Part shown: in pieces, positions 1 to 64,000 of the stretch
How positions within the stretch are numbered: the first letter of the stretch is position 1
Layout: the number at the start of each line of letters is the position of its first letter
Source of the DNA: Candidatus Saccharibacteria bacterium UBA1050
GTDB lineage: Bacteria > Patescibacteriota > Saccharimonadia > Saccharimonadales > Saccharimonadaceae
Direction of reading: 5' to 3'
DNA: 64,000 nucleotides
Assembly (NCBI GenBank): GCA_002316545.1
Contig: DCDR01000002.1
Span: 18,248-82,247 of the forward strand
Notes under the pieces: model-generated
Databases searched by the model: none
What the model saw: the letters and a program-made list of their open reading frames with translations, nothing else
Told to the model about the DNA's origin: nothing
Translations under genes and position numbers: made by a program

Positions 1-311
1 GACCATTCCACGCTAAAGCGCATTGCGTTCATGTTCAGTTTTTTAGCGATATCAAAGTCAGCTTCGTAGCGAGCGAAGTGATCAGCAGCTTTACCCGAAA
101 CATAATTCGCTGGGTCTTTGGCTTGCTTTTTAATAGTATTCCAATTTGCAAGATCGCCTAAACGATACTCAGCCTGAGCAGCTAGGCTACGAGCATTTTC
201 AAGCTCCCACACCGACCATTGGTTGTGGGTTCCCCCTTCCACCTGGTGTGCACTCGTACTCACGCCCCACAAAAATCGTTTTGGAAAGCGCTTCGCTTCG
301 TTTGGTTGCAT
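1..311 (-). CDS. Glycoside hydrolase family 1 (beta-glucosidase-like), N-terminal fragment; the gene runs off the left edge
   Basis: Not in the ORF track because it is truncated. The reverse complement from ATG at 311-309 reads MQPNEAKRFPKRFLWGVSTSAHQVEGGTHNQWSVWE...LNMNAMRFSVEWS. FLWG..S.HQ.EG and RFS.EWS are the GH1 N-terminal signatures. Confidence 0.75.
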   Translation of the reverse strand, partial: MQPNEAKRFPKRFLWGVSTSAHQVEGGTHNQWSVWELENARSLAAQAEYRLGDLANWNTIKKQAKDPANYVSGKAADHFARYEADFDIAKKLNMNAMRFSVEW

Positions 312-326
312 CTATCTTATTATACC

Positions 327-1847
327 CTAGAGTGATACGTCTTCGCCGTAGTGCTTCTTCAAGCGCATCTCAATCGAACCTTTGTGTCGCCCGAGCATTT
401 TTGAAATTTCGGATACATCTACGCCATTTTCAAATGCCTCTTTTAGCTGAGCATCTTGAGCCTTCGTCCATGGTCGATACGCATTCGGGTACGTCTCACG
501 CATTTTTTCAATCTTTTCGCTCCAATTTGATGATTTCGCCGCTGGCTTCACTGGCATGGCAGCTCGCTTTGAAGCGTTCTTTTCTAGGTGAGCCAATTCC
601 TTCGCATCCTGAGCAGATTTCGATCGCAGTAAGCTGTCTATCGTATGTGCGTCTTCACTAATTTGTAGCGCCATACGGTTAATGCCCTTTAGGTACAGGC
701 TGTCGAGGTTTCGAACGCGACTCAGTGCTACATAGCCCATTCCTTCTACGAAAGCTTTTCGCAGGTCAATCAAAGCCGCGTCGAGCGTCATTCCTTGGCT
801 TTTATGCACCGTTATCGCCCACGCCAAACGCAACGGTATTTGCGTTATACTAGCGCGCTTTTTATCACCATCACGAAGCTCCCACGTATCTGGTTGCATG
901 GTCACTTCCCTGCCATTGGTAAATTCAACAATTGGGTATTCGGTGGCTGGGTCAAAATCTACCACGGTGCCAATACTCCCATTGGCATACTTTTTGTTCA
1001 TGTCATTTTTTACCGCCATCACCAATGCACCTTGCTTTAGCCGTAAGGTGGCCGGTGCTAAGACTGATCGCTGTAAATTCTCGACGTAATTTGTACCGCC
1101 CGTGGTGGTCTGCGTATATATCATTTCATCGCCGGCTAGCTCGTCTAGTTTGGCTTCGTTTTGTTTATCGACATCCACGTTCACCGTGTGCAGTTCGGTA
1201 TAGAGCAAACCGCTTGGAGGAGTGATTTCCGCCCGAGCTAGCAATGTTTCGGCATGATGCCGCCGCACATCTTGCTCGCGCATCGCCTGCAAAATATTAC
1301 TTAATTTTTCGTCGTCGTGACGGAACTGCTCGTTTAGGTAACACACGACTGGGTTGAGTTCTTGCCACGCAACACTATTTACCACAAAACTGCCTGGCCT
1401 TGCATCGTTTCTGTTCACTGGCGGCAATTGGAAAAAGTCGCCACTCATTATCAGCTGAATTCCGCCGAATGGTTTGTCGGGTTGCTTGCGAATCAACCGG
1501 CAGGCTTCGTCTACCATATCAAGTCGAAAGTCGTGCAGCATCGATACCTCATCGATAATCAACACGTCGGTTTTTTCAATAATTTCGCGCCGCCCCTTGC
1601 TGACATGCTCAGCAAAGTTCGGCGGCAATTCATCGTGCACGCCTATTCCGCTCCAGCTATGAATTGTTGTTCCACCCAGATGTGATGCCGCCAGGCCAGT
1701 GGTGGCCGTCACACTAACATGCTTACCTTCATGTTTGGCTAGTTTAATAAATTGGTTTAGTACGTAGGTTTTCCCCGCTCCTGCCGGACCAGTCAAAAAC
1801 ACGCTGTGACCAGCGAGCATTATTTCGAGCGCAAGTGTTTGATTCAT
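327..1847 (-). CDS. Pif1/RecD-like SF1B DNA helicase with a C-terminal HTH-like tail
   Basis: The ORF track gives 327..1850 (TTG); the adjacent ATG at 1847 is more likely. Motifs: GPAGAGKT (Walker A), TATTGLAA, LIIDEVSM, GDFFQLPPV, TVHKSQGMT, YVALSRV. The last ~90 aa end in RPWTKAQDAQLKEAFENGVDVSEISKMLGRHKGSIEMRLKK. Confidence 0.8.
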   Translation of the reverse strand: MNQTLALEIMLAGHSVFLTGPAGAGKTYVLNQFIKLAKHEGKHVSVTATTGLAASHLGGTTIHSWSGIGVHDELPPNFAEHVSKGRREIIEKTDVLIIDEVSMLHDFRLDMVDEACRLIRKQPDKPFGGIQLIMSGDFFQLPPVNRNDARPGSFVVNSVAWQELNPVVCYLNEQFRHDDEKLSNILQAMREQDVRRHHAETLLARAEITPPSGLLYTELHTVNVDVDKQNEAKLDELAGDEMIYTQTTTGGTNYVENLQRSVLAPATLRLKQGALVMAVKNDMNKKYANGSIGTVVDFDPATEYPIVEFTNGREVTMQPDTWELRDGDKKRASITQIPLRLAWAITVHKSQGMTLDAALIDLRKAFVEGMGYVALSRVRNLDSLYLKGINRMALQISEDAHTIDSLLRSKSAQDAKELAHLEKNASKRAAMPVKPAAKSSNWSEKIEKMRETYPNAYRPWTKAQDAQLKEAFENGVDVSEISKMLGRHKGSIEMRLKKHYGEDVSL

Positions 1848-1865
1848 CAATTTAATTATAGACTA

Positions 1866-2840
1866 CTAGCCACGAGGCGGCTCGCCCTCTGGCTCACCAA
1901 GAAGCTTCTTGCTCTTAATCTCATAGCGTTTACCTGTTAGCTCGCTCGTAATGTAATCTTCGTTAATCAAATTTACAAACATATCGAGGTCACGACCATC
2001 CATTATGATGATTTGGTCTTTTTCGTCGCTCATGAGTTCCAACTCCATCGTATCAGCATATTCTATCGCCTGCTCTTGGGTAACTGCGCCGACTTCAAGT
2101 TTCTGCAACTTGTTTACAATCTTACGGCGCTCTCGCACCAAGCTTTGCAAATCAAGCCCTTCAGGAAAACTCAGTTTGTAGGCTTTTTCAATTTCCGCTA
2201 CCTTCTCGTCTGCCAGTAACTGCTTTTTAAATTCGTACTGGAATAGTTTTTCAAACTTGCCATGGTTGAAAATAAATATATCATCACCCACTATCATCAC
2301 TTGGTTATCGTTTGGCATTTTTACGCCAACGTCGGCCTTAAACGGCGCCAACGTACCGCCTGTTAACTCCCAACTCACTGCGCCTGCTAGCACATTGCTT
2401 TGCTGCACTGCCTTCACTATGTAGAACGCGTCACTGCCGTCGCTTTTCGTACAACGCAGGGCCACGCCCTTTATGCGTTTGAACTCGTGATCGCCTTCAG
2501 AAAACGGTTCAATGCTGCCCCGCTCGTGTTCAAGTAAATTGATCAGCGTTTTTGCGCGCTCAACTTTCTCTAATTCTGTTCGTAGCAAAACATTATCTTC
2601 CGCCTCTGATAATTCGTAGTCACGAACGCTTAAGCCAGTCCCTGCTCCAAAGTTTATAGTGTTTATTACATCGTAAATAAACATTGCACGCAGCTGGTGT
2701 TCGAGTTCTTTTGAAAACTTCATCGAATATGGCGTGTAGTTCTTGTTGAACACAAATAGTTCAAGTTCGAGCTCATTTTTTATGCCGTCATTTTGGTTTG
2801 CCCACAAGAAAATATCAGTTGGTGTTTGCGTATCAGTCAT
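1866..2840 (-). CDS. Hypothetical protein, tentatively DUF4868/KwaB-like
   Basis: 324-aa ORF with ATG at 2840 preceded by GGGAG; 18-nt gap to the helicase gene and 20-nt gap from the MMPL gene. No catalytic motif. Its length and pattern (LELFVFNKNYTPY.., FYIVKAV.., IFIFNHGKFEKLFQYEF) resemble DUF4868 as I remember it. The CDS is solid; the family call is unverified. Confidence 0.45.
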   Translation of the reverse strand: MTDTQTPTDIFLWANQNDGIKNELELELFVFNKNYTPYSMKFSKELEHQLRAMFIYDVINTINFGAGTGLSVRDYELSEAEDNVLLRTELEKVERAKTLINLLEHERGSIEPFSEGDHEFKRIKGVALRCTKSDGSDAFYIVKAVQQSNVLAGAVSWELTGGTLAPFKADVGVKMPNDNQVMIVGDDIFIFNHGKFEKLFQYEFKKQLLADEKVAEIEKAYKLSFPEGLDLQSLVRERRKIVNKLQKLEVGAVTQEQAIEYADTMELELMSDEKDQIIIMDGRDLDMFVNLINEDYITSELTGKRYEIKSKKLLGEPEGEPPRG

Positions 2841-2860
2841 AGTCTCCCTAGCGTATCAAT

Positions 2861-5104
2861 TTATTTCTTGGTTTTCAATTTCGACGGCCACCAGACAAAT
2901 GGACCAATGTCGCGAATGAGTGCTGGAACGAGCAACGTACGTACGACGAACGTGTCGAGCAACACACCGAATGCTACAATGAAGGCGATTTGGAATAAGA
3001 ATAAGATTGGTATCACACCCAATGCGGCAAACGTAGCCGCAAGCACAATACCTGCACTCGTAATCACACTACCCGTAACCACCAAACCTTTTATTACTCC
3101 CTTTGCCGTGCCATGCTTTACTGTCTCTTCTCTCACACGAGTCATTAGGAAAATATTGTAATCTATCCCAAGCGCTACCAAGAACACAAAGCCAAACAAC
3201 ACTACCGATGGGTCAGCACCCGGGAAGTTCATTACTCCGTTGAATAGCAACGCAGCTACGCCAAGTGTTGCAGCAAAAGACAGCACCGTACTTGCAAGTA
3301 GTAGCAGAGGCGCGACTACGGCGCGTAGCAACACCATTAAGATGATGGTTATCGCGATAAGCACCGTAGGGATGATTATTTCCCTATCTCGCTTAGAAGC
3401 GGTAATCGTATCTTGCTGAATAGCTGTTGGACCACCCACTAATACATCACGAGAAACATCGTCAAGCTTGTCTCGGAGTCGAACTACGGTGTCTTTTGAA
3501 TACTGACTATCTGGCTCCTTCAAAAGTGTTGCTTGCAGTAAAATTTGTCCGTCTTCCGATCTTGCCTGTGATGCGCCAAATGGATTCGCGTTATCGACAG
3601 CCGAGTCGATTATCAATTCATAATTTGGCGTCTGTTTTGGAATATTTGCCTGAGCTTCAACTTTTGCCCGAAATTCTTTCATAAATTCATCGGCTGCTTT
3701 TCCGACCGGCATCGTACCGCTAGGGCTGTTGATCGCTACTGCAGCAACGCCATCAATTCCTTTGTCGGCATCGACTAGCTTCACTACATCTTCCCAATTG
3801 TCATCCTGCGCCACAATCTGCACTGGACTACCTGAACCACCCGGGAAATGATCATTCAAAATTTCTTGCCCATCACGCGCATCAGATTGTCCGAGTATTA
3901 AATCACTTTGCTCCACGCCATCCGCTTTTAATTGCGTCGAGAACATGGCAAGTACAAGCAACGCAGCAGCGCTAGCGATCCACGCTGCACGGCCGTGCGT
4001 TTGCACTAAATCACCTACTTTGTGCCATACGCCTTTGGCGAGTCGTTCTTTGTGCTTCTTTACCTGCTTTGGGTCGGTGCTTGGCATAAATGGCCAAAAA
4101 CTTCCTCTACCAAACACATACAACACTGCTGGCAAAAATGTTAGCGCAGATATCATTGCGAATGCCACACCAATAGAGCCTACCGGTGCAAGTGCTTTGT
4201 TCGATTCCAGGTCAGATAGCAAGAGGCACATCAAGCCCACGATTACCGTTCCCCCGCTAGCAATAATTGGTTCAAACGCACCCTTGTAAGATTCCGCAAT
4301 TGCGTGAAGCTTGCTGGCATTTTCGTATAATGATTCCCTAAAGCGCGACACGAAAAGTAGCGAATAGTCAGTTGCCGCACCGATTACTAATATAAAGAGT
4401 ATGCCCTGTACCTGGCCGTTCAACGACACAATGTCGTTTTTAGCTAGCCACCACACCAACATAATACTGGCGCTTAGTGCAAAAATGCTGGTTAATAGCA
4501 CGACAATTGGCAGTAGAACCGAGCGATATACCACAATTAGAATCACAAACACAACAGCAAGCGCAGTAAGCAGTAGTATTCCGTCGATTCCAGCAAATGC
4601 CTTGTTCAAACCGGCAGCAAACGCAGCCGGGCCAGTAACATGAAAGCTTGCACCATCTATGTCAACTTCGCTATATATTCTTTCGATGTTTGACGTCACA
4701 AGTTCAAGCTCGGAGCCTGAGTCGACAGGTACTGCGACTAGCACCGCCTTGCCATCCTCAGAAAGTATTGCTGGACTTGGATCCTCGCTTATGCCTTCCG
4801 CACATTCAAGTTCTTCTGCGGTTTTATCAATTGTACTTACATCTGCTTTGCTAAACTTTTTATCGCTATGAAACAAAACAATCGCAGGTAATGTAGTGTC
4901 ATCCTGAAACTTTTCGAGCTGCTTATTTACTTTTGTTGATTCTGCACTCTTTGGCAAAAAGCCAGCAAAACCATTATCGGCAACTTCCTCGATCTTACCA
5001 AAGTATGGGCCGCCGACGGCCGACACGCCAAACCAAACAACTATCAACGCTGTCGGTATCACTATTCGCAGCCATTTCGGTGCGCCCTCAAACTTTCCTA
5101 ACAC
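2861..5104 (-). CDS. MMPL/RND-superfamily membrane transporter
   Basis: 747 aa. GTG start at 5104 with GGAGG 8 nt upstream. There are two repeats of a large soluble loop followed by a cluster of about 5-6 hydrophobic helices, which is typical MMPL topology. Confidence 0.7.
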   Translation of the reverse strand: MLGKFEGAPKWLRIVIPTALIVVWFGVSAVGGPYFGKIEEVADNGFAGFLPKSAESTKVNKQLEKFQDDTTLPAIVLFHSDKKFSKADVSTIDKTAEELECAEGISEDPSPAILSEDGKAVLVAVPVDSGSELELVTSNIERIYSEVDIDGASFHVTGPAAFAAGLNKAFAGIDGILLLTALAVVFVILIVVYRSVLLPIVVLLTSIFALSASIMLVWWLAKNDIVSLNGQVQGILFILVIGAATDYSLLFVSRFRESLYENASKLHAIAESYKGAFEPIIASGGTVIVGLMCLLLSDLESNKALAPVGSIGVAFAMISALTFLPAVLYVFGRGSFWPFMPSTDPKQVKKHKERLAKGVWHKVGDLVQTHGRAAWIASAAALLVLAMFSTQLKADGVEQSDLILGQSDARDGQEILNDHFPGGSGSPVQIVAQDDNWEDVVKLVDADKGIDGVAAVAINSPSGTMPVGKAADEFMKEFRAKVEAQANIPKQTPNYELIIDSAVDNANPFGASQARSEDGQILLQATLLKEPDSQYSKDTVVRLRDKLDDVSRDVLVGGPTAIQQDTITASKRDREIIIPTVLIAITIILMVLLRAVVAPLLLLASTVLSFAATLGVAALLFNGVMNFPGADPSVVLFGFVFLVALGIDYNIFLMTRVREETVKHGTAKGVIKGLVVTGSVITSAGIVLAATFAALGVIPILFLFQIAFIVAFGVLLDTFVVRTLLVPALIRDIGPFVWWPSKLKTKK

Positions 5105-5149
5105 AGCACTTCCCTCCGTTTTTGTATAACTCTATTGTAGCAAATTTGG

Positions 5150-5611
5150 CTATTTCACAACGAGAGTTGTGGTAAATTGATCGTGCAAATGGTCATGTAC
5201 CCCCCACGTGCCCGTGGTTTCTGGTGAAAAGGTGGTGCTTTCACCTGCTGCCAGCACATCTAAGTTGAGCTCTGTGTCGTCAAGATGCGTAGGGTGGTCG
5301 TCAGACGAAAATTGCAGATCTCCCGATGAATTGTTTTTCACCGTTACTTCACCTCCGCTTTTAACGCCGTAGACGCTTTTCTCAAAGCCATCGTCAGTAA
5401 ATATGATCTCTACGCTCTCAGCCGCTACCACCGATTCTGTATCGGTGTCACTCGTGCTTGTCTTGCTTGTTGTGCTTGAGCTGCCTGCGTCGTCTGCATC
5501 GCTATCTTTCTGTCCAAACACCATCCAAGCGAGTCCGCCTACCACAATCAGCAGTACTGCCGCCACCATTAGTACCACGAATTTTATTGAGTTCGAATTA
5601 TTCTCTTCCAT
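5150..5611 (-). CDS. Membrane-anchored cupredoxin-like domain protein
   Basis: The track ORF 5150..5644 is trimmed to ATG 5611, which has AAGGAGG 7 nt upstream. It has an N-terminal TM helix, an S/T/D-rich linker, then IIFTDDGF..VKSGGEVTVKNNS..DDHPTHL..GTWGVHDHLH, the HP.H/HDHL pattern of small cupredoxin-fold proteins. Confidence 0.6.
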   Translation of the reverse strand: MEENNSNSIKFVVLMVAAVLLIVVGGLAWMVFGQKDSDADDAGSSSTTSKTSTSDTDTESVVAAESVEIIFTDDGFEKSVYGVKSGGEVTVKNNSSGDLQFSSDDHPTHLDDTELNLDVLAAGESTTFSPETTGTWGVHDHLHDQFTTTLVVK

Positions 5612-5612
5612 G

Positions 5613-6233
5613 CTATGCCTCCTTCGCGTTTGTTTGCTTATCATACCAGTAGCTATATACCACAGCCGCTACCAAGCTAATTCCGTACAGCCACCACACC
5701 ACCTGAAACCAACCTACCGTCAGTTCCCTGCCCAATATCAGCGCGTGCGTAAATATTGCTGCCATCGCTACGAGCTGAATTTTATCTACAATGTGCCACC
5801 AGCTTCGAGTGCCGTACCATCGGCGCAGCTCAAAGGCCAAAAAAGCAAAGAGCGATAGCGTTCCAAGTAGCAAAATTGCTTCCTTGCCTGGGTATGCAGC
5901 CGAATAGCTAGCTGGTGGTAGCCCCAGGCCATCTTGTATCAAGCCGTAATTCAGCAGCAATGGGTGTGCTACTATCAATACCAACACGGCACCAGTGGAA
6001 ACGCTCCAATACATGTCGTTGCTCTGTTTCTTTATTCCCCACATTCGTCGCAGTGCGCCACCAATGTAGTGCGTCCACATCAGTCCAAATGCAATCAGGC
6101 CTAGAGGTGGAAATACATCATATATACTCAAGTTACCATCACCTCGTACGTCAAACCATACAAAAAAGCTTAGCGCTGTCACCAGCAAAGCAAGCATCCA
6201 TTCTACCAGCTGAAATTGTTGCTGTTTCGTCAT
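5613..6233 (-). CDS. Polytopic membrane protein, possibly ferric-reductase/YedZ-like heme-b protein
   Basis: 206 aa with about 6 hydrophobic helices and membrane-embedded His residues (WTHYIGG, IVAHPLL, IFTHALILG). Its stop is 1 nt from the cupredoxin gene start. Confidence 0.4.
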   Translation of the reverse strand: MTKQQQFQLVEWMLALLVTALSFFVWFDVRGDGNLSIYDVFPPLGLIAFGLMWTHYIGGALRRMWGIKKQSNDMYWSVSTGAVLVLIVAHPLLLNYGLIQDGLGLPPASYSAAYPGKEAILLLGTLSLFAFLAFELRRWYGTRSWWHIVDKIQLVAMAAIFTHALILGRELTVGWFQVVWWLYGISLVAAVVYSYWYDKQTNAKEA

Positions 6234-6271
6234 TTGTTCCCCCGTTTACTACATCTAGTATAGCATCTGGG

Positions 6272-6892
6272 CTAGTTGCTACGGCGACTTTCGAGCACCG
6301 GTGTACCCTCATATGAAACATTGCCTTCATCGTCGATGACGGCAACACCTGCGTTTTCAAAGTGAAATACGTCTATCGCCTCACGCATGGGTACGCCCGA
6401 TGCAGCCGCGCAAAGCGCCAGGCCGGCATCACCGTGTGTTACTATCAAGCCTCTTTGGCCTAGCTTTAGTTTGCGACGAATTATCTTCAAGGCTCTACCG
6501 GTTCGTCCCACGGTCGCGTCGAATGACTCCGCGCCATACTTACCTTCCACGTAGCGCGTGCCGTTTTTTGCATGAATTATGTCTTCTTTGCCTACAATCT
6601 TTAGTGCATCGATTTGTTCGACAGACATATTTTCCAGTATCCCAAGATGGCGTTCGTGTAGTCCTGTCATAATTTCAGGTGTTACCCCATGTAGCCTCCC
6701 TGCTATCTCGGCAGTTTGGCGTGCTCGCCACATAAAGCTCGTCCAGATCCGATGTACTTCTTCTAAATTAGAAGCCTTGTCAAAAACTTCCTGCTGACCG
6801 TCCTCATTAAGCCCTGGGCAAGGCGCCTGATTCAATACCTTCATTTTGTTGCCATCGGTCTGGCCGTGCCGCATTACGATTATTTCAGCCAT
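6272..6892 (-). CDS. Histidine phosphatase (phosphoglycerate-mutase-like) family protein
   Basis: N-terminal IIVMRHGQTDGN (RHG motif) and C-terminal LIVTHGDAG. Confidence 0.75.
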   Translation of the reverse strand: MAEIIVMRHGQTDGNKMKVLNQAPCPGLNEDGQQEVFDKASNLEEVHRIWTSFMWRARQTAEIAGRLHGVTPEIMTGLHERHLGILENMSVEQIDALKIVGKEDIIHAKNGTRYVEGKYGAESFDATVGRTGRALKIIRRKLKLGQRGLIVTHGDAGLALCAAASGVPMREAIDVFHFENAGVAVIDDEGNVSYEGTPVLESRRSN

Positions 6893-6896
6893 ACGC

Positions 6897-7376
6897 CTAC
6901 TGTATTCCCAATTGTCTTAGTTGCTCCGAGAAAAGTCCAATATCATGTTCAAGATTCTGTTTGTAGGCTATTTCTATTGATTCTATTTTGTCTTCCGAGT
7001 CATTTTCGATGTTCGTGAGAATTCCTAAGACAGACGGAATGTCAGCAGCCTGCGCGCCCTCAAGCTCTTTTTGCAACAGCACGCGCATCACTTCACGTAG
7101 TTTTGTTATATCGTCAGACCATAGTTTTGCTACCATGCCGTCATCAAAACTAAAGTCGTGGTTTCTCATTACCTCTACAAGTGTCGAAAATTGAAAAGCC
7201 AAATTGTCCACCACCGTAAGCACTTCACTATCGTTTATTGGTCTCGATTTCTGAACTTTTACAGTATCAAACAGTAAAAAACCCAAGTCACGGCACAACT
7301 TATCATGCGCCTCCATGGTATCTAAAAGCATGCTCTCGACTCCCACCAAAAGCTCTTCACCGGTTTCTTTTGCCAT
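6897..7376 (-). CDS. Hypothetical helical protein
   Basis: 159-aa ORF with clean codon structure and tight spacing to its neighbours. No recognisable motif. Confidence 0.6.
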   Translation of the reverse strand: MAKETGEELLVGVESMLLDTMEAHDKLCRDLGFLLFDTVKVQKSRPINDSEVLTVVDNLAFQFSTLVEVMRNHDFSFDDGMVAKLWSDDITKLREVMRVLLQKELEGAQAADIPSVLGILTNIENDSEDKIESIEIAYKQNLEHDIGLFSEQLRQLGIQ

Positions 7377-7417
7377 TATTTAGCAATTCTACCACATATT
7401 TGTCAAAGATATGATAC

Positions 7418-7750
7418 CTAAGGCTTCGGCGGCAATGTCAGTGTATAGTCACGACTTATCTCTAGCAGTCGCTTCAAGTTATCTTCATCAAGCACGTCTG
7501 CCTCAGCTTGCAACCAACTTTTCATACTTTTCCCACCATAGGTGAAGTAGCCAATACCTGGCTCTTGCAGCAATTCTTCTACGGTTGGCTCAGCTGCTTT
7601 TACTATCAATTCGTCTGTTTTGATGCCAAATGCCATATTGCGATTGATAAAATAGCCTAGCCCGCCAAACATTTTGCGTTTTGACACGTCCAAGCCCCAA
7701 CTGGCGACCACTTCGTCGATTCGTTCTTCTAGTATTGTATCGTAGGCCAT
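7418..7750 (-). CDS. TfoX N-terminal domain protein
   Basis: 110 aa; KRKMFGGLGYFINRNMAFGI is typical of the TfoX/Sxy N-terminal domain. Confidence 0.65.
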   Translation of the reverse strand: MAYDTILEERIDEVVASWGLDVSKRKMFGGLGYFINRNMAFGIKTDELIVKAAEPTVEELLQEPGIGYFTYGGKSMKSWLQAEADVLDEDNLKRLLEISRDYTLTLPPKP

Positions 7751-8385
7751 TACTGCTTCTTGTAAAGTCTCCAGCTACCGCCAGATATTACTTCTACACT
7801 GCCGTCTACTACCTTCAGCGCGCTTAAATCATCAAGTGCGTACACATCGTTCGGCCTGTTTTTAGCGTACTCCTCTGTAGCATTCAGCCCTGCTTCATCG
7901 CAGTGCACATTTATTTCAAAGTCTACGTAGCCCAAGCCAGACAAATCAGTCAAACCCATAGAATTATCGTCTATGGGTAGTGCAATCTCTATGCTTGGCG
8001 TCATAACCATCGTACTCGCGCTGCCACCTACAAATACTTTGCTTTCAATATTTTCTTTCAGCCATTCATCAAACCCCGTTTTTCGTACCTGATCCAACAA
8101 GTGAAACGTATTACCTCCGCTCACCCACAGCACGTCTACATCAGCCAATCGGCCGCGCCAATCTACACCGTCAGCGCTAATATCTACTATGTCTATATCG
8201 TAAAAGCCGTAGCGTTGCAGTTGCTGAAACTGAGCAATCAGCCATGTTTTGTTGTATGGCTCTACATTTGCGGCTGTTGGCACAAAACCAACCTTGCAGT
8301 CGCTGGCTGGCTTGCCGACCATTTGTTGCAAGGCCTCACCAATTGCTCGCTTTGAAAGTCCGCTCGATGTCAGTAGTAATTTCAT
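7750..8385 (-). CDS. Peptidase E-like (S51) / type 1 glutamine-amidotransferase-like protein
   Basis: MKLLLTSSGLS.. N-terminus and VSGGNTFHLL motif; 211 aa. Confidence 0.65.
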   Translation of the reverse strand: MKLLLTSSGLSKRAIGEALQQMVGKPASDCKVGFVPTAANVEPYNKTWLIAQFQQLQRYGFYDIDIVDISADGVDWRGRLADVDVLWVSGGNTFHLLDQVRKTGFDEWLKENIESKVFVGGSASTMVMTPSIEIALPIDDNSMGLTDLSGLGYVDFEINVHCDEAGLNATEEYAKNRPNDVYALDDLSALKVVDGSVEVISGGSWRLYKKQ

Positions 8386-8410
8386 GCTATTAGTATAGCG
8401 CAGTAACTCT

Positions 8411-8451
8411 TTTCATTAAAATAACACCCGGCGTATTTACCGGGTGTTATT
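8411..8451 (-). terminator. Rho-independent terminator after the 57-aa ORF
   Basis: Perfect 12-bp inverted repeat AATAACACCCGG (8420-8431) / CCGGGTGTTATT (8440-8451) with an 8-nt loop, followed on the minus strand by TTTAATGAAAAG. Confidence 0.7.
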
Positions 8452-8454
8452 TCG

Positions 8455-8628
8455 CTAGAACACTTGGGCGAGTATCCAGACGGCTGCGGCTGTTTCGATA
8501 AAAAACAGTCCCAATCCTACTGGTGAGCCCCAGCTGAACCAGCTGCCCCAGGCACGCCAGTTCTTATGAGTAAGTTCATACCATTCCTTACCCATCAGTT
8601 CTTGCTCTTCTTTTGTCGATTTAGACAT
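8455..8628 (-). CDS. Small Trp-rich membrane peptide (57 aa)
   Basis: Below the ORF-track cutoff. ATG at 8628 is preceded by TAGGAG. Translation: MSKSTKEEQELMGKEWYELTHKNWRAWGSWFSWGSPVGLGLFFIETAAAVWILAQVF. Followed by a strong terminator. Confidence 0.5.
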   Translation of the reverse strand: MSKSTKEEQELMGKEWYELTHKNWRAWGSWFSWGSPVGLGLFFIETAAAVWILAQVF

Positions 8629-8772
8629 TGTAAGAACTCCTATTAATTGTTAATAAAAGTCCCCAATGTGTACGCAGTGCCGGTGGCGAGTTATTCCCTT
8701 GGGGCAGGCCTCGCTGTGGATGCGGACTTACGTGCTTATTTACAGTGTACTAAATTGTGTCAAACGAGACAA

Positions 8773-9291
8773 TCAAGTCTTGTTAGCTTTTCGGCGCATT
8801 ATCACACCCGAGCCGTTCAGCCTGCCCTCGTCGCTTGGGTATTGCCAGCCGTAAATTCGTGGTGGTGCAGTTTTGTCTATCTCAAAACCCAGGTGTTCAT
8901 ACATTTCTATGGCTTGTGTACGGTGGCGCATTACGTCTAGTTCAATCTCGCGACCAGCGGCAAATTCGAGCACTTTATTGAACAGTTCGCGGCCAATCCC
9001 CTTACCTTGTTTATCTATGGCTACATAAAAGCCTGAAAGATGCACTGGGTCGGTGTTGCTTGCGCCGATTCCGCCAAGCAAAGTTCCATCGTCATCCAGC
9101 GCCAGCCAAGTGGCGTTGTTTTCAAAGAAATTACGAAAGTACACAACGGTGCTTTCGTCTTCAAACTCTTCTTTTGAAAATAGTTCAGCGGGTATACCCA
9201 ACTCTGGCGCTGCGTACGCATTTTGATAAATCGGCTGGCAAAATTCAGCATATTTATCTGTCCAGCTTACATCGCCGCTAATAATTCGCAT
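8773..9291 (-). CDS. GNAT family N-acetyltransferase
   Basis: FYVAIDKQGKGIGRELFNKVLEFA (acetyl-CoA binding Q/R-x-x-G-x-G/A motif); 172 aa. Confidence 0.7.
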   Translation of the reverse strand: MRIISGDVSWTDKYAEFCQPIYQNAYAAPELGIPAELFSKEEFEDESTVVYFRNFFENNATWLALDDDGTLLGGIGASNTDPVHLSGFYVAIDKQGKGIGRELFNKVLEFAAGREIELDVMRHRTQAIEMYEHLGFEIDKTAPPRIYGWQYPSDEGRLNGSGVIMRRKANKT

Positions 9292-9294
9292 GTA

Positions 9295-10194
9295 CTACTT
9301 TTTCGTTAGTATGTTTTGCGGTTCACCAGCGAGGTATTTTTCAACGTTTTGCACCATAATCTCAAGGCCATTGGCTGCCGCTTGCTTGGTTACACCCGCT
9401 ACGTGTGGTGTTACCAGTATCTTTTCGCTTGAAAGACATTTTTTGTAAAAGTCGTTTGAAACATCAAATAGCGGTTCTGGGTCACAATCTATTGCTGCAC
9501 CACCCACTACACCTGCTTCGATTGCTGCAATTAAACCATCGATGTCGTACGTCCATGGGCGCGAGAATGTTACGTAAAAAGCGCCTTGTTTCATAGCCAT
9601 GAAAAATTCTGCATTGAGCAAGTTCTTTGTAGAGCTGTTGCAGTTCAGTGCATTCAGCACTACATCTGCGTGCTTTACAGATTCATGCAGGTCATCGCCA
9701 CGTTCAAAGTAGCTTACGTTCATACCGAAAGCTTCACATCGCTCACCTACTTCGGTTCCGATGGTTCCATGGCCAAGCACCACTACTTTTTTCCCTTCTA
9801 GGCTGTCTGTCGAAGTAAATGGATACTGCGTCGTGGTACGCAAAAACGTTGGAAATTGGCGAAAGAGCGAAAGCATGCCAAACATCGCCCACTCAGCTAT
9901 AGATTTGCGGTTGCCGCCCTTTGCGTTGGCTATAAATACGTTTTTCTTTGCTAGTTCATCTGCGTTGAATGCTCCGAGTTCTGTGTATGGGTAAGTTATT
10001 AGCGCATTTTCAAGCGCACCTGCTTTTTCCAGCACGTAATCGCCCCAGCTACACACCACGTCGTAGCCTTTTACTTTTTCCACCCAATCATCGGCCGATT
10101 CCGCGGCAATGGTTTCAACCTGCCCCGCAGCAGCTAGTCGAGCCTTTTGTTCGTCAGTAAAATTAAATTCACCTGCTAATGCAATTTTGCTCAT
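9295..10194 (-). CDS. D-isomer-specific 2-hydroxyacid dehydrogenase family protein
   Basis: NAD-binding VVVLGHGTIGTEVG and C-terminal ILVTPHVAG motifs; 299 aa. Confidence 0.75.
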   Translation of the reverse strand: MSKIALAGEFNFTDEQKARLAAAGQVETIAAESADDWVEKVKGYDVVCSWGDYVLEKAGALENALITYPYTELGAFNADELAKKNVFIANAKGGNRKSIAEWAMFGMLSLFRQFPTFLRTTTQYPFTSTDSLEGKKVVVLGHGTIGTEVGERCEAFGMNVSYFERGDDLHESVKHADVVLNALNCNSSTKNLLNAEFFMAMKQGAFYVTFSRPWTYDIDGLIAAIEAGVVGGAAIDCDPEPLFDVSNDFYKKCLSSEKILVTPHVAGVTKQAAANGLEIMVQNVEKYLAGEPQNILTKK

Positions 10195-10195
10195 A

Positions 10196-10579
10196 CTATT
10201 CTCCGTTCTTTGGTATTTCCATCAAATCAATATCAAATACTAAATTGCTATTTGCGGGGATGTTTTTCGCGGGGCTGCTAGAGCCGTAGGCCATTTCGGC
10301 TGGAATGATTAAGCGGCGCGTACCGCCTACTTTCATGCCAGGTACACCTTGTGTCCAACCAGCTATTACGCCGCTTAGAGGGAATGTGATCGCCTTGCCA
10401 AAATCGTGGCTACTTTGGAATATTATGCCATTTTTACATAAAGCCCCTGTGTAGTGCGCCGTGATTGTAGCCCCGGCACGCACCTCTTCACCCTTACCAA
10501 CATCCAGGTCGATAATTTCTAATCCTTTTACTTCCTCGCGCGGTTCAAAATCCGCTAGCTTTGTGCCTTCGTATACCAT
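10196..10579 (-). CDS. FKBP-type peptidyl-prolyl cis-trans isomerase
   Basis: TAHYTGAL..G.IFQSSHD..ITFPLSGVIAGWTQGVPGMKVGGTRRLIIPAEMAYG is the canonical FKBP core. Confidence 0.85.
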   Translation of the reverse strand: MVYEGTKLADFEPREEVKGLEIIDLDVGKGEEVRAGATITAHYTGALCKNGIIFQSSHDFGKAITFPLSGVIAGWTQGVPGMKVGGTRRLIIPAEMAYGSSSPAKNIPANSNLVFDIDLMEIPKNGE

Positions 10580-12301
10580 ATGTTTGAATTATATCTTAAA
10601 AAATATATCTTCTCTTACCCTATTCAATAACACACTGACCTTGCCTACAGCTTGAGAAGCAGATTTTTTATTTGGCGTAGATGATAGCTGTTTCATGATA
10701 AGTTCGAGTGCTTGAATATCAGTGTCAAACATACTATAGCTATATGCTCTAAAGACTTGATTATTTTCAATTAATGACTCTATAGCAGGCTTAATAATAT
10801 TATTATAGGCAAGCAAACGTTCTTGAGTTGCTCCCTCGAAACTAGAGACTGGAGTAGTACTACCTTCTGGTATGTAAACAAAGCTGAAGCCAAAGCCAGA
10901 ATACCAATCTTCAATCTCCCAAAATTCTGCTGGAAAAGCCTGCCTCATTCTATCCGGTAGCGCCCCAAACGCTCTCACAAAGACTGCTGGAGCTTCTTGG
11001 CTATCCCTGCTTTGATAGTCTTGATTAAGTATTTCTCTGCCTTGATCTATATAGCTATTTAATAAAGCCCTATACTCACGAGCTACGTAGCTCACTGTCC
11101 CGCTGAGAAATTGGTTACGATACACAGGGTCAACCACCATACTATCGAGCATGCCTTTAGAGCTTAGGTCGGTTTTCCAGTTTGATACAGCTTCCATTAC
11201 CATTCGCAACGAAATAGTCCATAAAAATACGTTCCTTATAAAATTCTCGTCATTCGCTTCGTTTTTGAACAAATCTACACCCGTTCTTTTAACTAAACTG
11301 TCTATCTTTTCTATAAGTACACTGATCTCGGGCGCAACAACAATTTCATTTGGTAGCGTTCTTAAAAGATATTTTTTCGGATTTGGCAAAACGCCAGCAA
11401 GTGATTGTTCAAGATCGCTTCGATTAGTTGTGACAATCATGATCACACTACCTCTTAGAAATGATAAAACTTCTATCACGCGCAGCCATTTGGTTGCTTC
11501 GATTGGATCAAGTCTGTCTAAGTCTTCTAAAATAACAACTATCTTTAGCTCTCTATTAGTAAATATGCCTTGGATTTTTTTTAGTAATCTAAATAGCTCA
11601 TCTTCGACGAACCACCTTTTTACAACACCAACTTTTACTGAGAACAGGCCGTTAAAACCGAATGTTTGATCGATATCAGGCGTTAAGTTAGGTGACAGTC
11701 GACGAAACTCGGATATACCTGTAATGTTAGATAGTTGTATAAAAAGTTCGTCTATACCCTCGCTTGGATTACCGAAGCCCCAAAGACTATGATAGTATGA
11801 CCTTTTTATAATCCCAGTATTTAGTAGCTTTTTAACAATGCCATCGGCAGTGACACTCTTGCCTGATCGCCAAGCACCATTAATAGTTATCAATGATTTG
11901 CTCGAGTCAGGCATTAAGCTAATTTGCTCAACTTCTGTGTTATCTATGCTTAACTTGATAACTTCTTGAGTGTTGGGTAAAGAATCTAGAATTATCTCCG
12001 ATTTGTTAGTAGTAGTTTTTTTAACTTTCTTTTTATCTAGCGCCCACGCTTTATTTGGCTGTACATATACAGGCATCTTTCGATACCTATAGTATTGTCG
12101 GTAGATAAGTACTACAGAAATTATTACTGAAACCACTAATAAAAAGCTTGCAAATGGTTTATCTAATACGCCGTATTTAAGCAAAATACACGACGCAGCA
12201 GGCACAATAAGTATGAAAAACGTATATTCGAAAAATAAGAGTGGGCTTGATGCAACATAGCCCCGAAATTTTCTGATGGCTTTTTTAAGTGCTTGGTTCA
12301 C
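10580..12301. other. AT-rich compositional island (single gene)
   Basis: Hand counts of 60-nt lines give 35% G+C at 10681, 27% at 11521 and 28% at 12121, versus about 52% at 12601 in glyQS. Confidence 0.7.
10589..12301 (-). CDS. KAP-family P-loop NTPase with two N-terminal TM helices
   Basis: 570 aa. Walker A is INGAWRSGKS (GxWGxGKS type) and Walker B is KIVVILEDLDRLDP (DDLDR type). N-terminal hydrophobic helices. The only in-frame start is GTG at 12301, which overlaps the glyQS 3' end by 17 nt. Confidence 0.7.
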   Translation of the reverse strand: MNQALKKAIRKFRGYVASSPLLFFEYTFFILIVPAASCILLKYGVLDKPFASFLLVVSVIISVVLIYRQYYRYRKMPVYVQPNKAWALDKKKVKKTTTNKSEIILDSLPNTQEVIKLSIDNTEVEQISLMPDSSKSLITINGAWRSGKSVTADGIVKKLLNTGIIKRSYYHSLWGFGNPSEGIDELFIQLSNITGISEFRRLSPNLTPDIDQTFGFNGLFSVKVGVVKRWFVEDELFRLLKKIQGIFTNRELKIVVILEDLDRLDPIEATKWLRVIEVLSFLRGSVIMIVTTNRSDLEQSLAGVLPNPKKYLLRTLPNEIVVAPEISVLIEKIDSLVKRTGVDLFKNEANDENFIRNVFLWTISLRMVMEAVSNWKTDLSSKGMLDSMVVDPVYRNQFLSGTVSYVAREYRALLNSYIDQGREILNQDYQSRDSQEAPAVFVRAFGALPDRMRQAFPAEFWEIEDWYSGFGFSFVYIPEGSTTPVSSFEGATQERLLAYNNIIKPAIESLIENNQVFRAYSYSMFDTDIQALELIMKQLSSTPNKKSASQAVGKVSVLLNRVREDIFFKI

Positions 12302-13682
12302 TGTCCAATGAACCTATCTCCACCCTTTTTTGTTCTGTCGTATCTCTGTCGCGAACTGTGACTGTATTGTTTTCTAGCGTTTTGAAGTCAATCACCACAC
12401 AGTGCGGCGTACCAATTTCATCTTGTCTGCGGTAGCGTTTACCGATGTTACCGTTGTCATCCCACATTACAGTACCATATTTTTTCTTTAGCATTTGGTA
12501 CACTTCGCGGGCTTTTTCTACTAGCTCTGGCTTGTTCTTTAGCAGCGGGCTCACGGCGTATTTCACTGGCGCCAGGTGCTCTGGTAGTGCGAGGTAAATT
12601 CGCTTTTCACCATTTTGCTCGTCTTCGCGGTAGGCACTAGTAAGTACGGCCATGAGTGCACGCTCAACACCAAAGCTTGGCTCAATCACGTGCGGCACGA
12701 ATGTCTCGTCGCTGCCCTTCACGTGGTATTCCATAGTTTTACCGCTAGCACGCTGAATATTAGCAAGGTCGAAATCGGTACGGTACGCTAGGCCCAGCAG
12801 CTCGTCTTTACCGTGCGGGAATGCAAATTCGTAATCTATCGTGCGCTTGCTGTAATGCGCGCGGTCGTTTTCAGGAACTTCAACTTCTTCTACACTTTCG
12901 CGTGGCAAGCCAAGCTTATCGAGGAATACTTCAATGTCTTTGCGCCATTGCTCGAAGGCTTCTTCCCACTTTTCTGGGTGCACGAAATATTCCACTTCCA
13001 TTTGCTCAAACTCTCGTGAACGGAATACGAAATCGCGTGGGCTGATTTCGTTGCGGAATGCCTTGCCCTGCTGCGCAATACCAAATGGTAGGTCGGGGTA
13101 AAAACTATCTACGACGTTTTTGTAATTCGTGAAAATACCTTGGGCAGTTTCTGGGCGAAGATATGATCGATCGTTCTTATCGAAAATTAACGCTGCAATA
13201 TTTGTCTCTTCAGCTTGTGGTTTTGTGTACGTTTCACCATTTTCTAGCTCAATACTGTTAAATCCACCGAAGCCCGCGGGACCAACGACTGTTTCAAACA
13301 TCATGTTGAACTGTACCGGGTCAGTAAAGCTACCCTCTTCACCACAGACAGGACATTTATTTGGATTCTCAAGTTTATCTGCACGGTGACGTGAATGGCA
13401 CTTCTTGCAGAATACCAATGGGTCGGTAAATGTATCTACGTGGCCGCTTGCCTGCCATACTTTTTGGTTCATCAAAATCGCCGCGTCGACACCGTACATG
13501 TCGTCGCGGTCTTCTACAAACATCTGCCACCAAAGGTTCATAATGTTGCGCTTCAGGGCTACACCAAGTGGGCCGTAATCCCATGTACCACTTAAACCAC
13601 CATATACTTCACTACCTTGGTAAATAAAGCCTCGGCGCTTCGCCAAACTCACAATATCTTCTAGTTTTACCTCTTTGTTCAT
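12285..13682 (-). CDS. glyQS: Glycine--tRNA ligase (dimeric glyQS type)
   Basis: The track ORF is trimmed from GTG 13691 to ATG 13682, because the GTG abuts the -10 box. The sequence RRGFIYQGSEVYGGLSGTWDYGPLG.. and its ~465-aa length are typical of class II GlyRS. Confidence 0.9.
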   Translation of the reverse strand: MNKEVKLEDIVSLAKRRGFIYQGSEVYGGLSGTWDYGPLGVALKRNIMNLWWQMFVEDRDDMYGVDAAILMNQKVWQASGHVDTFTDPLVFCKKCHSRHRADKLENPNKCPVCGEEGSFTDPVQFNMMFETVVGPAGFGGFNSIELENGETYTKPQAEETNIAALIFDKNDRSYLRPETAQGIFTNYKNVVDSFYPDLPFGIAQQGKAFRNEISPRDFVFRSREFEQMEVEYFVHPEKWEEAFEQWRKDIEVFLDKLGLPRESVEEVEVPENDRAHYSKRTIDYEFAFPHGKDELLGLAYRTDFDLANIQRASGKTMEYHVKGSDETFVPHVIEPSFGVERALMAVLTSAYREDEQNGEKRIYLALPEHLAPVKYAVSPLLKNKPELVEKAREVYQMLKKKYGTVMWDDNGNIGKRYRRQDEIGTPHCVVIDFKTLENNTVTVRDRDTTEQKRVEIGSLDSEPST

Positions 13683-13691
13683 ACTGTTCAC

Positions 13692-13700
13692 AGTATACCA
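13692..13700 (-). promoter_or_regulatory. Extended -10 promoter element (TGgTATACT) for glyQS
   Basis: The minus strand reads TGGTATACT, and ATG follows 10 nt after the hexamer with no Shine-Dalgarno sequence. Confidence 0.45.
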
Positions 13701-13743
13701 GACACTTGCATATTTTCGGAGGTAGACGCATAGTTAAATCACC

Positions 13744-14232
13744 ATGAACCACGATATCGATCCGCGAGACATGCCCGAGCGCCAACCACGGCAAATGGCA
13801 CAAGTTGTTGCAGACGCCATGGATCTGATGCGTCGAGGCAATCTTGAAGAGGCTGAAAGCTCATTAGCAGCTTACAACACTCTTACAAAGAATGCTGACC
13901 ATTTTGCTGTTGCACTAGAGCAAGCGTGTAGGCTGGCGCAAGAAGATGGCGAAATGAACGAAGAAACATTGGCTACGCTACTAGGAAGCAAACACCTCGC
14001 CCGTGTATACGAAACGGTTTCGCAGGGCGTCGGAGCGTTGGGCGCCCGAATTGCCGCAAGTGATGTGATAGATACAGAAAAATGGCTAAAAATGCTTGCG
14101 AGCACCAAGGAAAAGGCTGTAATTCTGACAGATCGTGAACACTTGGAAGCCTATCGCAAGCGTGGTGCCGCCCTACTAAAAGCCATTGGCGCCAAGCTAC
14201 CTGGCACACATGGTGGCGACCAAGATAGCTAA
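13744..14232 (+). CDS. Hypothetical protein
   Basis: 162-aa helical, Ala/Leu-rich ORF. It is an isolated plus-strand gene converging on the next gene with a 3-nt gap. Confidence 0.55.
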   Translation: MNHDIDPRDMPERQPRQMAQVVADAMDLMRRGNLEEAESSLAAYNTLTKNADHFAVALEQACRLAQEDGEMNEETLATLLGSKHLARVYETVSQGVGALGARIAASDVIDTEKWLKMLASTKEKAVILTDREHLEAYRKRGAALLKAIGAKLPGTHGGDQDS

Positions 14233-14235
14233 TAT

Positions 14236-14850
14236 CTACAAATAACGTTCGTGAAGCGCCTGAATTTCGTCGGGCGTATTTTGTGGCTTATCGTACACTG
14301 GTACGAAAAGTTCTTCGTCATCCACTAGATCATCAACATTTATGCCTGGCGCAGCCAAAATATTCCGCTGGTCGGCTACCAAAAACGTGCCAAGTGCTGC
14401 TTCACCTTTGTATACCCTACCGCACATACGCTGTTCAATACCGCCCTGTTTTAAATGGTCGGTGTGCGCTGCTGCAGTAAACCACTTCAAGCTTGAGGCA
14501 TCTGCTGTGTGGAACGTCGAGATATTACCATGGCCTACAAGCGTGATGCCCGCCACTTCATCGTCTTCAATAGTTTCGAGTAATGTAGCTTTAGACGCAT
14601 GCCGACGAATATCTATATCGCTATACACGCCTTTTTGCTGGGCTCTTTCTTGCAAGTATTCCGCTGCCTCATCCATAGCATTTTGTTGCGCTTCGGGGCT
14701 CATAGGAATATCGTTGCGCGTCCAGCTAGATACAAGAATCGCAAGTTGGCCGAGATGTGGCTCGACGCTAAGTTTTTGTGCCTGCAACAAAGCATCATGA
14801 TGCTCATAGGCAGTGTGTAGCCGGTCTCGAAATGTTGCATGCGAAGTCAT
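14236..14850 (-). CDS. Hypothetical protein
   Basis: 204-aa ORF. TATTAT (14862-14857) ends 7 nt upstream of ATG 14850. No secure motif. Confidence 0.6.
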   Translation of the reverse strand: MTSHATFRDRLHTAYEHHDALLQAQKLSVEPHLGQLAILVSSWTRNDIPMSPEAQQNAMDEAAEYLQERAQQKGVYSDIDIRRHASKATLLETIEDDEVAGITLVGHGNISTFHTADASSLKWFTAAAHTDHLKQGGIEQRMCGRVYKGEAALGTFLVADQRNILAAPGINVDDLVDDEELFVPVYDKPQNTPDEIQALHERYL

Positions 14851-14888
14851 ATGTATATAATAACATATTTGATGATAAAATGCAATGC

Positions 14889-15812
14889 TTACAGAGAAAA
14901 GATTGTTTTTGTTTCGCGCGCCATGATACCAATATCGAAATATGGCGCAAGCAAACTCTCGCCTACTATCGTGCGATACTTTAGCAATTTGTCATCTTTA
15001 TTTACAAGTGCATCGGCCTTATCCTTTGCATCTTGATTGCCGTTTTTCAATGACTCGGCATACAGCATGAATGCCTTCTTGCTCGTACCGAGCATCTCTA
15101 AAGCATCCGCACGCTTTTTTGCATAATAAGGATGTTCGGGCATTGGTGATGCCTTCAAGATTTTTTCAAGTCCAGGAATAATTGTTTCCGTGGCTTGCTC
15201 ATACTCGCTTAGCTTATTCTGCTGCTTCACTGCTGGGTCCTCGCCAATTGAAGCCAAGCCATTGATAAGCTTGGTAAGCGCCTCTAGTGAAATAAAGGTT
15301 TGTGCTTTCGCCATATTTGCGAAGTAGGCTTCATGCTCGGTGGCCATAAATTTTTCGGCTAGTACTCCCCGTTCTAATGAAACAGTGCTGTCTTCAAGCT
15401 TCTTCTGTTTCTTCAACGCCGTATTGTACGTGGGGTTTAGATCTGCAAAAAATGAGTTCTTTGAAAGAGTCGGCTTCTTTTTGTCGAGTAGTGCGACGAA
15501 TTTTGTGTCACCTTCTGCAATACGGTTCATTTGTTCGCTATATTGTGCGAATAGCTTTTGGTGAGCTTTTACTTTATCAATAAAGGCAGGTTTTGATTTA
15601 TCATTTGCGATACGCACAAACTCTTTGTTTATCGTCTCAGTATCCTTCTGATACGACTTTGCGAGTACTGCATATGCGCCTTTTTTGTCTTCAATATAGG
15701 TCGAGAGCTCTTTATTGAAATGAGAAGCAAGTATTTGGGCGTATATAAACAGAATGGCAAGAAGCGCCAGCGCTATGCCAATGAATACGAGTAGTTTTTT
15801 TCGTGTAGTCAT
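14889..15812 (-). CDS. Membrane-anchored helical hypothetical protein
   Basis: The track ORF 14889..15881 is trimmed to ATG 15812 (MTTRKKLLVFIGIALALLAILFIYAQ), which removes the overlap with recO. It has an N-terminal TM helix followed by a long helical ectodomain. Confidence 0.6.
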   Translation of the reverse strand: MTTRKKLLVFIGIALALLAILFIYAQILASHFNKELSTYIEDKKGAYAVLAKSYQKDTETINKEFVRIANDKSKPAFIDKVKAHQKLFAQYSEQMNRIAEGDTKFVALLDKKKPTLSKNSFFADLNPTYNTALKKQKKLEDSTVSLERGVLAEKFMATEHEAYFANMAKAQTFISLEALTKLINGLASIGEDPAVKQQNKLSEYEQATETIIPGLEKILKASPMPEHPYYAKKRADALEMLGTSKKAFMLYAESLKNGNQDAKDKADALVNKDDKLLKYRTIVGESLLAPYFDIGIMARETKTIFSL

Positions 15813-15844
15813 GTATTTATGATACCGTTTATCGTTGTGCAGTG

Positions 15845-16522
15845 CTAATGCGCGACGCCTCGCTCGGCCAGCCATAGGCAATCGTCGATAAGTGTTTCGA
15901 TGTTGGCCACGTGCATGGCAACATTTGGTGGCTGGGCACTGAGTATGCGAAGCAGTTTAATATGGTCACTGGTGAACTGCCCTCGCTCGTGAAATACTAG
16001 CGCACCAGAGTTTGCGTCGAAGTTGTAACGCGCATCTTCAACCAACTTCATGCCACTGTCATCGGTAGCGAGATTCACTCCGACCCCTAGCAATATCGCG
16101 AGCTGTAGCCAAAACCATGTTTTGAGCACCGGTAGGAGTAATTCTGTGTCGTCGAGCGCAGCGAGTGCTTGGTCAAGAAGTTCAAAAAATGCTGGTTCGT
16201 CGAGCGCGTCGGCAGCTTTGCTCATTTGCTTTATTACTTCGTAACCAAATTGCAGCCGGTCGTAATCGCTTAAAATATTTCGGTAGAATTTTTCAAGCCT
16301 CGCACCAGTTAAAATACCTAACTCACCTTTTCCTGTAGAGATTGTGACGTCACAGCGAGCAAATAATTCTATGCCACCTGCCAGTTTACTTTTCTCACGA
16401 CGCACGCTTTTAGCCATAACGCTGATCTTGCCATGCTCGGGCGTAAGCATTTGAATAACCCTATCGGCCTCGCCATAGTTGGTACGGCGCAGCACAATTG
16501 CTTTGGTGCGAATTATCTTCAT
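15845..16522 (-). CDS. recO: DNA repair protein RecO
   Basis: MKIIRTKAIVLRRTNYGEADRVIQMLTPEHGKISVMAKSVRR is the typical RecO OB-fold N-terminus; 225 aa. Confidence 0.85.
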   Translation of the reverse strand: MKIIRTKAIVLRRTNYGEADRVIQMLTPEHGKISVMAKSVRREKSKLAGGIELFARCDVTISTGKGELGILTGARLEKFYRNILSDYDRLQFGYEVIKQMSKAADALDEPAFFELLDQALAALDDTELLLPVLKTWFWLQLAILLGVGVNLATDDSGMKLVEDARYNFDANSGALVFHERGQFTSDHIKLLRILSAQPPNVAMHVANIETLIDDCLWLAERGVAH

Positions 16523-16896
16523 GGTTTTACCACACTCCGCACGGCGATGGCTATGTCTTCCGGCTGCATACTGGCTTTATCGACGATTCGCTTCACACCA
16601 TACGACGCTACATCGTCGAGTGCGATTTGATTTGCCAAATTTGTCGCCAGTATTACCGGAATATTCGCCAAATCTTCGTGCGACTGTAATTCGTGTAACA
16701 ATGCAAGCGCCGTAGTGCCAGTAAGTAGCACGTCGAGCACGATAACATCTGGCACTACTTGGTCAATTACATCAATCGCCGCTAGCGCATGTGGTGCATG
16801 ATATACTTCGTACCCACTTCTTCGCAGCACTCTCATATAGTGCTCGGCGAGCCATGTGTCGTCTTCAACAATTACTACACGAACCGCTTCTCTCAT
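16519..16896 (-). CDS. Stand-alone response-regulator receiver domain protein
   Basis: 125 aa; VVIVEDD..., phospho-acceptor context VIVLDVLL, no output domain. It has 4-nt overlaps with both neighbours. Confidence 0.8.
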   Translation of the reverse strand: MREAVRVVIVEDDTWLAEHYMRVLRRSGYEVYHAPHALAAIDVIDQVVPDVIVLDVLLTGTTALALLHELQSHEDLANIPVILATNLANQIALDDVASYGVKRIVDKASMQPEDIAIAVRSVVKP

Positions 16897-17624
16897 AGCA
16901 GTGTAAGCTGTTGCGAGATTGGTAATTCTACATAAAACGATGCGCCGTCGCGATGTCGTACCGCGCCGATTCGGCCATTCATGCTGACAGCAAATTGATG
17001 CGCGATATATAGCCCAAGCCCACTGCTTTGTGGCCTCGCCTGTACCGGCTGAGTGGCGCCGAGGTTTCGCACAAGTTGTCGCCAGTTTTTATTTGAAAGC
17101 GCCGGGCCGTAATCGCGTACACCGAGGCGTACGAGCTTTTTATCGCGTAGCAACTGCGCGTGCAGTTCTACCACGCCATCTATATCGCTATAGTGCAGTG
17201 CATTGTCGGCAAAACCAACCAATATACGCCGTAACAAGTCTCGATTAGCCACAACGGGTGGTAAGGCACGAATACGTGAACGTTTTAGACTGCGACCATG
17301 CGCATTATATAGGCTCGCAAGCTCATCGGCTACGTCATCGCAAACACTAATTGCATTGACCGGCTGCATATCGAACAGCACAGACTGTACAGCCTCCGCT
17401 CGAGTTAGATCGCTGGTAAGGCGCAAGCCCTTTTCGCTGACGTGTACTAATTGATCAACTACTCGCTGCTGTTCTTCATTCGACAGTTTGCCACTAGCAA
17501 TATCCAATGCGAGTTGACGCATAAGCACTAATGGCGATTTGAGTTCATGAGCCGCGACAACCACCGACGACAAGTCTGATTGGTTGCTCCCACCTCTGTT
17601 ATTATTCCCCTTGGCGGCCTCCAT
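16893..17624 (-). CDS. Cytoplasmic sensor-less histidine kinase (DHp + HATPase only)
   Basis: H-box VAAHELKSPL and a G-box region SSGLGLYIAHQF. 243 aa with no TM or sensor domain. Confidence 0.8.
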   Translation of the reverse strand: MEAAKGNNNRGGSNQSDLSSVVVAAHELKSPLVLMRQLALDIASGKLSNEEQQRVVDQLVHVSEKGLRLTSDLTRAEAVQSVLFDMQPVNAISVCDDVADELASLYNAHGRSLKRSRIRALPPVVANRDLLRRILVGFADNALHYSDIDGVVELHAQLLRDKKLVRLGVRDYGPALSNKNWRQLVRNLGATQPVQARPQSSGLGLYIAHQFAVSMNGRIGAVRHRDGASFYVELPISQQLTLL

Positions 17625-17691
17625 AGCTACATCTAGTGTAGCACGGTGGTACTATGACGTGCCAAGCATGAGCAGCGAGAATTGTGTGGTT

Positions 17692-18351
17692 CTATTGGTT
17701 AAAGCTAATTGTCTTGATGATCTTATCGAAGTCAGACTTGAAGGTATCTGCGTCGGTTTGAATAACTGCGGTTTTGTCACGAATTTTGAATAGCACAGCC
17801 GCGCCACGAATGTCGTCTGAAAAGTTGCCGTCGAGCCGCGTACCATTTTGACCATTGGCACTAAAAGAACGACTGCGCAAATCACCGTCTTCAACCAGAT
17901 TTGAATAATCGTCAACTACTTCGTTGTATTCTTTCTCGAGTATGCCTACCCGAAGGGCAAAACGCTGCTTAGGATTAACAGGTGGCACTGAGATTGGGTT
18001 TAGGTACGCTTCAAAGTCACCGCCATTGGTAATGTCACTCTCTACGTATACGCTCCACGTTTTCGGATAGCTAAAGCTTAGCTGGCCGTAATCGGCCGGA
18101 CCAGCGAACGTGCGGTTTGGTTCTTTCTCGCGTTCAGCGAATTTGGCTTCGTCTTTATCGGCCTGCACTTTTTCGGCTTCGGCTACTGCTGATGCGATTT
18201 TGGCATCGACGTTACTTTTTTGGTCGCGATAATTTACAAATGACCATACCGCAAGACCTGTCATGCCAATCATGCCAATAGTAAGAAGTACGATTGCTGT
18301 AATAATGCCGGCACTCATGCCGTGTTCGTGAGTTCGAGAAACTGGTATCAT
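17692..18351 (-). CDS. Membrane-anchored hypothetical protein
   Basis: The track ORF is trimmed to ATG 18351 (MIPVSRTHEHGMSAGIITAIVLLTIGMIGMTGL) to avoid overlap with the upstream methyltransferase. It has a single TM helix and an ectodomain. Confidence 0.6.
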   Translation of the reverse strand: MIPVSRTHEHGMSAGIITAIVLLTIGMIGMTGLAVWSFVNYRDQKSNVDAKIASAVAEAEKVQADKDEAKFAEREKEPNRTFAGPADYGQLSFSYPKTWSVYVESDITNGGDFEAYLNPISVPPVNPKQRFALRVGILEKEYNEVVDDYSNLVEDGDLRSRSFSANGQNGTRLDGNFSDDIRGAAVLFKIRDKTAVIQTDADTFKSDFDKIIKTISFNQ

Positions 18352-18373
18352 GCGGTCATTATACTTGTGCTTT

Positions 18374-18883
18374 TTACTTCTGTAAAGGACTGAACTTGTA
18401 GAGAAAATGTGTTTTGGTTCTGGCAAGCTGCTTAGCACCGGGAATTTCAAAGCCATAGCTCATCACCTGCACATCGTGGCCAAGCCGGTTTACTTCAGAC
18501 TGAATTTTTCTGCTCATGCGTGCAATGTCGCGCGATTCACCAAACACATACACGAGCGTCGTACTGGTAGGAAAATTAAATCGCCACAAATTCGCCAGCT
18601 GTATATGCACCAGCAAGTCGCCTCGTGATAGCCATTTACTTATGAGTACCAGTATCGGGTTAATTTCGATACCTACTGCCCTACCGCCGCGCCTGGCAAC
18701 TTCGCGCAGTACAATCCCATCACCCGAACCTATATCTAATACCAAATCTTTTTTCGAGATAGGATACAACGCATCAAACGCATCGCTAAGATCTTTTGGT
18801 TTGCTTGGCACATATGGCGCACCCACGGCCACAACTGCTGCGAATACCAGTGCTATCGCGAAAACTATCCAAAGTAAAATCAT
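18374..18883 (-). CDS. Class I SAM-dependent methyltransferase with an N-terminal TM helix
   Basis: Motif I VLDIGSGDGIVLREVARRGGRAVGIEINP. Confidence 0.7.
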   Translation of the reverse strand: MILLWIVFAIALVFAAVVAVGAPYVPSKPKDLSDAFDALYPISKKDLVLDIGSGDGIVLREVARRGGRAVGIEINPILVLISKWLSRGDLLVHIQLANLWRFNFPTSTTLVYVFGESRDIARMSRKIQSEVNRLGHDVQVMSYGFEIPGAKQLARTKTHFLYKFSPLQK

Positions 18884-19077
18884 GAATCGAATGATTGTTT
18901 CAGCACGTTAACGGTGTTTTTTAGTTTTGCTAAATCTTCTTCAATTTCTTTTGCGAGTTTGCTGGCTTCAGTAAATTTGGCCGACGCGGTCTCTAGCTGG
19001 AATTCATCACTTTCAAACCACGCGACGAGAGCCCGTAGCTCAGTCATTTTATCCTCAATTGTTGATGCTTTTGACAT
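18880..19077 (-). CDS. xseB: Exodeoxyribonuclease VII small subunit
   Basis: 65-aa helical protein immediately downstream of and overlapping xseA, with the typical L..LV..FE....L..A...F..A..L pattern. Confidence 0.8.
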   Translation of the reverse strand: MSKASTIEDKMTELRALVAWFESDEFQLETASAKFTEASKLAKEIEEDLAKLKNTVNVLKQSFDS

Positions 19078-20158
19078 TGGTTACCTCCGCTGTAATATGT
19101 TTGGTTAGTTGTTCAATCTCTATATGCTGTCCTACTTCAATTTTACCGCGAACGATACTATAGCCACGCGCCAAAACTGCTCTCGGATCCAGCTGTGCCA
19201 GAACTCGCTCGAGGGTGTTTCGTTCATTCTCGGCTAGTTCAATGCGCGAATGAAACACCTGCATGCTCGCCTCAAGTACTTGTCGCAATTGCTGTTGTTC
19301 GAGTTCAATGGCGTGCTCTACAGTCGGGATGATACCTCGCACCAAGTGGCGTACCTGCTGCACTATTTCACGTTTGTCTGGCACAAGAATCTGCGCGGCA
19401 TTACTCGGGGTTGCCCCACGCACGTCAGCAGCTAAATCAACCAAACTTTCGTCTGTTTCGTGGCCAATACCAGTAAGCACTGGAATACGACTTGCCGCCA
19501 CCTCGCGAACTAACAATTCATCGTTGAACGAACTTAAATCATCGGCGCTTCCACCACCACGAATCAGTACTAGCACATCAGCCAGCTCTTCCTGTGTGTT
19601 GAAATACTTGATGGCGCGAATCATTTGGTCGGCAGCAACCTCGCCCTGTACTTGCACATGAGCTACTTCGATATGTAAGCCACCAAATCTATCGTCGAGA
19701 ATTTTTATAAAGTCTGCATAGCCTGCTGCCTGAGTGCTACTTACTACTGCAATGTGCTTTGGCAGAGGCGGTAATGTTCGCTTGCGCTCTAAAGCAAACA
19801 AGCCTTCTTTTTCAAGCTTTGCCTTTAGTAGCTCAAAGCTTTTTTTCAAACTTCCCTCGCCACTTGGACGAATGGCCCGCACGGTGAGGCTAAATTTGCC
19901 CCAGTTAGTCAGTTTAGGCGTCGCCGTAACAATCACCCTCATACCGTCTTCAATTGGTTGTCGAAGCTGCCAAATGGTCATAAAGCAGCCTACGCTCGAG
20001 TTATCGTCTTTTACATCGAAGAAGACAAATTTTTGCTGATTTACTTTAAAGCTCGACACCTCACCTTCAACCTCGACGCTGGGGTAGGCATACTCGAGCG
20101 TCTGATTAGTTAGTGCGACAAAGTCGCTAACGCTTAATCGGACTGTTTCCTTTTCCAT
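19055..20158 (-). CDS. xseA: Exodeoxyribonuclease VII large subunit
   Basis: Trimmed to ATG 20158 (MEKETVRLSVSDFVALTNQTLE..VEGEVSSFKV). It has an OB-fold N-terminus, the GGGS motif (LIRGGGSADDL) and a coiled-coil C-terminus. Confidence 0.85.
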   Translation of the reverse strand: MEKETVRLSVSDFVALTNQTLEYAYPSVEVEGEVSSFKVNQQKFVFFDVKDDNSSVGCFMTIWQLRQPIEDGMRVIVTATPKLTNWGKFSLTVRAIRPSGEGSLKKSFELLKAKLEKEGLFALERKRTLPPLPKHIAVVSSTQAAGYADFIKILDDRFGGLHIEVAHVQVQGEVAADQMIRAIKYFNTQEELADVLVLIRGGGSADDLSSFNDELLVREVAASRIPVLTGIGHETDESLVDLAADVRGATPSNAAQILVPDKREIVQQVRHLVRGIIPTVEHAIELEQQQLRQVLEASMQVFHSRIELAENERNTLERVLAQLDPRAVLARGYSIVRGKIEVGQHIEIEQLTKHITAEVTNVKSINN

Positions 20159-21179
20159 ATCTAAATACTGCGTGTTGATAGAACAAATAACCAAGCGCTA
20201 TGGTAGTAAACAAAATCACCACACGCGCCAATATGATACCAGCAATTGCTACGCCCGAGCTGATACCTGCGATTGCGAGAAATGTCACCATAATCGCTTC
20301 GTAAGCCCCTGCTCCACCCGGCGTAACCACGATAAACCCAGCGATAGAAGCCAACACATAGGCTATGAGTACCGGCGCGAAGTTTACATTTTGGCCAAGT
20401 GCCCAAAATGTTACGGCGAACAAGCTCGCATCTGCCAATGTAAATACCACCGCCCACCAAAATGGTTGTCGCAAAATACGTCGGTCTCGCTTCAGGCTAT
20501 TGTATTCGTCGTGAATATCAGTAAAAAATTCGAGCACCTTCGCTTCACGCAATACCACGCGCTTTTTTCCACGCGTTAATCGTGAGGCATAGTGGTTCAC
20601 CCTTTTGCTTAGCCAAGCGGACAAATCTTCCATACGCTGTTTGCTGTTTACCAAATACACTAGGCCAATGGTGCCAAAACCCATAATCGACACGATGCCA
20701 GCGCTAATAAGAATAATCCAACGGTTGATATTGCCGTCTACCGTAACAGCGAATACCGCGAGCGCCACCAACACCATGGCAGCGAGCAAGCCCATGGCGT
20801 ACCGAACTGCTTGCGCAGCCGTTGCTCTACCCGGGCTAACACCGTATTTGCCCAAGCGCCAGCTCATGTACGAAATACCGCTTACCCCTCCGCTTGGCAA
20901 TACGTGGTTTACAAAATTCATTTCAAGCGCCATTCGCATTTGCGTAACACGTTTTACTTTGCTAATCGCATCTTTAGAACGAAGGTAGCTGAATATCATT
21001 TCACCCGCCGCATAGTACGCGATTAGCTGCAGCGGAAAAAGAAGCGCCAAGATCCAAAGATTAACACTACCGAGCAGGTGCCACGCTTGTACAATCTCAT
21101 CGCGAGCCAAGAATACTATGACACCCAACAGTATCAAAGTAACCGCACTAATCCAACCTCTAAGCGACATATCTTTCAT
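20127..21179 (-). CDS. Flippase-like / LPG-synthase-TM (UPF0104) family membrane protein
   Basis: About 350 aa with about 8 hydrophobic helices. ATG 21179 has GGGAGG 9 nt upstream. The family call rests on general architecture only. Confidence 0.4.
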   Translation of the reverse strand: MKDMSLRGWISAVTLILLGVIVFLARDEIVQAWHLLGSVNLWILALLFPLQLIAYYAAGEMIFSYLRSKDAISKVKRVTQMRMALEMNFVNHVLPSGGVSGISYMSWRLGKYGVSPGRATAAQAVRYAMGLLAAMVLVALAVFAVTVDGNINRWIILISAGIVSIMGFGTIGLVYLVNSKQRMEDLSAWLSKRVNHYASRLTRGKKRVVLREAKVLEFFTDIHDEYNSLKRDRRILRQPFWWAVVFTLADASLFAVTFWALGQNVNFAPVLIAYVLASIAGFIVVTPGGAGAYEAIMVTFLAIAGISSGVAIAGIILARVVILFTTIALGYLFYQHAVFRYGKGNSPIKR

Positions 21180-21218
21180 TATACATTGCCTCCCTGTTTG
21201 CCGTATACTACTAGTAGT

Positions 21219-22373
21219 ATGCAAATCGCGATTTTAGGACGACAACCTGCACTAGGCCTGGCTGAGCTTGAGCAAGTTTTTGGTGCGCAAACAATTGAAC
21301 CATTCGCCGAGCAATTTGCTTTTGTCGATGCCGACATGAGCCTAGAGCGCCTAGGTGGCACGACTAAGGTAGCAAAACACCTTACGACCCTGCCAACAGC
21401 CAACCCACAAAAAGTGTTCGATTACTGCCGGCGAGAGCTTCCCAAGCACCTGCAGTACGTCCCCGAGGGTAAGCTAAAGCTTGGCATGAGCCTGTATGGT
21501 TTCGACATGCCGGTAGATCGTATCAACGCCAACATGCTTTCGCTAAAAAAAGTCGTGAAGAACGCTGGTCGGTCAGTGCGAGTTGTTCCAAACACGCACG
21601 CCGAGCTCTCGAGCGCACAAACCTACCACAATTCGCTCACTTCACCGCTTGGCATGGAGCTAATAGCTATTAAAGCTGGCAATGAAACAGTACTTGGGCA
21701 AGTTACTCAGGTGCAAGACTTCGAGGCGTTTGCCGCTCGCGACCAAGCACGGCCAAAAACTGACGCTTTTGTAGGCATGCTTCCACCTAAGTTAGCTTTG
21801 ATGATGACGAATATGTATGGAGCACAAAAAGGTCGTGTGCTCGACCCGTTCTGTGGCACTGGTGTTGTGCTGCAGGAAGCCGCTCTGCTGGGACACGACG
21901 TATATGGTACTGATTTGGCTGAAAAAATGGTTCGCTACAGCGAGATAAATATGAAATGGCTCAAACAAAAGTATGCGCTTTCAACGAATGTCACCCTGGA
22001 AGAAGCCGATGCCATGACAGCGAGCTGGGAGCAGCCAATTGATGCAGTGGTGGCCGAGACCTACCTCGGACAACCGTTTTCTGCCCCACCATCAAGTATG
22101 AAGCTTAAAGAAGTTCGAGGTAACTGCAACCATATCATTTCGAATTTTCTTAAAAACATTGCAGGCCAACTTGTACCAGGCACGCCGCTATGCCTTGCGG
22201 TGCCCGCCTGGCGTGATGCGAGGGGCACTTTTACTCATTTGCCTCTAATTGAGAATCTCGAAGCTCTTGGTTTCAGCGAGCAAACACTTACTCATGTAAG
22301 TGCACGTGAACTTCTGTATTTTCGTGAAGACCAAATAGTTGCCCGGCAGCTACTGGTTCTTACAAAAATCTAA
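21219..22373 (+). CDS. Putative RNA (guanine-N2/adenine-N6-type) methyltransferase, UPF0020/Trm11-like
   Basis: Trimmed to ATG 21219 (MQIAILGRQPALGLAELE). The SAM motif VLDPFCGTGVVLQEAALLGHDVYGTDL is present. TATACT at 21204-21209 ends 10 nt upstream of the ATG. Confidence 0.55.
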   Translation: MQIAILGRQPALGLAELEQVFGAQTIEPFAEQFAFVDADMSLERLGGTTKVAKHLTTLPTANPQKVFDYCRRELPKHLQYVPEGKLKLGMSLYGFDMPVDRINANMLSLKKVVKNAGRSVRVVPNTHAELSSAQTYHNSLTSPLGMELIAIKAGNETVLGQVTQVQDFEAFAARDQARPKTDAFVGMLPPKLALMMTNMYGAQKGRVLDPFCGTGVVLQEAALLGHDVYGTDLAEKMVRYSEINMKWLKQKYALSTNVTLEEADAMTASWEQPIDAVVAETYLGQPFSAPPSSMKLKEVRGNCNHIISNFLKNIAGQLVPGTPLCLAVPAWRDARGTFTHLPLIENLEALGFSEQTLTHVSARELLYFREDQIVARQLLVLTKI

Positions 22374-22386
22374 GCCGCCTCACCTC

Positions 22387-22415
22387 TTGCAAAAACAACA
22401 AAACTTTAGTACAAT
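22387..22415 (+). promoter_or_regulatory. Sigma-70-type promoter of rpmA (TTGCAA-17-TACAAT)
   Basis: TTGCAA at 22387-22392, a 17-nt spacer and TACAAT at 22410-22415. An AAGGAG Shine-Dalgarno sequence lies upstream of ATG 22456. Confidence 0.6.
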
Positions 22416-22455
22416 TGTACAGATTGATTAATAGCAACCTAAGGAGTAAGCAGCT

Positions 22456-22728
22456 ATGTCACATGTCAAAGCTGGTGGTTCAAGTAAGAACATCCACAAC
22501 AATGCTGGTGCACGCCTCGGCGTGAAGCGTTTTGGTGGCCAAAAAGTCTCTGAAGGCGAAGTATTAGTACGCCAAACTGGCAGCACCAAAGTTGCAGGCC
22601 CTGGCACCTTTATGAGTCGCAACTTCACTATTCATGCTGCTCAAGACGGCACTGTTGCCTTCAAGAAGGTAAAAGTACGTCGCTTTACTGGCAAAACCGC
22701 CCCTCGTACTCAAGTAGTAGTCGAGTAA
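22456..22728 (+). CDS. rpmA: 50S ribosomal protein L27
   Basis: MSHVKAGGSSKN..GARLGVKRFGGQKV..G.VLVRQTGSTK matches the L27 consensus. Confidence 0.9.
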   Translation: MSHVKAGGSSKNIHNNAGARLGVKRFGGQKVSEGEVLVRQTGSTKVAGPGTFMSRNFTIHAAQDGTVAFKKVKVRRFTGKTAPRTQVVVE

Positions 22729-22743
22729 ACTAGTTTTTATACG

Positions 22744-22770
22744 AAATCGCCTCCATCGGAGGCGATTTTA
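22744..22770. terminator. Bidirectional intrinsic terminator between rpmA and the convergent gene
   Basis: AAATCGCCTCC (22744-22754), loop ATC, GGAGGCGATTT (22758-22768), with flanking A/T runs. Confidence 0.75.
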
Positions 22771-22786
22771 GTTGCAGCAATTTCGA

Positions 22787-23074
22787 TTATTCTTCGGCGG
22801 TATCGGCGTCTAAACGGTCTTCAAGTGATGCCCGCCCCGTTTTATCATCGAATTCGGGCTCACCCATAAGTGTTAGTGCCGGGTCGCCTACTGCGACAAC
22901 CGTGCCCAGTACACCATCTTCTGACACAAAGCGATAGCGAACAGCATTGCCTTCAGCATCTCGCATTACATCAATCACGTAGCCTGCCACGTCTGCACCA
23001 TCATGAGTTAAAATAGCTGGCACGCCTTCTGGCTGTTCGGTATGTTCATGTGACTCAAGTGGAAATTCTGACAT
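22787..23074 (-). CDS. Small acidic hypothetical protein
   Basis: 95-aa ORF rich in D/E. No motif recognised. Confidence 0.5.
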   Translation of the reverse strand: MSEFPLESHEHTEQPEGVPAILTHDGADVAGYVIDVMRDAEGNAVRYRFVSEDGVLGTVVAVGDPALTLMGEPEFDDKTGRASLEDRLDADTAEE

Positions 23075-23154
23075 ATTTTTTCGTTTCTTCAGTGTGCGTT
23101 ATTGCGATTTACTGACATTAGTTTTTGTTTTTAATCTCAAGTAGTTACTAATTA

Positions 23155-23178
23155 ATTATAGCAATAAATTGCTATAAT
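23155..23178. promoter_or_regulatory. 24-bp perfect palindrome containing two divergent TATAAT boxes (candidate operator and bidirectional promoter)
   Basis: ATTATAGCAAT (23155-23165), AA, ATTGCTATAAT (23168-23178). It reads TATAAT on the plus strand at 23173-23178 and on the minus strand at 23160-23155. Confidence 0.5.
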
Positions 23179-23308
23179 GTCAATATGCTCATGCTTTTCT
23201 GCGCTCAGGCATCTTCAAGTGCTAGCGCAAGGCCCGCAACAAACCCAAGCTCACTCGCTCGCGGTGGCAAAATAACCAGGGGCTGTACTTCAACCCAGCC
23301 GTGGTCAA

Positions 23309-23329
23309 GAAAAAACGTGCCTTGCACGT
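23309..23329 (-). terminator. Candidate intrinsic terminator downstream of the receiver-domain gene
   Basis: Minus strand: ACGTGC AAG GCACGT followed by TTTTTC. The 6-bp stem makes this only moderately strong. Confidence 0.45.
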
Positions 23330-23395
23330 CATCAAATTCAGTACTCATTAGCTATATAATAGCATAAACTTATTTGTTATGCCAGTTCGTTTCGT

Positions 23396-23776
23396 CTATT
23401 TGATACCGAGGTGGTGCTTCACGCGTGCTACGACGTCACCTATTACTACCTGTGATTTTACCAAGTAATCGTCGGCACCGAGCTCTTCGGCTCGCTGCTT
23501 GTCTTTTGGCTGGCTCAGAGCGGTCAACATCACTACGCGAATATTGGTAGTTTCAGGGGTATTTCGTAATATATCGAGCACATCAAAGCCACTAATTTTC
23601 GGCATCATCGCATCGAGCAAAATCAAGTCAGGCTTGTACTCCATAGCTGTTGATAGCGCATCTTCGCCGTTGGCGACTACTTTAACTTCGAAGCCTTCAA
23701 GGTCAAGTCGTGAACGATATACCTCGCTCAGTGTTTCATCGTCTTCAACGAGCAAAATACGTTTTTTGTCGGTCAT
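23396..23776 (-). CDS. Stand-alone response-regulator receiver domain protein (CheY/DivK-like)
   Basis: 126 aa; ILLVEDDETL.., DLILLDAMMP, no output domain. Confidence 0.8.
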   Translation of the reverse strand: MTDKKRILLVEDDETLSEVYRSRLDLEGFEVKVVANGEDALSTAMEYKPDLILLDAMMPKISGFDVLDILRNTPETTNIRVVMLTALSQPKDKQRAEELGADDYLVKSQVVIGDVVARVKHHLGIK

Positions 23777-23819
23777 ATAGCTCTATACTACCTCGATTAT
23801 TGACAAAGCACAACCTTTA

Positions 23820-24998
23820 TCACACCGCGAGTTCTTTTAGAGCTCTCTCGAGTTGTGGATCGCGGTTATTATCGACGTCCTTTTGCGTTAAATCGACCGA
23901 AATATTTGGCTTGATGCCCGATTTCGTGATGTTATTGCCCTTCGGCGTAAACCACCGTGTAATAGTGACTTTCAACTGTGCTCCGTTTCGAAGCGGCACG
24001 ATTTCTTGCACAGTACCTTTTCCGAAGGTACGCTCGCCTATCAGCTGCGCCGCGTTGTAATCTTTCATGGCACCGGCAACTATTTCCGCCGCACTAGCAG
24101 TGCTTCCATTTACCAGTACAGCCGTTGGGATATTTTTCAATATAGGGTCGCCCTCGGCGCGTAATTCTTGGTCGCTCGTATTATTATGAGTAGTCACTAC
24201 CACCTTGTCGTCCAGCCATAAGCCTGCAACGCGTGGCGCTGCATCAAGGAAGCCGCCGCCATTTCCACGTAGGTCGAGTACGACTGCTTTAACTCGCTTT
24301 GATACGAATTTTTCAGCCGCGCGCCTGGTTAAATCTGAGGTATCATTGTCGAAACGCGTAACGGTGAGTATGCCGACGCCGTTTTGTATTTTGCTCTGCA
24401 CGCTCGGGTTATTTACCTCTGCACGAGTAATGGAGAACTTCTTGGTCTCATTGCCACGACGCACAGTAACCTTTACCGTTGTGCCGATTTCACCTCGTAT
24501 TACCTTCACCGTGCTATCCGCATCCCAGTCTATAGTTACTTCATCGTTTACCGCGATAATCACGTCACCGGCGTGGATACCAGCTTTTTGCGCGGGGTTC
24601 TCAGGTAGTGTACGTATAACCGTTGGCTGCCCCTTGCGAATACCAATCTCGGCGCCGATACCACCACCAATGTCGCCACTCAAATCTTTTTCGAACTCTT
24701 TAGCCTCTTTAGCGCTCATGTAAATCGTGTAGGGGTCGTTGGCGGCCTCTATAAGCCCTCGGCTCGCACCTTCAAGCAACTTATCACGATCTAGCTTGCC
24801 GTTGAAGTGTGAAATGAGCTGGCTGTAGGTAAATTCAACATCGCTGAGATTCAGTTTGTCATCAACCTTCACCCCTACCGCAGGAGCAAGAGCACGGTAC
24901 AGTTCGTCGCTACGTGTACCAGCGATAAAGCCAAGTGCTAGCACCAGCAGTACACCGAACGCGAGCGTTAGTTTTGTTAGTTCTACCCTATTATTCAC
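23820..24998 (-). CDS. S41 carboxy-terminal processing protease
   Basis: LDLRGNGGGFLD and LVNGSTASAAEIVAGAMKD motifs plus a PDZ region. The track start at 25082 overlaps the upstream gene. GTG 24998 (VNNRVELTKLTLAFGVLLV) lies 8 nt after TGgTATACT (25014-25006). The start remains uncertain. Confidence 0.8.
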   Translation of the reverse strand: MNNRVELTKLTLAFGVLLVLALGFIAGTRSDELYRALAPAVGVKVDDKLNLSDVEFTYSQLISHFNGKLDRDKLLEGASRGLIEAANDPYTIYMSAKEAKEFEKDLSGDIGGGIGAEIGIRKGQPTVIRTLPENPAQKAGIHAGDVIIAVNDEVTIDWDADSTVKVIRGEIGTTVKVTVRRGNETKKFSITRAEVNNPSVQSKIQNGVGILTVTRFDNDTSDLTRRAAEKFVSKRVKAVVLDLRGNGGGFLDAAPRVAGLWLDDKVVVTTHNNTSDQELRAEGDPILKNIPTAVLVNGSTASAAEIVAGAMKDYNAAQLIGERTFGKGTVQEIVPLRNGAQLKVTITRWFTPKGNNITKSGIKPNISVDLTQKDVDNNRDPQLERALKELAV

Positions 24999-25018
24999 TT
25001 GTTCTAGTATACCAATTA

Positions 25019-26185
25019 CTAGAAGTATATGTAAGTGTCGTATGTTGATGCAGAGACGCGCATTTCGCTGTAGTTGCCCCAACCTGGGCCACCCGCATTG
25101 TAGTAGTTGTATTGGCTAATGTTTACTGTGCCGTCGCCGTTGACACGCTCAACCCATACCACGTGACCGTATTGACCAGCCGAAATAACACCAACGGAGT
25201 GTGCACGCGGAGTCGAGCCTGTTGAGTAACCAGAAGCACGAGCGCTACCCGGCCACATGTTCGCATTACCCCAGTAGCGTGGGAAATTACCTGTTCGTTG
25301 ACCGACCTTCCAAGCGGTATAGCTTACACACTGACGACAGCCGTATCCGAGCGGATCAGCACCAGATGACAGTGCATTTGCATCAACGTAGCAGCCTGCT
25401 TGCCATGGGTAACCACCTTTGTTTGGGTCACCAGGAAGGAAGGTACCGCCACCGCCTGCGTTCATTGCAGCTTCAATCGCTGCCTGTTGTGCACGCTGTA
25501 CTTCTAGCTTTTCTCGTTCTGCTTTAGCAGATAGGTTTTGGAAGACGCTTTCTCGACCACGAACCTTCGCAATCAAGTTAGCTTTTTCGTTCTCTTTTTC
25601 TTGTAAGGCATTGCGCGCTAGGGTTTGCTGAGCGAGTTCACGTTCAACCGCTTTCTTTTGCGCCTCTAGCTTCTTCTTTAAGGCATTAATTCGGTCGATC
25701 GTCTGGGTTAGCGTATCTTGGATTGACTCACGATACGCCTGCTTGTCGACATAGTCACCAATATTCTTGCTACTTGCTAGCAGTTCAAGTGGCGTGATGT
25801 TGTCGTCGACATACATATCGGCAATAATAATGCCCAACGCTTCTTTGTTTTCTTCAATTTTTCGCTGATTTTCTTCGATTTGCTGTTGCAGCTTATCGGC
25901 CTTAGCCTGTGAAATATCAATCTGGGCCTGAATTTGAGCTTTTTCGTTGTTGAGCTTCGCGAGTTGGTTTTCGTAGGTTTGACGTTCTTTGCTCAGCTTG
26001 CCCGCCTGAGAATTGTACGCATCAATCTGCTTTTGCAAAGCAGCGATTTGTTCGTCATATTTATCTGCTTTCACCTGAGGAGCAATTGCGATAGGCGCTG
26101 CAATCATCATAAGTATGGAAGCGGCCACTAGCGCTGCACGAGTGGCGAAAGAGGTTGAAACCGGTGTGGTGGACCGCTGTTTCAT
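25019..26185 (-). CDS. Secreted coiled-coil + CHAP-domain peptidoglycan hydrolase (PcsB-like architecture)
   Basis: Trimmed to ATG 26185 (MKQRSTTPV.. signal peptide ..APQVKA). About 230 aa are heptad-rich coiled coil. The C-terminal CHAP domain has the Cys motif GCRQCVSYTAWKV and the His motif GQYGHVVWVERV. Confidence 0.75.
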   Translation of the reverse strand: MKQRSTTPVSTSFATRAALVAASILMMIAAPIAIAPQVKADKYDEQIAALQKQIDAYNSQAGKLSKERQTYENQLAKLNNEKAQIQAQIDISQAKADKLQQQIEENQRKIEENKEALGIIIADMYVDDNITPLELLASSKNIGDYVDKQAYRESIQDTLTQTIDRINALKKKLEAQKKAVERELAQQTLARNALQEKENEKANLIAKVRGRESVFQNLSAKAEREKLEVQRAQQAAIEAAMNAGGGGTFLPGDPNKGGYPWQAGCYVDANALSSGADPLGYGCRQCVSYTAWKVGQRTGNFPRYWGNANMWPGSARASGYSTGSTPRAHSVGVISAGQYGHVVWVERVNGDGTVNISQYNYYNAGGPGWGNYSEMRVSASTYDTYIYF

Positions 26186-26232
26186 ATAGATGTATTTTAC
26201 CATAAGCATTATTGTTTTGTCAATTTTTTTGT

Positions 26233-27210
26233 TTAAATTTTCAAATATCGTCGTGTTGCCAATAGCGACGAAACTACACCTATTATAGCACCAAGCAAAA
26301 TCATGCCAAGTAGTATAAAACCGATGTACGCCACGGCGTAATCTATCGTTGGACCAATCGCAATACCGTAATCGAGTAGTTTACTACGAGCTGAGAACAG
26401 CCCTAGCATGCCAAGACCTGTGGCAATAATCGCCGCGATAAACCCATACACTATTGCCTCTACGATAAAGGGACCTCGAATGAAACTCTTGTCGGCACCA
26501 ATAAGTTTCATCATTTCTATCTCGTCTTTCCGGTTGAAAATCGCCATACGAATGGTGTTGAATACGATGAGTGATGAAATCGCGATAAATACAATACTAC
26601 CGATCAAACCAGCGCGGTCGGCAAAAGTAACCGTACGAGCGATGTTTTGAATTGCGGTGCGACGCTCGCCCGCGAACGATGGCTTTCTATCTGGGTCGAT
26701 GTTCGCTTTCAGCGTTTCATTATTCTTTACAAAGTCATCAAGTTGTTTGGTGTCGTTGATATCCACAAGGCTCACACGAATCGTGCCGGGAAACTTATTA
26801 ACCGCCTCGTTGAGCGCACTCAATGTATCGGCATTTTTACCATTTTGCTTGGCGAAATCGGCACGGGCTTCTTCCGGTGATACGTAGGAAACATCAGTCA
26901 CACTCGATAGTTGCTTTAAATCGCTACGAATAGTTTCGACTGCACCGTCTTCAACATCGGTCTTCAGATAAATAGACATGTCCACTTTGTCACGAATATC
27001 TTCTACGGTAGTAACCAATGTACTTCGGGCTGCTAGGGTGGCGAATACTATGAGTAGCGTGATGGTCATAACTGCGGTCGCAGCTATCGTTAACCACGCA
27101 TTACGACTAAAGTTGTTTACGCCGTAGCGACACATGCGAATAAATGTCAGCCATTGGCGTCGTTTGCGCTTTTGCTGGGCAAAGGCTTTAGCGTCGAGCT
27201 TGCGTGCCAT
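26233..27210 (-). CDS. ftsX: Cell-division ABC permease-like protein FtsX
   Basis: 325 aa with TM1, a large extracytoplasmic loop and 3 C-terminal TM helices. It directly follows ftsE with a 1-nt overlap. Confidence 0.85.
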   Translation of the reverse strand: MARKLDAKAFAQQKRKRRQWLTFIRMCRYGVNNFSRNAWLTIAATAVMTITLLIVFATLAARSTLVTTVEDIRDKVDMSIYLKTDVEDGAVETIRSDLKQLSSVTDVSYVSPEEARADFAKQNGKNADTLSALNEAVNKFPGTIRVSLVDINDTKQLDDFVKNNETLKANIDPDRKPSFAGERRTAIQNIARTVTFADRAGLIGSIVFIAISSLIVFNTIRMAIFNRKDEIEMMKLIGADKSFIRGPFIVEAIVYGFIAAIIATGLGMLGLFSARSKLLDYGIAIGPTIDYAVAYIGFILLGMILLGAIIGVVSSLLATRRYLKI

Positions 27211-27905
27211 TAGGCTGCCCTTCCTTGTCGGTAGCTTCCCTGTGCTTGGTCGCTGGTAATTTTACCATGGTCAAGCGTGACCACTCGTCGCTTGAGCTTG
27301 TTTACGATTTCAACATTGTGGGTGGTTAACAGAACAGTGGTGCCGTAGTGGTTAATTTTTTCAAGCAATCGCACGATGTCCCAGCTGTGCTTTGGGTCAA
27401 GGTTTCCGGTTGGCTCATCGGCAATCAAAATTTTTGGCTGACGCACCACGGCGCGCGCAATCGCTACTCGCTGGCGCTCACCACCACTCAACTGGTGCGG
27501 AAAGCTCTTCTCTTTCCCTGTTAGCCCCACCAGTTCGATAACTTTCGGTACCGTGCTTTTAATTTCACGATTGGTCATGCCAGCAATTTCTAACGCAAAT
27601 GCCACGTTTTCATACACAGTTCGCTGTGGGAGCAACTTGAAATCTTGAAAGACAACGCCAATTTTGCGTCGTAGCAGTGGAATATGCTTGTCTTTTAGGT
27701 GGTCGTAATCTATCCCACCAACGACTATTTTGCCACTGGTCGGCTTTTCTTCACGAGTTAACAGCTTAAGAAGAGTTGATTTACCCGCACCACTGGTTCC
27801 CACTAGAATAACAAACTCGCGCGGTTCGACGTGCAAGCTAATACGACTAAGCGCAGGCTTCATGCTTTTGCCGTATGTTTTTGTTACCCTATCTAACAAA
27901 ATCAT
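27210..27905 (-). CDS. ftsE: Cell-division ATP-binding protein FtsE
   Basis: Walker A GTSGAGKST, signature LSGGERQRVAIARA, Walker B ILIADEPTGNLD. Confidence 0.85.
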   Translation of the reverse strand: MILLDRVTKTYGKSMKPALSRISLHVEPREFVILVGTSGAGKSTLLKLLTREEKPTSGKIVVGGIDYDHLKDKHIPLLRRKIGVVFQDFKLLPQRTVYENVAFALEIAGMTNREIKSTVPKVIELVGLTGKEKSFPHQLSGGERQRVAIARAVVRQPKILIADEPTGNLDPKHSWDIVRLLEKINHYGTTVLLTTHNVEIVNKLKRRVVTLDHGKITSDQAQGSYRQGRAA

Positions 27906-27940
27906 TACTGTACATATTATAGCATAAGCGTCGCTGTTAT

Positions 27941-29056
27941 TTAGTAGTTGCTACTTTGGTAGCGAGTTGCTAATTCGTAGCAAACCTTACCCTTTTTGTG
28001 AGCGTACGTGCTTGGGCTTGTGTCGCGCTGATCCGAGGTTGGCGTAGTGTAGTCGTAACTACTGTAGTAGTCGCTCTCGGCCTTGTAGGTCACGCATAGA
28101 TCATATTCAAATGTATACAAGCGAGGTTGGTCTGTGGGTGCGTCGGTAGCTGGAGTGGTAATCTTCGAAATATTATCACTCATACCAAGCGGCTTGTAGT
28201 CTACTAGGTTCTTAGTAAGGAGTAGTTTTGCGTCACCTTTCAAATCGCCCTTTATATCATTTAGCGACTTCGGCAATGCTGTCTGACTGTTTGCATAGTC
28301 GTTAATAGCCGTACTTACCTGTCCAAGATTATCTGATATTAATCTGTCATCTCTGGTGAAACGTGCCTGAGCGGCAGGACCCGCGATGCCAAGTGCGGTT
28401 ACTATTACCACTACTACAATCATAAACACCCAATATACCAGCGCCGCTCGTTTGAACCATTTCGGGTTAAGCGTTCGAATCAGCGTCATGCCATATACAA
28501 CCGCAACTATAATGAAACTAATAAGCGTACTGAGCGGCCCACTGTTATCTCCGTACGCACTGTCGCCAATCAGCATACGCACGATAGCAAACACTGCCAC
28601 AATAAGCGAACCGATTCCAAACAGTGCAAATAGTACGGTATGGATTATCATTATTACCATAGCGGCACCGGTTTTGTGTTCTGGCTCTTGTCGAGCGTAA
28701 AAAATATCACACACCAGTGATATAACAAACAATACGATAACCGCTGCTAACGAATACGCAATCATGCCGTCTAAGTAACCAGAGCCAGCGGAAGTATCGA
28801 TAAAGTAATTTACACTCATGACGGTTAGCCAAGCCAACGCGAGCACTGTCCAACCCCAGAACGCATACGTGAGCCACTGAAGCACTAATAGTCCAGGTGA
28901 ATTGTGTGAAGTACTTGCAATAGGAGCGGCCGGCGTTGCGATAAGCGGCTTAGGCACAATATGTACGGTTGATTCAGGCGACGATTGAGGATCAACTACC
29001 GGCTGTGTTTCATCAACTTGCGCTTCATTTGGTGTAGTACTATCATTTTCTTGCAT
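27941..29056 (-). CDS. Polytopic membrane protein with a pilin-like C-terminal ectodomain
   Basis: 371 aa with about 6 TM helices. After the last helix comes AQARFTRDDRLISDNLGQVSTAINDYANSQTALPKSL, and there are two distal Cys residues (DLCVTY.., KVCYE). Confidence 0.55.
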   Translation of the reverse strand: MQENDSTTPNEAQVDETQPVVDPQSSPESTVHIVPKPLIATPAAPIASTSHNSPGLLVLQWLTYAFWGWTVLALAWLTVMSVNYFIDTSAGSGYLDGMIAYSLAAVIVLFVISLVCDIFYARQEPEHKTGAAMVIMIIHTVLFALFGIGSLIVAVFAIVRMLIGDSAYGDNSGPLSTLISFIIVAVVYGMTLIRTLNPKWFKRAALVYWVFMIVVVVIVTALGIAGPAAQARFTRDDRLISDNLGQVSTAINDYANSQTALPKSLNDIKGDLKGDAKLLLTKNLVDYKPLGMSDNISKITTPATDAPTDQPRLYTFEYDLCVTYKAESDYYSSYDYTTPTSDQRDTSPSTYAHKKGKVCYELATRYQSSNY

Positions 29057-29101
29057 AGTTATTCCCGCTTACGTTTCTGGCTTAACTATAGCAGAAATTA
29101 G

Positions 29102-30175
29102 TTAGGGTTGCTCTAAGTACGCCACCATAAATTCGTTGAGTTTGCCATCAAGCACCGATTTTGCGTCGTTGTCTTCATGCTTCGTACGTGTATCTTTTAC
29201 CAATGTGTATGGGTGTAGCACGTAGTTGCGAATTTGGCTTCCCCAGTTTGCGCTCTCACCTGCCTTTAGTTCGCTTAAACTTTCGGCGTGCTGTTCAATT
29301 TGTAGTTGCGCTAGCTTCGAGCGTAGAATCTTCAGCGCAGTTTCTTTGTTTTGCAGCTGGCTTCGTTCGTTTTGAATGGCCACGACAATGTTGGTTGGCA
29401 TATGCGTCACACGTACGGCACTGTCCGTGGTATTAACACTTTGTCCACCATGACCACCTGCGCGGTACACATCAATTTTTAAATCTTTTTCCTCTAATTG
29501 CACTTCGTCCGGTGCATCGATTTGCGGCAATACTTCTACGAGCGCAAAGCTGGTTTGTCGCAAATTATCGCTATTGAACGGACTGAGCCGAACCAGCCGA
29601 TGCACGCCATGTTCAGAGCGTAGTTTTCCATAGGCATACGGCCCAGCTACTTCAATCACCGATGTTTTTATACCAGCCTCTTCACCAGTTGATCGTTCAA
29701 CGAGCTTGGTTTCCATGCCTGCTTTCTCAGCCCAGCGAAGATACATACGCTCACACATCTCCGCCCAATCTTGTGCGTCGGTACCACCTACACCGGCGGT
29801 AATACGCAAAATTGCGTTATGGTCATCGTATTTGCCGTTGAATAGGAGCTCTTTCTTACGAGCTGCAAACTCTTGCTCTAGTGCATTAAGCTGTGTTTCA
29901 AACTCTTCCTGCATGGACGCATCGCCAAGTTCAATTAGTTCAGCAATATCTGTTAGCTGCGCATGCAGCACGTCCCATGGTTCTATCTGCATTCGCAAAT
30001 TAGCCGCTTGCTTGCTTATGTCTTGTGCATGGGTTGGATTATGCCAAATTTCAGGAACAGCCAGCTCATCATCGAGTTTTGCGAGCTGGGCACGTTTTTC
30101 ACTAAGTCGCAGGCGCTCCATAGCTGCTTGGACATTGCTCCCCAGAGCCTGAGCACGTTTTTTAAGTGGTTGCAT
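29102..30175 (-). CDS. prfB: Peptide chain release factor 2, encoded in a single frame
   Basis: SPF tripeptide (LVRLSPFNS) and GGQ motif ([21 protein letters not shown]). The 357 aa are contiguous, so no +1 frameshift site is required. Confidence 0.9.
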   Translation of the reverse strand: MQPLKKRAQALGSNVQAAMERLRLSEKRAQLAKLDDELAVPEIWHNPTHAQDISKQAANLRMQIEPWDVLHAQLTDIAELIELGDASMQEEFETQLNALEQEFAARKKELLFNGKYDDHNAILRITAGVGGTDAQDWAEMCERMYLRWAEKAGMETKLVERSTGEEAGIKTSVIEVAGPYAYGKLRSEHGVHRLVRLSPFNSDNLRQTSFALVEVLPQIDAPDEVQLEEKDLKIDVYRAGGHGGQSVNTTDSAVRVTHMPTNIVVAIQNERSQLQNKETALKILRSKLAQLQIEQHAESLSELKAGESANWGSQIRNYVLHPYTLVKDTRTKHEDNDAKSVLDGKLNEFMVAYLEQP

Positions 30176-30182
30176 TACTGTT

Positions 30183-31463
30183 TTATTGTATCATCTGTAG
30201 AGCCCAAGGTTGCACTGGGTATTCTGCGTCGATATCAAACGTACTAACTGGTACGTCAAACGCAAGGCCATCATAGCCTTGAGCTAAGGCTAGGTGGTAG
30301 GCTGCCCGAAGCTCATCTACTTCCCCTACGCATTCGAATGGTTTTATTACTCCATCTATGCCCAGCAATCCCTTGAAATATTCTTCTAGCTCAGGTTTTT
30401 TGAATAGATTTTCTGAAAATACATTGAGCAGTTCGGCTTCATCAACAAACGCTGCGAAAAGTAAGAAGCTGTTGGCGCACTTCGGGCAAGCTCCACACCA
30501 GCTAAGGTTGTGATTATCATGTCCTAGCTGATAGTTTGCCACATTACATGACGAAAACTGTCGTCCGTACTTTTCCCAGCAATGTTCGACAAACAACCTT
30601 GCAACTTTTAACTCGCTGTACGCACGTAGCGGCGAACCGACTCGAATCGCGCCAACATATTTCTCAATGTACGACTGAAGGAGTTGTTCAGCAGGCCAAG
30701 TTTTTGACCACTGGTGGGTTACAGCATAGTCGCCAATAAACGCATGTGGCTCTTCACCTTCGTGCCCAATTGCAGCGAGCACAGTGTTTTTGCCCTGCAA
30801 AATTGCATGGATTACCGCATAACTTTGTAAGATTGCCGTTATTGGCACATGCCCGTTCAGCGCGCCATCTTGGTTTGCGGCTTTCAGCGCCTCCATGTCT
30901 ACCTTGCGAATTGGGTGTGATACTTCATACGGGAGAATTTTTATTACTTCGGGCATTGAGGCTGATTGTGAAATATACCAAGGTGTATACGGGCTATTTT
31001 CTGACTGAAGTAGCTGAGCAAGTAATAGTGAATCTTTTCCCCCACTCTGTAGCAGTAGTGTACCATCGCCACTATATTCTGCTGGTGCTGCAGACTCGGT
31101 TGTCGTTACTTCAAAGCTGGCGATATCGCTCGGGTTAAGACTATTCTCGTACACAAACTGGCTCAGGCCTTGGTGATACACAGTAGTGAAATAAACAGCC
31201 TGCTCCTCTGTAATGCTAACATTTTTTACGATTACCTTTCGTGTTGGGAATGCCTTATAGTACGAAACTCCTGCCAGCATAAAGGCCAATTGCAAGGCAT
31301 TCTCTAGAGTCCCTTCGTTGTAGTGCGATGACGCCGAAAACGTAACTCGCTCTACAAACTCCCGTTGCTCGTCGAAGCTATAACGAAACTCGGCCACACC
31401 TGTTGTACTGTCATAGCTATATGATTCGAAAATAAATGCCTGGTATGGTGACTGGTAGCTCAT
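30183..31463 (-). CDS. murL: PP-loop ATPase family protein, probable UDP-MurNAc-L-Ala-L-Glu epimerase (MurL-like)
   Basis: 426 aa with the PP-loop LLLQSGGKDSLL and a Cys cluster SSCNV..WCGACPKCANSF. Its start overlaps the murD stop by 4 nt. The assignment rests on gene context and my recollection of the MurD2-MurL pair. Confidence 0.55.
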   Translation of the reverse strand: MSYQSPYQAFIFESYSYDSTTGVAEFRYSFDEQREFVERVTFSASSHYNEGTLENALQLAFMLAGVSYYKAFPTRKVIVKNVSITEEQAVYFTTVYHQGLSQFVYENSLNPSDIASFEVTTTESAAPAEYSGDGTLLLQSGGKDSLLLAQLLQSENSPYTPWYISQSASMPEVIKILPYEVSHPIRKVDMEALKAANQDGALNGHVPITAILQSYAVIHAILQGKNTVLAAIGHEGEEPHAFIGDYAVTHQWSKTWPAEQLLQSYIEKYVGAIRVGSPLRAYSELKVARLFVEHCWEKYGRQFSSCNVANYQLGHDNHNLSWCGACPKCANSFLLFAAFVDEAELLNVFSENLFKKPELEEYFKGLLGIDGVIKPFECVGEVDELRAAYHLALAQGYDGLAFDVPVSTFDIDAEYPVQPWALQMIQ

Positions 31464-32758
31464 AGCCCTTCAACGATTGTGATAAATTTTTCACCGCGCT
31501 CGGTAAAATTCGTGAACATGTCGAAACTCGCACACGCTGGACTTAGCACTACTACATCACCAGCCTTTGCCTTGGCGACTGCAAAGTGAACAATTTCTTC
31601 AAAGTTGGTCGATTCAAGTACGGAAAAGCCCGTTGTATCATCCATGCCCACGCCAACGAGTGCGTCCCGAATTGCCTGCCTGGTCTGACCATAAATTACG
31701 ACGTGCTTTACGCTGCTATTCTTTACCTCCCGCGCAAGTTCTTCGTATGATGCGCCTTTGTCGTAGCCACCAAGCAGTAGAATTTGCGGCTCGGTATGAG
31801 CACGAACTGCAGCAATGGCCGCGGCAGGAGCAGATGAATAACTATCGTCAAAATATCGCACACCGTTTACTTCACGAATAAACTTAAGTCGATGTGGAAG
31901 CCCGTCAAAGTTCCGTAAGCCTTGCTCAATCGCCTGAAAATCTTGCGTATATTCAAGGCTAGCAGAAATTGCCGCGCAGGCATTTTCAATATTGTGTTCG
32001 CCCGGAATCTGCATAGCCTCAACCGAACAGATTACAGCGTCGTTTTGCATAAATGACCCGTCCGAAACATAGGCAGCACCGTCATCTTTTGTTCCGTAAC
32101 GTTTTGCTTTGGCGGTTTCATACATGGTCGCGATTCGTCGAGAAAATTGGTAGGTTGGGTGGTAATATACCGTTTGGTCGCTGGTCATGTAACGAACAAT
32201 CTGAGCTTTAGCGGTAATGTATTCTTCCATGCCGTGATGCACGTCCATATGATCTTGCTCTACTTTTAGTACGACCGCTGTTTGCGGCGATTTCTCGATG
32301 TCCCATAGTTGAAAGCTACTTGCTTCAAACACCACGATATCAGTGGCCTGTATTTTGTTTAGTTCAGCCAGTGCAGGCACTCCGATATTACCTACCAAAT
32401 GCACGGTTTTGCCAGCAGCTCTAAGAATACTCGCGATCAAGCTGCAAGTTGTTCCCTTGCCCTTTGTGCCTGTTACTCCGATGATTGGCGCTTCGCATCT
32501 CGCGAAGAATTCATTGGTCGCACTCCAAATTTTGCCATTGGTTACAATTTTGTCAGGTCGAAGACTGGCTGTTCGTACCACCATATCGAATTCAGCTAAC
32601 TTGCCAAATGCGCCTTCGCCCAACATGGTTGCAGCTCCAGCTGGAAGGTCGGTTAATTGCTCACGTTCGTCAACAATCGTTAGTTCGTTACCGGGCTTGT
32701 TCCAATAGTCGTAGTTAGCCCTGCCTTCTTTCCCAAACCCTGCAATCGCTATCTTCAT
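31460..32758 (-). CDS. murD: UDP-N-acetylmuramoylalanine--glutamate ligase (MurD or MurD2)
   Basis: Mur-ligase P-loop IGVTGTKGKGTT. The N-terminal Rossmann region is IAIAGFGKEGRA. 432 aa. Confidence 0.85.
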   Translation of the reverse strand: MKIAIAGFGKEGRANYDYWNKPGNELTIVDEREQLTDLPAGAATMLGEGAFGKLAEFDMVVRTASLRPDKIVTNGKIWSATNEFFARCEAPIIGVTGTKGKGTTCSLIASILRAAGKTVHLVGNIGVPALAELNKIQATDIVVFEASSFQLWDIEKSPQTAVVLKVEQDHMDVHHGMEEYITAKAQIVRYMTSDQTVYYHPTYQFSRRIATMYETAKAKRYGTKDDGAAYVSDGSFMQNDAVICSVEAMQIPGEHNIENACAAISASLEYTQDFQAIEQGLRNFDGLPHRLKFIREVNGVRYFDDSYSSAPAAAIAAVRAHTEPQILLLGGYDKGASYEELAREVKNSSVKHVVIYGQTRQAIRDALVGVGMDDTTGFSVLESTNFEEIVHFAVAKAKAGDVVVLSPACASFDMFTNFTERGEKFITIVEGL

Positions 32759-32767
32759 AGTGCTAGT

Positions 32768-34054
32768 TTACGCCTGATGAAATAATGTGTCGAACTTTTC
32801 TGCTAGCTCTACAATATCTTGCTTTTCACCGCTGCTTACGCCTGCCAGCACCCACGTACCGTGTGCGATAAATGAGTGAGCGGTTGTCATCATCAAGTCA
32901 CGGGTAATATGATTGATGGCATGTGGCACTTTTTCATAATCTTTTACCACGCCATCAGCGAAGTAACGATTGGTATAAAAATTGCTAATTTGCGACACGG
33001 TTTGCGCGCCCATTTGGTGACGACCAAGCGCATACGATTTGGCAGCTTCAAGTTCTTTTTCAGTAATTTTTCCGTCTAGCACGCACTGAATTTCACGCAC
33101 GATGATGTCGAATAGCGGACGAGCGGTTTCAAGGTTAACCTGACCTCCAAAGTCCCAGCTGCTATCATGAAACCCAGCAGAGGTATCAGAGAACATGTGG
33201 TATGCCAAACCCTTGGCACGAGCAGCTCCGAAAATACGTGAGTGTGTAGTGCCAGTAAGAATATGATCAAGTGCATCCATCGCGTCAGATTCGTCATCGC
33301 TAATTTCGCGTGGCACCATCATGCTCAAACCAAACGTGAGGTTTGATGCTTCTTTACGTCGAATGAGCGTAGCATTTCCACTTGAAAGTTCATCGCGCGG
33401 GACGCTAAATCGTTCACCTTCGCGTAGCTCCCATGCTTCAAGTTGGCGAATAATTTCACTTTTTCGACCATGCAACTTTCCGGCGATTACGAAGCGCATG
33501 TTTTTGGCGGTATGGGTACGCTTGTGGTGTTCCTTGATGTCGGTAAGGCTAACGTTACTAATTGTTTGAAGCCGCTGCCAAAAAGTGAGCGTATCCTCAC
33601 CAAGCATTTGTTGAATTTTTGGCCATAGCACACGGTTGTGGTTGTTCAAAAATCCGGTTAATTCGCTACGAACATTCCCTTTTTCGGCTTCTAATTCTTC
33701 TTCGCTAAATCGTGGCTGACAAATTGCTACTTGCTGAAGCTGCAAAATCCGTTCCCACTCAAAGTCCGCACAATCTGCCACATACACCATGCTTAGATCC
33801 GATGTATAGGCATTGTGATACGCACCATTTTTTGTAAACTCTGCTTCGTATTCGTGCTCACTTTTAAACTGAGCATTAGCGCCAAAGGCCATATGTTCCA
33901 TAATGTGCGCAGTTTCGTAGATGTCTTTATTTTTCGTGTAGCGGTTGCCAGCACGAAACTGAAACTGAAAACTCATTACGGTTGCGCCTGGTACGTCTAT
34001 CAGTAGTCCGCTTGCGCCGTTTTTTAACTTAACTTCCTGCGTTGTATGTTTCAC
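32768..34054 (-). CDS. M16 (pitrilysin/insulinase) family zinc peptidase
   Basis: Inverted zinc motif HxxEH in TAHIMEHMAFG; 428 aa. Confidence 0.8.
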   Translation of the reverse strand: MKHTTQEVKLKNGASGLLIDVPGATVMSFQFQFRAGNRYTKNKDIYETAHIMEHMAFGANAQFKSEHEYEAEFTKNGAYHNAYTSDLSMVYVADCADFEWERILQLQQVAICQPRFSEEELEAEKGNVRSELTGFLNNHNRVLWPKIQQMLGEDTLTFWQRLQTISNVSLTDIKEHHKRTHTAKNMRFVIAGKLHGRKSEIIRQLEAWELREGERFSVPRDELSSGNATLIRRKEASNLTFGLSMMVPREISDDESDAMDALDHILTGTTHSRIFGAARAKGLAYHMFSDTSAGFHDSSWDFGGQVNLETARPLFDIIVREIQCVLDGKITEKELEAAKSYALGRHQMGAQTVSQISNFYTNRYFADGVVKDYEKVPHAINHITRDLMMTTAHSFIAHGTWVLAGVSSGEKQDIVELAEKFDTLFHQA

Positions 34055-34084
34055 GTAGTCTTACTTTCTGCCCACAGAGTTAGG

Positions 34085-36715
34085 TTACTTACGGCCTTTT
34101 TTACGGTTTTGTCGTTGTGACTTTTTCTTCTTGCGAGCTGCATTTTTCTGCCGGTTCAGCTCGGCATTACTTTTTACTTTTGTTACCTTAAAGTCGTCAT
34201 CACGGTTTGCTTCACCACTGTCGATTTCATTAACACCACGCTCAACAGATGTTTCTGCAAGTCGAGTAAGCTCAGTATCATGTTGTTCATCGCCAGACGT
34301 AATTGCGTCGTGCCGGTGTACATGCATAACCGCTCGAAGTACTTCATCACGAAGGCTCGCCTGCAAGCCATCAAACAATTTTTGAGACTCGCTACGATAT
34401 TCAACCAACGGGTCACGTTGGCCAACACTTCGCCAGTGAATTCCATCCCGAAGGTGCTGCATGTTTTCGAGGTGCTGCATCCACAGTGTATCAAGCACTT
34501 GCAAGTAGACGTCTCGCTCTACTCGACGTAGCGCGTCAGATTCAATCTCTTTTTCTTTGTCGTCGTACATTTTTTGTGCAAATTCAAGCGCCTTATCAAA
34601 ACGAGCTTTGTCTTTTTTAATCGCACCGATTTCTTCTAAGTCGGCTGTTTTCGCCGCAGCGAATACCGCTTCGAATTCATCAAAGAAATTCGGGTTATTA
34701 CGGGCTGGAAGTACGGTTAGTTCACGAATTTTTTCCTGTAGTAGTCGTTCTATCTCTGGCTTGATGTTGTCGCCTTCAAGAATCTTGCGGCGCATCGTGT
34801 ATACCACGCGTCGGTGACGATTGATCACATTGTCGTACTGCACCACATTTTTACGAGTATCGAAGTGATAGCCCTCAACACGTTTTTGAGCAGCTTCAAG
34901 TGTACGAGAAACAGCCTTATTTTGAATCGGGGTTTCTTCGTCGACGCCTAGTCTATCCATCAAGCTAGCGATTCGCTCACCCTGGAAGATACGCATCAGA
35001 TCGTCTTCGGTGCTGACAAAGAATTGTGTTTCGCCCGGGTCTCCCTGGCGACCACCACGACCACGAAGCTGGTTGTCGATACGACGGGATTCGTGACGTT
35101 CACTACCGATTACCACGAGACCACCAAGCTCTTTCACGCCTGGCGCAAGCTTAATGTCGGTACCACGACCAGCAATGTTTGTTGCTAACGTAATCGCGCC
35201 TTTTTCACCAGCCTTCGCAACAATCGCTGCCTCGCGCTCGTTGTTCTTGGCGTTCAAAATCTCATAAGGAATTTTCTCTTTGTCGAGCCACGCAGCGATA
35301 AGCTCGTTTTTAGCAATCGACGCTGAACCCACCAGAACCGGGCGACCTGCTTCGTGATGTACTTTTATCGCTTCAGCGACGGCTTTAAGTTTGCCCTTTT
35401 CAGTCTTGAAAATCAAATCATCTTTGTCGTTGCGAATAACCGGCCTGTTAGACGGAATCTGCACCACGTCGAGGCTGTAGATCTGCTGAAACTCTTCTGC
35501 CTCGGTAAATGCGGTTCCGGTCATACCACTCAATTTGTTGTACAAACGGAAATAGTTCTGGAATGAAATCGTCGCAAGAGTCATGCTTTCCTGAAGCACA
35601 GCCACACCTTCTTTAGCTTCAATTGCTTGGTGTAAGCCTTCGTTGTAGCGACGGCCTTGCATCAAACGACCAGTGTGCTCGTCGACAATAATCACTTCGC
35701 CATCATTGGTCACTACGTAGTCTTTATCTCGCTGAAAGACCACTTGCGCCTTCAAAGCCTGGTCGAGGTGGTAGACAGTTCGAACATATTCTGGGGTGAA
35801 TAAGTTTTTTATACCCAACATTTTTTGTACGCGATCAACACCTTCGTCACTCAACGAAACGCTTCGACGTTTTTCGTCGAAAATATAATCTTCGGGAGTT
35901 AGTTTCGCAGCAACTTTGGCGAACTGATAGTAGCTATCCGGGTTTTCTGCAGCAGGCGCACTAATAATAAGCGGTGTTCGTGCCTCGTCGATAAGAATTG
36001 AGTCTACCTCGTCGACAATCGCGAAGTTTAGTTCGCGCTGGCGAAGCAATTCGACATCGTCCACCATGTTGTCGCGCAAGTAATCGAACCCAAATTCGTT
36101 GTTAGTGCCGTAGGTTACATCAGCAGCATAGGCTTCTTTACGCGTGCATGGGCGCAACTTGCGCATACGTGGGTCATCGTGGGCTTCATTGTCGTAATCT
36201 TTATCGTACAAAAAGGATGCGTCGTTGATAATACAGCCAGTCGATAGCCCGAGAAAATCGTATAGTTCACCATTCCAGCCTGCGTCACGCTGCGCAAGGT
36301 AATCGTTTACCGTTACCACGTGTACGCCCTTGCCTTCGAGTGCGTTCAAATACACTGGTAGCGTCGCCACCAAAGTTTTACCTTCACCAGTTTTCATTTC
36401 TGCAACGTTACCTTCGTGCAACGCCATACCACCAATCAGCTGCACGTCGAAGTGCCGCATGCCAAGCACGCGGTCGCTTGCTTCGCGCACCAATGCAAAT
36501 GCATCTGGCAATAAATCGTCAAGCTTGGTACCTTTTTTCGCCAGACGTTTTTTCAGTACGTCAGTTTGCTTTTTCAACTCTGGTTTGGACATTTTTTTGT
36601 ATTTGTCCTCGAGCTGATTAACTGCAGTTACTTTTTTCTGAAGACCCTTTACAATCCGCTTCTGCGGGTCACCAAAAATCTTTGTTAAAACCTTTTGCCG
36701 GTTCAGTGTAGGCAT
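34085..36715 (-). CDS. secA: Preprotein translocase ATPase SecA
   Basis: 876 aa with MKTGEGKTLVATLP (Walker A), the DEVDSILIDEARTPLIIS DEAD-like box, and a Lys-rich C-terminal tail without Cys. Confidence 0.95.
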   Translation of the reverse strand: MPTLNRQKVLTKIFGDPQKRIVKGLQKKVTAVNQLEDKYKKMSKPELKKQTDVLKKRLAKKGTKLDDLLPDAFALVREASDRVLGMRHFDVQLIGGMALHEGNVAEMKTGEGKTLVATLPVYLNALEGKGVHVVTVNDYLAQRDAGWNGELYDFLGLSTGCIINDASFLYDKDYDNEAHDDPRMRKLRPCTRKEAYAADVTYGTNNEFGFDYLRDNMVDDVELLRQRELNFAIVDEVDSILIDEARTPLIISAPAAENPDSYYQFAKVAAKLTPEDYIFDEKRRSVSLSDEGVDRVQKMLGIKNLFTPEYVRTVYHLDQALKAQVVFQRDKDYVVTNDGEVIIVDEHTGRLMQGRRYNEGLHQAIEAKEGVAVLQESMTLATISFQNYFRLYNKLSGMTGTAFTEAEEFQQIYSLDVVQIPSNRPVIRNDKDDLIFKTEKGKLKAVAEAIKVHHEAGRPVLVGSASIAKNELIAAWLDKEKIPYEILNAKNNEREAAIVAKAGEKGAITLATNIAGRGTDIKLAPGVKELGGLVVIGSERHESRRIDNQLRGRGGRQGDPGETQFFVSTEDDLMRIFQGERIASLMDRLGVDEETPIQNKAVSRTLEAAQKRVEGYHFDTRKNVVQYDNVINRHRRVVYTMRRKILEGDNIKPEIERLLQEKIRELTVLPARNNPNFFDEFEAVFAAAKTADLEEIGAIKKDKARFDKALEFAQKMYDDKEKEIESDALRRVERDVYLQVLDTLWMQHLENMQHLRDGIHWRSVGQRDPLVEYRSESQKLFDGLQASLRDEVLRAVMHVHRHDAITSGDEQHDTELTRLAETSVERGVNEIDSGEANRDDDFKVTKVKSNAELNRQKNAARKKKKSQRQNRKKGRK

Positions 36716-36810
36716 GTTCTCGTCCCTCTACTTCTTGGAAATTTCTGTCTAAACTTCTACATATTATACTCTGTTTCAAGCATATATAAAAGAGGTCGGA
36801 AGAAGTTTTA

Positions 36811-37185
36811 TTACTGTTCGCGCGCGTAGCTTCGTTTGAATCGGCTAAGCATTCGACGACTCTTGCCCTCGTGCGCGGTATGAATCTCTTTGTACTTTCG
36901 TAATTGGCCAGAAAGTTTCGCTTCGACAATGTCTACTGCCGCTAGCAGATTCAAGGTAGAATCTTTTGCAGTAAGCTGCTTCTCAGGCACGTGAAGCACT
37001 ACCTCGGCTTCATATTTGTTGCCATGGCTACGATTAACTTCTTTTAAAATAACCTCAGCCGTTGCGCTTTTTCGCGCATGCCGAGGCAAGAATCTGTCGA
37101 GCCGTCCAATCTTTTTTTCTACGTATTTTTTTGTTGTGTCGTCGAGGTCTAGTCGAACTCCTGTTACGCTGATAGATTGAATCAT
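36811..37185 (-). CDS. hpf: Ribosome hibernation-promoting factor / RaiA family (short form)
   Basis: 124 aa; VTGVRLDLDDTTKKYVEKKIGRLDRFL..AEVIL. A strong AAGGAGG Shine-Dalgarno sequence lies upstream. Confidence 0.75.
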   Translation of the reverse strand: MIQSISVTGVRLDLDDTTKKYVEKKIGRLDRFLPRHARKSATAEVILKEVNRSHGNKYEAEVVLHVPEKQLTAKDSTLNLLAAVDIVEAKLSGQLRKYKEIHTAHEGKSRRMLSRFKRSYAREQ

Positions 37186-37221
37186 GTACCCCTCCTTTTT
37201 GTTTAAGGATGTTGTACTTTT

Positions 37222-37250
37222 ATTATACTCCTTGTTCTACGCACAAACAA
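37222..37250 (-). promoter_or_regulatory. Promoter of hpf (TTGTTT-17-TATAAT)
   Basis: Minus strand: TTGTTT (37250-37245), a 17-nt spacer and TATAAT (37227-37222), followed by a ~35-nt leader with AAGGAGGGG. Confidence 0.5.
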
Positions 37251-38381
37251 TTAGTGATTTCGACTGCCAATGGCTTCTGATATGTTACTAAAGCCATCAC
37301 GACGTAGCTTCTTTACCAAGTCGTAGTTTATGCTGCCGGCCAGTTGCGGGCCTTCGAATACGAGACCCGTAATCAATGCAACCAGCGTAGCACCGGCGCG
37401 GATTTTTTCATACGCATCATCAGCATTCATTACTCCACCGACACCGATAATTGTTAACTTTTTCCCATACTGTTTATAGGTATGTTGAATGAGCTCTGTA
37501 GTAACGTCACGTGTTGGTGCTCCACTTAGGTTACCTTTTACATATTCCGGCAATACATCCTCTAGCTTGGCTGCACGACGATCTTTAAAGAGGTTTCCAA
37601 TTGTTACACCTGCTACCGTGTGTTTGGCGATAACATTTAGCAACTGATCAAACTCTTTCTTTGGTAAGTTTATTGGCATCTTAATAAACACTGGCTTTTT
37701 GAGCTGCAAAGCGTCTACCGCCGAAAGTAGTTTCTCTAGCCGAGCCTTCGTGGTAAACGGCTCCCCGCCAAACGTATTGGGGCAGCTTATATTAATCTCC
37801 AGCATTTTTACGTTTTTTAGTACATCAAATTCTTTCAAGCTCGCACAGTAATCTTCAACCGCTTCATCGTCGGTTGCAGTCGCTTTTGAGTTAGTTTTTG
37901 CCACCGAAACAGACAAAGGAAAATCTTTAAAAGTTTGACTACTGTATGCAGAAACTCGACGAGCCACTGCAGCGGTTCCTTCGCTCGGAAGACCTGCGTT
38001 TACCACCAAAGATTTCGACTTTGGCAACCGATAAAACCAAGCACCATCATTCCCTTTGTATTCGCCCCACGTCACCGATCCACCCGTCATCCAACCAAAA
38101 CCAACCGCCTTAATCATCCGTGCCATGCTAATTTGCTTATCAAAGCCGGCGCTTAAGCCTATTGGGTTTGAAAAATATACACCGTGTATAGTTTGACCCA
38201 GATACTCACGGTTTTGGTATGCCCATAGTTTTGGCAGTGCTCGCACCCCCGGGATACGTTGAACATACGCTGTAAGTCGCACCATCGACGAATGCACGCC
38301 ATCTGGTTTGTGCTGGAATAGGATAGGTTTAATAACATACAAGTATAGCCAACTCGTGAGTTGGCGAACCGTACGTTTCAT
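37251..38381 (-). CDS. pyrD: Dihydroorotate dehydrogenase (quinone), class 2
   Basis: 376 aa with an N-terminal hydrophobic extension, GLSAGFDK, NISCPNT, and IIGVGGV..A.EKIRAGATLV motifs. Confidence 0.8.
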   Translation of the reverse strand: MKRTVRQLTSWLYLYVIKPILFQHKPDGVHSSMVRLTAYVQRIPGVRALPKLWAYQNREYLGQTIHGVYFSNPIGLSAGFDKQISMARMIKAVGFGWMTGGSVTWGEYKGNDGAWFYRLPKSKSLVVNAGLPSEGTAAVARRVSAYSSQTFKDFPLSVSVAKTNSKATATDDEAVEDYCASLKEFDVLKNVKMLEINISCPNTFGGEPFTTKARLEKLLSAVDALQLKKPVFIKMPINLPKKEFDQLLNVIAKHTVAGVTIGNLFKDRRAAKLEDVLPEYVKGNLSGAPTRDVTTELIQHTYKQYGKKLTIIGVGGVMNADDAYEKIRAGATLVALITGLVFEGPQLAGSINYDLVKKLRRDGFSNISEAIGSRNH

Positions 38382-38383
38382 TT

Positions 38384-39628
38384 CTATAGCCTCTCTCGAC
38401 CGCCAAAGTAAGGTTTAAGGGCTTCAGGCACGCTAAGTGTGCCATCCTCGTTTTGGTAGTTCTCTAGGATTGTAATCAGACCACGCGCTAATGATATAGC
38501 GGTACCATTCAAGGTGTGAACGACTTCAACAGTACCGTCTTTGCGACGAACACGAATGTTCAAATTGCGTGCTTGGAAGTCGGTACAGTTACTACAGCTG
38601 GTTAGCTCACGGTACGTACCGTCAACCGGAGACCAATACTCAAGATCATACTTTTTCGCAGCCGGAGACCCTAAATCGCCCGCGGCAATATTGATAACGT
38701 GGTACGAAATACCCAGGCTTTGCCAAAGCTCCTCTTCTAGCTGCAAAATGCGCTCGTGCATGTCTTTGCTTTGTTCTGGCAATGTAAAGGCGTACATCTC
38801 AAGCTTGTTAAATTGGTGCACACGAAATAGCCCGCGGGTGTGCTTGCCATAGGTGCCTGCTTCTTTTCGGTAACAAGGGCTTAACCCCGCGTACAAAAGT
38901 GGTAGCTCGTCTTCATTCAAAATTTCACCGGCGTGGTAGCCTGTCAAAGGAGCTTCAGCGGTACCAATCATGGTCAGGTTTGTATCTTCCACGAAATATT
39001 CGTTTCCACTCGCGTCACCTTTCGGTGCGAAGCCGGCTCCTTCAGCCGTTTGGCTATTTACCATATGTGGCACGGTAAGAAAACGGAAGCCTTTTTGGGT
39101 GACAAAATTGATGCCGTACTGAATGAGTGCTTGTTCTAGCAGAGCAAGCTCGTCTTTTAGAAAGTAAAATTTCGCGCCGGCTACTTTTGCGCCACGTTCA
39201 AAATCTACCCAATCGCGCTTCATGGCAAAATCAAGGTGATCAACTGCACCAGTTTTTTGTTCACCAATTTTTTTAATCTCTACACTGTCTTCTTCGCCAC
39301 CCAGCGGCACATCTTCTAGGGTAATATTTGGCACAGCCGAAAGTAGGCTTTGGAATTCGTTATCGACAGCTTCGAATTGCTTCTCATATTCAGCAAGCTC
39401 GGTCTTTATTTGCTTGCCTTCATCGATAGTTGCTTGGTCAGGCTTGCCACCCTTCATTTTCGCAGCATTTGCATTTCGCTTTTCGCGTAGTTCATCGAGT
39501 TGCTGCTGCACACCGCGACGAGAATCATCGAGCTCCAAAAGCTTCGTTATCGAAACATCATAGCCTTTTTGTTTGGCCGACTCTTGTACTTTGTCTGCGT
39601 TCTCACGAATAAAACGAATATCTAGCAT
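38384..39628 (-). CDS. serS: Serine--tRNA ligase
   Basis: MLDIRFIRENADKV.. coiled-coil arm and a class II core (FRVHQFNKLEMY, GTAISLARGL). Confidence 0.95.
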   Translation of the reverse strand: MLDIRFIRENADKVQESAKQKGYDVSITKLLELDDSRRGVQQQLDELREKRNANAAKMKGGKPDQATIDEGKQIKTELAEYEKQFEAVDNEFQSLLSAVPNITLEDVPLGGEEDSVEIKKIGEQKTGAVDHLDFAMKRDWVDFERGAKVAGAKFYFLKDELALLEQALIQYGINFVTQKGFRFLTVPHMVNSQTAEGAGFAPKGDASGNEYFVEDTNLTMIGTAEAPLTGYHAGEILNEDELPLLYAGLSPCYRKEAGTYGKHTRGLFRVHQFNKLEMYAFTLPEQSKDMHERILQLEEELWQSLGISYHVINIAAGDLGSPAAKKYDLEYWSPVDGTYRELTSCSNCTDFQARNLNIRVRRKDGTVEVVHTLNGTAISLARGLITILENYQNEDGTLSVPEALKPYFGGRERL

Positions 39629-39635
39629 GGCTTAA

Positions 39636-39641
39636 ATTATA
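39636..39641 (-). promoter_or_regulatory. -10 box (TATAAT) 8 nt upstream of the serS ATG
   Basis: The minus strand reads GAGGTATAATTTAAGCCATG. There is no Shine-Dalgarno sequence between the box and the ATG. Confidence 0.45.
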
Positions 39642-39958
39642 CCTCATTTACCCCTCATGTGCACTCTATTAACTTTGGCGAGTTCGACGAACCCATAACG
39701 GCTTCAGTAATATTTGCCGTTGTTGCAAAGTCTTAGTTCAACAATCCTAGTGAAATTACGTCGCTGTGAGTTGACCAGCTGTTGTAGGGTTGACACTAGA
39801 ACTAGTTGTGACTGTATGCACCGAACTATGCAAAACGAGTGCGTATACAAACGAAAGCACGCCACCAAGCACAACTTGTACCACCTTGTTACTCATATTT
39901 TTGTGTAGATGAACGATTTACAGTATTACTGTAGCATAAGCGATATAAGCTATACAGT

Positions 39959-40642
39959 CTACCTGACGTGCGATATATTGGTCTGTTGAGACCGCATAAC
40001 CATGCGACGCCCTATATCACGAAGATTTTGTCTCCGATTTAAAGCACCGCTCTCTGCTATACTTCTTGAAAGCCTGTCTATAGTGTCGCCATCAAGCAAA
40101 GTTGTGTGCGGAATCCAAATTGTGGGATATTTTCGCTTAACACCTATCGGTAGACGCTCAAACGCTTCATAATTTAATCGCTGGACTACCATATGCGAAA
40201 GACCATCGCGAGCAAGTTGGCGATCAAGTTTTGATTCTTGGTAAACCGGGTAAATACCCACAGCACCGAGTGATTCTTCTGAATGTGGCACAGTAACTCG
40301 AATCATTTCACGGATTGCTTCTGCCTGCTGTTCGGGCGATAGATGCTGCATCAAAAATGCGCTGATGACCGCGTCAAAGCTCTTATCGGGAAAAGGAATT
40401 GCTTCCGCAGAGCCTACATGCCAATCTTGGCCTGCAGGTGGATTTGTTGCATAGTCAGGATCAAGCCGAGCAACGCTCCTACCCCCATCAATACTAACTT
40501 CGGCAAAGTCACTATCACCAGCTCCTACGTCTAGCACACGTGCAGACGGGTGCTCTTCCAAGACCGCACCAAATGCGGCATTTAAGTTCGCCCAGCTGTG
40601 GTCAGTTCGTTCGATAATCCTATCTGCTGGATGAATAGCCAT
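39959..40642 (-). CDS. Class I SAM-dependent methyltransferase
   Basis: Motif I VLDVGAGDSDFAEV and post-I/II FDAVISAFLMQHL. Confidence 0.7.
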   Translation of the reverse strand: MAIHPADRIIERTDHSWANLNAAFGAVLEEHPSARVLDVGAGDSDFAEVSIDGGRSVARLDPDYATNPPAGQDWHVGSAEAIPFPDKSFDAVISAFLMQHLSPEQQAEAIREMIRVTVPHSEESLGAVGIYPVYQESKLDRQLARDGLSHMVVQRLNYEAFERLPIGVKRKYPTIWIPHTTLLDGDTIDRLSRSIAESGALNRRQNLRDIGRRMVMRSQQTNISHVR

Positions 40643-40678
40643 AAGTCCATTATACCACTTACGCTAATAAAAGTCAAT

Positions 40679-42055
40679 TTACTCCGTTCGAAGTGCTTCA
40701 ATTGGATCAAGCTTCGCCGCTTTCCTGGCGGGCAGCCAGCCCGCGACGATTGCTACCACAGTAAGAATCACTATCAAGCCAACAATTTGTGCAAGGTCAA
40801 AGATAAGTAAATCATTACCCTTGCCCAAACTGAGCGTTTTTGTAATCCAGGGGTTGAGCGACACGCCTAAGACAAACGCTCCCAAGGCACCCAGCACGCC
40901 ACCTATCATGCCAATCCAGGCTGCTTCAAGCCTAAACAACCATGCTACACTTCGTCCTCGCATGCCAAGTGCTTTCATAAGCCCGATCTCACGAGTTCTT
41001 TCAAGCACAGAGATATACATGGTGTTGATAATCCCAAAGACACTGGCAATCACGGTAATCACCCCAAACACACCCACCAGTATTTGTAGTATGTCTACAA
41101 ATTGGCCGATCGTTTGTTGGAGCTCTTGACTGGTCATCACGTAGTAGTCGAGTTTTTTGAGCTTCTTCTTTGCCGCCGTAGCCGTTGCGTCATTTTCGCC
41201 ACCTTTTATACGAACCGACGCATAAAGATATTTGCCATACTGATTTGTTCCTTTGGTGGTGTAGTCGTACATCGACTTGGCGTCGTCTGCATTCAACAGC
41301 AGTGGAAGGCCTGAAGCAGACAATGCCGCGGCACCCTTTTTCGTTACGGCGGCGACTTTTAGGTTTATCGTTTTTGTTTCTTGCTTTGGTTGTGTAGTTG
41401 GAGCTGGGCTCACTAATGACTGTGCTACAAACTCGCGCAATGTTTCTTCGGTAAACGGTCGCTCAATCGTAATACGAACAATTTTGCCGACAGCATCTTT
41501 TGCAGAAGCAAAGTTAAGAAGTTTAACATACTCGTTTGGCAGCAAAACTTCACCCGCAGCAACATCAGATTCAGGTACGTTACCAGCTTGTGTTTCTGGT
41601 TTTTGGCCAGGGTTATACGCTTGCAGACTCAATGTATACTTTTTTTGTCCAGGACGCGTAATGTAGCGTGCGGCAATTTCGTAATTTGGCCGCACTGCCT
41701 CTACAAACGAGAGCTGCTTGAGTTCTTTAACGTCTTTGTCGGTAAGTTGTTTTACCTGTACGCTTCCCCCTCCGCCACCAAACGAAACACTCGCTACAGA
41801 AGAATCGTACTCTTTAGGTGACGTATCGGGTGCGCCTGTGTTTTCTACTTCTTTGTCGCGCCCGACGATTGATTCGGCGGGGTCAAAATTATTCGCAATT
41901 AATCGGTCGGTATACTCGCGAATACCATTGCCCGCTGCTAGGGTAATCGTTAAAGTAAACGCCCCTACGGCAATAGCAAGACTAGTCAGGAGTGTGCGTG
42001 CCTTGGCATTCTTGAGGCTACGTCCGGCACGGGTGACGATATCGAGCATTCTCAT
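40679..42055 (-). CDS. ABC transporter permease, FtsX/MacB-type
   Basis: 458 aa with TM1, a ~270-aa extracytoplasmic domain and 3 C-terminal TM helices ending ..LPARKAAKLDPIEALR.E, the typical MacB/FtsX-family terminus. Confidence 0.8.
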   Translation of the reverse strand: MRMLDIVTRAGRSLKNAKARTLLTSLAIAVGAFTLTITLAAGNGIREYTDRLIANNFDPAESIVGRDKEVENTGAPDTSPKEYDSSVASVSFGGGGGSVQVKQLTDKDVKELKQLSFVEAVRPNYEIAARYITRPGQKKYTLSLQAYNPGQKPETQAGNVPESDVAAGEVLLPNEYVKLLNFASAKDAVGKIVRITIERPFTEETLREFVAQSLVSPAPTTQPKQETKTINLKVAAVTKKGAAALSASGLPLLLNADDAKSMYDYTTKGTNQYGKYLYASVRIKGGENDATATAAKKKLKKLDYYVMTSQELQQTIGQFVDILQILVGVFGVITVIASVFGIINTMYISVLERTREIGLMKALGMRGRSVAWLFRLEAAWIGMIGGVLGALGAFVLGVSLNPWITKTLSLGKGNDLLIFDLAQIVGLIVILTVVAIVAGWLPARKAAKLDPIEALRTE

Positions 42056-42759
42056 TTCGCACCTCCTTTCGCTACTATCTTTTTCGCTGTTTCTATCCGT
42101 GTAATCGAACCGTCTTTGATATGAATTTGCATGTCACATTTTTTCGCTAAGTCTGCATCGTGCGTTACCACAACCAGTGTACTGCCAAGTTGCTTATTAA
42201 ATTCGAAGAGCAGTTTCTCTACCTTTTCACCGGTCGCGCTGTCTAGGTTACCCGTAGGCTCGTCGGCGAAAATAATACTTGGTTTGTTTACGATTGCACG
42301 CGCAATGGCAAGGCGCTGCTTTTGGCCACCAGAAAGATTACGTGCCTTGGTGGCTGCCTTTTCACTCAGTTCTACTTGGTTCAATGCTTCAGCGATTCGC
42401 TTTTTTCGACTACCCCGAGCCACTCGTGCTATTTCTAGAGGTAGGCTAACATTTTGCATGCAAGTTTCATTTGCTTGTACGAAAAACGCCTGAAAGATAA
42501 AGCCGATTTTCTCTGCACGAAACCTATCGAGCGCTTTGCTTTTTAGTTGCGAAATATCCTGGTTATCTACCACGATTGAACCGCTAGATGGCTTATCGAG
42601 CCCGCTCATTATGTGCATGAGCGTGCTTTTACCAGACCCAGACTTACCGACAATCGCAACGCTTGCACCACTCGGCACAGTAAAACTTACGTTATCGAGC
42701 GCGGTAAACGTATTGGCCTTTTTGCCGTATGTTTTAGTAATGTTCTGAATTTCTATCAT
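42052..42759 (-). CDS. ABC transporter ATP-binding protein (MacB/LolD-type)
   Basis: Trimmed to ATG 42759, which has GAGGAGG upstream. Motifs: GKSGSGKST, LSGGQKQRLAIARA, IIFADEPTGNLD. Confidence 0.85.
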   Translation of the reverse strand: MIEIQNITKTYGKKANTFTALDNVSFTVPSGASVAIVGKSGSGKSTLMHIMSGLDKPSSGSIVVDNQDISQLKSKALDRFRAEKIGFIFQAFFVQANETCMQNVSLPLEIARVARGSRKKRIAEALNQVELSEKAATKARNLSGGQKQRLAIARAIVNKPSIIFADEPTGNLDSATGEKVEKLLFEFNKQLGSTLVVVTHDADLAKKCDMQIHIKDGSITRIETAKKIVAKGGAK

Positions 42760-42760
42760 G

Positions 42761-43564
42761 CTAAGCCTCCTCGTGAATATCTCTATTTTGGAATGCAATC
42801 AACGCTACAATTAGCGATATCAGTGCGATACAACTAAGCACCAGTACGTGATTCAAATTAATATCGTCGTGTACAAGATCTGCCGTTTTGTAATAGCTGA
42901 GTAGCGATACCCATTCGAGGTCCTTTAGCCAATCTATCTGCAACTTAAAGGCATCCACCAGCAAGCTACCCATTGCCCACACGACGGGCACTAAGATGGC
43001 GATGTTTTTACGACCGGTAGCAACACCAATGCCATACGTTAGCGAAAATAACGCTGCCGTAAACAGTGCTGTAATCACGGTAATTCCATTTAATAGCTCA
43101 TACGGTACATCTTCGCCAATCATCGAGCTGACCACCACCAGACTCGCGTATACGATACCTGTTACTACGGCTATAACCACAAGCCCAGCCAGCCATCGCT
43201 CAAACACGACTCTGCGACGTGACACCGGCTTGGCAAGTAATTGATACAAACGACGATTTGATTCATCCCCCATGCCAAGCCCAACCCCAAGTAGTATCGC
43301 CATGGGCACAAACAACATTTCGCCTCGCAAGCCAAACACAGCGCTGGCTAAATAGCCTGGATATGTCGACCAATCTTCTACATCACCGATTATGCCTTCA
43401 AGTTCTGGTGGCAAAGACTTCACCAGCGCATCCATGCCGTTACCACTCAGGCTTGGGAAAAATGCCGCAGTCAGAGCCAGTAGCGATACCGCACCAAGTC
43501 CCCAGCCCAACATAAACCAACGCTTGTCATAGAGAGTTTTAGTGAAAATGTTCCTAAACATCAC
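42761..43564 (-). CDS. ABC-2 type transporter permease
   Basis: 267 aa with 6 hydrophobic helices. It is translationally coupled (4-nt overlap) to the upstream ATPase gene. Confidence 0.65.
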   Translation of the reverse strand: MMFRNIFTKTLYDKRWFMLGWGLGAVSLLALTAAFFPSLSGNGMDALVKSLPPELEGIIGDVEDWSTYPGYLASAVFGLRGEMLFVPMAILLGVGLGMGDESNRRLYQLLAKPVSRRRVVFERWLAGLVVIAVVTGIVYASLVVVSSMIGEDVPYELLNGITVITALFTAALFSLTYGIGVATGRKNIAILVPVVWAMGSLLVDAFKLQIDWLKDLEWVSLLSYYKTADLVHDDINLNHVLVLSCIALISLIVALIAFQNRDIHEEA

Positions 43565-44463
43565 ACTTCCTCCTCATCTTCGTACAGATTCATAAATACG
43601 CTGTCCAGGTCAGCCTCGTTGATCGTTACGTCTTTTACTGGCTGCATTGCTATCCAGCGCATTACTTTTCTATCAGCCTGGGGCACATCGAAGCTAAGCG
43701 TGTGCTTGGTGTGAGAAACGTTGCTTGCCCCCAACACCTTTGGTGGTGCCATCATCGTCACGTTTTTATCGACCGTCAGAACAACTCGCCTGGTTGCCTT
43801 TGCCAGCAGATTACTTACTTCGACGGTTTCGAGCACCTTACCTTTTTTCATGAACGTCACGTGGTCACATACTTCTTGTACTTCACTGAGGATGTGTGAA
43901 GACATAAACACGGTTTTGCCTCGCTTTGCGTGGTCACGCACGACTTTGTAAAACTTTTGTTGCATTAAAGGGTCGAGGCCAGTCGTTGGTTCGTCGAGAA
44001 TCAAAATATCCGGGTCGTTCATTAACGCGGCAATCAGCCCAATCTTTTGCTTGTTTCCTCTCGAGAGCAAGCCAATTTTTCTGTCCATTACGGCACTTAG
44101 ATCTTCTACCAATTCCTGCGTGCGGCTTTGATTTTTCACCCCAGAAAGATGGCTCATATATTGTATGTACTGTGAGCCAGTGAGATTGTTGTAAAGTTCA
44201 AAATCGCCCGATAAGTACCCAATTCGCTTTTTTAGTGCCACGCTATTGGCGCGAGTGTCTTTGCCCAATATTTCAAGCTTACCTTTAGATGGTCGAATGA
44301 AATCCATGAGGAGCTTGATGGTTGTCGTTTTGCCGGCACCGTTTGGCCCCAAGAAACCATGAACAGTGGCAGGTTTTACCTGAAATGATACATGATCAAG
44401 TGCCAACGTTTTGCCAAAACGCTTGCTCACGCCTTCAACATTAATCGCTATTGAGTCCGCCAC
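43561..44463 (-). CDS. ABC transporter ATP-binding protein (ABC-2 subfamily)
   Basis: The track ORF 43561..44634 is trimmed to GTG 44463, which has GGAGG 8 nt upstream and gives MADSIAINVEGVSKRFG. Motifs: GPNGAGKTT, LSRGNKQKIGL, ILILDEPTTGLD. Confidence 0.8.
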   Translation of the reverse strand: MADSIAINVEGVSKRFGKTLALDHVSFQVKPATVHGFLGPNGAGKTTTIKLLMDFIRPSKGKLEILGKDTRANSVALKKRIGYLSGDFELYNNLTGSQYIQYMSHLSGVKNQSRTQELVEDLSAVMDRKIGLLSRGNKQKIGLIAALMNDPDILILDEPTTGLDPLMQQKFYKVVRDHAKRGKTVFMSSHILSEVQEVCDHVTFMKKGKVLETVEVSNLLAKATRRVVLTVDKNVTMMAPPKVLGASNVSHTKHTLSFDVPQADRKVMRWIAMQPVKDVTINEADLDSVFMNLYEDEEEV

Positions 44464-44521
44464 CGTTTGTCCCTCCACATGTGGTTGTTGCTTTAAGTAT
44501 AGCAGCAAGGGGTTGCTGGCG

Positions 44522-46288
44522 CTACCAGCCGCCACCGCCTCCACCACCGCCTCCACCACCGGAAGAGCCACCGCTGGAGCCACCAGAGCTTGAGCTACTC
44601 GAGCTTGCGTAATTTGTGGTCGTCGAAAATCCATTAATTGCCGAGCTAAACAAGGCCGCGTTCATTGCGCCTGAATGACCCGAATACCATGATGGGTCTG
44701 TGCCTGTCTGTTCGTAATATCGACCCAGCTGCTTGTTCCAATCTTTTTCAAGCCCAAATAATACGGCATATGGCAGTACTTTTTCATATAGCGTTATGCG
44801 CTTTTTCGTATCGCTAGCAGCTTCGCTGGCTTCGGGTACTTTTTCTGCGGTTTCTGGGCTCTGCAACATCTTTATGCGCTCATCTTCGGCCACTTTAATG
44901 TACAGTTTCAACCCCTCCAAATATCGATATACCGCTAAGCCTTTATCTGTCAGTGGCCACATGGTAAACGACAAAATAAAGGCAATAATGCTTGGCACAA
45001 ATAATATTGGTGAAAATAGTACTACAGATGCAACCAGCAGAATCACTGCAACTTTTCGGAACCATTTTTTAGCTGCCACATCTTCTTTTTTCAGCCCATA
45101 CTCACCGCGCACGAGCTTTTGCAAGTCACTATCGTTGTTTAAGGTTCTTGAGTAGTATGACGTGCTGTTTTTAAGTGTTTTGAGATTCAAACGTTCGCCC
45201 ACAGCAGGCAATTTTCCAAAACTATCGCTCAGTAACTCTTTTTCTTCCCACGTTAGCTTGCTCACGTCTTTTACAACTTCAATCTCGTATTCTGCCGCTC
45301 GATACCACTTCTTCTCTTTTACTTCATATAGCTTTATATAATGTCGAACAGCTAAATCAAGTAGCTGCGCCGCCATGACCGAACGAGTACCCGAACCAAG
45401 AGCAGCCGCAGCTGTAACACTTATATCTTTTGGTGGAATGTATTCAGGAGCGATTGGTCCCACTTCCTTTTTGCGACTCGTAATATTGTATGCCTTCACG
45501 AAGAGCCAAACTCCGATTGCAACAGCCAGCAGAATGAGTATTGCTTGAATCGTACCCCATACCGTTGCAATGCGCTCTGCAAGACTTGGCTCGTATGCAG
45601 CAAATGTTTTTGGCGAGAAGCCAATTGCAAATGTAGCGTTTTCGTACGCCATCATTGGGCGTGTAGCGCGCATACTGATGGTGCCGTTTTCGTTTTGGAC
45701 AATATCGCACGGTTCGGTCGAGCCGCTTGTCCCCTGTGCACAAGAGAACTGGCTGGTTAGAGCATTTTTGAGTGATTCGTCCAGGGTGATGGTTGCTTCA
45801 ACATGTTGAAACGCCTGAGCCCACTGTGTGCCGTTGGTGTCCCAGTAAAATTCATCGTCGTTGGTATCTTTGAAATACTGCGTAACATCACGCTGCATGT
45901 AGGTAATTACATAGGTTTGCTTGCCACGTACATAGCTGTTTGCATCTCCGATTCGCAATACCTCATTGCCATTTGATTCGTACGTAGTATAGTTCCATGG
46001 GTCGCCGTTTTCTTTACGTACCGAAACAATATCAAGGCTGGTGCTATGGCCATCATACGTCTTTGGGATTGCTCGCTCTATGCCATGATTCTGATCGTAA
46101 TCTGGAAATTCTGCGACTAATGTTTCTTTGGTCGTTAGTATCGATCGCTTCTCTTTATCACGGCCTAACTGATACTCTGCCTTGAAGCTCGAAAAGTGGA
46201 AGTTTTGGGTATCGATTGCTTCCACAGGCTGAACTTGCGTCAATGCAAGTGCACATAAACCTACCAGTAGCCCCCAAATGCGATTCAT
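44522..46288 (-). CDS. DUF2207-like membrane protein with a Gly/Ser-rich C-terminal tail
   Basis: Signal peptide MNRIWGLLVGLCALALTQVQPVEA, a large ectodomain, several TM helices, and the tail SSSSSSGGSSGGSSGGGGGGGGGGGW typical of DUF2207 proteins. Confidence 0.65.
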   Translation of the reverse strand: MNRIWGLLVGLCALALTQVQPVEAIDTQNFHFSSFKAEYQLGRDKEKRSILTTKETLVAEFPDYDQNHGIERAIPKTYDGHSTSLDIVSVRKENGDPWNYTTYESNGNEVLRIGDANSYVRGKQTYVITYMQRDVTQYFKDTNDDEFYWDTNGTQWAQAFQHVEATITLDESLKNALTSQFSCAQGTSGSTEPCDIVQNENGTISMRATRPMMAYENATFAIGFSPKTFAAYEPSLAERIATVWGTIQAILILLAVAIGVWLFVKAYNITSRKKEVGPIAPEYIPPKDISVTAAAALGSGTRSVMAAQLLDLAVRHYIKLYEVKEKKWYRAAEYEIEVVKDVSKLTWEEKELLSDSFGKLPAVGERLNLKTLKNSTSYYSRTLNNDSDLQKLVRGEYGLKKEDVAAKKWFRKVAVILLVASVVLFSPILFVPSIIAFILSFTMWPLTDKGLAVYRYLEGLKLYIKVAEDERIKMLQSPETAEKVPEASEAASDTKKRITLYEKVLPYAVLFGLEKDWNKQLGRYYEQTGTDPSWYSGHSGAMNAALFSSAINGFSTTTNYASSSSSSSGGSSGGSSGGGGGGGGGGGW

Positions 46289-46314
46289 ACTGCTATTGTA
46301 GCAGTATGTCGGTG

Positions 46315-46584
46315 CTAGCGATACCAGCTGTTATTGTCGCGCTGTTGCCATTGCTGCATCATTGGATACTGCTCGCTTTGCTCAATATGAAGCCTCGCCA
46401 CCTTCAGATTTAGCCAGCCCAACCATAGCATTGTGACCGCCAATAATACAGCGAAAATAATCGCTGCCGTGCGAAGGTTTGCTACAGCAAGCTCCAGCTC
46501 TTTTATGTTTGGCGTCTGCTTTTTATCTGGTGCATCAGTAGATTTTGCCTTTTTCGCAATAGTCTCTGTTTCTTCTTTTGCCAT
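46315..46584 (-). CDS. Small single-pass membrane protein
   Basis: Trimmed to ATG 46584 (MAKEETETIAKK..). It has one TM helix (AAIIFAVLLAVTMLWLGWL). Confidence 0.5.
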   Translation of the reverse strand: MAKEETETIAKKAKSTDAPDKKQTPNIKELELAVANLRTAAIIFAVLLAVTMLWLGWLNLKVARLHIEQSEQYPMMQQWQQRDNNSWYR

Positions 46585-46644
46585 ACTGCTCCTTACTGTT
46601 GTGAGCACAGTATAGTACTCCTACCTGAAACTTAGCTGAGAAAA

Positions 46645-48150
46645 TTATTCAAATCGCACGTTTGGATAAATAGCACGCGTCGTTTCGTCTATTTCGCTCT
46701 TCAGCTGAGGGAACGGTACGCCTTCGCGAGCTGTTACACCTTCAAAAATCCAAAATACCCGTTCACTGTGGCCCCAGCCACAAGCTGGAGGCATACCGTA
46801 CTCAAGCATCTCAACGTAATCTATATCAAGCATCATCGCTTCTTCGTCACCAGCATCACGCATAGCCTGCTGCTCCATGAAACGTTGTAGCTGATCGACT
46901 GGGTCATTTAACTCAGAGAAGCCGTTGCCGAGTTCGCTCCCAGCAATCACTGGTTGGAAACGTTCTACCACTCGCTCATCGTCTGGGCTGGTTTTTGCTA
47001 GTGGCGAAATAAACTTAGGGGTGTTAATCAGCCATACTGGCCCTGCTACATCCTTACGAATATTTTTCCATAGCTTATCAATTCCCCGAGCACGATTTTC
47101 GGTTTGCTCAACTTCAAGCTTGTTGTCGCCCAGGGCTTTCTTCACATCATCAAGCGAGCTTTCATACGCATCAATTCCGTAGCGGTCTTTTATTACCGTG
47201 GCATAATCCCACACTTCCCACTCACCACTCATATCAACGTCAAACTTACCTAGCTTGAATTGCAAGGTGCCGAAGGTTTTTTCGAGTACGGTTTTATACA
47301 TCTGCTCCATAAATTCACGGCCATCTTGCCAGTTTGCGTAAGCCCAGTACCATTCCATAGCAATGTGCTCTGGCAGATGTTCATCGCTGTAATTTTCGTT
47401 TCTAAAGCGTGGCCCAAGGTCGTAGACTTTTTCAAACCCCGCTCCGAGCAGGCGCTTCAGTGGCAACTCATGGCTTATGCGCAAATAAAACTGTTGGTCG
47501 TCCAGTGCGTCCATGTGGGTAACGAATGGATTGGCGTCGGCACCACCGGTAGTGTGTTCGAGCACAGGAATGTTAATTTCGGTAAAGCCATGCTCATTCA
47601 AAAAATCTCGAGTCGCTTGCCAAAACACGCTGCGACGACGAAAGCGTTCGCGCACATCGATATTGACATTCATATCGACATAACGACGACGAAAGCGTTC
47701 TTCTTTGTTCGTCAGTTCGGTAGGCATTGGTCGAAGCGATTTTGTAAGTAGTCGGAGGCTTTTTACACCAACAGATCTCTCACCAGTTTTTGTGGTAATC
47801 ACTTCACCAGTGGCTTCAATAAAATCACCCGTATCAAGCAAGTTTAGCTCGCTCATGCCTAGCACGCCAGATTCGGCTTCAAGCGGTGCAACGTCTGGAC
47901 CGTGCAAAAAGAGTTGTATTTGCCCACTTTCGTCACGCACAACAACAAAGGCCAACTTGCCAAATTTGCGCAGGCTCATTATGCGCCCCGCAACGGTGAC
48001 CGTTTGACCCACTAAATTATCGAATTGATCTAATACCTCACCCGTGTTGTGTGTGCGGTTAGCCGTAGCTGGATACGCGTCAACACCCAGAGCTTTTAAC
48101 TGCTCCAATTTGCGTAGCCGTTCGTCGCGATAATCTTGTAGAGTGGCCAT
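46645..48150 (-). CDS. lysS: Lysine--tRNA ligase, class II
   Basis: 501 aa with an OB anticodon-binding N-domain and class II motifs (YLRISHELPLKRLL, FRNE, GGWGHSERV region). Confidence 0.9.
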   Translation of the reverse strand: MATLQDYRDERLRKLEQLKALGVDAYPATANRTHNTGEVLDQFDNLVGQTVTVAGRIMSLRKFGKLAFVVVRDESGQIQLFLHGPDVAPLEAESGVLGMSELNLLDTGDFIEATGEVITTKTGERSVGVKSLRLLTKSLRPMPTELTNKEERFRRRYVDMNVNIDVRERFRRRSVFWQATRDFLNEHGFTEINIPVLEHTTGGADANPFVTHMDALDDQQFYLRISHELPLKRLLGAGFEKVYDLGPRFRNENYSDEHLPEHIAMEWYWAYANWQDGREFMEQMYKTVLEKTFGTLQFKLGKFDVDMSGEWEVWDYATVIKDRYGIDAYESSLDDVKKALGDNKLEVEQTENRARGIDKLWKNIRKDVAGPVWLINTPKFISPLAKTSPDDERVVERFQPVIAGSELGNGFSELNDPVDQLQRFMEQQAMRDAGDEEAMMLDIDYVEMLEYGMPPACGWGHSERVFWIFEGVTAREGVPFPQLKSEIDETTRAIYPNVRFE

Positions 48151-48194
48151 TTACCTTTAGTATAACGTAATTACAGGTAGGTTTGTAGGCTAGA

Positions 48195-48650
48195 TTAGCT
48201 TATGCTAACGATTTTGTAGTTGATGTCGCCTTTTGGCGTGGTTACAACGGCACTATCACCAACTTTTTTGCCCATCAAGGCGTTGCCGATTGGCGATTCG
48301 TTGCTAATTTTGCCGGCTACTGGGTCGGCCTCTACAGGTCCTACCACGTGGTATGAAACGGCCTTGTTACCAGTTTTTAGTTCAACCTTGCTACCCAACC
48401 CTACAGTAGACTTTTTGTTACCTTTAATTAGCTCTGCGTTCAGTAAAATGTCTTCAATTTCGGCGACACGACTTTCAACCAAGCCTTGTTCTTCACGAGC
48501 GGCGTCATATTCGGCATTCTCGCTCAAATCACCGTAGTCACGAGCATCAGCGATCTTTTCAGCAATTTCTCCGCGGCGCCCTTTAAGCTTCTCGAGTTCT
48601 GCCTCGAGTTCTTTCTTTCCTTCTGCGGTAATTTGATATAGTTTCTTCAT
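48195..48650 (-). CDS. greA: Transcription elongation factor GreA
   Basis: ITAEGKKELEAELEKLK..R..I...I..AR..GDLSENAEYDAAREEQG is the canonical Gre N-terminal coiled coil. Confidence 0.9.
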   Translation of the reverse strand: MKKLYQITAEGKKELEAELEKLKGRRGEIAEKIADARDYGDLSENAEYDAAREEQGLVESRVAEIEDILLNAELIKGNKKSTVGLGSKVELKTGNKAVSYHVVGPVEADPVAGKISNESPIGNALMGKKVGDSAVVTTPKGDINYKIVSIS

Positions 48651-48687
48651 TCAATTTCCTTATTTCTCTTGTCTCAAAATAGTCTTT

Positions 48688-48715
48688 TAAAAAGTGCCTT
48701 TTATCGCTTGGCACT
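48688..48715 (-). terminator. Intrinsic terminator inside the greA leader
   Basis: Minus strand: AGTGCC (48715-48710), an 11-nt loop, GGCACT (48698-48693), then TTTTT (48692-48688). It lies about 40 nt upstream of the greA ATG and downstream of the promoter at 48794-48765. Confidence 0.6.
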
Positions 48716-48764
48716 CGCATTCTCATCTGTAAAACCTGTACGCACTATGCGTAGGCTAACGCCC

Positions 48765-48794
48765 ATTGTACCAATTATTAGCCTTTGGTGTCAA
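48765..48794 (-). promoter_or_regulatory. Consensus sigma-70 promoter (TTGACA-18-TGgTACAAT) overlapping the proS stop codon
   Basis: Minus strand: TTGACA (48794-48789), an 18-nt spacer and TACAAT (48770-48765) preceded by TGg. Confidence 0.65.
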
Positions 48795-50029
48795 TGCAAC
48801 TTTGCAAGCAGCTCATCTGTTGCAAGAGTAACTTGTTCACCCGTTTTTCGCGTTTGCAGCTCTACCTGACCAGTCTCAACCAGTCGATCGCTTACGGTTA
48901 CGCGGTACGGGATTCCTAGCAGCTCAGCATCGGCAAATTTAGCACCTGGTCGTTCGTCTCGATCATCATATAGTACTTCAATTCCCTCGCTCGTTAGCTT
49001 GTCGTATAACTCGTCGGCTGCCTTTGATCCATTTTCGCCAATAGACACGAGGTACACCGTGTATGGCGCGATGTTCACTGGCCACACCAAACCTTTGTCG
49101 TCGCTCATTTTTTCGGCAATCACGCCCATCATTCGCGTCACCCCAATGCCGTAGCTTCCTATCCACAGCGACTGGCGCTTACCGTCCTTATCAGTGTAGT
49201 AAAGCCCCATTTCATCGGTCTTTTGCGTGCCAAAGTTGAAGATATTACCGCTTTCAGCAGTTTTAACCTTTTCTAGTTCATCGCGCGAAATTCCCAATTC
49301 TTTCACCGCGTCGTCAATAACTTCTTCGTTCACAGCAATGTTCTTTTCGCGGTGAAGATAGATAACGTCTTCGCCTGCATCGGTAATCGTTTGGAATTCG
49401 TGACTGAATTTCGTAAATGCGCCACCGCTCGCGAAGGTAACATACGTGTCGTCACCCACACCAAGTCGTTCATATACTCGCTTATACGCTTCAATAACCT
49501 GCTCGTAATACGCGTCGAGGTCTTCTTTGTTCGTGTGAAACGAATACATGTCTTTCATGATGAATTCGCGACCACGCATAATACCACTCTTGGCGCGAAG
49601 CTCATTACGCATTTTTGTCTGGAACTGGTATAAACTTATCGGCAAGTCTTTATAGCTTTGTACGTAATGCTTTAGCATTTCGACAATCGGTTCTTCGTGA
49701 CTCCAAGCCAAGCCCACCTCTGTTTTGTCTTGCAAGTGAGTTTTAAACCATATATCCACCGTCGATTCGTCCCACCGATGAGTCTTCTCCCATACCTCGC
49801 GTCGCTGTAAGGTAGTCATTATCAGTTCATTTGAACCAATCGCATTCATTTCTTCACGAACAATTTGTTTAATTTTTTCAACTACGCGAATACCGAGTGG
49901 CAAATAAGCGTAGGCTCCGGCCATTTCTTTGTAGACATAGCCAGCACGAATAAGAAGCTGTGCATTACGACTAACTTCGTCAGCCGGCGCTTGCTTGAGT
50001 GTTTTGGTGAATAATTTGGAAACTCGCAT
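48791..50029 (-). CDS. proS: Proline--tRNA ligase, short bacterial type lacking the INS editing domain
   Basis: 412 aa. Motif 2 is MRNELRAKSGIMRGREFIMKDMYSFH. It runs almost directly into the ..GGAFTKFSHEFQ.. region, so no ~180-aa insertion is present. Confidence 0.85.
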   Translation of the reverse strand: MRVSKLFTKTLKQAPADEVSRNAQLLIRAGYVYKEMAGAYAYLPLGIRVVEKIKQIVREEMNAIGSNELIMTTLQRREVWEKTHRWDESTVDIWFKTHLQDKTEVGLAWSHEEPIVEMLKHYVQSYKDLPISLYQFQTKMRNELRAKSGIMRGREFIMKDMYSFHTNKEDLDAYYEQVIEAYKRVYERLGVGDDTYVTFASGGAFTKFSHEFQTITDAGEDVIYLHREKNIAVNEEVIDDAVKELGISRDELEKVKTAESGNIFNFGTQKTDEMGLYYTDKDGKRQSLWIGSYGIGVTRMMGVIAEKMSDDKGLVWPVNIAPYTVYLVSIGENGSKAADELYDKLTSEGIEVLYDDRDERPGAKFADAELLGIPYRVTVSDRLVETGQVELQTRKTGEQVTLATDELLAKLH

Positions 50030-50035
50030 ACTATC

Positions 50036-50806
50036 TTATAGAGTACCAGCCATCATCGGATAGATAAAGAGGAAATAAAAGGCAATCGCGTTTTTTAGCA
50101 TATGTAGCAAAATCCCCGCATACACCGAGCCAGTAAATTCACGCAAGCTCGCGAGCACTAGCCCTAGCGCAAATGTATCGATCCCTGCTGCCCATTGAAG
50201 CACCACGCCATTCTCATCGAAGTCGCCTATTAGGTGGAGCGAACCAAACAACACAGCAGTCAGTACAACCGCCGACCATTTGTTCATTACTTTACGCAAG
50301 CTACCTTGCAGATAGCCTCTGAACAATAGTTCTTCGGCTATAGGCGCTAATACAACCAATGTTGCGAAAGCCACGAGGTATTCAAGCTGGGTGGTTAAAT
50401 CTTGAAATGGTATGCTTTGTTTCTGTTCAGGGTCGAGGCCGCTCCATACTGCACTCGCTATTAGCACTAGCCCGGCAGAAAGCAAAAAGTATGGTAAAAC
50501 CGCTAAAAATCCTAGGCCAATGTCACTCCAAGTCAGGCTTCTGTCTACACCAAGCAGCGAACGCGACACCTTTTGCCTATGGAGCAACACGGGCACACCT
50601 GTCACAATCAGAAAACTACATACGTACACGAGTGCAGCAAAAATCGTCACACTGACCGCCGCATTCACATCCGCCAAGGCTGGTATGGCATACAATATTC
50701 CGCCATAGACGAAGCTCAGTATAAATTGGACGCCCAAAAATACAGCAATCACCCAAATCGAGAGTACCAGTGCCTTTCGCGAGCTATCCCAGAAGCTTGC
50801 TGACAT
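50036..50806 (-). CDS. CPBP family intramembrane glutamic endopeptidase (CAAX protease-like)
   Basis: EELLFRGYL motif and the distal HMLKN motif; 256 aa, polytopic. Confidence 0.75.
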   Translation of the reverse strand: MSASFWDSSRKALVLSIWVIAVFLGVQFILSFVYGGILYAIPALADVNAAVSVTIFAALVYVCSFLIVTGVPVLLHRQKVSRSLLGVDRSLTWSDIGLGFLAVLPYFLLSAGLVLIASAVWSGLDPEQKQSIPFQDLTTQLEYLVAFATLVVLAPIAEELLFRGYLQGSLRKVMNKWSAVVLTAVLFGSLHLIGDFDENGVVLQWAAGIDTFALGLVLASLREFTGSVYAGILLHMLKNAIAFYFLFIYPMMAGTL

Positions 50807-51929
50807 CCGCCACCGTCACCAAAACAATTAACGTAAGCAACGCGATAAATCCGACAGTTTGAATACTCTCTTCACGCTCTTTGGTGAGTGGCTTTTTCAT
50901 CAAGCGATACACGGTCATAGTAAACCAACGTCCACCATCGAGTGCTGGTATCGGCAGGCTGTTCATTACCGCTAGGCTTAGCGATATGATTGCTGTCAAA
51001 AATAGCAGTGGTTTTATGCCTGCAGCTTGCATTTGTGGGAAGATCACGCCCAAAATGCCCACCGGTCCAGATACGCTAGAGGTGGCGTAGCTTAGTGCCG
51101 CGTCGCCTTCTTTTTTCACGGTCGAGTCTGAGCTAAATTTGCTTGCGAGTCCTTGCACGAAACTTGTCGCCACTTTGCCTAACGCCCCAAATGTCTCGGC
51201 AGTTAGCTGCACGGTCGTACCGACACCTACAACCGGCGCAGACCATGTGGCATATATTTCTTGTCGCTGGGTTGAACCAACCCCCAAATACCCCTTGTTA
51301 TCACTGTTATCTTTGCGTAGAGTTGCCTTAGTCATTGCTTCTTCGCCACCGCGAGAATAGGTAATGTCGATAGCTTTACCTTTGTTTGCTTTTGTAGCCT
51401 CAGCCAACTCAGTTGCCGATTGAATGTCTTGGCCGTTAATCAGTAGCAGCTCGTCGCCAAGTTTCAAGTCTGATTTGTCGGCCGGCGAGCCATTCTCAAT
51501 AGACGCAATCTTCAAGCTACTGCTCTCAATTCTTGTATCGCCTGGTACACTAAACTGGTTTGGTAATATCTTCGGTAGTCCAACAAATGCCAGCAAAGTA
51601 AACAGCAAGGCAGCGACGATCCAGTTCATTAGTACGCCAGCAAGCAAAATCTTGGTTTTTTGCCAGTAGGTTGCCGCCCCGTAATCACCTTTTTTATTAG
51701 CTGAATCATACTCACCTTTTAGCTTCACAAAACCGCCCAGTGGCGCCCAGTTAAGGGTAAAAAGCACTCCGTTTGATAGCTTCTTTGCCCACGCTCGAGG
51801 TGGAAAGCCAATACCAAATTCCTCAACCACCACGCCATTACGACGTGCCGCCACCGCATGTCCAAGCTCGTGTATCACCACCAGCAGCACCAAAATGATG
51901 AGGCCGGTCAATATTCCTATCAGCAGCAT
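50784..51929 (-). CDS. rseP: RIP site-2 metalloprotease RseP
   Basis: HELGHAVAA in TM1, a central PDZ region and the NSLPIPALDGG motif. Confidence 0.85.
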   Translation of the reverse strand: MLLIGILTGLIILVLLVVIHELGHAVAARRNGVVVEEFGIGFPPRAWAKKLSNGVLFTLNWAPLGGFVKLKGEYDSANKKGDYGAATYWQKTKILLAGVLMNWIVAALLFTLLAFVGLPKILPNQFSVPGDTRIESSSLKIASIENGSPADKSDLKLGDELLLINGQDIQSATELAEATKANKGKAIDITYSRGGEEAMTKATLRKDNSDNKGYLGVGSTQRQEIYATWSAPVVGVGTTVQLTAETFGALGKVATSFVQGLASKFSSDSTVKKEGDAALSYATSSVSGPVGILGVIFPQMQAAGIKPLLFLTAIISLSLAVMNSLPIPALDGGRWFTMTVYRLMKKPLTKEREESIQTVGFIALLTLIVLVTVADVSKLLG

Positions 51930-51982
51930 GTACCCTCCAAAATTTGCATCTCAATTTTCACGTTCTTACCATTATACTACTT

Positions 51983-52669
51983 TTACGAACCAAATCGCCG
52001 AGTTCGCCTCGCGTATTCGTCCAGCACTATAGCAACGTCTTCAACCGTCATTTCAGGCCAATTTTTCTCGAGGAATAACAGCTCGCTGTAGGCGGCACGC
52101 CACAGCATGAAGTTGCTTAGTCGCTGCTCTCCGCTGGTGCGAACTATCAAATCACAAGGCGGCATGTCGGCCGCGTATAAGTTTTCAGCTATCATTTCTG
52201 GTGTGATATCGGCTTCATCTACGTTTGAATGAACAATTTTTTTAACTGCAGTGACAATTTCTTGCTGACCTCCGTAGTTTAAACAAATTCCCAGCGTTGC
52301 CGATGTATTATTCATGGTCAGTTGCTCGGCTTTTTCAATGCTTTGCAGTACTGTCTCGGGCAATCCGTCACGTTCGCCAAGCAGTCGTACACGCACGCCT
52401 TTTTGCTTAAATTCGTCCATATAGCGCTCGAGTGCACTTACCACACCTTTCATAAGGTAGCTTACTTCTGCACTATCGCGGGACCAATTTTCAGTCGAGA
52501 ACGCATATATACTGACATACTTCACGCCACGCTCAAACGTGGCGTACAACACTTCTCGCAGCACTTCTTGGCCCTTTGCGTGGCCTTTTATGCTAGCTAG
52601 TCCGGCCGATTTTGCCCATCGCCGGTTACCATCTAAAATATAGCCAACATGCTGGGGTATATCAGCCAC
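51983..52669 (-). CDS. uppS: Isoprenyl transferase (undecaprenyl-diphosphate synthase)
   Basis: HVGYILDGNRRWA, and a RTSGEQRLSNFMLW motif region. Confidence 0.9.
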   Translation of the reverse strand: MADIPQHVGYILDGNRRWAKSAGLASIKGHAKGQEVLREVLYATFERGVKYVSIYAFSTENWSRDSAEVSYLMKGVVSALERYMDEFKQKGVRVRLLGERDGLPETVLQSIEKAEQLTMNNTSATLGICLNYGGQQEIVTAVKKIVHSNVDEADITPEMIAENLYAADMPPCDLIVRTSGEQRLSNFMLWRAAYSELLFLEKNWPEMTVEDVAIVLDEYARRTRRFGS

Positions 52670-53732
52670 GAGCCAAGCTTCCTAAAATTGTCTGAGCAAG
52701 CGCTTCTAGCTCTTTAGCAAATGCTTCACCCCATATATCAATTCCGTCTCGAGCCACCTTTGCAGCTACCGCAGCCTGCTTTCTGGCTTCATCACGAACA
52801 TAGTCGGCGGCGCCTGTTTGCGTTAAAATGTCTCGCACCGTTTCTAAATCTTCGGTGGTCGCTTCTCGATTTCTCAGCAGGTGCGTGAGTGTTTTGCGCT
52901 GCTCGTCATTTCCACGCTCAAGACCCTGCTGGATTAGCAACGTAAATTTACCATCGCGGATATCGTCGAGGTTTTCCTTGCCAGTTATCTCACTCTTGCC
53001 AAACAACCCATCGTAATCATCATTAAGCTGAAACGCTACGCCAGCGGCAAGCCCATAGGCTTCAGCGACTTGTTTGACACTGTCTGAGTGCTTGCCACAC
53101 AGCGCCAGACCTGCCTGTAAAGGGTTGATGAAACTATAATAGCCACTTTTTTGTTGATATTTTCGTGTTATGTCTTCAACGCTCGTGCCGCTTCGGCCTA
53201 GCTGTTGGTAGGTATCATCTATCTGGCCAAGTCCGGTTACCGCGATGTTGGTGTGAACAATTTGGCAAAGCTGCGCGTAATTTTCTGCTGTCGTATCTAT
53301 TGTTCCCAGCAGCCAGCTCGCCATGTGCTGCACGAGCAAACCTACATTTATCGCTACCATTTCCGCTTCAAATTCGCTCACTTCGTTGCCATACTTAGCT
53401 TTGTACAGTAGATGGACGGTAGGTTTACCTCGCCTTAGGGCAGATTGGTCCATAACATCATCGACGATTAGCAAGTAGTCATGCATCAACTCCACCACGC
53501 AGCCTATTTTTAGCGCATCGCGCTCAGCCACCGTATCATCGTGCATTGCCGTTGCAACCGCTAGCAACGCGCGTACCCGCTTACCAGGCCGCAAGCTGTA
53601 TTCTTCCATAGTGCTAAGCGCCCACTCGGCCTGTGGTGAGATGACACCTGGCAACACTCCACGAAACTCGCTAAAAGAATCTCGAAGTGCCTGCTCGAGT
53701 GCTGGTTTATACGACATAATCGGCTGTATCAC
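52662..53732 (-). CDS. Polyprenyl diphosphate synthase (trans-IPPS family)
   Basis: First Asp-rich motif LIVDDVMDQS and second Asp-rich region QLNDDYDGLFG; 356 aa. Confidence 0.75.
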   Translation of the reverse strand: MIQPIMSYKPALEQALRDSFSEFRGVLPGVISPQAEWALSTMEEYSLRPGKRVRALLAVATAMHDDTVAERDALKIGCVVELMHDYLLIVDDVMDQSALRRGKPTVHLLYKAKYGNEVSEFEAEMVAINVGLLVQHMASWLLGTIDTTAENYAQLCQIVHTNIAVTGLGQIDDTYQQLGRSGTSVEDITRKYQQKSGYYSFINPLQAGLALCGKHSDSVKQVAEAYGLAAGVAFQLNDDYDGLFGKSEITGKENLDDIRDGKFTLLIQQGLERGNDEQRKTLTHLLRNREATTEDLETVRDILTQTGAADYVRDEARKQAAVAAKVARDGIDIWGEAFAKELEALAQTILGSLARG

Positions 53733-53753
53733 TACTTTTTATTTTACACTAAA

Positions 53754-53782
53754 TTGACTTTTCATACCGTTTATGCTACAAT
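53754..53782 (+). promoter_or_regulatory. Near-consensus promoter TTGACT-17-TACAAT
   Basis: TTGACT at 53754-53759 and TACAAT at 53777-53782. ATG 53791 begins 9 nt after the -10 box and has no Shine-Dalgarno sequence. Confidence 0.6.
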
Positions 53783-53790
53783 AGAAATAT

Positions 53791-54042
53791 ATGGCTTCGA
53801 TACACGCCTCAGAACCCTACTCCGCTCGACACCGAGAATTGTATGATTCTTCCAAAGATCCAGCAAACGATTTTACTAACTTCGCGCGAGGAGCTGCGTA
53901 TGATCAAGCTGCCCTTCGTAAGTCTGCCGGCCTCGAAACTGGAGGCAAACATCGCAAGCCAAACGAGACTCTGGCTAGGGTCAAAAAAAGTGCTAGCGCC
54001 ACACTACGTGCTGCATTAGGACGAAATGTTCGTCCTACCTAA
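53791..54042 (+). CDS. Small basic hypothetical protein (83 aa), probably leaderless
   Basis: An ORF directly downstream of a near-consensus promoter. It is Lys/Arg/Ala-rich, and its stop overlaps the frr stop by 4 nt (convergent). Confidence 0.45.
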   Translation: MASIHASEPYSARHRELYDSSKDPANDFTNFARGAAYDQAALRKSAGLETGGKHRKPNETLARVKKSASATLRAALGRNVRPT

Positions 54043-54593
54043 ATCGTAAGGATTTCTTGTTCTTTCGTCTTGAATGAAGTATCAATCTTGGCCTGATACT
54101 CGTGCATTAACTTATCGAATTCTTTTTCAACCGCTTTTACGTCGTCTTCAGACAGCTCTTTGGCTTCTTTTTTACGTTTGGCGTCTTTTAGACCGTCTTG
54201 GCGTACATTTCTCAGGGCAATTCGACATTCTTCTACCTTATCGCCGAGTTGTTTTACCATTTCACGTCGACGTTCTTCTGTAAGTGCGGGAATAGGTACA
54301 CGCACTACTCGACCGTCGTCGCTTGGGTTGAAGCCCAAGCTTTGATCTTCACGAATCGCCGCAGCGATAGCCTGAATATTACTTGGGTCAAAAGGACTCA
54401 CCAAAAGCATTTGAGGTTCAGGCACAGTCACATTTGCTACTTGGTTCAGTGGCGTTGGTGACCCATACGCCATCACATGAATGCTTGAAAGCATATCAGG
54501 GTGTGCTCGGCCGGTACGTACTTTTTTTAGCTCTTCCGAAAAATGTTCCAGCGCTGCGTCCATTTTTACTTCATAGGGTTTAGTATCAAACAT
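54039..54593 (-). CDS. frr: Ribosome recycling factor
   Basis: 184 aa; ..ELKKVRTGRAHPDML..I.V.AYGS.TPLNQVA.V.V.. is the canonical RRF sequence. Confidence 0.9.
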   Translation of the reverse strand: MFDTKPYEVKMDAALEHFSEELKKVRTGRAHPDMLSSIHVMAYGSPTPLNQVANVTVPEPQMLLVSPFDPSNIQAIAAAIREDQSLGFNPSDDGRVVRVPIPALTEERRREMVKQLGDKVEECRIALRNVRQDGLKDAKRKKEAKELSEDDVKAVEKEFDKLMHEYQAKIDTSFKTKEQEILTI

Positions 54594-54605
54594 TATTTCT
54601 CCTCT

Positions 54606-54635
54606 TTGTCATTAGTATAGCAAAAAAGGTATACT
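54606..54635 (+). promoter_or_regulatory. Promoter of recF (TTGTCA-18-TATACT) positioned for a leaderless transcript
   Basis: TTGTCA at 54606-54611 and TATACT at 54630-54635. The A of ATG (54642) is 7 nt after the -10 box. Confidence 0.55.
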
Positions 54636-54641
54636 GATTAC

Positions 54642-55709
54642 ATGTCGATTTCAGAGGTAAAAGTTGCAAATCTTCGTTCATATGCGTTGTTTGATGCGCA
54701 GCTTGACCCACACGTCACGCTTATTTTGGGGCCAAATGGCTCTGGCAAAACCAGTCTACTGGAAGCACTGTATGTCATGTGTCGAGGTACGAGTTTTCGT
54801 GGCCGCGACCGCGACATACTAGCTCATGACCAAACCACCACTGATATTCGTCTCGATTTTTCAACCGGTGACACCAGACGAGCTCGCCTACAACTAGTTG
54901 CCGCTGATAAACTGAATAAGACTTTTACTATTGATGATAAAACCTCTCAACGACTACTTACAAAACACCGATTGCCTGTCGTCTTATTCGAGCCGGACGA
55001 GCTTCGCCTTCTATCGAGCAGCCCACAACGTCGACGGCAATTTCTCGATGATGTACTAAGCCGATTGTACCCAGCCTACGCGACGATTCTTAGCCGTTTT
55101 AATCGTGCCCTCCTGCAACGAAACGAGCTACTAAAACAGCAAGAATCTATGGATTTTGCAGTGTGGGAGAAACATCTTTTTGTGTGGGATGTAAAGTTCG
55201 CCGAGCTTGCAAGCAGTCTTGTTCGTCTGCGTCATGATTTCACTGAGTTAGCCAACCGACACTTAAGTCGCCTATATAGCAGCATGGCGAGTAAAGAACA
55301 CCGGGTGAGCATGGTGTATGAACCCCTCGGCAAACTCGATTCATACCAACAAAAGCTCCTGGCCTTACTGCAGCATTCGCATCAGCACGACGCCCTACGA
55401 GGCTTTACGTCACAAGGTCCTCATCGCGATGACTTTACCATTTTGCTCGATAATTACCCTGCTTCAGACACCGCATCTCGGGGTGAAATGCGCACAATTA
55501 TGCTGGCGTTCAAGTTGCTTGAAGTAGAGCTACAACAAGAACTAAGCAACCAAGCACCGCTTATTTTAATGGATGATGTGTTTTCAGAGCTCGATATTAC
55601 CCGTGAACGACATCTCATGCATACTCTCCAAGGCTACCAAACAGTCATCACTGCTACTGATTTACGCGATGAACTGAAAATCAACGCGAAGATTATCACA
55701 TTAAAATAA
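54642..55709 (+). CDS. recF: DNA replication and repair protein RecF
   Basis: Walker A GPNGSGKTSLLEA, signature-like region GEMRTIMLAFKL, Walker B LILMDDVFSELD. Confidence 0.9.
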   Translation: MSISEVKVANLRSYALFDAQLDPHVTLILGPNGSGKTSLLEALYVMCRGTSFRGRDRDILAHDQTTTDIRLDFSTGDTRRARLQLVAADKLNKTFTIDDKTSQRLLTKHRLPVVLFEPDELRLLSSSPQRRRQFLDDVLSRLYPAYATILSRFNRALLQRNELLKQQESMDFAVWEKHLFVWDVKFAELASSLVRLRHDFTELANRHLSRLYSSMASKEHRVSMVYEPLGKLDSYQQKLLALLQHSHQHDALRGFTSQGPHRDDFTILLDNYPASDTASRGEMRTIMLAFKLLEVELQQELSNQAPLILMDDVFSELDITRERHLMHTLQGYQTVITATDLRDELKINAKIITLK

Positions 55710-55739
55710 CCCGCTCATAAGAACGGGTTATTTTATTTT
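55708..55739. terminator. Bidirectional intrinsic terminator between recF and tsf
   Basis: AACCCG (55708-55713), a 10-nt loop and CGGGTT (55724-55729), followed by ATTTTATTTT. Confidence 0.7.
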
Positions 55740-55748
55740 GATTAGCGT

Positions 55749-56345
55749 CTACTCGTTTACGCCGAGTTCAATTCGTTTAAATTGACCGACAACGATGTTT
55801 TCACCTAATTTCGCGATGTTTTCTTTCACATGTTGCTCAACTGTTTTTGAATCGTCGAGAATGTAGCTTTGGCTCATCAACACCTTCTCAGCAAAGTGTT
55901 TTTTCACCTGGCCATCAACGATCTTCTCGCGCATTTCAGCTGGTTTGCTGGCTAGCGTTTCGCTTGCAAGCATTTCTTCTTTCACGCGGCTCATTTCGTC
56001 AGCCGGAACATCTGCTTCGGTTGCGTAGAGTGGGCTCATTGCCGCTACTTGCATTGAAAGTTCGTGGGCAAGTTGCTTAAAGTCATCAAGACGCGCCACA
56101 AAGTCTGTCTCGCAGTTTAGCTCTAATACGACGCCAATACGTCCATCGTGTACGTAGCTGTCAATCACACCTTCGCGAGCTTCACGGTCACCTTTTTTCT
56201 CGGCTTTCGTAAGGCCTTTTTTGCGAAGTGCTTCAAGTGCGTTATCGAAGTTACCGTCAGCTTCTACCAACGCTTGCTTTGCGTCGGTCAAACCAATCCC
56301 AGTCAGTTCTTTTAGCTTTTTTATGTCTTCTACCGTAATTGCCAT
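55749..56345 (-). CDS. tsf: Elongation factor Ts (short form)
   Basis: IKKLKELTGIGLTDAKQALVEADGNFDNALEALRKKG is the UBA-like N-terminus; 198 aa. Confidence 0.9.
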   Translation of the reverse strand: MAITVEDIKKLKELTGIGLTDAKQALVEADGNFDNALEALRKKGLTKAEKKGDREAREGVIDSYVHDGRIGVVLELNCETDFVARLDDFKQLAHELSMQVAAMSPLYATEADVPADEMSRVKEEMLASETLASKPAEMREKIVDGQVKKHFAEKVLMSQSYILDDSKTVEQHVKENIAKLGENIVVGQFKRIELGVNE

Positions 56346-57040
56346 TATTTTTCCGCCTTTCCACCTTCTTTTACAGCTGCTACAAAATAATCTAGTAGCA
56401 ATTGAGTACCTTTAATCGCGTCGTCGTTGCCAGGAACAACGTAATCAACCATTGATGGGTCTGCGTTGGTGTCTACTACACCTACTACAGGCACACCAAG
56501 CGTGCGAGCTTCGCGAATCGCGTTCGCATCGGTAAGTGTGTCAACTACTACCACAGCGCCAGGAATACCGCTAAGATCTTTGATGCCACCATACTTGTGG
56601 TTCAATACGTCAATTTCTTCTTGAAAACGCTGTACCTCAAGTTTGTTGTATCGCTTTTCAAGGTCGCCAGAAGCCATGCGGCGTTCGAGGTCTTTTAGCT
56701 TCTTGATTTGGCTGGTTACAGTTGCCACGTTGGTAAGCATGCCGCCAATCCAGCGCTCAGTTACGAATGGCTGGCCAGCTGCTTCCGCGGCAGCTTTTAC
56801 GATGTCTTTGTGCTGCTTTTTTGTACCAACAAATAGTACTTTTTTACCGTTAGCAGCTACTTTCGAAATAAACGGTAGTGCAACCTCAAGGCCCTCTACA
56901 GTTTTTTCAAGGTTGATAATGTGCGCTTCTTGGCGCTTTGAGTGAATGTACGGCGCCATTTTTGGGTGCCAACGGCTCGTTTTGTGTCCAAAATGAACAC
57001 CAGCTTCGAGCAAAGCTTTTATATCAACAGCAACTGCCAT
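56345..57040 (-). CDS. rpsB: 30S ribosomal protein S2
   Basis: Trimmed to ATG 57040 (MAVAVDIKALLEAGVHFGHKTSRWHPKMAPYI). Confidence 0.9.
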   Translation of the reverse strand: MAVAVDIKALLEAGVHFGHKTSRWHPKMAPYIHSKRQEAHIINLEKTVEGLEVALPFISKVAANGKKVLFVGTKKQHKDIVKAAAEAAGQPFVTERWIGGMLTNVATVTSQIKKLKDLERRMASGDLEKRYNKLEVQRFQEEIDVLNHKYGGIKDLSGIPGAVVVVDTLTDANAIREARTLGVPVVGVVDTNADPSMVDYVVPGNDDAIKGTQLLLDYFVAAVKEGGKAEK

Positions 57041-57115
57041 GATATCCTTCTCCCTTCCCATTCGCCCTATTTAGGATACGTGCGAATGGTGCTTCGTTAA
57101 AATTGTTACCTAGTG

Positions 57116-57144
57116 AGTATAACAAAAAAATGTCTTCTTTACAA
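57116..57144 (-). promoter_or_regulatory. Promoter of rpsB-tsf (TTGTAA-17-TATACT)
   Basis: Minus strand: TTGTAA (57144-57139), a 17-nt spacer and TATACT (57121-57116), followed by a ~65-nt leader. Confidence 0.55.
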
Positions 57145-57221
57145 GGTTAAAGCTCTTGATTTCTAAACAAAAATAATTTATTGTATGTTTGTTCATCCAT
57201 CGGAATGAAGGAGCGTGTGCG

Positions 57222-57479
57222 ATGTCGTCAAAGGCATCAGATCGCCTGATCTTGCTGGGGATGGTGGTCGTGGGTGTGCTCGGTGTCTTCTGGCTCCGCT
57301 CACTGCTCGACACCTACTCGAACGAGAGCAGCGCTTGCAAGGGCTGCCAGGGCGCGGCCATCATCTTCTTCTCGCCCTACATCATCATCGGAGGAGCAAT
57401 GGTGCTCGCTGGCCTCGTCGGGCTGGTGGGTCTCATCACTTCACCGTTCTCGCGCGACGAGCGCGACACGACGGGCTGA
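57222..57479 (+). CDS. Small two-TM membrane protein (85 aa) with foreign, GC3-rich codon usage
   Basis: AAGGAG (57208-57213) lies 8 nt upstream of ATG 57222. Translation: MSSKASDRLILLGMVVVGVLGVFWLRSLLDTYSNESSACKGCQGAAIIFFSPYIIIGGAMVLAGLVGLVGLITSPFSRDERDTTG. Codons end almost always in G or C. Confidence 0.6.
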   Translation: MSSKASDRLILLGMVVVGVLGVFWLRSLLDTYSNESSACKGCQGAAIIFFSPYIIIGGAMVLAGLVGLVGLITSPFSRDERDTTG

Positions 57480-57501
57480 ACGAATACTAGCCCGCCAATG
57501 A

Positions 57502-57564
57502 GAGGCCCGCTGGGAAAGACCATGAGTGGTCTTCCCTCGCCCACGGTATCTCCCGGCGGGCCTC
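57502..57564 (+). terminator. Nested GC-rich hairpin (terminator-like, no U-tract)
   Basis: The outer stem is GAGGCCCGC (57502-57510) / GCGGGCCTC (57556-57564). The inner imperfect stem is GGGAAAGACCA / TGGTCTTCCC. Confidence 0.45.
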
Positions 57565-57572
57565 TTCATGCC

Positions 57573-58937
57573 CTAACGCGAACGATTCGCAACGAGTAGC
57601 AGAGCTATACCAGGATACGCTTTCTCGTATTCGACCAGTTGGTTTAGCTCGTACTTATTCAGCTTTGATGAAAATTCTCTGGTTGAATTGACGTCCGCCA
57701 AACCATTTGGAGTATCAGAAAGAATCCCCGAGCTTAATTCTGCCGAAAACTCCTCGGAGCTAGTTCGTGAGTACATTGATGGCACTTCGGGCAAGCCAAT
57801 AACGTGACGACCCACCTGCTCACCTATGGCTGTGGCTGTAACGTCTGTGGTTTGCCCACCTTCTGGAATTTGTTGAATGCCTATGCCATTTTCCTCAAAT
57901 GCATGGCCAAGCTCGTGAGCAATAATTGATTCATACGATACATTCCCATCCCCCGCCCATTGTTGCAGATACGTAGCCGCTTTAAACGCCGCACTGGAAT
58001 AAGGGATGATAGTAATGCTTTTATCACCACTACTATACTCGCCGGCTTTTGTCATGCCACTGTCAGAGGATTGTACGAACGGTTCAGCCATACGAACTCG
58101 TTTTACAGCAGCCTTTTGTATAAAATCTCTCGGTAAGTTGGTAAATACCTTAATATAGGCTTTTGCCATATCTTTTACTTCGTCTTCTTTTCCGTCAAAC
58201 GATGCATCAATCTCGGCTTCAATTCCATAGAACTGTGTTATCGAACCAAGTGCGTTAACGGCCTCCTGGTTCGAATGACTTTCATCTACTCGTTGATAGG
58301 CAGCGGCCAACCTATCTGCGTCCAAGAATTGATCCGCATGCTCTTGCTTCCACGCCTCGGCCGTTTGAATGATATTATCGTAGCCATCTTTATCTGCTTC
58401 TGTAAATAAGTCGATGACGGTTTGACGCGCCGCATTATGTTTAGCAGCTTTACTTTCTGCATCGTTAATCATTTTTGCTTGGGCACTTTGTGAGTAGTCA
58501 CTAAAGCCTATGCCATCGACGGTACCCTCTGTATCGATATAGTCGGTATACGTTTGAGAAGCTACGTCAGCTGCAACGACATCTCCAGCATCCTTAAACG
58601 GATCCATCGCCATATCTATAAAGCCACCCCCTTTTATAGTGCTTGCAAGCGCTACTGTCGCTAGCGCCATTTTGTATCGGCGTTTCCATTTATGTATTTT
58701 TTCTCCGCGAACCCACCGCTTTCTCGCCTCAATCCGTTCACGCTCTTCCGCCTCTCGCTGTGGTCGCATTGCTTCATTCTGGGCGCGTATCCGGGCAATA
58801 CCTTCTTCCATCGTCTCAAATTCTAAAGGTACCTCAACATCAGTGCGATGCTCTGGTCGCATGTTTAGCGCAGCTTCAATATCTCTCACGTCTTGTTCTT
58901 GAGAAGGATACTCAAACTTTGGGTAATTTTCTGTCAT
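57573..58937 (-). CDS. Membrane-anchored zinc metallopeptidase, anthrax-lethal-factor-like (M34/ATLF-like) domain
   Basis: 454 aa with a charged N-terminal region and one TM helix ([14 protein letters not shown]). The C-terminal region has [13 protein letters not shown] followed about 50 residues later by [18 protein letters not shown]. Compare HEFGHAV ... YGRTNEAEFFAEAF in lethal factor, quoted from memory. Confidence 0.55.
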
Positions 58938-58981
58938 GTTTGTGTTGGATTACGTTTCCTATTCAGTCTACCACCACCCCT

Positions 58982-59010
58982 TTGACAAATCTAGCCAAAA
59001 CAGATACAAT
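58982..59010 (+). promoter_or_regulatory. Consensus promoter of rpmE (TTGACA-17-TACAAT)
   Basis: TTGACA at 58982-58987 and TACAAT at 59005-59010. ATG 59020 is 10 nt after the -10 box, with no Shine-Dalgarno sequence. Confidence 0.65.
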
Positions 59011-59019
59011 TGTTCAGAT

Positions 59020-59346
59020 ATGAAAAGCAGTATACATCCAACCAACTACCGCCCTGTCGTATTTAGCGACGATCAGGCGAAGTTTGCGTTCCTAACGCAA
59101 AGCACTGCGCAAACAGATGAGGAGATTAAATGGGAAGATGGCAACACCTACCCACTAATCAAGGTTCACATCTCGAGCGCGTCTCACCCGTTCTTTACTG
59201 GTGAAGAAAAAATCATCGACACCGAAGGTCGTGTTGATCGCTTCGCAGCTCGTCAAAAAGCCGCCGAAGAACGCCGTAAGGCTTTGGCAAACAAGGCCAA
59301 GAAAAAATCAGCTCAAGCAGCTAAAAAAGCTACCGCTGATAAATAG
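59020..59346 (+). CDS. rpmE: 50S ribosomal protein L31, type B (no CxxC), with a Lys/Ala-rich C-terminal extension
   Basis: Trimmed to ATG 59020: [17 protein letters not shown]....[39 protein letters not shown], then [33 protein letters not shown]. Confidence 0.85.
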
Positions 59347-59355
59347 CTACAAATT

Positions 59356-59387
59356 AAAAAGAGACTGCGGTATTGTAGTCTCTTTTT
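59356..59387 (+). terminator. Intrinsic terminator after rpmE
   Basis: AAAAAGAGACT (59356-59366), a 10-nt loop and AGTCTCTTTTT (59377-59387). Confidence 0.75.
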
Positions 59388-59408
59388 ATATGTAATAATG
59401 AGAACATC

Positions 59409-59858
59409 ATGACAGCCCCAAATGTACCAGCAAAATACAATTCATCAGTCGTTCAGCAAACGGCAGGCTTGGCCTTGCTCCTCCTGTGCATTGCGACAGT
59501 ATATGTCAACATACAGGGCTCAGTTTACATTGATAATGGCCTTTTACTACCTTCCCTTGAGGTATTGGGTGGACTATTGCTCCTGGTGCTCAGCGCGATG
59601 TCTGCACATAAGGCTCAAGCAATCCCTGCCTTCAACAAAAATCTCATGAAACTAAATGTGGTCATCGCTGTTATTTTGCTTGGTGGTACTGGCTTTCTGT
59701 TTTTCTTTGGACTGGTGTTTGCACTTGCGATGGGTGGAGGCGCCACATCGTCTTCAGAGATCTCCATTGCGGGACTACCATTCGTTGCAATATTATTAGG
59801 CATACTAGCTGTTGTGGTGATCGCTCAGGGTAATCACTGGAGGAAGTTACAAAAGTAA
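59409..59858 (+). CDS. Four-TM small membrane protein
   Basis: 149 aa with four hydrophobic helices. Its stop overlaps the prfA ATG (TAATG). Confidence 0.6.
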
Positions 59859-60928
59859 TGGCAACGATAAACTTGAACATCGATGATTTAAAAGCCGAGC
59901 AGTCTGATCTAACGGCATTTTTGTCACGTCCCGATGCATTTTCAGACCCTGATTTTGCCAAAAAGAACCGACGTTTGACCGAACTGGAGGAGCTGATTAC
60001 CTCAGGTGAGCGACAAGTTGCACTTGAAAAACAGATAGCCGAAGCCAAAGAGCTTTCTGGTGGTGGTGACGAACTAGCTGACTTAGCAAAGGAAGAGCTG
60101 CCACAGCTTGAGGCAGAGCTTGATGCATTGAACGAAAAACTCTTCGTGCTACTCACGCCCAAAGACCCCAACGATGAAAAAAACGTGATTATAGAAATAC
60201 GCGCAGGAGCTGGTGGTGACGAAGCTTCGCTATTTGCTGCCGAGCTCTACCGTATGTACCTTCGGTGGTGTGAAGCACACAGCTTCAAAACCGAGCTTAT
60301 GAGTGAAAGCGCCAACGATACCGGTGGTTATAAAGAAGTCATTTTTGAAGTACATGGCGATATGCCCTATTCGTTCCTCAAATTCGAAAGCGGTGTGCAC
60401 CGAGTACAACGTGTGCCCGCTACCGAGAGCCAGGGTCGTATTCACACCAGTACGGTGACTGTGGCGGTGCTTCCCGAAGCTGAAGAGGCAGATATTGAAA
60501 TAAACCAAAATGACCTCAAGGTAGATGTATACCGCGCTGGTGGTCACGGCGGTCAGAGTGTTAATACCACCGACAGCGCTGTTCGTATTACTCACTTGCC
60601 TACCGGCCTGGTCGTTACCAATCAAGATGAAAAATCGCAGATAAAGAATAAAGACAAGGCAATGAGCGTGCTTCGCTCTCGCTTGCTACAAATGAAGGTA
60701 GACGAAGAAAATGCCAAACTGACGGCCGAGCGTCGTGCGCTTATCGGCTCTGGCGATCGCTCTGAAAAGATTCGTACCTATAATTTCCCTCAAGATCGTA
60801 TTACCGATCACCGCATTGGCTATTCACGCTCAGGCATACCCCAAGCCATGAACGGCGATATCGATGATCTTATTGAGAAGCTTCAAGCTTACGAGCGTGA
60901 GCTAAAAGCCCAAAACGCTGAGAACTAA
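59858..60928 (+). CDS. prfA: Peptide chain release factor 1
   Basis: PxT tripeptide ([14 protein letters not shown]) and GGQ motif ([21 protein letters not shown]). Confidence 0.95.
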
Positions 60929-60932
60929 AAGG

Positions 60933-61391
60933 CTACAAGCCTCGATACCACGTTTCAGGGACGATTTCGCTAAATGCTTCTGCAAGTGATGTATCGCGTA
61001 CAGGTCGTGGATATCGAGTATTTACCGTTTCTAAAAATGCTTCTATTTCACCCAATGGGTAGAACGAGCTAAAGTTGCCCGTGTTTGAGAAGTAATCTAT
61101 TCGAACTTCAGGAATCGGAAGTACGTCTGCCGGGCTAATTCGAACATCTCCCTCACCCACTTCGTCGTAAAGTCCTGCCTCTAGCAAGTCAATGGCGAAT
61201 ACCCAGGTCGTCTCTCCACCTTGAACCATATGTGTTAAATGTAGCGCACAGGGGTCATCGGGCGAATAGCGAAATGATACGTCGTGAAAAGCGCGATATC
61301 CTTCAGAGGTATAACTTGCAGCATGAAACAACCGTTCGACATTCGGCACGGGCGTCGGCAAATCCCCACCTCGGTGTGGTATTTCACTCAT
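60933..61391 (-). CDS. SsgA/SsgB-like (SALP) family protein
   Basis: 152 aa. The stretch FRYSPDDPCALHLTHMVQGGETTWVFAIDLLEAGLYDEVGEGDVRISP...EIEAFLETVNTRYP parallels the SsgB core as I remember it (LRYDTADPYAVHATFH..EETVEWVFARDLLAEGL...GTGDVRVWP...LESFLKRTDAAVP). Confidence 0.6.
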   Translation of the reverse strand: MSEIPHRGGDLPTPVPNVERLFHAASYTSEGYRAFHDVSFRYSPDDPCALHLTHMVQGGETTWVFAIDLLEAGLYDEVGEGDVRISPADVLPIPEVRIDYFSNTGNFSSFYPLGEIEAFLETVNTRYPRPVRDTSLAEAFSEIVPETWYRGL

Positions 61392-61445
61392 GTATGAGCA
61401 CTATACACGTTCTTGCTATTTCTTTCAATGTAGTATGCTATATGT

Positions 61446-62273
61446 ATGACTATCCTCGAGTGGCTAAAAGCTGCAACCAACGAACTTGCCGATGCGATGT
61501 TTACTTCTCCACGCCTCGATGCCGAAATAATACTTGCCCACACTATTAAACATCCCCGCACGTACCTACACGCACATGGCGATGAATCCATCGACGAACG
61601 ACATGAAGAAATTGCCAACGCTCGCTTAGAACTGCGAAAAGATCACGTGCCAATAGCCTACATTATTGGTCATAAAGAGTTTTATGGCAGGCGATTTTTT
61701 GTTTCACCAGCCGTATTGATTCCCCGACCCGAAACCGAGCAAATTATAGAAATGCTCAAAGCACTTATGCCGTCCACCGAGCCACTCGGCGATATCGCAT
61801 CGAAGCGACTTGTCGATGTTGGAACTGGTAGTGGTTGTGTAGGTATTACCGCCAAACTTGAATTCCCGGAACTTTCAGTAAGTTTACTCGACTCGAGCCG
61901 TCACGCTCTCACGATAGCCGAAAAAAATGTACGCAACTTTGCCGTTGAAGCAGAAACAATCGTTTCGGACTTACTCGCCTCATACCCATACTCACCAGAT
62001 ATGGTGCTCGCTAATTTGCCGTATGTCGACGAATCGTGGGAACGTTCTCCTGAGCTAGCGCACGAGCCAGCTGAAGCTCTTTTCGCGTCCAATAACGGCC
62101 TTGCGTTGATATATCGATGTATCGAACAATGTCAGACGCGGTTAACACCAGGAGGTCTACTACTCATTGAGGCGGATACACGACAACTCGACGCTATTGC
62201 TACCTATGCAAACCAGCACGACTTTAAAGAAGTTGCTCGCGACAGTTTTACGATTGGATTAAGCAAGCGCTAG
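61446..62273 (+). CDS. prmC: Release-factor glutamine N5-methyltransferase PrmC
   Basis: VDVGTGSGCVGI (motif I) and LANLPYV (an NPPY-type motif). Confidence 0.85.
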   Translation: MTILEWLKAATNELADAMFTSPRLDAEIILAHTIKHPRTYLHAHGDESIDERHEEIANARLELRKDHVPIAYIIGHKEFYGRRFFVSPAVLIPRPETEQIIEMLKALMPSTEPLGDIASKRLVDVGTGSGCVGITAKLEFPELSVSLLDSSRHALTIAEKNVRNFAVEAETIVSDLLASYPYSPDMVLANLPYVDESWERSPELAHEPAEALFASNNGLALIYRCIEQCQTRLTPGGLLLIEADTRQLDAIATYANQHDFKEVARDSFTIGLSKR

Positions 62274-63442
62274 TTGTCGGTGTAAACACCAAGTGTTACA
62301 TCAAACGTTTGTTGCTTACCCTTGCGTAGTACTGTCACCTTCACGGTATCACCAGGTCGATGCTCTGACACTAATGTCGATACGCTAGCTACCTCACCCA
62401 CTTTATAGCCATTGAATGCCACAATGATATCGCCATCTTTTATGCCCGCTTTGTCGGCTGGACCATTTTTCAATACACTACTGCCCTTATCGGCGGTAAT
62501 ATAATCACCCTTGCTCACTGGCAGCTTATATTCTGCTTTAACTTCAGGCGTAATCGAAACGTATTGTACGCCTAAGATTGCGCGCTTCAGTCCTTTACCT
62601 GCAATCAGATTCTCCAACATGCCCTTTGTCGCGCTAATCGGAATCGCGAAACCAATACTTTGAGCATCTTGAGCAATAGCGGTATTAATGCCAATCACTT
62701 GTCCCTCTAAGTTAAGCAACGGGCCGCCCGAATTTCCAGAGTTAATTGCTGCGTCGGTTTGTAGCAAGTCGGTCAAACTTTCAGCAGATGTTCCATCTCC
62801 GCTCGTACTAGCGGTTACTGGCCTACCTGTACCGGATATAATGCCACTTGTCACAGTGTTTTTAAATTGTCCTAACGCGTTACCAATTGCTACCACGCTC
62901 TGACCTATTCGCACCGTCTTGGAATCACCAAGCGTGACAGCTGGCAGATTCGAGACGCCGTGAATTTTCAAAAACGCTACGTCGTTTAGCGGGTCACTCC
63001 CCAGCACATCGACGTCTTCGTAAATCTTGCCACTGCTGAGTACCACCGTTACACTATCGGCTCCTTCAACAACGTGTTTATTGGTTAAAATATAGCCATT
63101 TTTACTGACAATCATACCGGTGCCTGCGCCTTGTTGTTCAACCGTCTGATTAAAGAACGGTGACAGCTGCTCGCTAGAAGTCACGATCGAAACAACACTC
63201 GGCGAAACCTTTTTAGCAACGCTTGATATCGACTCTTCACTCTCGGTCACTATTTTGTTGCCGTCTTCTTTGGCAGTCAGCAGTTGGTCACCCACACTAA
63301 AGGTGTCTAGGTAGCCTTCGGCCCAGCTGCCTAGGAAGCCTGCCATAAACGCCACGACTATCAACGACACAGTGCGCATTGTCGTGCGACGTTGTTTCGG
63401 AGTTACAGATACTATTTCGGTTTTGTTGTCTTGTTGTTCCAT
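62270..63442 (-). CDS. HtrA/DegP-family serine protease with a PDZ domain
   Basis: Catalytic triad contexts TNKHVV, NDVAFLK and GNSGGPLL, an N-terminal TM anchor and a C-terminal PDZ domain. Confidence 0.85.
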   Translation of the reverse strand: MEQQDNKTEIVSVTPKQRRTTMRTVSLIVVAFMAGFLGSWAEGYLDTFSVGDQLLTAKEDGNKIVTESEESISSVAKKVSPSVVSIVTSSEQLSPFFNQTVEQQGAGTGMIVSKNGYILTNKHVVEGADSVTVVLSSGKIYEDVDVLGSDPLNDVAFLKIHGVSNLPAVTLGDSKTVRIGQSVVAIGNALGQFKNTVTSGIISGTGRPVTASTSGDGTSAESLTDLLQTDAAINSGNSGGPLLNLEGQVIGINTAIAQDAQSIGFAIPISATKGMLENLIAGKGLKRAILGVQYVSITPEVKAEYKLPVSKGDYITADKGSSVLKNGPADKAGIKDGDIIVAFNGYKVGEVASVSTLVSEHRPGDTVKVTVLRKGKQQTFDVTLGVYTDN

Positions 63443-63479
63443 ATCCCTCCCTTTGTACTATAGATTTCTGAGTATTAGC

Positions 63480-64000
63480 TTAAATTGTTTGTGCGCCACC
63501 AAATATAAATACGACGACTGCAATGATACTCACTCCTAATAAAACAGGTAGTAGTATCTCGTTCATTTGAATTTTGCCGTCATTTTTATAGCCGCTGTAG
63601 GCACGTTCAGCGATTAAACTTAGGGCCACAATTACAATTGTTGATTGTGATAGCATCAGCGAACCTGGTAAGTCATAGCCAATGCTCCAGTGGTACATAA
63701 GCCACGACAGCTCCGCTACCACAAATCCCCAAGCCAGGCTCAAAAAGTTTATATGCGTCTCGTGCTCGGTACTTAAAAAATGTCGTGTCGCACTGTAGCC
63801 TACAACCCACGCCATTAGCACAACCACCGAGGAAGGCCAACCAAAACTCACTTGTGAGATTGCGGCCAAGCCCATTGTGAGGCCAATAGCTGCTTGCAAT
63901 GTAATATAACGCTGGCTTGAGCGCGGCTTGATAAATAGTAACCACACGATATATAGGATTGTCAGGATTATTTGAGTAGCGAGTGACCCTGTCGCAGCAT
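63480..64000 (-). CDS. Polytopic membrane protein, 5' end beyond the window
   Basis: The track ORF starts at GTG 63947, but the frame stays open to position 64000 (..AATGSLATQIILTILYIVWLLFIKPR..), so the N-terminus probably lies outside the window. It has multiple hydrophobic helices. Confidence 0.55.
   Translation of the reverse strand, partial: AATGSLATQIILTILYIVWLLFIKPRSSQRYITLQAAIGLTMGLAAISQVSFGWPSSVVVLMAWVVGYSATRHFLSTEHETHINFLSLAWGFVVAELSWLMYHWSIGYDLPGSLMLSQSTIVIVALSLIAERAYSGYKNDGKIQMNEILLPVLLGVSIIAVVVFIFGGAQTI

Follow-up and report, generated by a model that had tools for sequence, protein, structure and literature searches.

Gene organisation at the glyS-FKBP junction

The window, i.e. 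the whole stretch of 64,000 nucleotides analysed from Candidatus Saccharibacteria bacterium UBA1050, carries an intact minus-strand ORF between glyS and a gene for an FKBP-type isomerase, encoding a divergent though otherwise ordinary member of the KAP family of P-loop NTPases. The features of the locus and the encoded protein parts are listed below, each with its basis (TM, transmembrane).

10196-10579: FKBP-type isomerase gene, native
10580..10588, minus strand: spacer of 9 nt between the KAP stop and the FKBP ATG (ORF listing)
10589..12301, minus strand: KAP gene, intact ORF of 570 aa plus stop, GTG start (ORF listing; Pfam PF07693)
10592..11266, minus strand: mostly helical C-terminal domain, residues 346-570, ~225 aa, family-specific
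11267..11902, minus strand: KAP-type P-loop NTPase core, residues 134-345 (Pfam match 133-305; AF2 model)
11510..11539, minus strand: Walker B VVILEDLDRL, residues 255-264, with R263 the same in all family members
11855..11878, minus strand: Walker A GAWRSGKS, residues 142-149; family consensus G-x-W-R-A-G-K-T
11903..12097, minus strand: basic, predicted disordered linker from the hairpin to the NTPase, residues 69-133 (pLDDT <50 for 71-133)
12101..12154, minus strand: predicted TM helix 2, residues 50-67, FASFLLVVSVIISVVLIY (hydropathy scan, AF2 model, alignment A1)
12179..12241, minus strand: predicted TM helix 1, residues 21-41, LLFFEYTFFILIVPAASCILL (hydropathy scan; AF2 helix 20-42)
12245..12301, minus strand: basic N-terminal tail, probably cytoplasmic, residues 1-19 (5 K/R, 0 D/E; predicted helix 2-18)
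12285..12301, minus strand: overlap of 17 nt between the glyS 3' end and the KAP GTG start (sequence read, start-codon scan)

The length of the ORF, its overlap with glyS and the distance from its stop to the FKBP start all agree exactly with a preliminary description of this DNA, and the glyS stop codon (TAA, 12285-12287) lies inside the overlap. GTG 12301 had also been called the only in-frame start. Further in-frame GTG, TTG or ATG codons were found at codons 33, 40, 56 and 76, but as these fall inside or beyond the TM helices conserved among homologues, GTG 12301 is the sole start that keeps the conserved architecture. Reading of the sequence revealed no convincing Shine-Dalgarno motif at normal spacing before the KAP start, so that the gene is likely translated by coupling to, or read-through from, glyS. 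Promoter-like and terminator-like sites flanking the gene were found by scanning at chance or background level only. An antisense ORF (11151-11669, plus strand) was considered spurious, with all homology support lying on the minus-strand frame. At least 14 public contigs, which come from several independent samples, carry the identical protein, and the glyS-KAP-FKBP junction is the same on all contigs bearing the gene.

The direct neighbours of the KAP gene are housekeeping genes. Orthologues of the FKBP gene (71-85% identity) are found in other Saccharibacteria loci, and a two-gene system of KAP and FKBP was rejected because the latter is native and elsewhere stands behind unrelated genes. 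The locus was earlier said to lack an integrase, repeat or tRNA scar, and this holds: no integrase lies next to the gene, searches for flanking direct or inverted repeats at this gene and at three relatives gave matches at chance level only, and the tRNA scan of the whole window was empty. An Rfam scan near the gene gave no match either. No serine recombinase or defence island was found from ~8 kb upstream to ~8 kb downstream; a KwaB-like gene is located ~7.7 kb away, and an adjacent defence gene is absent.

Domain architecture and KAP membership

The two N-terminal hydrophobic helices already recognised in the preliminary description were recovered at residues 21-41 and 50-67, the position of the first being conserved in the family alignment A1. 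They are separated by a loop of ~8 aa predicted to face outward, and 10 K/R are found among the 32 residues beyond TM helix 2, which by the positive-inside rule fits an N-in/C-in orientation. The protein is hence predicted to sit in the cytoplasmic membrane as a two-helix hairpin, followed by a linker that is weakly conserved in alignment A1.

The Walker A motif of KAP NTPases follows the pattern G-x-W-G-x-G-K-S/T. Both Walker motifs were correctly placed at the outset: GAWRSGKS fits the KAP type with R replacing the second G, and VVILEDLDR (255-263) fits the hhhhDD(L/I)DR type with E replacing the first D, the first acidic residue being E in the window protein and D in its relatives (IDDIDR). 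The Pfam profile PF07693 (KAP_NTPase) matched residues 133-305 with 32.7 bits (E = 6e-8; profile positions 18-203 of 293), above the gathering score of 20 bits, which bears out the family assignment made earlier. Of the 13 aligned family sequences, 12 match the same profile (best E = 2e-16), and the one that does not, P0006, is a C-terminal fragment. A typical KAP trait, TM helices inserted within the NTPase domain, is not found in the window protein; as the preliminary description had it, the helices are N-terminal, with no hydrophobic segment between Walker A and Walker B and TM-grade segments only at 21-41 and 50-67. The missing insert is compatible with KAP membership, since published accounts disagree on the placement of KAP TM helices (PMC13552941 being one of them) and since the KAP protein PifA has none.

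In the AF2 model, the NTPase core is predicted with pLDDT values of 70-92, the loop 209-231 excepted. The best Foldseek matches of the model were RdrA, ORC/Cdc6, Vps4 and Apaf-like proteins, with modest E-values, and the best structural match in BFVD was a KAP-annotated giant-virus protein (E = 1.6e-4); neither the protein nor the family profile gave a meaningful match when searched against PDB sequences. In fold class, the modelled core is an AAA+/STAND-like (additional-strand) P-loop domain that carries a helical extension.

The motif-free region behind Walker B, previously put at ~270 aa, turned out to be shorter, as the AF2 model assigns residues 265-345 to the P-loop core and ~225 aa (346-570) are left. 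This C-terminal domain had no match in Pfam, NCBIfam, PADLOC, PHROGs or PDB sequences, and profile libraries gave zero matches beyond residue 315 of the window protein. It is homologous across the small family described below, with R366, S404, Y522 and L532 conserved in alignment A1, and its closest relative is P0006 (36-38% identity in this domain). The model places a low-confidence acidic insert at residues 428-495. A separate AF2 model of the domain was of too low confidence (pLDDT 47.5) to point to an effector or sensor fold.

Family distribution and base composition

Of 1.84 billion representative proteins searched with HMMER, just 28 matched at E <= 1e-3, among them a small family that shares the architecture of the window protein; a word-indexed search for homologues, run with both the protein and the family alignment, returned nothing beyond the query's own cluster. 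The family set comprised P0007, P0009-P0016 and loci L083-L100, the related loci having been searched with an alignment, A2, that omits the window protein. Family members match the window protein in length class and align with it collinearly from the TM hairpin through the NTPase to the C-terminal domain (phmmer E = 1e-22 to 1e-12, local identity 28-36%), with conserved residues extending up to the C-terminus in alignment A1. Together with L091/P0006, the window protein forms a divergent branch (36-44% mutual identity, 20-24% global identity to the rest). The hosts are Saccharibacteria in every case where the host could be judged.

Across genomes whose G+C content ranges from 38 to 56%, nearly all relatives are richer in AT than their flanks (35.1 vs 53.4, 37.5 vs 55.7, 37.7 vs 48.6, 38.0 vs 46.9 and 31.9 vs 38.3% G+C for gene and flank, respectively), the L093 gene departing from its surroundings by just 3.7 points. 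No neighbour genes are shared among the family loci. Two members are found inside AT-rich elements that also bear a large serine recombinase, 2.4 kb (L083) and 3.2 kb (L099) away from the KAP gene; one of these elements adjoins tRNA-Pro and the other has a rolling-circle Rep gene, and the G+C content of the KAP genes is in line with that of these elements (37-40%). The remaining loci have no serine recombinase, and several relatives adjoin core genes (rplJ, rpsG/fusA), an unusual setting for a defence island. Searches of IMG/VR viral contigs, PLSDB plasmids and GenBank phages returned no relative. The family is mobile, rare and patchily distributed.

In the window, the KAP ORF has a G+C content of 37.5%, compared to a window mean of 46.6% and ~47% for glyS. 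The AT-richness relative to glyS thus stands as first reported, whereas its size had been overstated (27-35% against 52%). The ORF has the minimum G+C content both among segments of 1713 nt (z = -5.5; 43.3% in the next-lowest segment that does not overlap it) and among the 64 ORFs of 100 aa or more (z = -4.9). Its GC3 is likewise the lowest of the 64 (0.328 vs a mean of 0.461; z = -3.45), and its GC2 is just mildly low (z = -0.86). With the tetranucleotide distance maximal at position 10601, ~5.7 sd over the mean, the dip first noticed by hand counting is the strongest of the window by both measures.

The KAP gene sits at a synteny break directly 3' of glyS. Its absence from this junction in relatives, which had been raised as a point to compare, was found to be complete, as all 80 related Saccharibacteria species lack a KAP gene up to a distance of 6 kb from glyS. 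Gene content in the slot 3' of glyS is extremely variable (44 protein clusters among 56 genomes), and 23% of the genes there lie at least 6 G+C points under their own locus, whereas upstream of glyS gene content is conserved and includes no gene that AT-rich. The region just 3' of glyS is thus a gene-turnover hotspot across Saccharibacteria, which makes it useful for locating further accessory genes in these organisms. Composition and distribution together argue for horizontal acquisition of the KAP gene, which is well supported. The earlier wording, "recently acquired", holds in its second word only, as no date follows from a best glyS identity of 81% among available relatives and a single junction on all contigs.

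Functional interpretation and comparison with known systems

The gene is best read as an acquired accessory gene for a putative membrane-anchored KAP NTPase, whose likeliest role would be single-gene defence against phages or invading DNA; we put the probability of this reading at roughly one half. The anti-phage role is suggested by matches to PifA- and QatA-type defence models and by the single-gene KAP proteins recently shown to protect against phages (PLoS Biol 2026, PMC13552941). The PADLOC PifA model matches 12 of the 13 family members (best E = 3.8e-11), some of which also match the PADLOC models for QatA and PDC-S20; the window protein itself matches PifA weakly (E = 9e-5 over a 38-residue stretch at Walker B). 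As written in the preliminary description, a role in defence or abortive infection went beyond what could be read from the locus, given this weak match, the housekeeping neighbours and a mode of action other than abortive infection in EF_KAP of Enterococcus faecalis (PMC13552941).

Counted against a defence reading were the housekeeping neighbours, the weak PifA match, the position of relatives beside core genes, the lack of relatives on phages, plasmids or viral contigs, and a C-terminal domain without a confident model.

In the proposed mechanism, the KAP gene would be transcribed by read-through from glyS, co-transcription being probable from the gene arrangement, and the N-in/C-in hairpin would anchor the product at the cytoplasmic membrane. 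A flexible basic linker would connect the hairpin to the cytoplasmic NTPase and this in turn to the family-specific helical domain. The NTPase may act as a nucleotide-dependent switch on the inner membrane face, probably as an oligomer; an invader component would be recognised by the C-terminal domain, and the NTPase would couple this recognition to a membrane-proximal block of infection in the style of PifA and the single-gene KAP proteins. The genomes of Saccharibacteria are tiny, and few immune systems have been recognised in them. More speculatively, and unlikely in its full form, the family could constitute a Saccharibacteria-specific mobile single-gene membrane immunity module that travels on AT-rich serine-recombinase/rolling-circle elements, has a new C-terminal fold and is repeatedly captured without scars behind essential genes. 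The capture sites would be glyS here and rpsG/fusA, rplJ and an Nramp gene elsewhere, with constitutive essential genes lending transcription and the C-terminal domain serving as sensor or effector.

Several other explanations were weighed against host defence. The KAP gene could serve AT-rich integrative plasmids or elements in exclusion, maintenance or addiction, the window copy then being cargo stranded after recombination. Two family members do reside in AT-rich serine-recombinase elements, one with a rolling-circle Rep gene, the G+C content of the KAP genes is in line with that of these elements (37-40%), and PifA is plasmid-borne (PMC13552941). Most loci, the window included, are however without element genes, and the ORF is intact with conserved motifs where no element remains to be served; we consider this explanation doubtful, noting that it overlaps heavily with host defence and that sequence does not separate the two. 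A function in the epibiotic lifestyle or envelope biology, as part of a membrane complex for host attachment, uptake or signalling, would agree with the confinement of the family so far to Saccharibacteria-like genomes, with genes embedded within housekeeping operons and with the first proposal for KAP NTPases, which, as later papers cite Aravind et al. (2004), is regulation of the assembly of membrane-associated signalling complexes. Extreme patchiness (28 matches in 1.84e9 representatives, 0/80 species within 6 kb of glyS), foreign composition, the lack of conserved partners and the two loci in recombinase-bearing AT-rich elements are features of an accessory conflict gene rather than of a lifestyle core function, which makes this role rather improbable.

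The remaining explanations concern the gene's origin and integrity. That the KAP gene is native and AT-rich through amino-acid or expression constraints of its family appears quite improbable. Nearly all family members are AT-rich regardless of host G+C, and GC2 is only mildly low (z = -0.86), but GC3 is the lowest of the 64 ORFs (z = -3.45), so that the bias is synonymous too, and the deviation of just 3.7 points at L093 indicates that the family does not need an extreme AT content. The gene is also missing at the locus in 80 relatives, family members stand at unrelated positions and some are element-borne. In favour of a decaying, non-functional remnant of foreign DNA, the ORF has neither a promoter nor a ribosome-binding site of its own, and its start overlaps glyS. 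Chance survival of a 570-codon open frame in DNA of 37.5% G+C would be very improbable, however, and with both Walker motifs and all residues that are invariant in the family intact and the same protein sequence on contigs of several independent samples, decay is highly improbable.

Phage resistance in bacteria of the candidate phyla radiation is little known, and experimental systems are just emerging. As a rare, mobile single-gene membrane NTPase in a class of defence proteins validated only in 2026 (PMC13552941), the window protein would be a concrete and cheap candidate for testing.

Compared to solved structures, the AF2 model was most similar to RdrA of RADAR (PDB 8fnt, 8hr7), which has a P-loop core and a helical domain, although weakly so (E = 1.5e-3, TM-score 0.28, 10-14% identity) and in fold class only. 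RdrA is a ring-forming defence ATPase which, unlike the window protein, is soluble, ~800 aa long and partnered with the deaminase RdrB. A defence protein of the YobI family is likewise a membrane-anchored single-protein P-loop NTPase and illustrates action at the membrane (plasmolysis, ion export); it belongs to another P-loop family with TM helices inside the NTPase domain, and no sequence or profile match to it was found. QatA, from QatABCD, and the PADLOC candidate PDC-S20 are KAP-type NTPases in defence contexts; their models match a few family members (E = 1e-5 to 4e-7) and not the window protein, and none of the QatA partners QatB, QatC and QatD is found at the window locus.

PifA, the founding bacterial KAP protein (PMC13552941), is encoded by a mobile element, the F plasmid, excludes phage T7, acts at the membrane and, like the window protein, is a KAP P-loop NTPase. 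Its model is the best defence-model match for 12 of the 13 aligned family sequences. In the window protein, residues 239-276 align with PifA positions 169-206 of 720, short of a full-length match, and PifA lacks TM helices and has an unlike C-terminal part. The window protein as a PifA orthologue was rejected, given the alignment of only 38 residues and the different C-terminal part.

A close likeness, judged by description, is to the single-gene KAP NTPases with TM helices and an uncharacterised C-terminal region, validated for EF_KAP and three proteins from gut metagenomes, in which both the C-terminal region and the Walker B motif are needed for protection (PMC13552941). Serine recombinases are genetically linked to two relatives of the window gene, though not to the gene itself within ~8 kb on either side; small ones served as markers in that study (PMC13552941), whereas those beside the relatives are of the large type. 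Of the two TM helices of EF_KAP, one is N-terminal and the other lies within the KAP domain, compared to two N-terminal helices and none inside in the window protein, and the hosts belong to Bacillota and Saccharibacteria, respectively. Like EF_KAP, the window protein is encoded by one ORF of similar size, with TM helices, a KAP NTPase in the first half and a few hundred residues without a known domain behind it, and Walker B lies at about residue 250 in both (D246/D247 in EF_KAP, E259/D260 in the window protein).

The KAP gene, its junctions and its composition

The KAP gene is rare, patchy in distribution and mobile, has a foreign base composition and encodes a membrane-tethered KAP NTPase whose catalytic motifs are intact. 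It lies between glyS and an FKBP gene:

10589-12301 (-): KAP gene, 570 aa, GTG start (ORF listing)
12285-13691: glyS, one-chain glycyl-tRNA synthetase gene, neighbour at the start side
10196-10579: FKBP-type isomerase gene, neighbour at the stop side

Reading of the sequence bore out both junctions of the preliminary description, with the KAP GTG start overlapping the final 17 nt of glyS and 9 nt separating the KAP stop from the FKBP ATG. In a start-codon scan, GTG 12301 was the first start past the in-frame stop at 12316. It had been taken for the only in-frame start, but others exist at codons 33, 40, 56 and 76, all within or after the hydrophobic helices; as both helices are kept in homologues, the long form is the credible one. 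An antisense ORF of 172 aa inside the gene, 11151-11669(+), was treated as spurious since all homology support falls on the minus-strand frame.

With 37.5% G+C against 46.6% for the window, the KAP gene had the lowest G+C among all 1713-nt windows (z = -5.5), the lowest non-overlapping one reaching 43.3%. Set against the other ORFs of 100 aa or more (64 in all), it ranked lowest in both G+C (z = -4.9) and GC3 (0.328 vs a mean of 0.461, z = -3.45), and its GC2 was near normal (z = -0.86). The AT bias is therefore largely synonymous, and amino-acid content alone is an insufficient explanation. Tetranucleotide distance from the window average also peaked at the gene, approximately 5.7 sd above the mean. 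The compositional anomaly is thus real, as sliding-window G+C, GC3 and tetranucleotide distance are all extreme here; its size had been exaggerated, the gene averaging more than the 27-35% first counted and glyS about 47% rather than 52%. No flanking repeats and no promoter-like or terminator-like sites above chance were found at the gene, Rfam gave no match near it, and no tRNA gene occurs anywhere in the window, in agreement with the earlier remark that no repeat or tRNA scar is visible.

Elsewhere in the window, a KwaB-like gene occupies 1866-2840(-) (Pfam KwaB, 35.6 bits; PADLOC KwaB, E = 2.7e-14). Its downstream neighbour is a PIF1/RecD-like helicase gene at 327-1850(-), and its upstream neighbour an MMPL transporter (2861-5104), not an obvious KwaA. 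Lying approximately 7.7 kb away from the KAP gene, the region 327-2840(-) may be a defence locus of Kiwa-like type, either incomplete or variant. An ORF of 330 aa at 14889-15881(-) gave a weak PADLOC SoFic match (E = 1.9e-5) and no Pfam match.

Insertion site, relatives and mobility

The insertion site was compared across 56 Saccharibacteria loci whose sequence reached far enough to either side of glyS. Three genes upstream of glyS were conserved, the nearest belonging to a single cluster in 27 loci, and no upstream gene was poorer in G+C than its locus by 6 points or more. Directly downstream of glyS, the genes fell into 44 clusters, and 23% of them were at least 6 points below the locus G+C. 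Across Saccharibacteria, conserved synteny stops at the glyS stop codon. The glyS and FKBP genes lie near each other in two Saccharibacteria loci, with a 285-aa membrane protein (L006) or proteins of 77 and 201 aa (L011) encoded between them. Given this variable, AT-rich downstream slot and the differing inserts, the KAP gene sits at a synteny break that repeatedly takes in AT-rich accessory genes. The slot directly 3' of glyS looks like a gene-turnover hotspot.

The glyS product assigns the window to Saccharibacteria (64-81% identity to 80 species representatives). No KAP homologue was found within 6 kb of glyS in any of the 80. AT-rich genes 3' of glyS were observed in L017 (499 aa, 39.7% vs 51.7% G+C), L059 (205 aa, 29% vs 43%) and L028 (363 aa, 40.6% vs 53.1%).

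A word-indexed search returned solely the cluster of the window protein itself, whose 5 members occur on at least 14 contigs (NCBI, ENA, JGI, Logan). When 1.84 billion representative proteins were scanned exhaustively with HMMER, 28 matched at E <= 1e-3, 14 of them at E <= 1e-10. The better matches (520-575 aa) share the layout of the window protein, in which a pair of TM helices at the N-terminus is followed by a linker, the KAP core and a C-terminal domain that is homologous throughout. Both PF07693 (best E = 2e-16) and the PADLOC PifA model (best E = 3.8e-11) matched 12 of the 13 aligned family sequences, and the QatA or candidate system PDC-S20 models a few. The window protein is divergent, with 20-24% overall identity to the rest; its closest relative, encoded on NCBI contig JAEHGI010000017.1, is 44% identical in the NTPase and 36% in the C-terminal half. 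NCBI labels one protein of the family Candidatus Saccharibacteria, and flanking genes at three other family loci match Saccharibacteria loci (45-80% amino-acid identity), which points to a Saccharibacteria-associated family where the host can be judged. Viral contigs, plasmids and phage genomes yielded no relatives, and a literature search found no paper linking KAP proteins with Saccharibacteria.

G+C of the KAP gene vs the rest of the locus at loci with relatives
L085/L095: 35.1 vs 53.4%
L090: 37.5 vs 55.7%
L098: 37.7 vs 48.6%
L083: 38.0 vs 46.9%
L087: 31.9 vs 38.3%
L089: 36.0 vs 43.1%
L093: 43.2 vs 46.9%

In a further such locus, L091, the KAP gene has 36-37% G+C and the adjoining RNase HI gene 60%. 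The family loci have no common neighbours besides the KAP gene, which is found directly behind an Nramp gene (L090, gap 1 nt), just upstream of rplJ-rplL (L098) or between rpsG and fusA (L093). An AT-rich island of approximately 7 kb in L083 (6714-13737) carries the KAP gene, a DUF1828/DUF1829 gene and a large serine recombinase abutting tRNA-Pro, and an element of 37-40% G+C in L099 (475-7609) carries it with a large serine recombinase and a rolling-circle Rep gene (REP_ORF2-G2P initiator); the two elements have no detectable genes in common except the KAP gene. From these varied positions and recombinase-bearing elements it follows that the family is mobile, with AT-rich integrative elements as a plausible vehicle. 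For scarless single-gene copies, homologous recombination after DNA uptake is a possible candidate route.

The Pfam matches of L001, a locus identical to this one, place a TfoX_N-domain gene (competence-regulator-like domain) at window 7418-7750(-), 2.8 kb from the KAP gene; it may be relevant to scarless gene gain through DNA uptake. In L093 (6194-11473), five genes (the KAP family member, a diacylglycerol kinase-like gene, a PAP2 phosphatase and two unknown) part rpsG from fusA within the usually contiguous rpsL-rpsG-fusA-tuf cluster. Two genes downstream from its KAP homologue, L087 (10265-11470) encodes a protein of 401 aa bearing an IrrE/Peptidase_M78 domain, a type often seen in regulators of prophages and mobile elements.

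Protein architecture and structure models

The suggested KAP assignment was upheld by Pfam KAP_NTPase (PF07693), which matched residues 133-305 of the window protein with 32.7 bits (gathering score 20). NCBIfam gave no match, and PHROGs a single one, in which the Walker B region aligned with a family of unknown function. Walker A (GAWRSGKS) occupies residues 142-149 and Walker B (VVILEDLDR) residues 255-263. By hydropathy, the two N-terminal helices noted earlier correspond to TM-grade segments at residues 21-41 and 50-67, and no such segment occurs between Walker A and B. Five K/R precede the first helix and ten lie within 32 residues past the second, which by the positive-inside rule fits an N-in/C-in hairpin with a cytoplasmic NTPase.

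In AlphaFold2 modelling from the family alignment (mean pLDDT 63), two long helices at the N-terminus led into a disordered linker (71-133). The P-loop core was well modelled (approximately 134-345, pLDDT 70-92 except loop 209-231), and the C-terminal part was mostly helical, with an insert of low confidence (428-495). Since the post-Walker B strands 286-292 and 319-321 are part of the core, the region without assignment shrinks from the approximately 270 aa first described to approximately 225 aa (346-570); modelled alone, it reached pLDDT 47.5, too poor for use. Among solved structures the top match was the RADAR ATPase RdrA, then ORC/Cdc6, Vps4 and Apaf-like ATPases, all weak (E ~1e-3), and among predicted viral structures an annotated KAP-family P-loop protein (E = 1.6e-4).

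Putative function and comparison with known systems

A defence role of the KAP gene is given a probability of roughly one half. The NTPase would be a nucleotide-dependent switch at the inner face of the membrane, and the family-specific C-terminal domain would sense or act on an invader, as suggested by the PifA/QatA-type profile relationships, by accounts that PifA acts at the membrane against T7 (PMC13001434), and by a 2026 study of single-gene KAP NTPases. The proteins in that study, which have transmembrane helices and a C-terminal region of uncharacterised nature, made Enterococcus resistant to phages; this required Walker B and the C-terminal region, and no abortive-infection phenotype was seen (PMC13552941). 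The main alternatives to defence are a function serving mobile elements or a membrane or lifestyle function; with regard to the gene itself, they are a native origin with an intrinsic AT bias and a dead remnant.

The window protein agrees with the KAP family in profile, in both Walker motifs and in fold, and has no TM insertion inside the NTPase domain, the feature from which the KAP family paper reportedly derives its title. It is classed as part of a divergent, Saccharibacteria-associated KAP branch anchored by an N-terminal hairpin. The location of KAP TM helices is stated differently in PMC13552941 and PMC13001434. PifA, too, has no such insertion, being devoid of TM helices. The window protein is not an orthologue of PifA, the PADLOC PifA match being weak (E = 9e-5, 38 residues). 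In architecture alone, the window protein, with its putative defence activity, matches the single-gene KAP defence proteins, a class validated recently (PMC13552941).

Follow-up and report, generated by a model that had tools for sequence, protein, structure and literature searches.

A high-G+C islet of probable horizontal origin upstream of rpsB in activated-sludge Saccharibacteria carries a small membrane-protein gene under purifying selection

A block of about 370 nt located upstream of rpsB departs sharply in composition from the Saccharibacteria genome in which it resides. The explanation that we favor, as rather probable though well short of certain, is that this block is an islet horizontally acquired from a high-G+C source and made up of two elements: a gene for a protein with two transmembrane (TM) helices, which is maintained by selection, and a stem-loop placed between convergent genes. 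In such a scenario, ~370 nt of DNA from a donor rich in G+C, with a GC3 estimated at ~0.8-0.86 or more, would have entered the rpsB upstream spacer in the common ancestor of at least three lineages of uncultured Saccharibacteria from activated sludge, all close relatives of one another. Transcription of the gene that it brought, hereafter ORF85, would start at a promoter within the AT-rich native spacer and run divergently from rpsB, and a canonical AAGGAG site would serve its translation. Its product would be an 85-residue helical-hairpin membrane protein with both ends inside (N-in/C-in) and an external C-x-x-C loop, and the stem-loop would end or stabilize the transcripts of both convergent genes. 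The foreign composition, a spacer that gains and loses genes and the atypical stem-loop make horizontal acquisition the best reading; since neither a donor nor an outside homologue was found, the argument for transfer is built from composition, patchy distribution and location. The sequence-only reading that called attention to this locus had proposed the recent transfer of a small membrane-protein cassette from an actinobacterial, possibly host, donor. The horizontal acquisition of such a cassette is upheld by the present analysis, but its recency and its actinobacterial or host donor are not.

Location and base composition

Saccharibacteria have genomes of about 1 Mb and live on other bacteria. 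The DNA analyzed here (the window, 64 kb in length) belongs with them: the identical or nearly identical proteins at NCBI are labeled 'Candidatus Saccharibacteria bacterium' and come from sludge and bioreactor metagenomes, and the nearest rpsB loci among the GTDB species genomes are all from Saccharimonadia. The high-G+C block is flanked by rpsB on one side and by the gene of a 454-aa HExxH protein on the other, both on the minus strand (Table 1). The rpsB ORF is listed at 56345-57061, with its conserved start at 57040. Beyond the HExxH gene come rpmE (ribosomal protein L31), a 149-aa membrane ORF, prfA, an SsgA-like gene and prmC.

Table 1 Features of the block and of its immediate surroundings in the window
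Feature	Position	Strand	Basis or remark
Native rpsB promoter (57116-57144) and conserved 5' leader stem-loop (arms 57058-65 and 57082-89)	57041-57144	-	Native side of the left junction
Candidate sigma-70-like promoter of ORF85: TTGATT, 17 nt, TATTGT; 8/12 matches	57156-57184	+	Reading of the sequence
High-G+C block	57200-57572		61.7% G+C versus 46.6% background
Shine-Dalgarno AAGGAG, 8 nt before the ATG at 57222	57208-57213	+	Sequence; invariant in three lineages
ORF85, 85 aa, two hydrophobic helices, charged C-terminus SRDERDTTG, GC3 0.81	57222-57479	+	Sequence, AlphaFold2, conservation
Long imperfect GC-rich stem-loop, 72 nt, lacking a U-tract on either strand	57498-57569		Folding, conservation
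454-aa HExxH protein, putative membrane-anchored zinc protease, normal G+C (46%)	57573-58937	-	Motifs, comparison

The left edge of the block is an abrupt step up from 22-30% G+C at ~57195-57205, and its right edge coincides with the stop codon of the HExxH gene. When segments of 373 nt are compared across the 64 kb (mean of all segments 46.6% G+C, sd 3.0%), the one spanning 57200-57572 ranks first with 61.7%, followed by a non-overlapping segment that reaches 56.0%. The values first given for 57241-57300, 57301-57360 and 57121-57180 (62, 67 and 22%) were recomputed as 61.7, 66.7 and 21.7%, and all three forward frames are indeed open as had been stated (ORFs 57189-57479, 57215-57490 and 57274-57501). 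The periodicity of G+C picks out the frame of ORF85, as the sole other frame with a high third-position G+C is antisense and has stops. The G+C contents at the three codon positions of ORF85 are 0.56, 0.48 and 0.81 (GC1, GC2 and GC3). The last value lies about 10 sd above the GC3 of the other genes in the window (n = 62, mean 0.455, sd 0.034, maximum 0.514), and the maximum found among 14,366 native sub-windows of 86 codons taken from those 62 genes is 0.674. Both the composition and the codon usage of the block thus depart from those of the resident genome, as is expected from horizontally acquired DNA. The compositional foreignness claimed in the sequence-only reading is therefore borne out: the block is the G+C maximum of the window, and ORF85, which that reading had conceded might turn out to be ordinary under formal GC3 statistics, is a clear outlier (0.81 against 0.455 ± 0.034). 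The accompanying remark that its codons end almost exclusively in G or C is right about the GC-rich third positions and slightly overstated, since 16 of the 86 codons end in A or T.

Distribution among Saccharibacteria lineages

Assemblies from JGI, ENA, Logan and NCBI contain at least 23 contigs that encode the exact 85-aa protein, always between rpsB and the HExxH gene. These include contigs of 927 kb and 904 kb, and the former (from JGI) matches 16.8 kb of the window with 100.000% identity. The segment is also present at the same site in a sister lineage (L001-L003), whose flanking genes have 86-92% nucleotide identity and whose protein is 96% identical, and in a third lineage (L100), in which the protein has 91% identity. 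ORF85 was only found in the window species and in these two other lineages, every contig with the protein having a Saccharibacteria context, and 80 other rpsB loci of Saccharimonadia are devoid of it. Its distribution is thus patchy in the way expected from an acquired gene, being limited to a narrow clade whose relatives lack ORF85 at the same locus.

Coding status and predicted product of ORF85

The comparison between the window and L001 reveals 14 substitutions in ORF85, 11 of which affect third codon positions (binomial p = 7e-4). They lead to only three amino-acid changes, all of them conservative, and the dN/dS ratio is 0.086. ORF85 is a real protein-coding gene under purifying selection, in agreement with the initial description of a genuine gene for a small two-TM protein. 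If it was acquired horizontally, this selection has kept it since its acquisition, and it should be considered as a domesticated gene rather than junk.

The Shine-Dalgarno sequence was found at the distance from the ATG that had been reported. The candidate promoter is situated in the AT-rich spacer and directed away from the rpsB promoter; neither of its hexamers varies in L001 or L100, and the promoter scan, whose threshold it does not reach, did not report it. The two helices and the Cys-x-x-Cys loop between them, also part of the initial description, correspond to hydrophobic segments at approximately residues 9-29 and 45-75, located on either side of the loop SSACKGCQG. A single-sequence AlphaFold2 model consists of two long helices, 3-38 and 43-73 (mean pLDDT 71). 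The stretch from R26 to Y53, which includes the 18-residue loop with C39-K-G-C42, is invariant across the three lineages. Searches with ORF85 against Pfam, PHROGs, NCBIfam and the PDB sequences only retrieved sub-threshold hydrophobic matches, the best of those from PHROGs being to a family of unknown function (E = 0.009). The topology of the protein is likely N-in/C-in, with a short external loop bearing the pair of cysteines. Our best guess regarding its function is a small oligomerizing membrane protein with glycine-rich helices, in which the two external cysteines bind a metal or are joined in a redox-active disulfide.

Age and amelioration of the segment

The flanking genes of the three lineages are separated by dS values of 0.44-0.83. 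Since the insert is older than the split of these lineages, its arrival is not a recent event when measured against strain variation, and the terms 'recent' and 'unameliorated' that had been applied to it have to be abandoned. Horizontally acquired genes are the subject of an amelioration framework reportedly put forward by Lawrence and Ochman, and the third positions of ORF85 can be read against it. The GC3 of the gene is 0.80-0.81 in all three lineages. The singleton third-position changes that could be polarized on the three-taxon tree comprise 6 GC>AT and 4 AT>GC changes, whereas a neutral decay towards 0.455 predicts a ratio of about 5:1 (p = 0.07, a binomial estimate on small numbers). 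Nothing here positively indicates an ongoing amelioration of the segment, and its high GC3 may be partly maintained instead of being merely not yet ameliorated. The dS of ORF85 itself (0.19) is below that of most flanking genes and near those of rpmE (0.18) and of the conserved rpsB 5' region.

Search for a donor

Homologues of ORF85 were sought in several large collections. A word-indexed search of 5.8 billion clusters only recovered the Saccharibacteria cluster of ORF85 itself, and an exhaustive phmmer search of 1.84 billion representatives recovered Saccharibacteria copies and zero actinobacterial homologues. In two collections with many actinophages and Streptomyces plasmids (50,697 phage and 72,556 plasmid records), neither blastn nor tblastn found anything better than E = 0.1. 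The viral contigs were empty in both a peptide scan and a hairpin-pattern scan, and the hairpin-pattern scan of metagenomes produced a single contig, from the same organism as the window; a metagenome scan with the peptide, which gave at least 600 pattern matches, is uninformative and carries no weight here. We thus found no homologue from a donor lineage, actinobacterial or other, in the collections searched. Regarding signatures of mobility, there is no tRNA in the window, the direct repeats flanking the segment do not go beyond chance 9-12-mers, and no integrase, transposase or recombinase domain appears among the Pfam matches of the neighboring genes.

These results bear directly on the possibility that the source of the segment was, in particular, an Actinomycetota host of the epibiont. 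Several observations would agree with such an origin. The 62% G+C of the block and its GC3 of 0.81-0.86 fit many Actinomycetota, and a GC-rich hairpin lacking a U-tract is reminiscent of the actinobacterial terminator style. The SsgA-like family is characteristic of actinomycetes, and the presence of an SsgA-like gene only 3.4 kb away (56.5 bits to PF04686, E = 8e-8 to the Streptomyces SsgA) suggests past gene flow from that phylum. In addition, a host-to-epibiont transfer from Ca. Phosphoribacter to a wastewater genus of Saccharimonadia, Ca. Lutisaccharimonas, has been reported (bioRxiv 10.64898/2026.09.16.751625). Nevertheless, the protein and cluster searches contain no homologue outside Saccharibacteria, phages, plasmids and viral contigs contain nothing significant, the one metagenomic hairpin match is the organism itself, and all the contigs that carry the segment are Saccharibacteria in context. 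The composition does not separate phyla either: it fits any genome of ~60-68% G+C, and GC3 values of 0.65-0.84 are also found in genes from GC-richer Saccharimonadia loci (L095, L098 and L023). Composition by itself cannot name the donor phylum, and a specifically actinobacterial host origin seems unlikely to us, albeit worth keeping in view. The sequence-only reading went too far in this respect, as the homologues of the segment are confined to three closely related Saccharibacteria lineages and its composition is not phylum-specific. That reading had itself named conservation in related low-GC genomes, coupled to the lack of a high-GC homologue, as an outcome that would count against it, and this is literally what was found.

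The rpsB-rpmE spacer and the alternative of a native gene

The site at which the segment lies was studied in 75 Saccharimonadia loci where rpsB and rpmE are divergent. The distance between the starts of both genes is 127-166 nt in 19 of these loci and reaches up to 5,670 nt elsewhere, with a cargo that varies by lineage: type IV pilin-like genes, a collagen-like gene and unrelated ORFs. The spacer is a hotspot of gene gain across Saccharimonadia. In L095, the HExxH gene is followed by a spacer of 141 nt and then by rpsB, which corresponds to an empty site; the equivalent spacer of the window has 532 nt. Small TM ORFs occupy the same spacer in L017 and L022. The GC-rich stretches found there in L015, L032, L044 and L023 were considered as possible relatives of ORF85 and rejected, as they correspond to a collagen-like Gly-rich gene, to other unrelated genes or to GC-richer genomes. 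A wider screen of the loci for small ORFs with an outlying GC3 was swamped by noise from spurious ORFs that overlap real genes or each other.

The neighbor on the other side of the segment belongs to a small family, in which four relatives from the databases have 38-42% identity. Common to all members are an invariant AHELxHA motif, an EExxAEL motif further downstream and the C-terminus YPGIAxLLVANR. The conservation of this C-terminus indicates that the 3' end of the gene is ancestral and that the insert ends before 57573. In contrast to its C-terminus, the central part of the protein is hypervariable, with only ~47% identity between the sister lineages, and the gene has undergone allele swapping with a breakpoint at ~57600. 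The position of the segment beside a surface metalloprotease, which had been pointed out from the start, thus holds in the sense that the neighbor is an HExxH protein, anchored in the membrane and hypervariable from one sister lineage to another.

Two related loci complicate this picture. L098 and L099, which are 89% identical to each other and whose HExxH protein is 38% identical to that of the window, carry a 106-aa two-TM ORF (ORF106) in the same position and orientation as ORF85, with a GC3 of 0.75-0.83, a near-consensus promoter and hairpins of its own. The presence of ORF106 at the same site leaves room for an old positional orthologue or for a locally maintained composition. Accordingly, ORF85 could be imagined as a native, old and fast-evolving small membrane protein, encoded divergently upstream of rpsB for a long time, whose high GC3 results from local GC-biased gene conversion at a hotspot of recombination or from selection on its mRNA. 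The small TM ORFs in the spacers of L017 and L022 and the allele swapping in the adjacent HExxH gene would be congruent with this hypothesis, as would the stability of GC3 over three lineages, with an excess of GC>AT changes weaker than neutral decay predicts. Yet, ORF85 and ORF106 have no detectable similarity (BLASTP finds nothing and hhalign gives a probability of 0.8%), which leads us to reject ORF106 as a homologue, or at least weakens that idea, and this lack of resemblance is difficult to reconcile with the slow evolution of ORF85 (91-96% identity, versus 47% in the HExxH protein). Moreover, the sole other gene fragment on L098 has a GC3 of 0.81, so the GC3 of ORF106 may be ordinary for the genome that carries it. 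The sharp compositional step takes in the non-coding stem-loop but not the HExxH gene (46% G+C), where recombination actually occurs, and the 19 loci with a spacer of 127-166 nt are empty at this position. A native origin of ORF85 is, in our opinion, distinctly improbable.

A bolder extension of the horizontal acquisition would see the spacer upstream of rpsB as a landing pad for small membrane-protein genes from high-GC hosts, including ORF85, ORF106 and the pilins. ORF85 and its stem-loop would then work with the HExxH protease at the interface between epibiont and host, and the GC3 would be kept for regulation through a host-like codon usage or through mRNA structure. We regard this as a speculative idea with little chance of being correct in full.

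The stem-loop between the convergent genes

In the favored scenario of an acquired islet, the segment includes a second element. The GC-rich hairpin that had been noticed after the ORF, and the lack of a U-tract in it, were confirmed, and the stem-loop is placed exactly between the convergent stops of ORF85 (57479) and of the HExxH gene (57573). Its folding energy is -45 kcal/mol on the plus strand and -54 kcal/mol on the minus strand (z = -4.3 and -4.6 relative to shuffled sequences). A terminator scan detected no T-run on either strand of the stem-loop and no terminator-like site, so it does not qualify as a canonical intrinsic terminator. The native terminators of the window are short hairpins flanked by A/T runs (e.g. 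55688-55749, 8419-8452 and 59355-59388); compared to them, the stem-loop is foreign in style as well as in composition.

The 93-nt segment that follows the ORF (57480-57572) differs from that of L001 at 2 positions, both 5' of the stem, and from that of L100 at none. As the synonymous sites of ORF85 have 11 differences out of 66 (pS 0.17), 2 out of 93 is a significantly lower proportion (p = 9e-6), and the sequence of the stem-loop is more constrained than the synonymous sites of ORF85. The stem-loop is most likely a bidirectional terminator, or a hairpin that stabilizes 3' ends, which would do without a U-tract and insulate ORF85 from the HExxH gene. Since its conservation reaches into loops and bulges, it may also have a role that depends more closely on its sequence.

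The stability and strong conservation of the stem-loop could also be explained if the whole block were the gene of a structured non-coding RNA and the ORF were spurious. Structured RNA genes are often GC-rich in AT-richer genomes. However, the only match in Rfam at E <= 1 is a chance one to the snoRNA sR53 (20 bits for a gathering threshold of 49, E = 0.04), ARAGORN found no tRNA or tmRNA, the ORF part does not fold better than shuffled sequences (z = -0.46 and +1.63), substitutions are concentrated at codon position 3 and the G+C periodicity follows one frame. A non-coding RNA was therefore rejected for the block as a whole, in which only the downstream hairpin is significant, and we give this explanation hardly any credence. 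Finally, an assembly chimera or a contaminating high-GC read joined into the metagenome-assembled genome, for which the abrupt change in composition is the sole argument and which the sequence-only reading had mentioned as a way in which it could fail, is effectively refuted: the junctions are identical on at least 23 contigs that independent projects and assemblers produced, and two diverged lineages have the insert in the same place, with the kind of substitutions that vertical evolution leaves.

Comparison with known systems and significance

The islet can be compared with several known systems. Its closest counterparts are genomic islets and orphan genes, with which it shares a sharp break in G+C and GC3, a narrow clade, a variable site between core genes and the lack of homologues. 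Contrary to typical islets, it is only ~370 nt long and contains a single gene, with neither a mobility gene nor a tRNA nor flanking repeats; ORF85 is under purifying selection and its GC3 does not clearly decay across three lineages. Our verdict is that the segment holds a domesticated orphan gene, most probably acquired horizontally, which belongs to a familiar class and requires no new principle. Its main interest is as a lead for the biology of epibionts and their hosts. In small epibiont genomes, any foreign gene that has been kept may take part in the interaction with the host. The present one is a clean case, with its sharp borders, its fixed site, purifying selection in three lineages and a strongly conserved stem-loop, and the donor, if identified, could point to the host of this activated-sludge lineage. 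The results may also be of use for annotation and for choosing the targets of expression studies, and they document both a domesticated orphan gene and the rpsB-rpmE hotspot.

The transfer between Ca. Phosphoribacter and Ca. Lutisaccharimonas offers another parallel, since it concerns the same habitat and the same class, plausible partners among the high-GC Actinomycetota and a cargo of small genes of unknown function. Yet, in the Ca. Phosphoribacter case the nucleotide identity to an actinobacterial genome exceeds 99% and recombinase genes are present, whereas the segment described here corresponds to an old event and has no donor sequence. It is also below the 500-bp filter of that study (bioRxiv 10.64898/2026.09.16.751625).

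The small ORF followed by an imperfect palindrome of ~70 nt with bulges brings to mind the cassettes of integrons. This possibility was rejected, as the ends of the stem lack the core sites R'' (RYYYAAC) and R' (GTTRRRY) and no integrase domain was found among the Pfam matches of the neighbors. In the viral and metagenome collections, the hairpin pattern occurs nowhere else than on one contig of the same organism.

Intrinsic terminators lacking a U-tract ('I-shaped') occur in high-GC actinobacteria. The stem-loop resembles them in being long, GC-rich and devoid of a U-run, and in its position straight after a stop codon and between convergent genes. It differs from them in that it is conserved beyond the needs of a terminator and in that the RNA of the minus strand folds better than that of the plus strand (-54 versus -45 kcal/mol).

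As for the protein, the external C-x-x-C loop of ORF85 is not a hallmark of holins, and, in contrast to class II holins, ORF85 has neither a significant match in PHROGs, Pfam or NCBIfam nor an endolysin or a phage context, its neighbors being rpsB and the HExxH gene. The likeness to class II holins lies in its general architecture, namely its length of 85 aa, its two glycine-rich TM helices, its probable N-in/C-in topology and its charged C-terminal tail.

The rpsB-rpmE spacer as a site of gene gain

Across the Saccharimonadia loci compared, the rpsB-rpmE spacer differs in its lineage-specific genes and ranges in length from 127 nt to 5.7 kb (loci L014-L093). It is a recurrent gene-gain site adjoining core translation genes, and its cargo includes pilin-like, collagen-like and GC3-rich genes (see table). 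In L098 and L099, two related contigs, a 106-aa ORF occupies exactly the position of ORF85, the high-GC gene for an 85-aa two-TM protein in the window. This ORF has a GC3 of 0.75-0.83 and the promoter TTGACA-17-TAATGT, but it is not detectably homologous to ORF85.

Features of the rpsB neighbourhood and of the compared Saccharimonadia loci
Feature	Location	Strand	Remarks
HExxH protein gene	window 57573-58937	-	hypervariable
Multi-TM ORF, 149 aa	window 59409-59858	+	between rpmE and prfA
SsgA-like protein, 152 aa	window 60933-61391	-	PF04686 match; SsgA/SsgB similarity
rpsB 5' leader	window 57041-57100	- (RNA)	conserved in about 75 rpsB loci, L014-L099
Two-TM ORF, 106 aa	L098:2097-2417; L099:1517-1843	-	between HExxH gene and rpsB
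Type IV pilin-like genes	L014, L018, L024, L034, L097		rpsB-rpmE spacer
Collagen-like gene	L015		rpsB-rpmE spacer
408-aa ORF	L023		rpsB-rpmE spacer; GC3 0.84

Differences between sister lineages

The 149-aa ORF marks a further recent change in gene content within this 7-kb region: the window species has it, whereas the sister lineage L001 lacks it and has prfA directly after rpmE. The rpsB/tsf junction also differs, as the start of tsf overlaps the stop of rpsB in the window (56345-56400) and a spacer of about 95 nt separates them in L001 (9026-9121), an indel between genes that are otherwise 91-94% identical.

The HExxH protein, a putative membrane-anchored zinc protease, shares 47% amino acid identity between the sister lineages, whose neighbouring proteins are 92-100% identical. 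Its gene has a swapped central part flanked by conserved ends (about 57573-57600 and 58585-58937). In L100, a third lineage, an L001-type central allele is joined to a window-type 3' end, a mixture that indicates recombination.

An SsgA-like protein

SsgA-like proteins are regarded as an actinomycete hallmark. The window protein scores 56.5 bits against PF04686 (cutoff 25) and resembles Streptomyces SsgA (6slc, E = 8e-8) and Thermobifida SsgB (3cm1, E = 1e-6). Its gene has a normal G+C content (48%) and is limited to the window and sister lineages (two lineages among the 93 loci compared), the sister-species copy being only 44% identical. A literature search did not find SsgA paired with Saccharibacteria or Patescibacteria.

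The rpsB 5' leader

The leader retained across Saccharimonadia consists of GTAAC..TTTAAYGA..CA, then a stem-loop whose loop contains CUCC and complements the GGAG ribosome-binding site, and finally the start codon. The arms of the stem-loop covary, with double-sided changes in all five RNAalifold-predicted pairs. No Rfam match was found for this leader, which may be an S2 autoregulatory leader. The leader also places the true start of rpsB at 57040 rather than at 57061.
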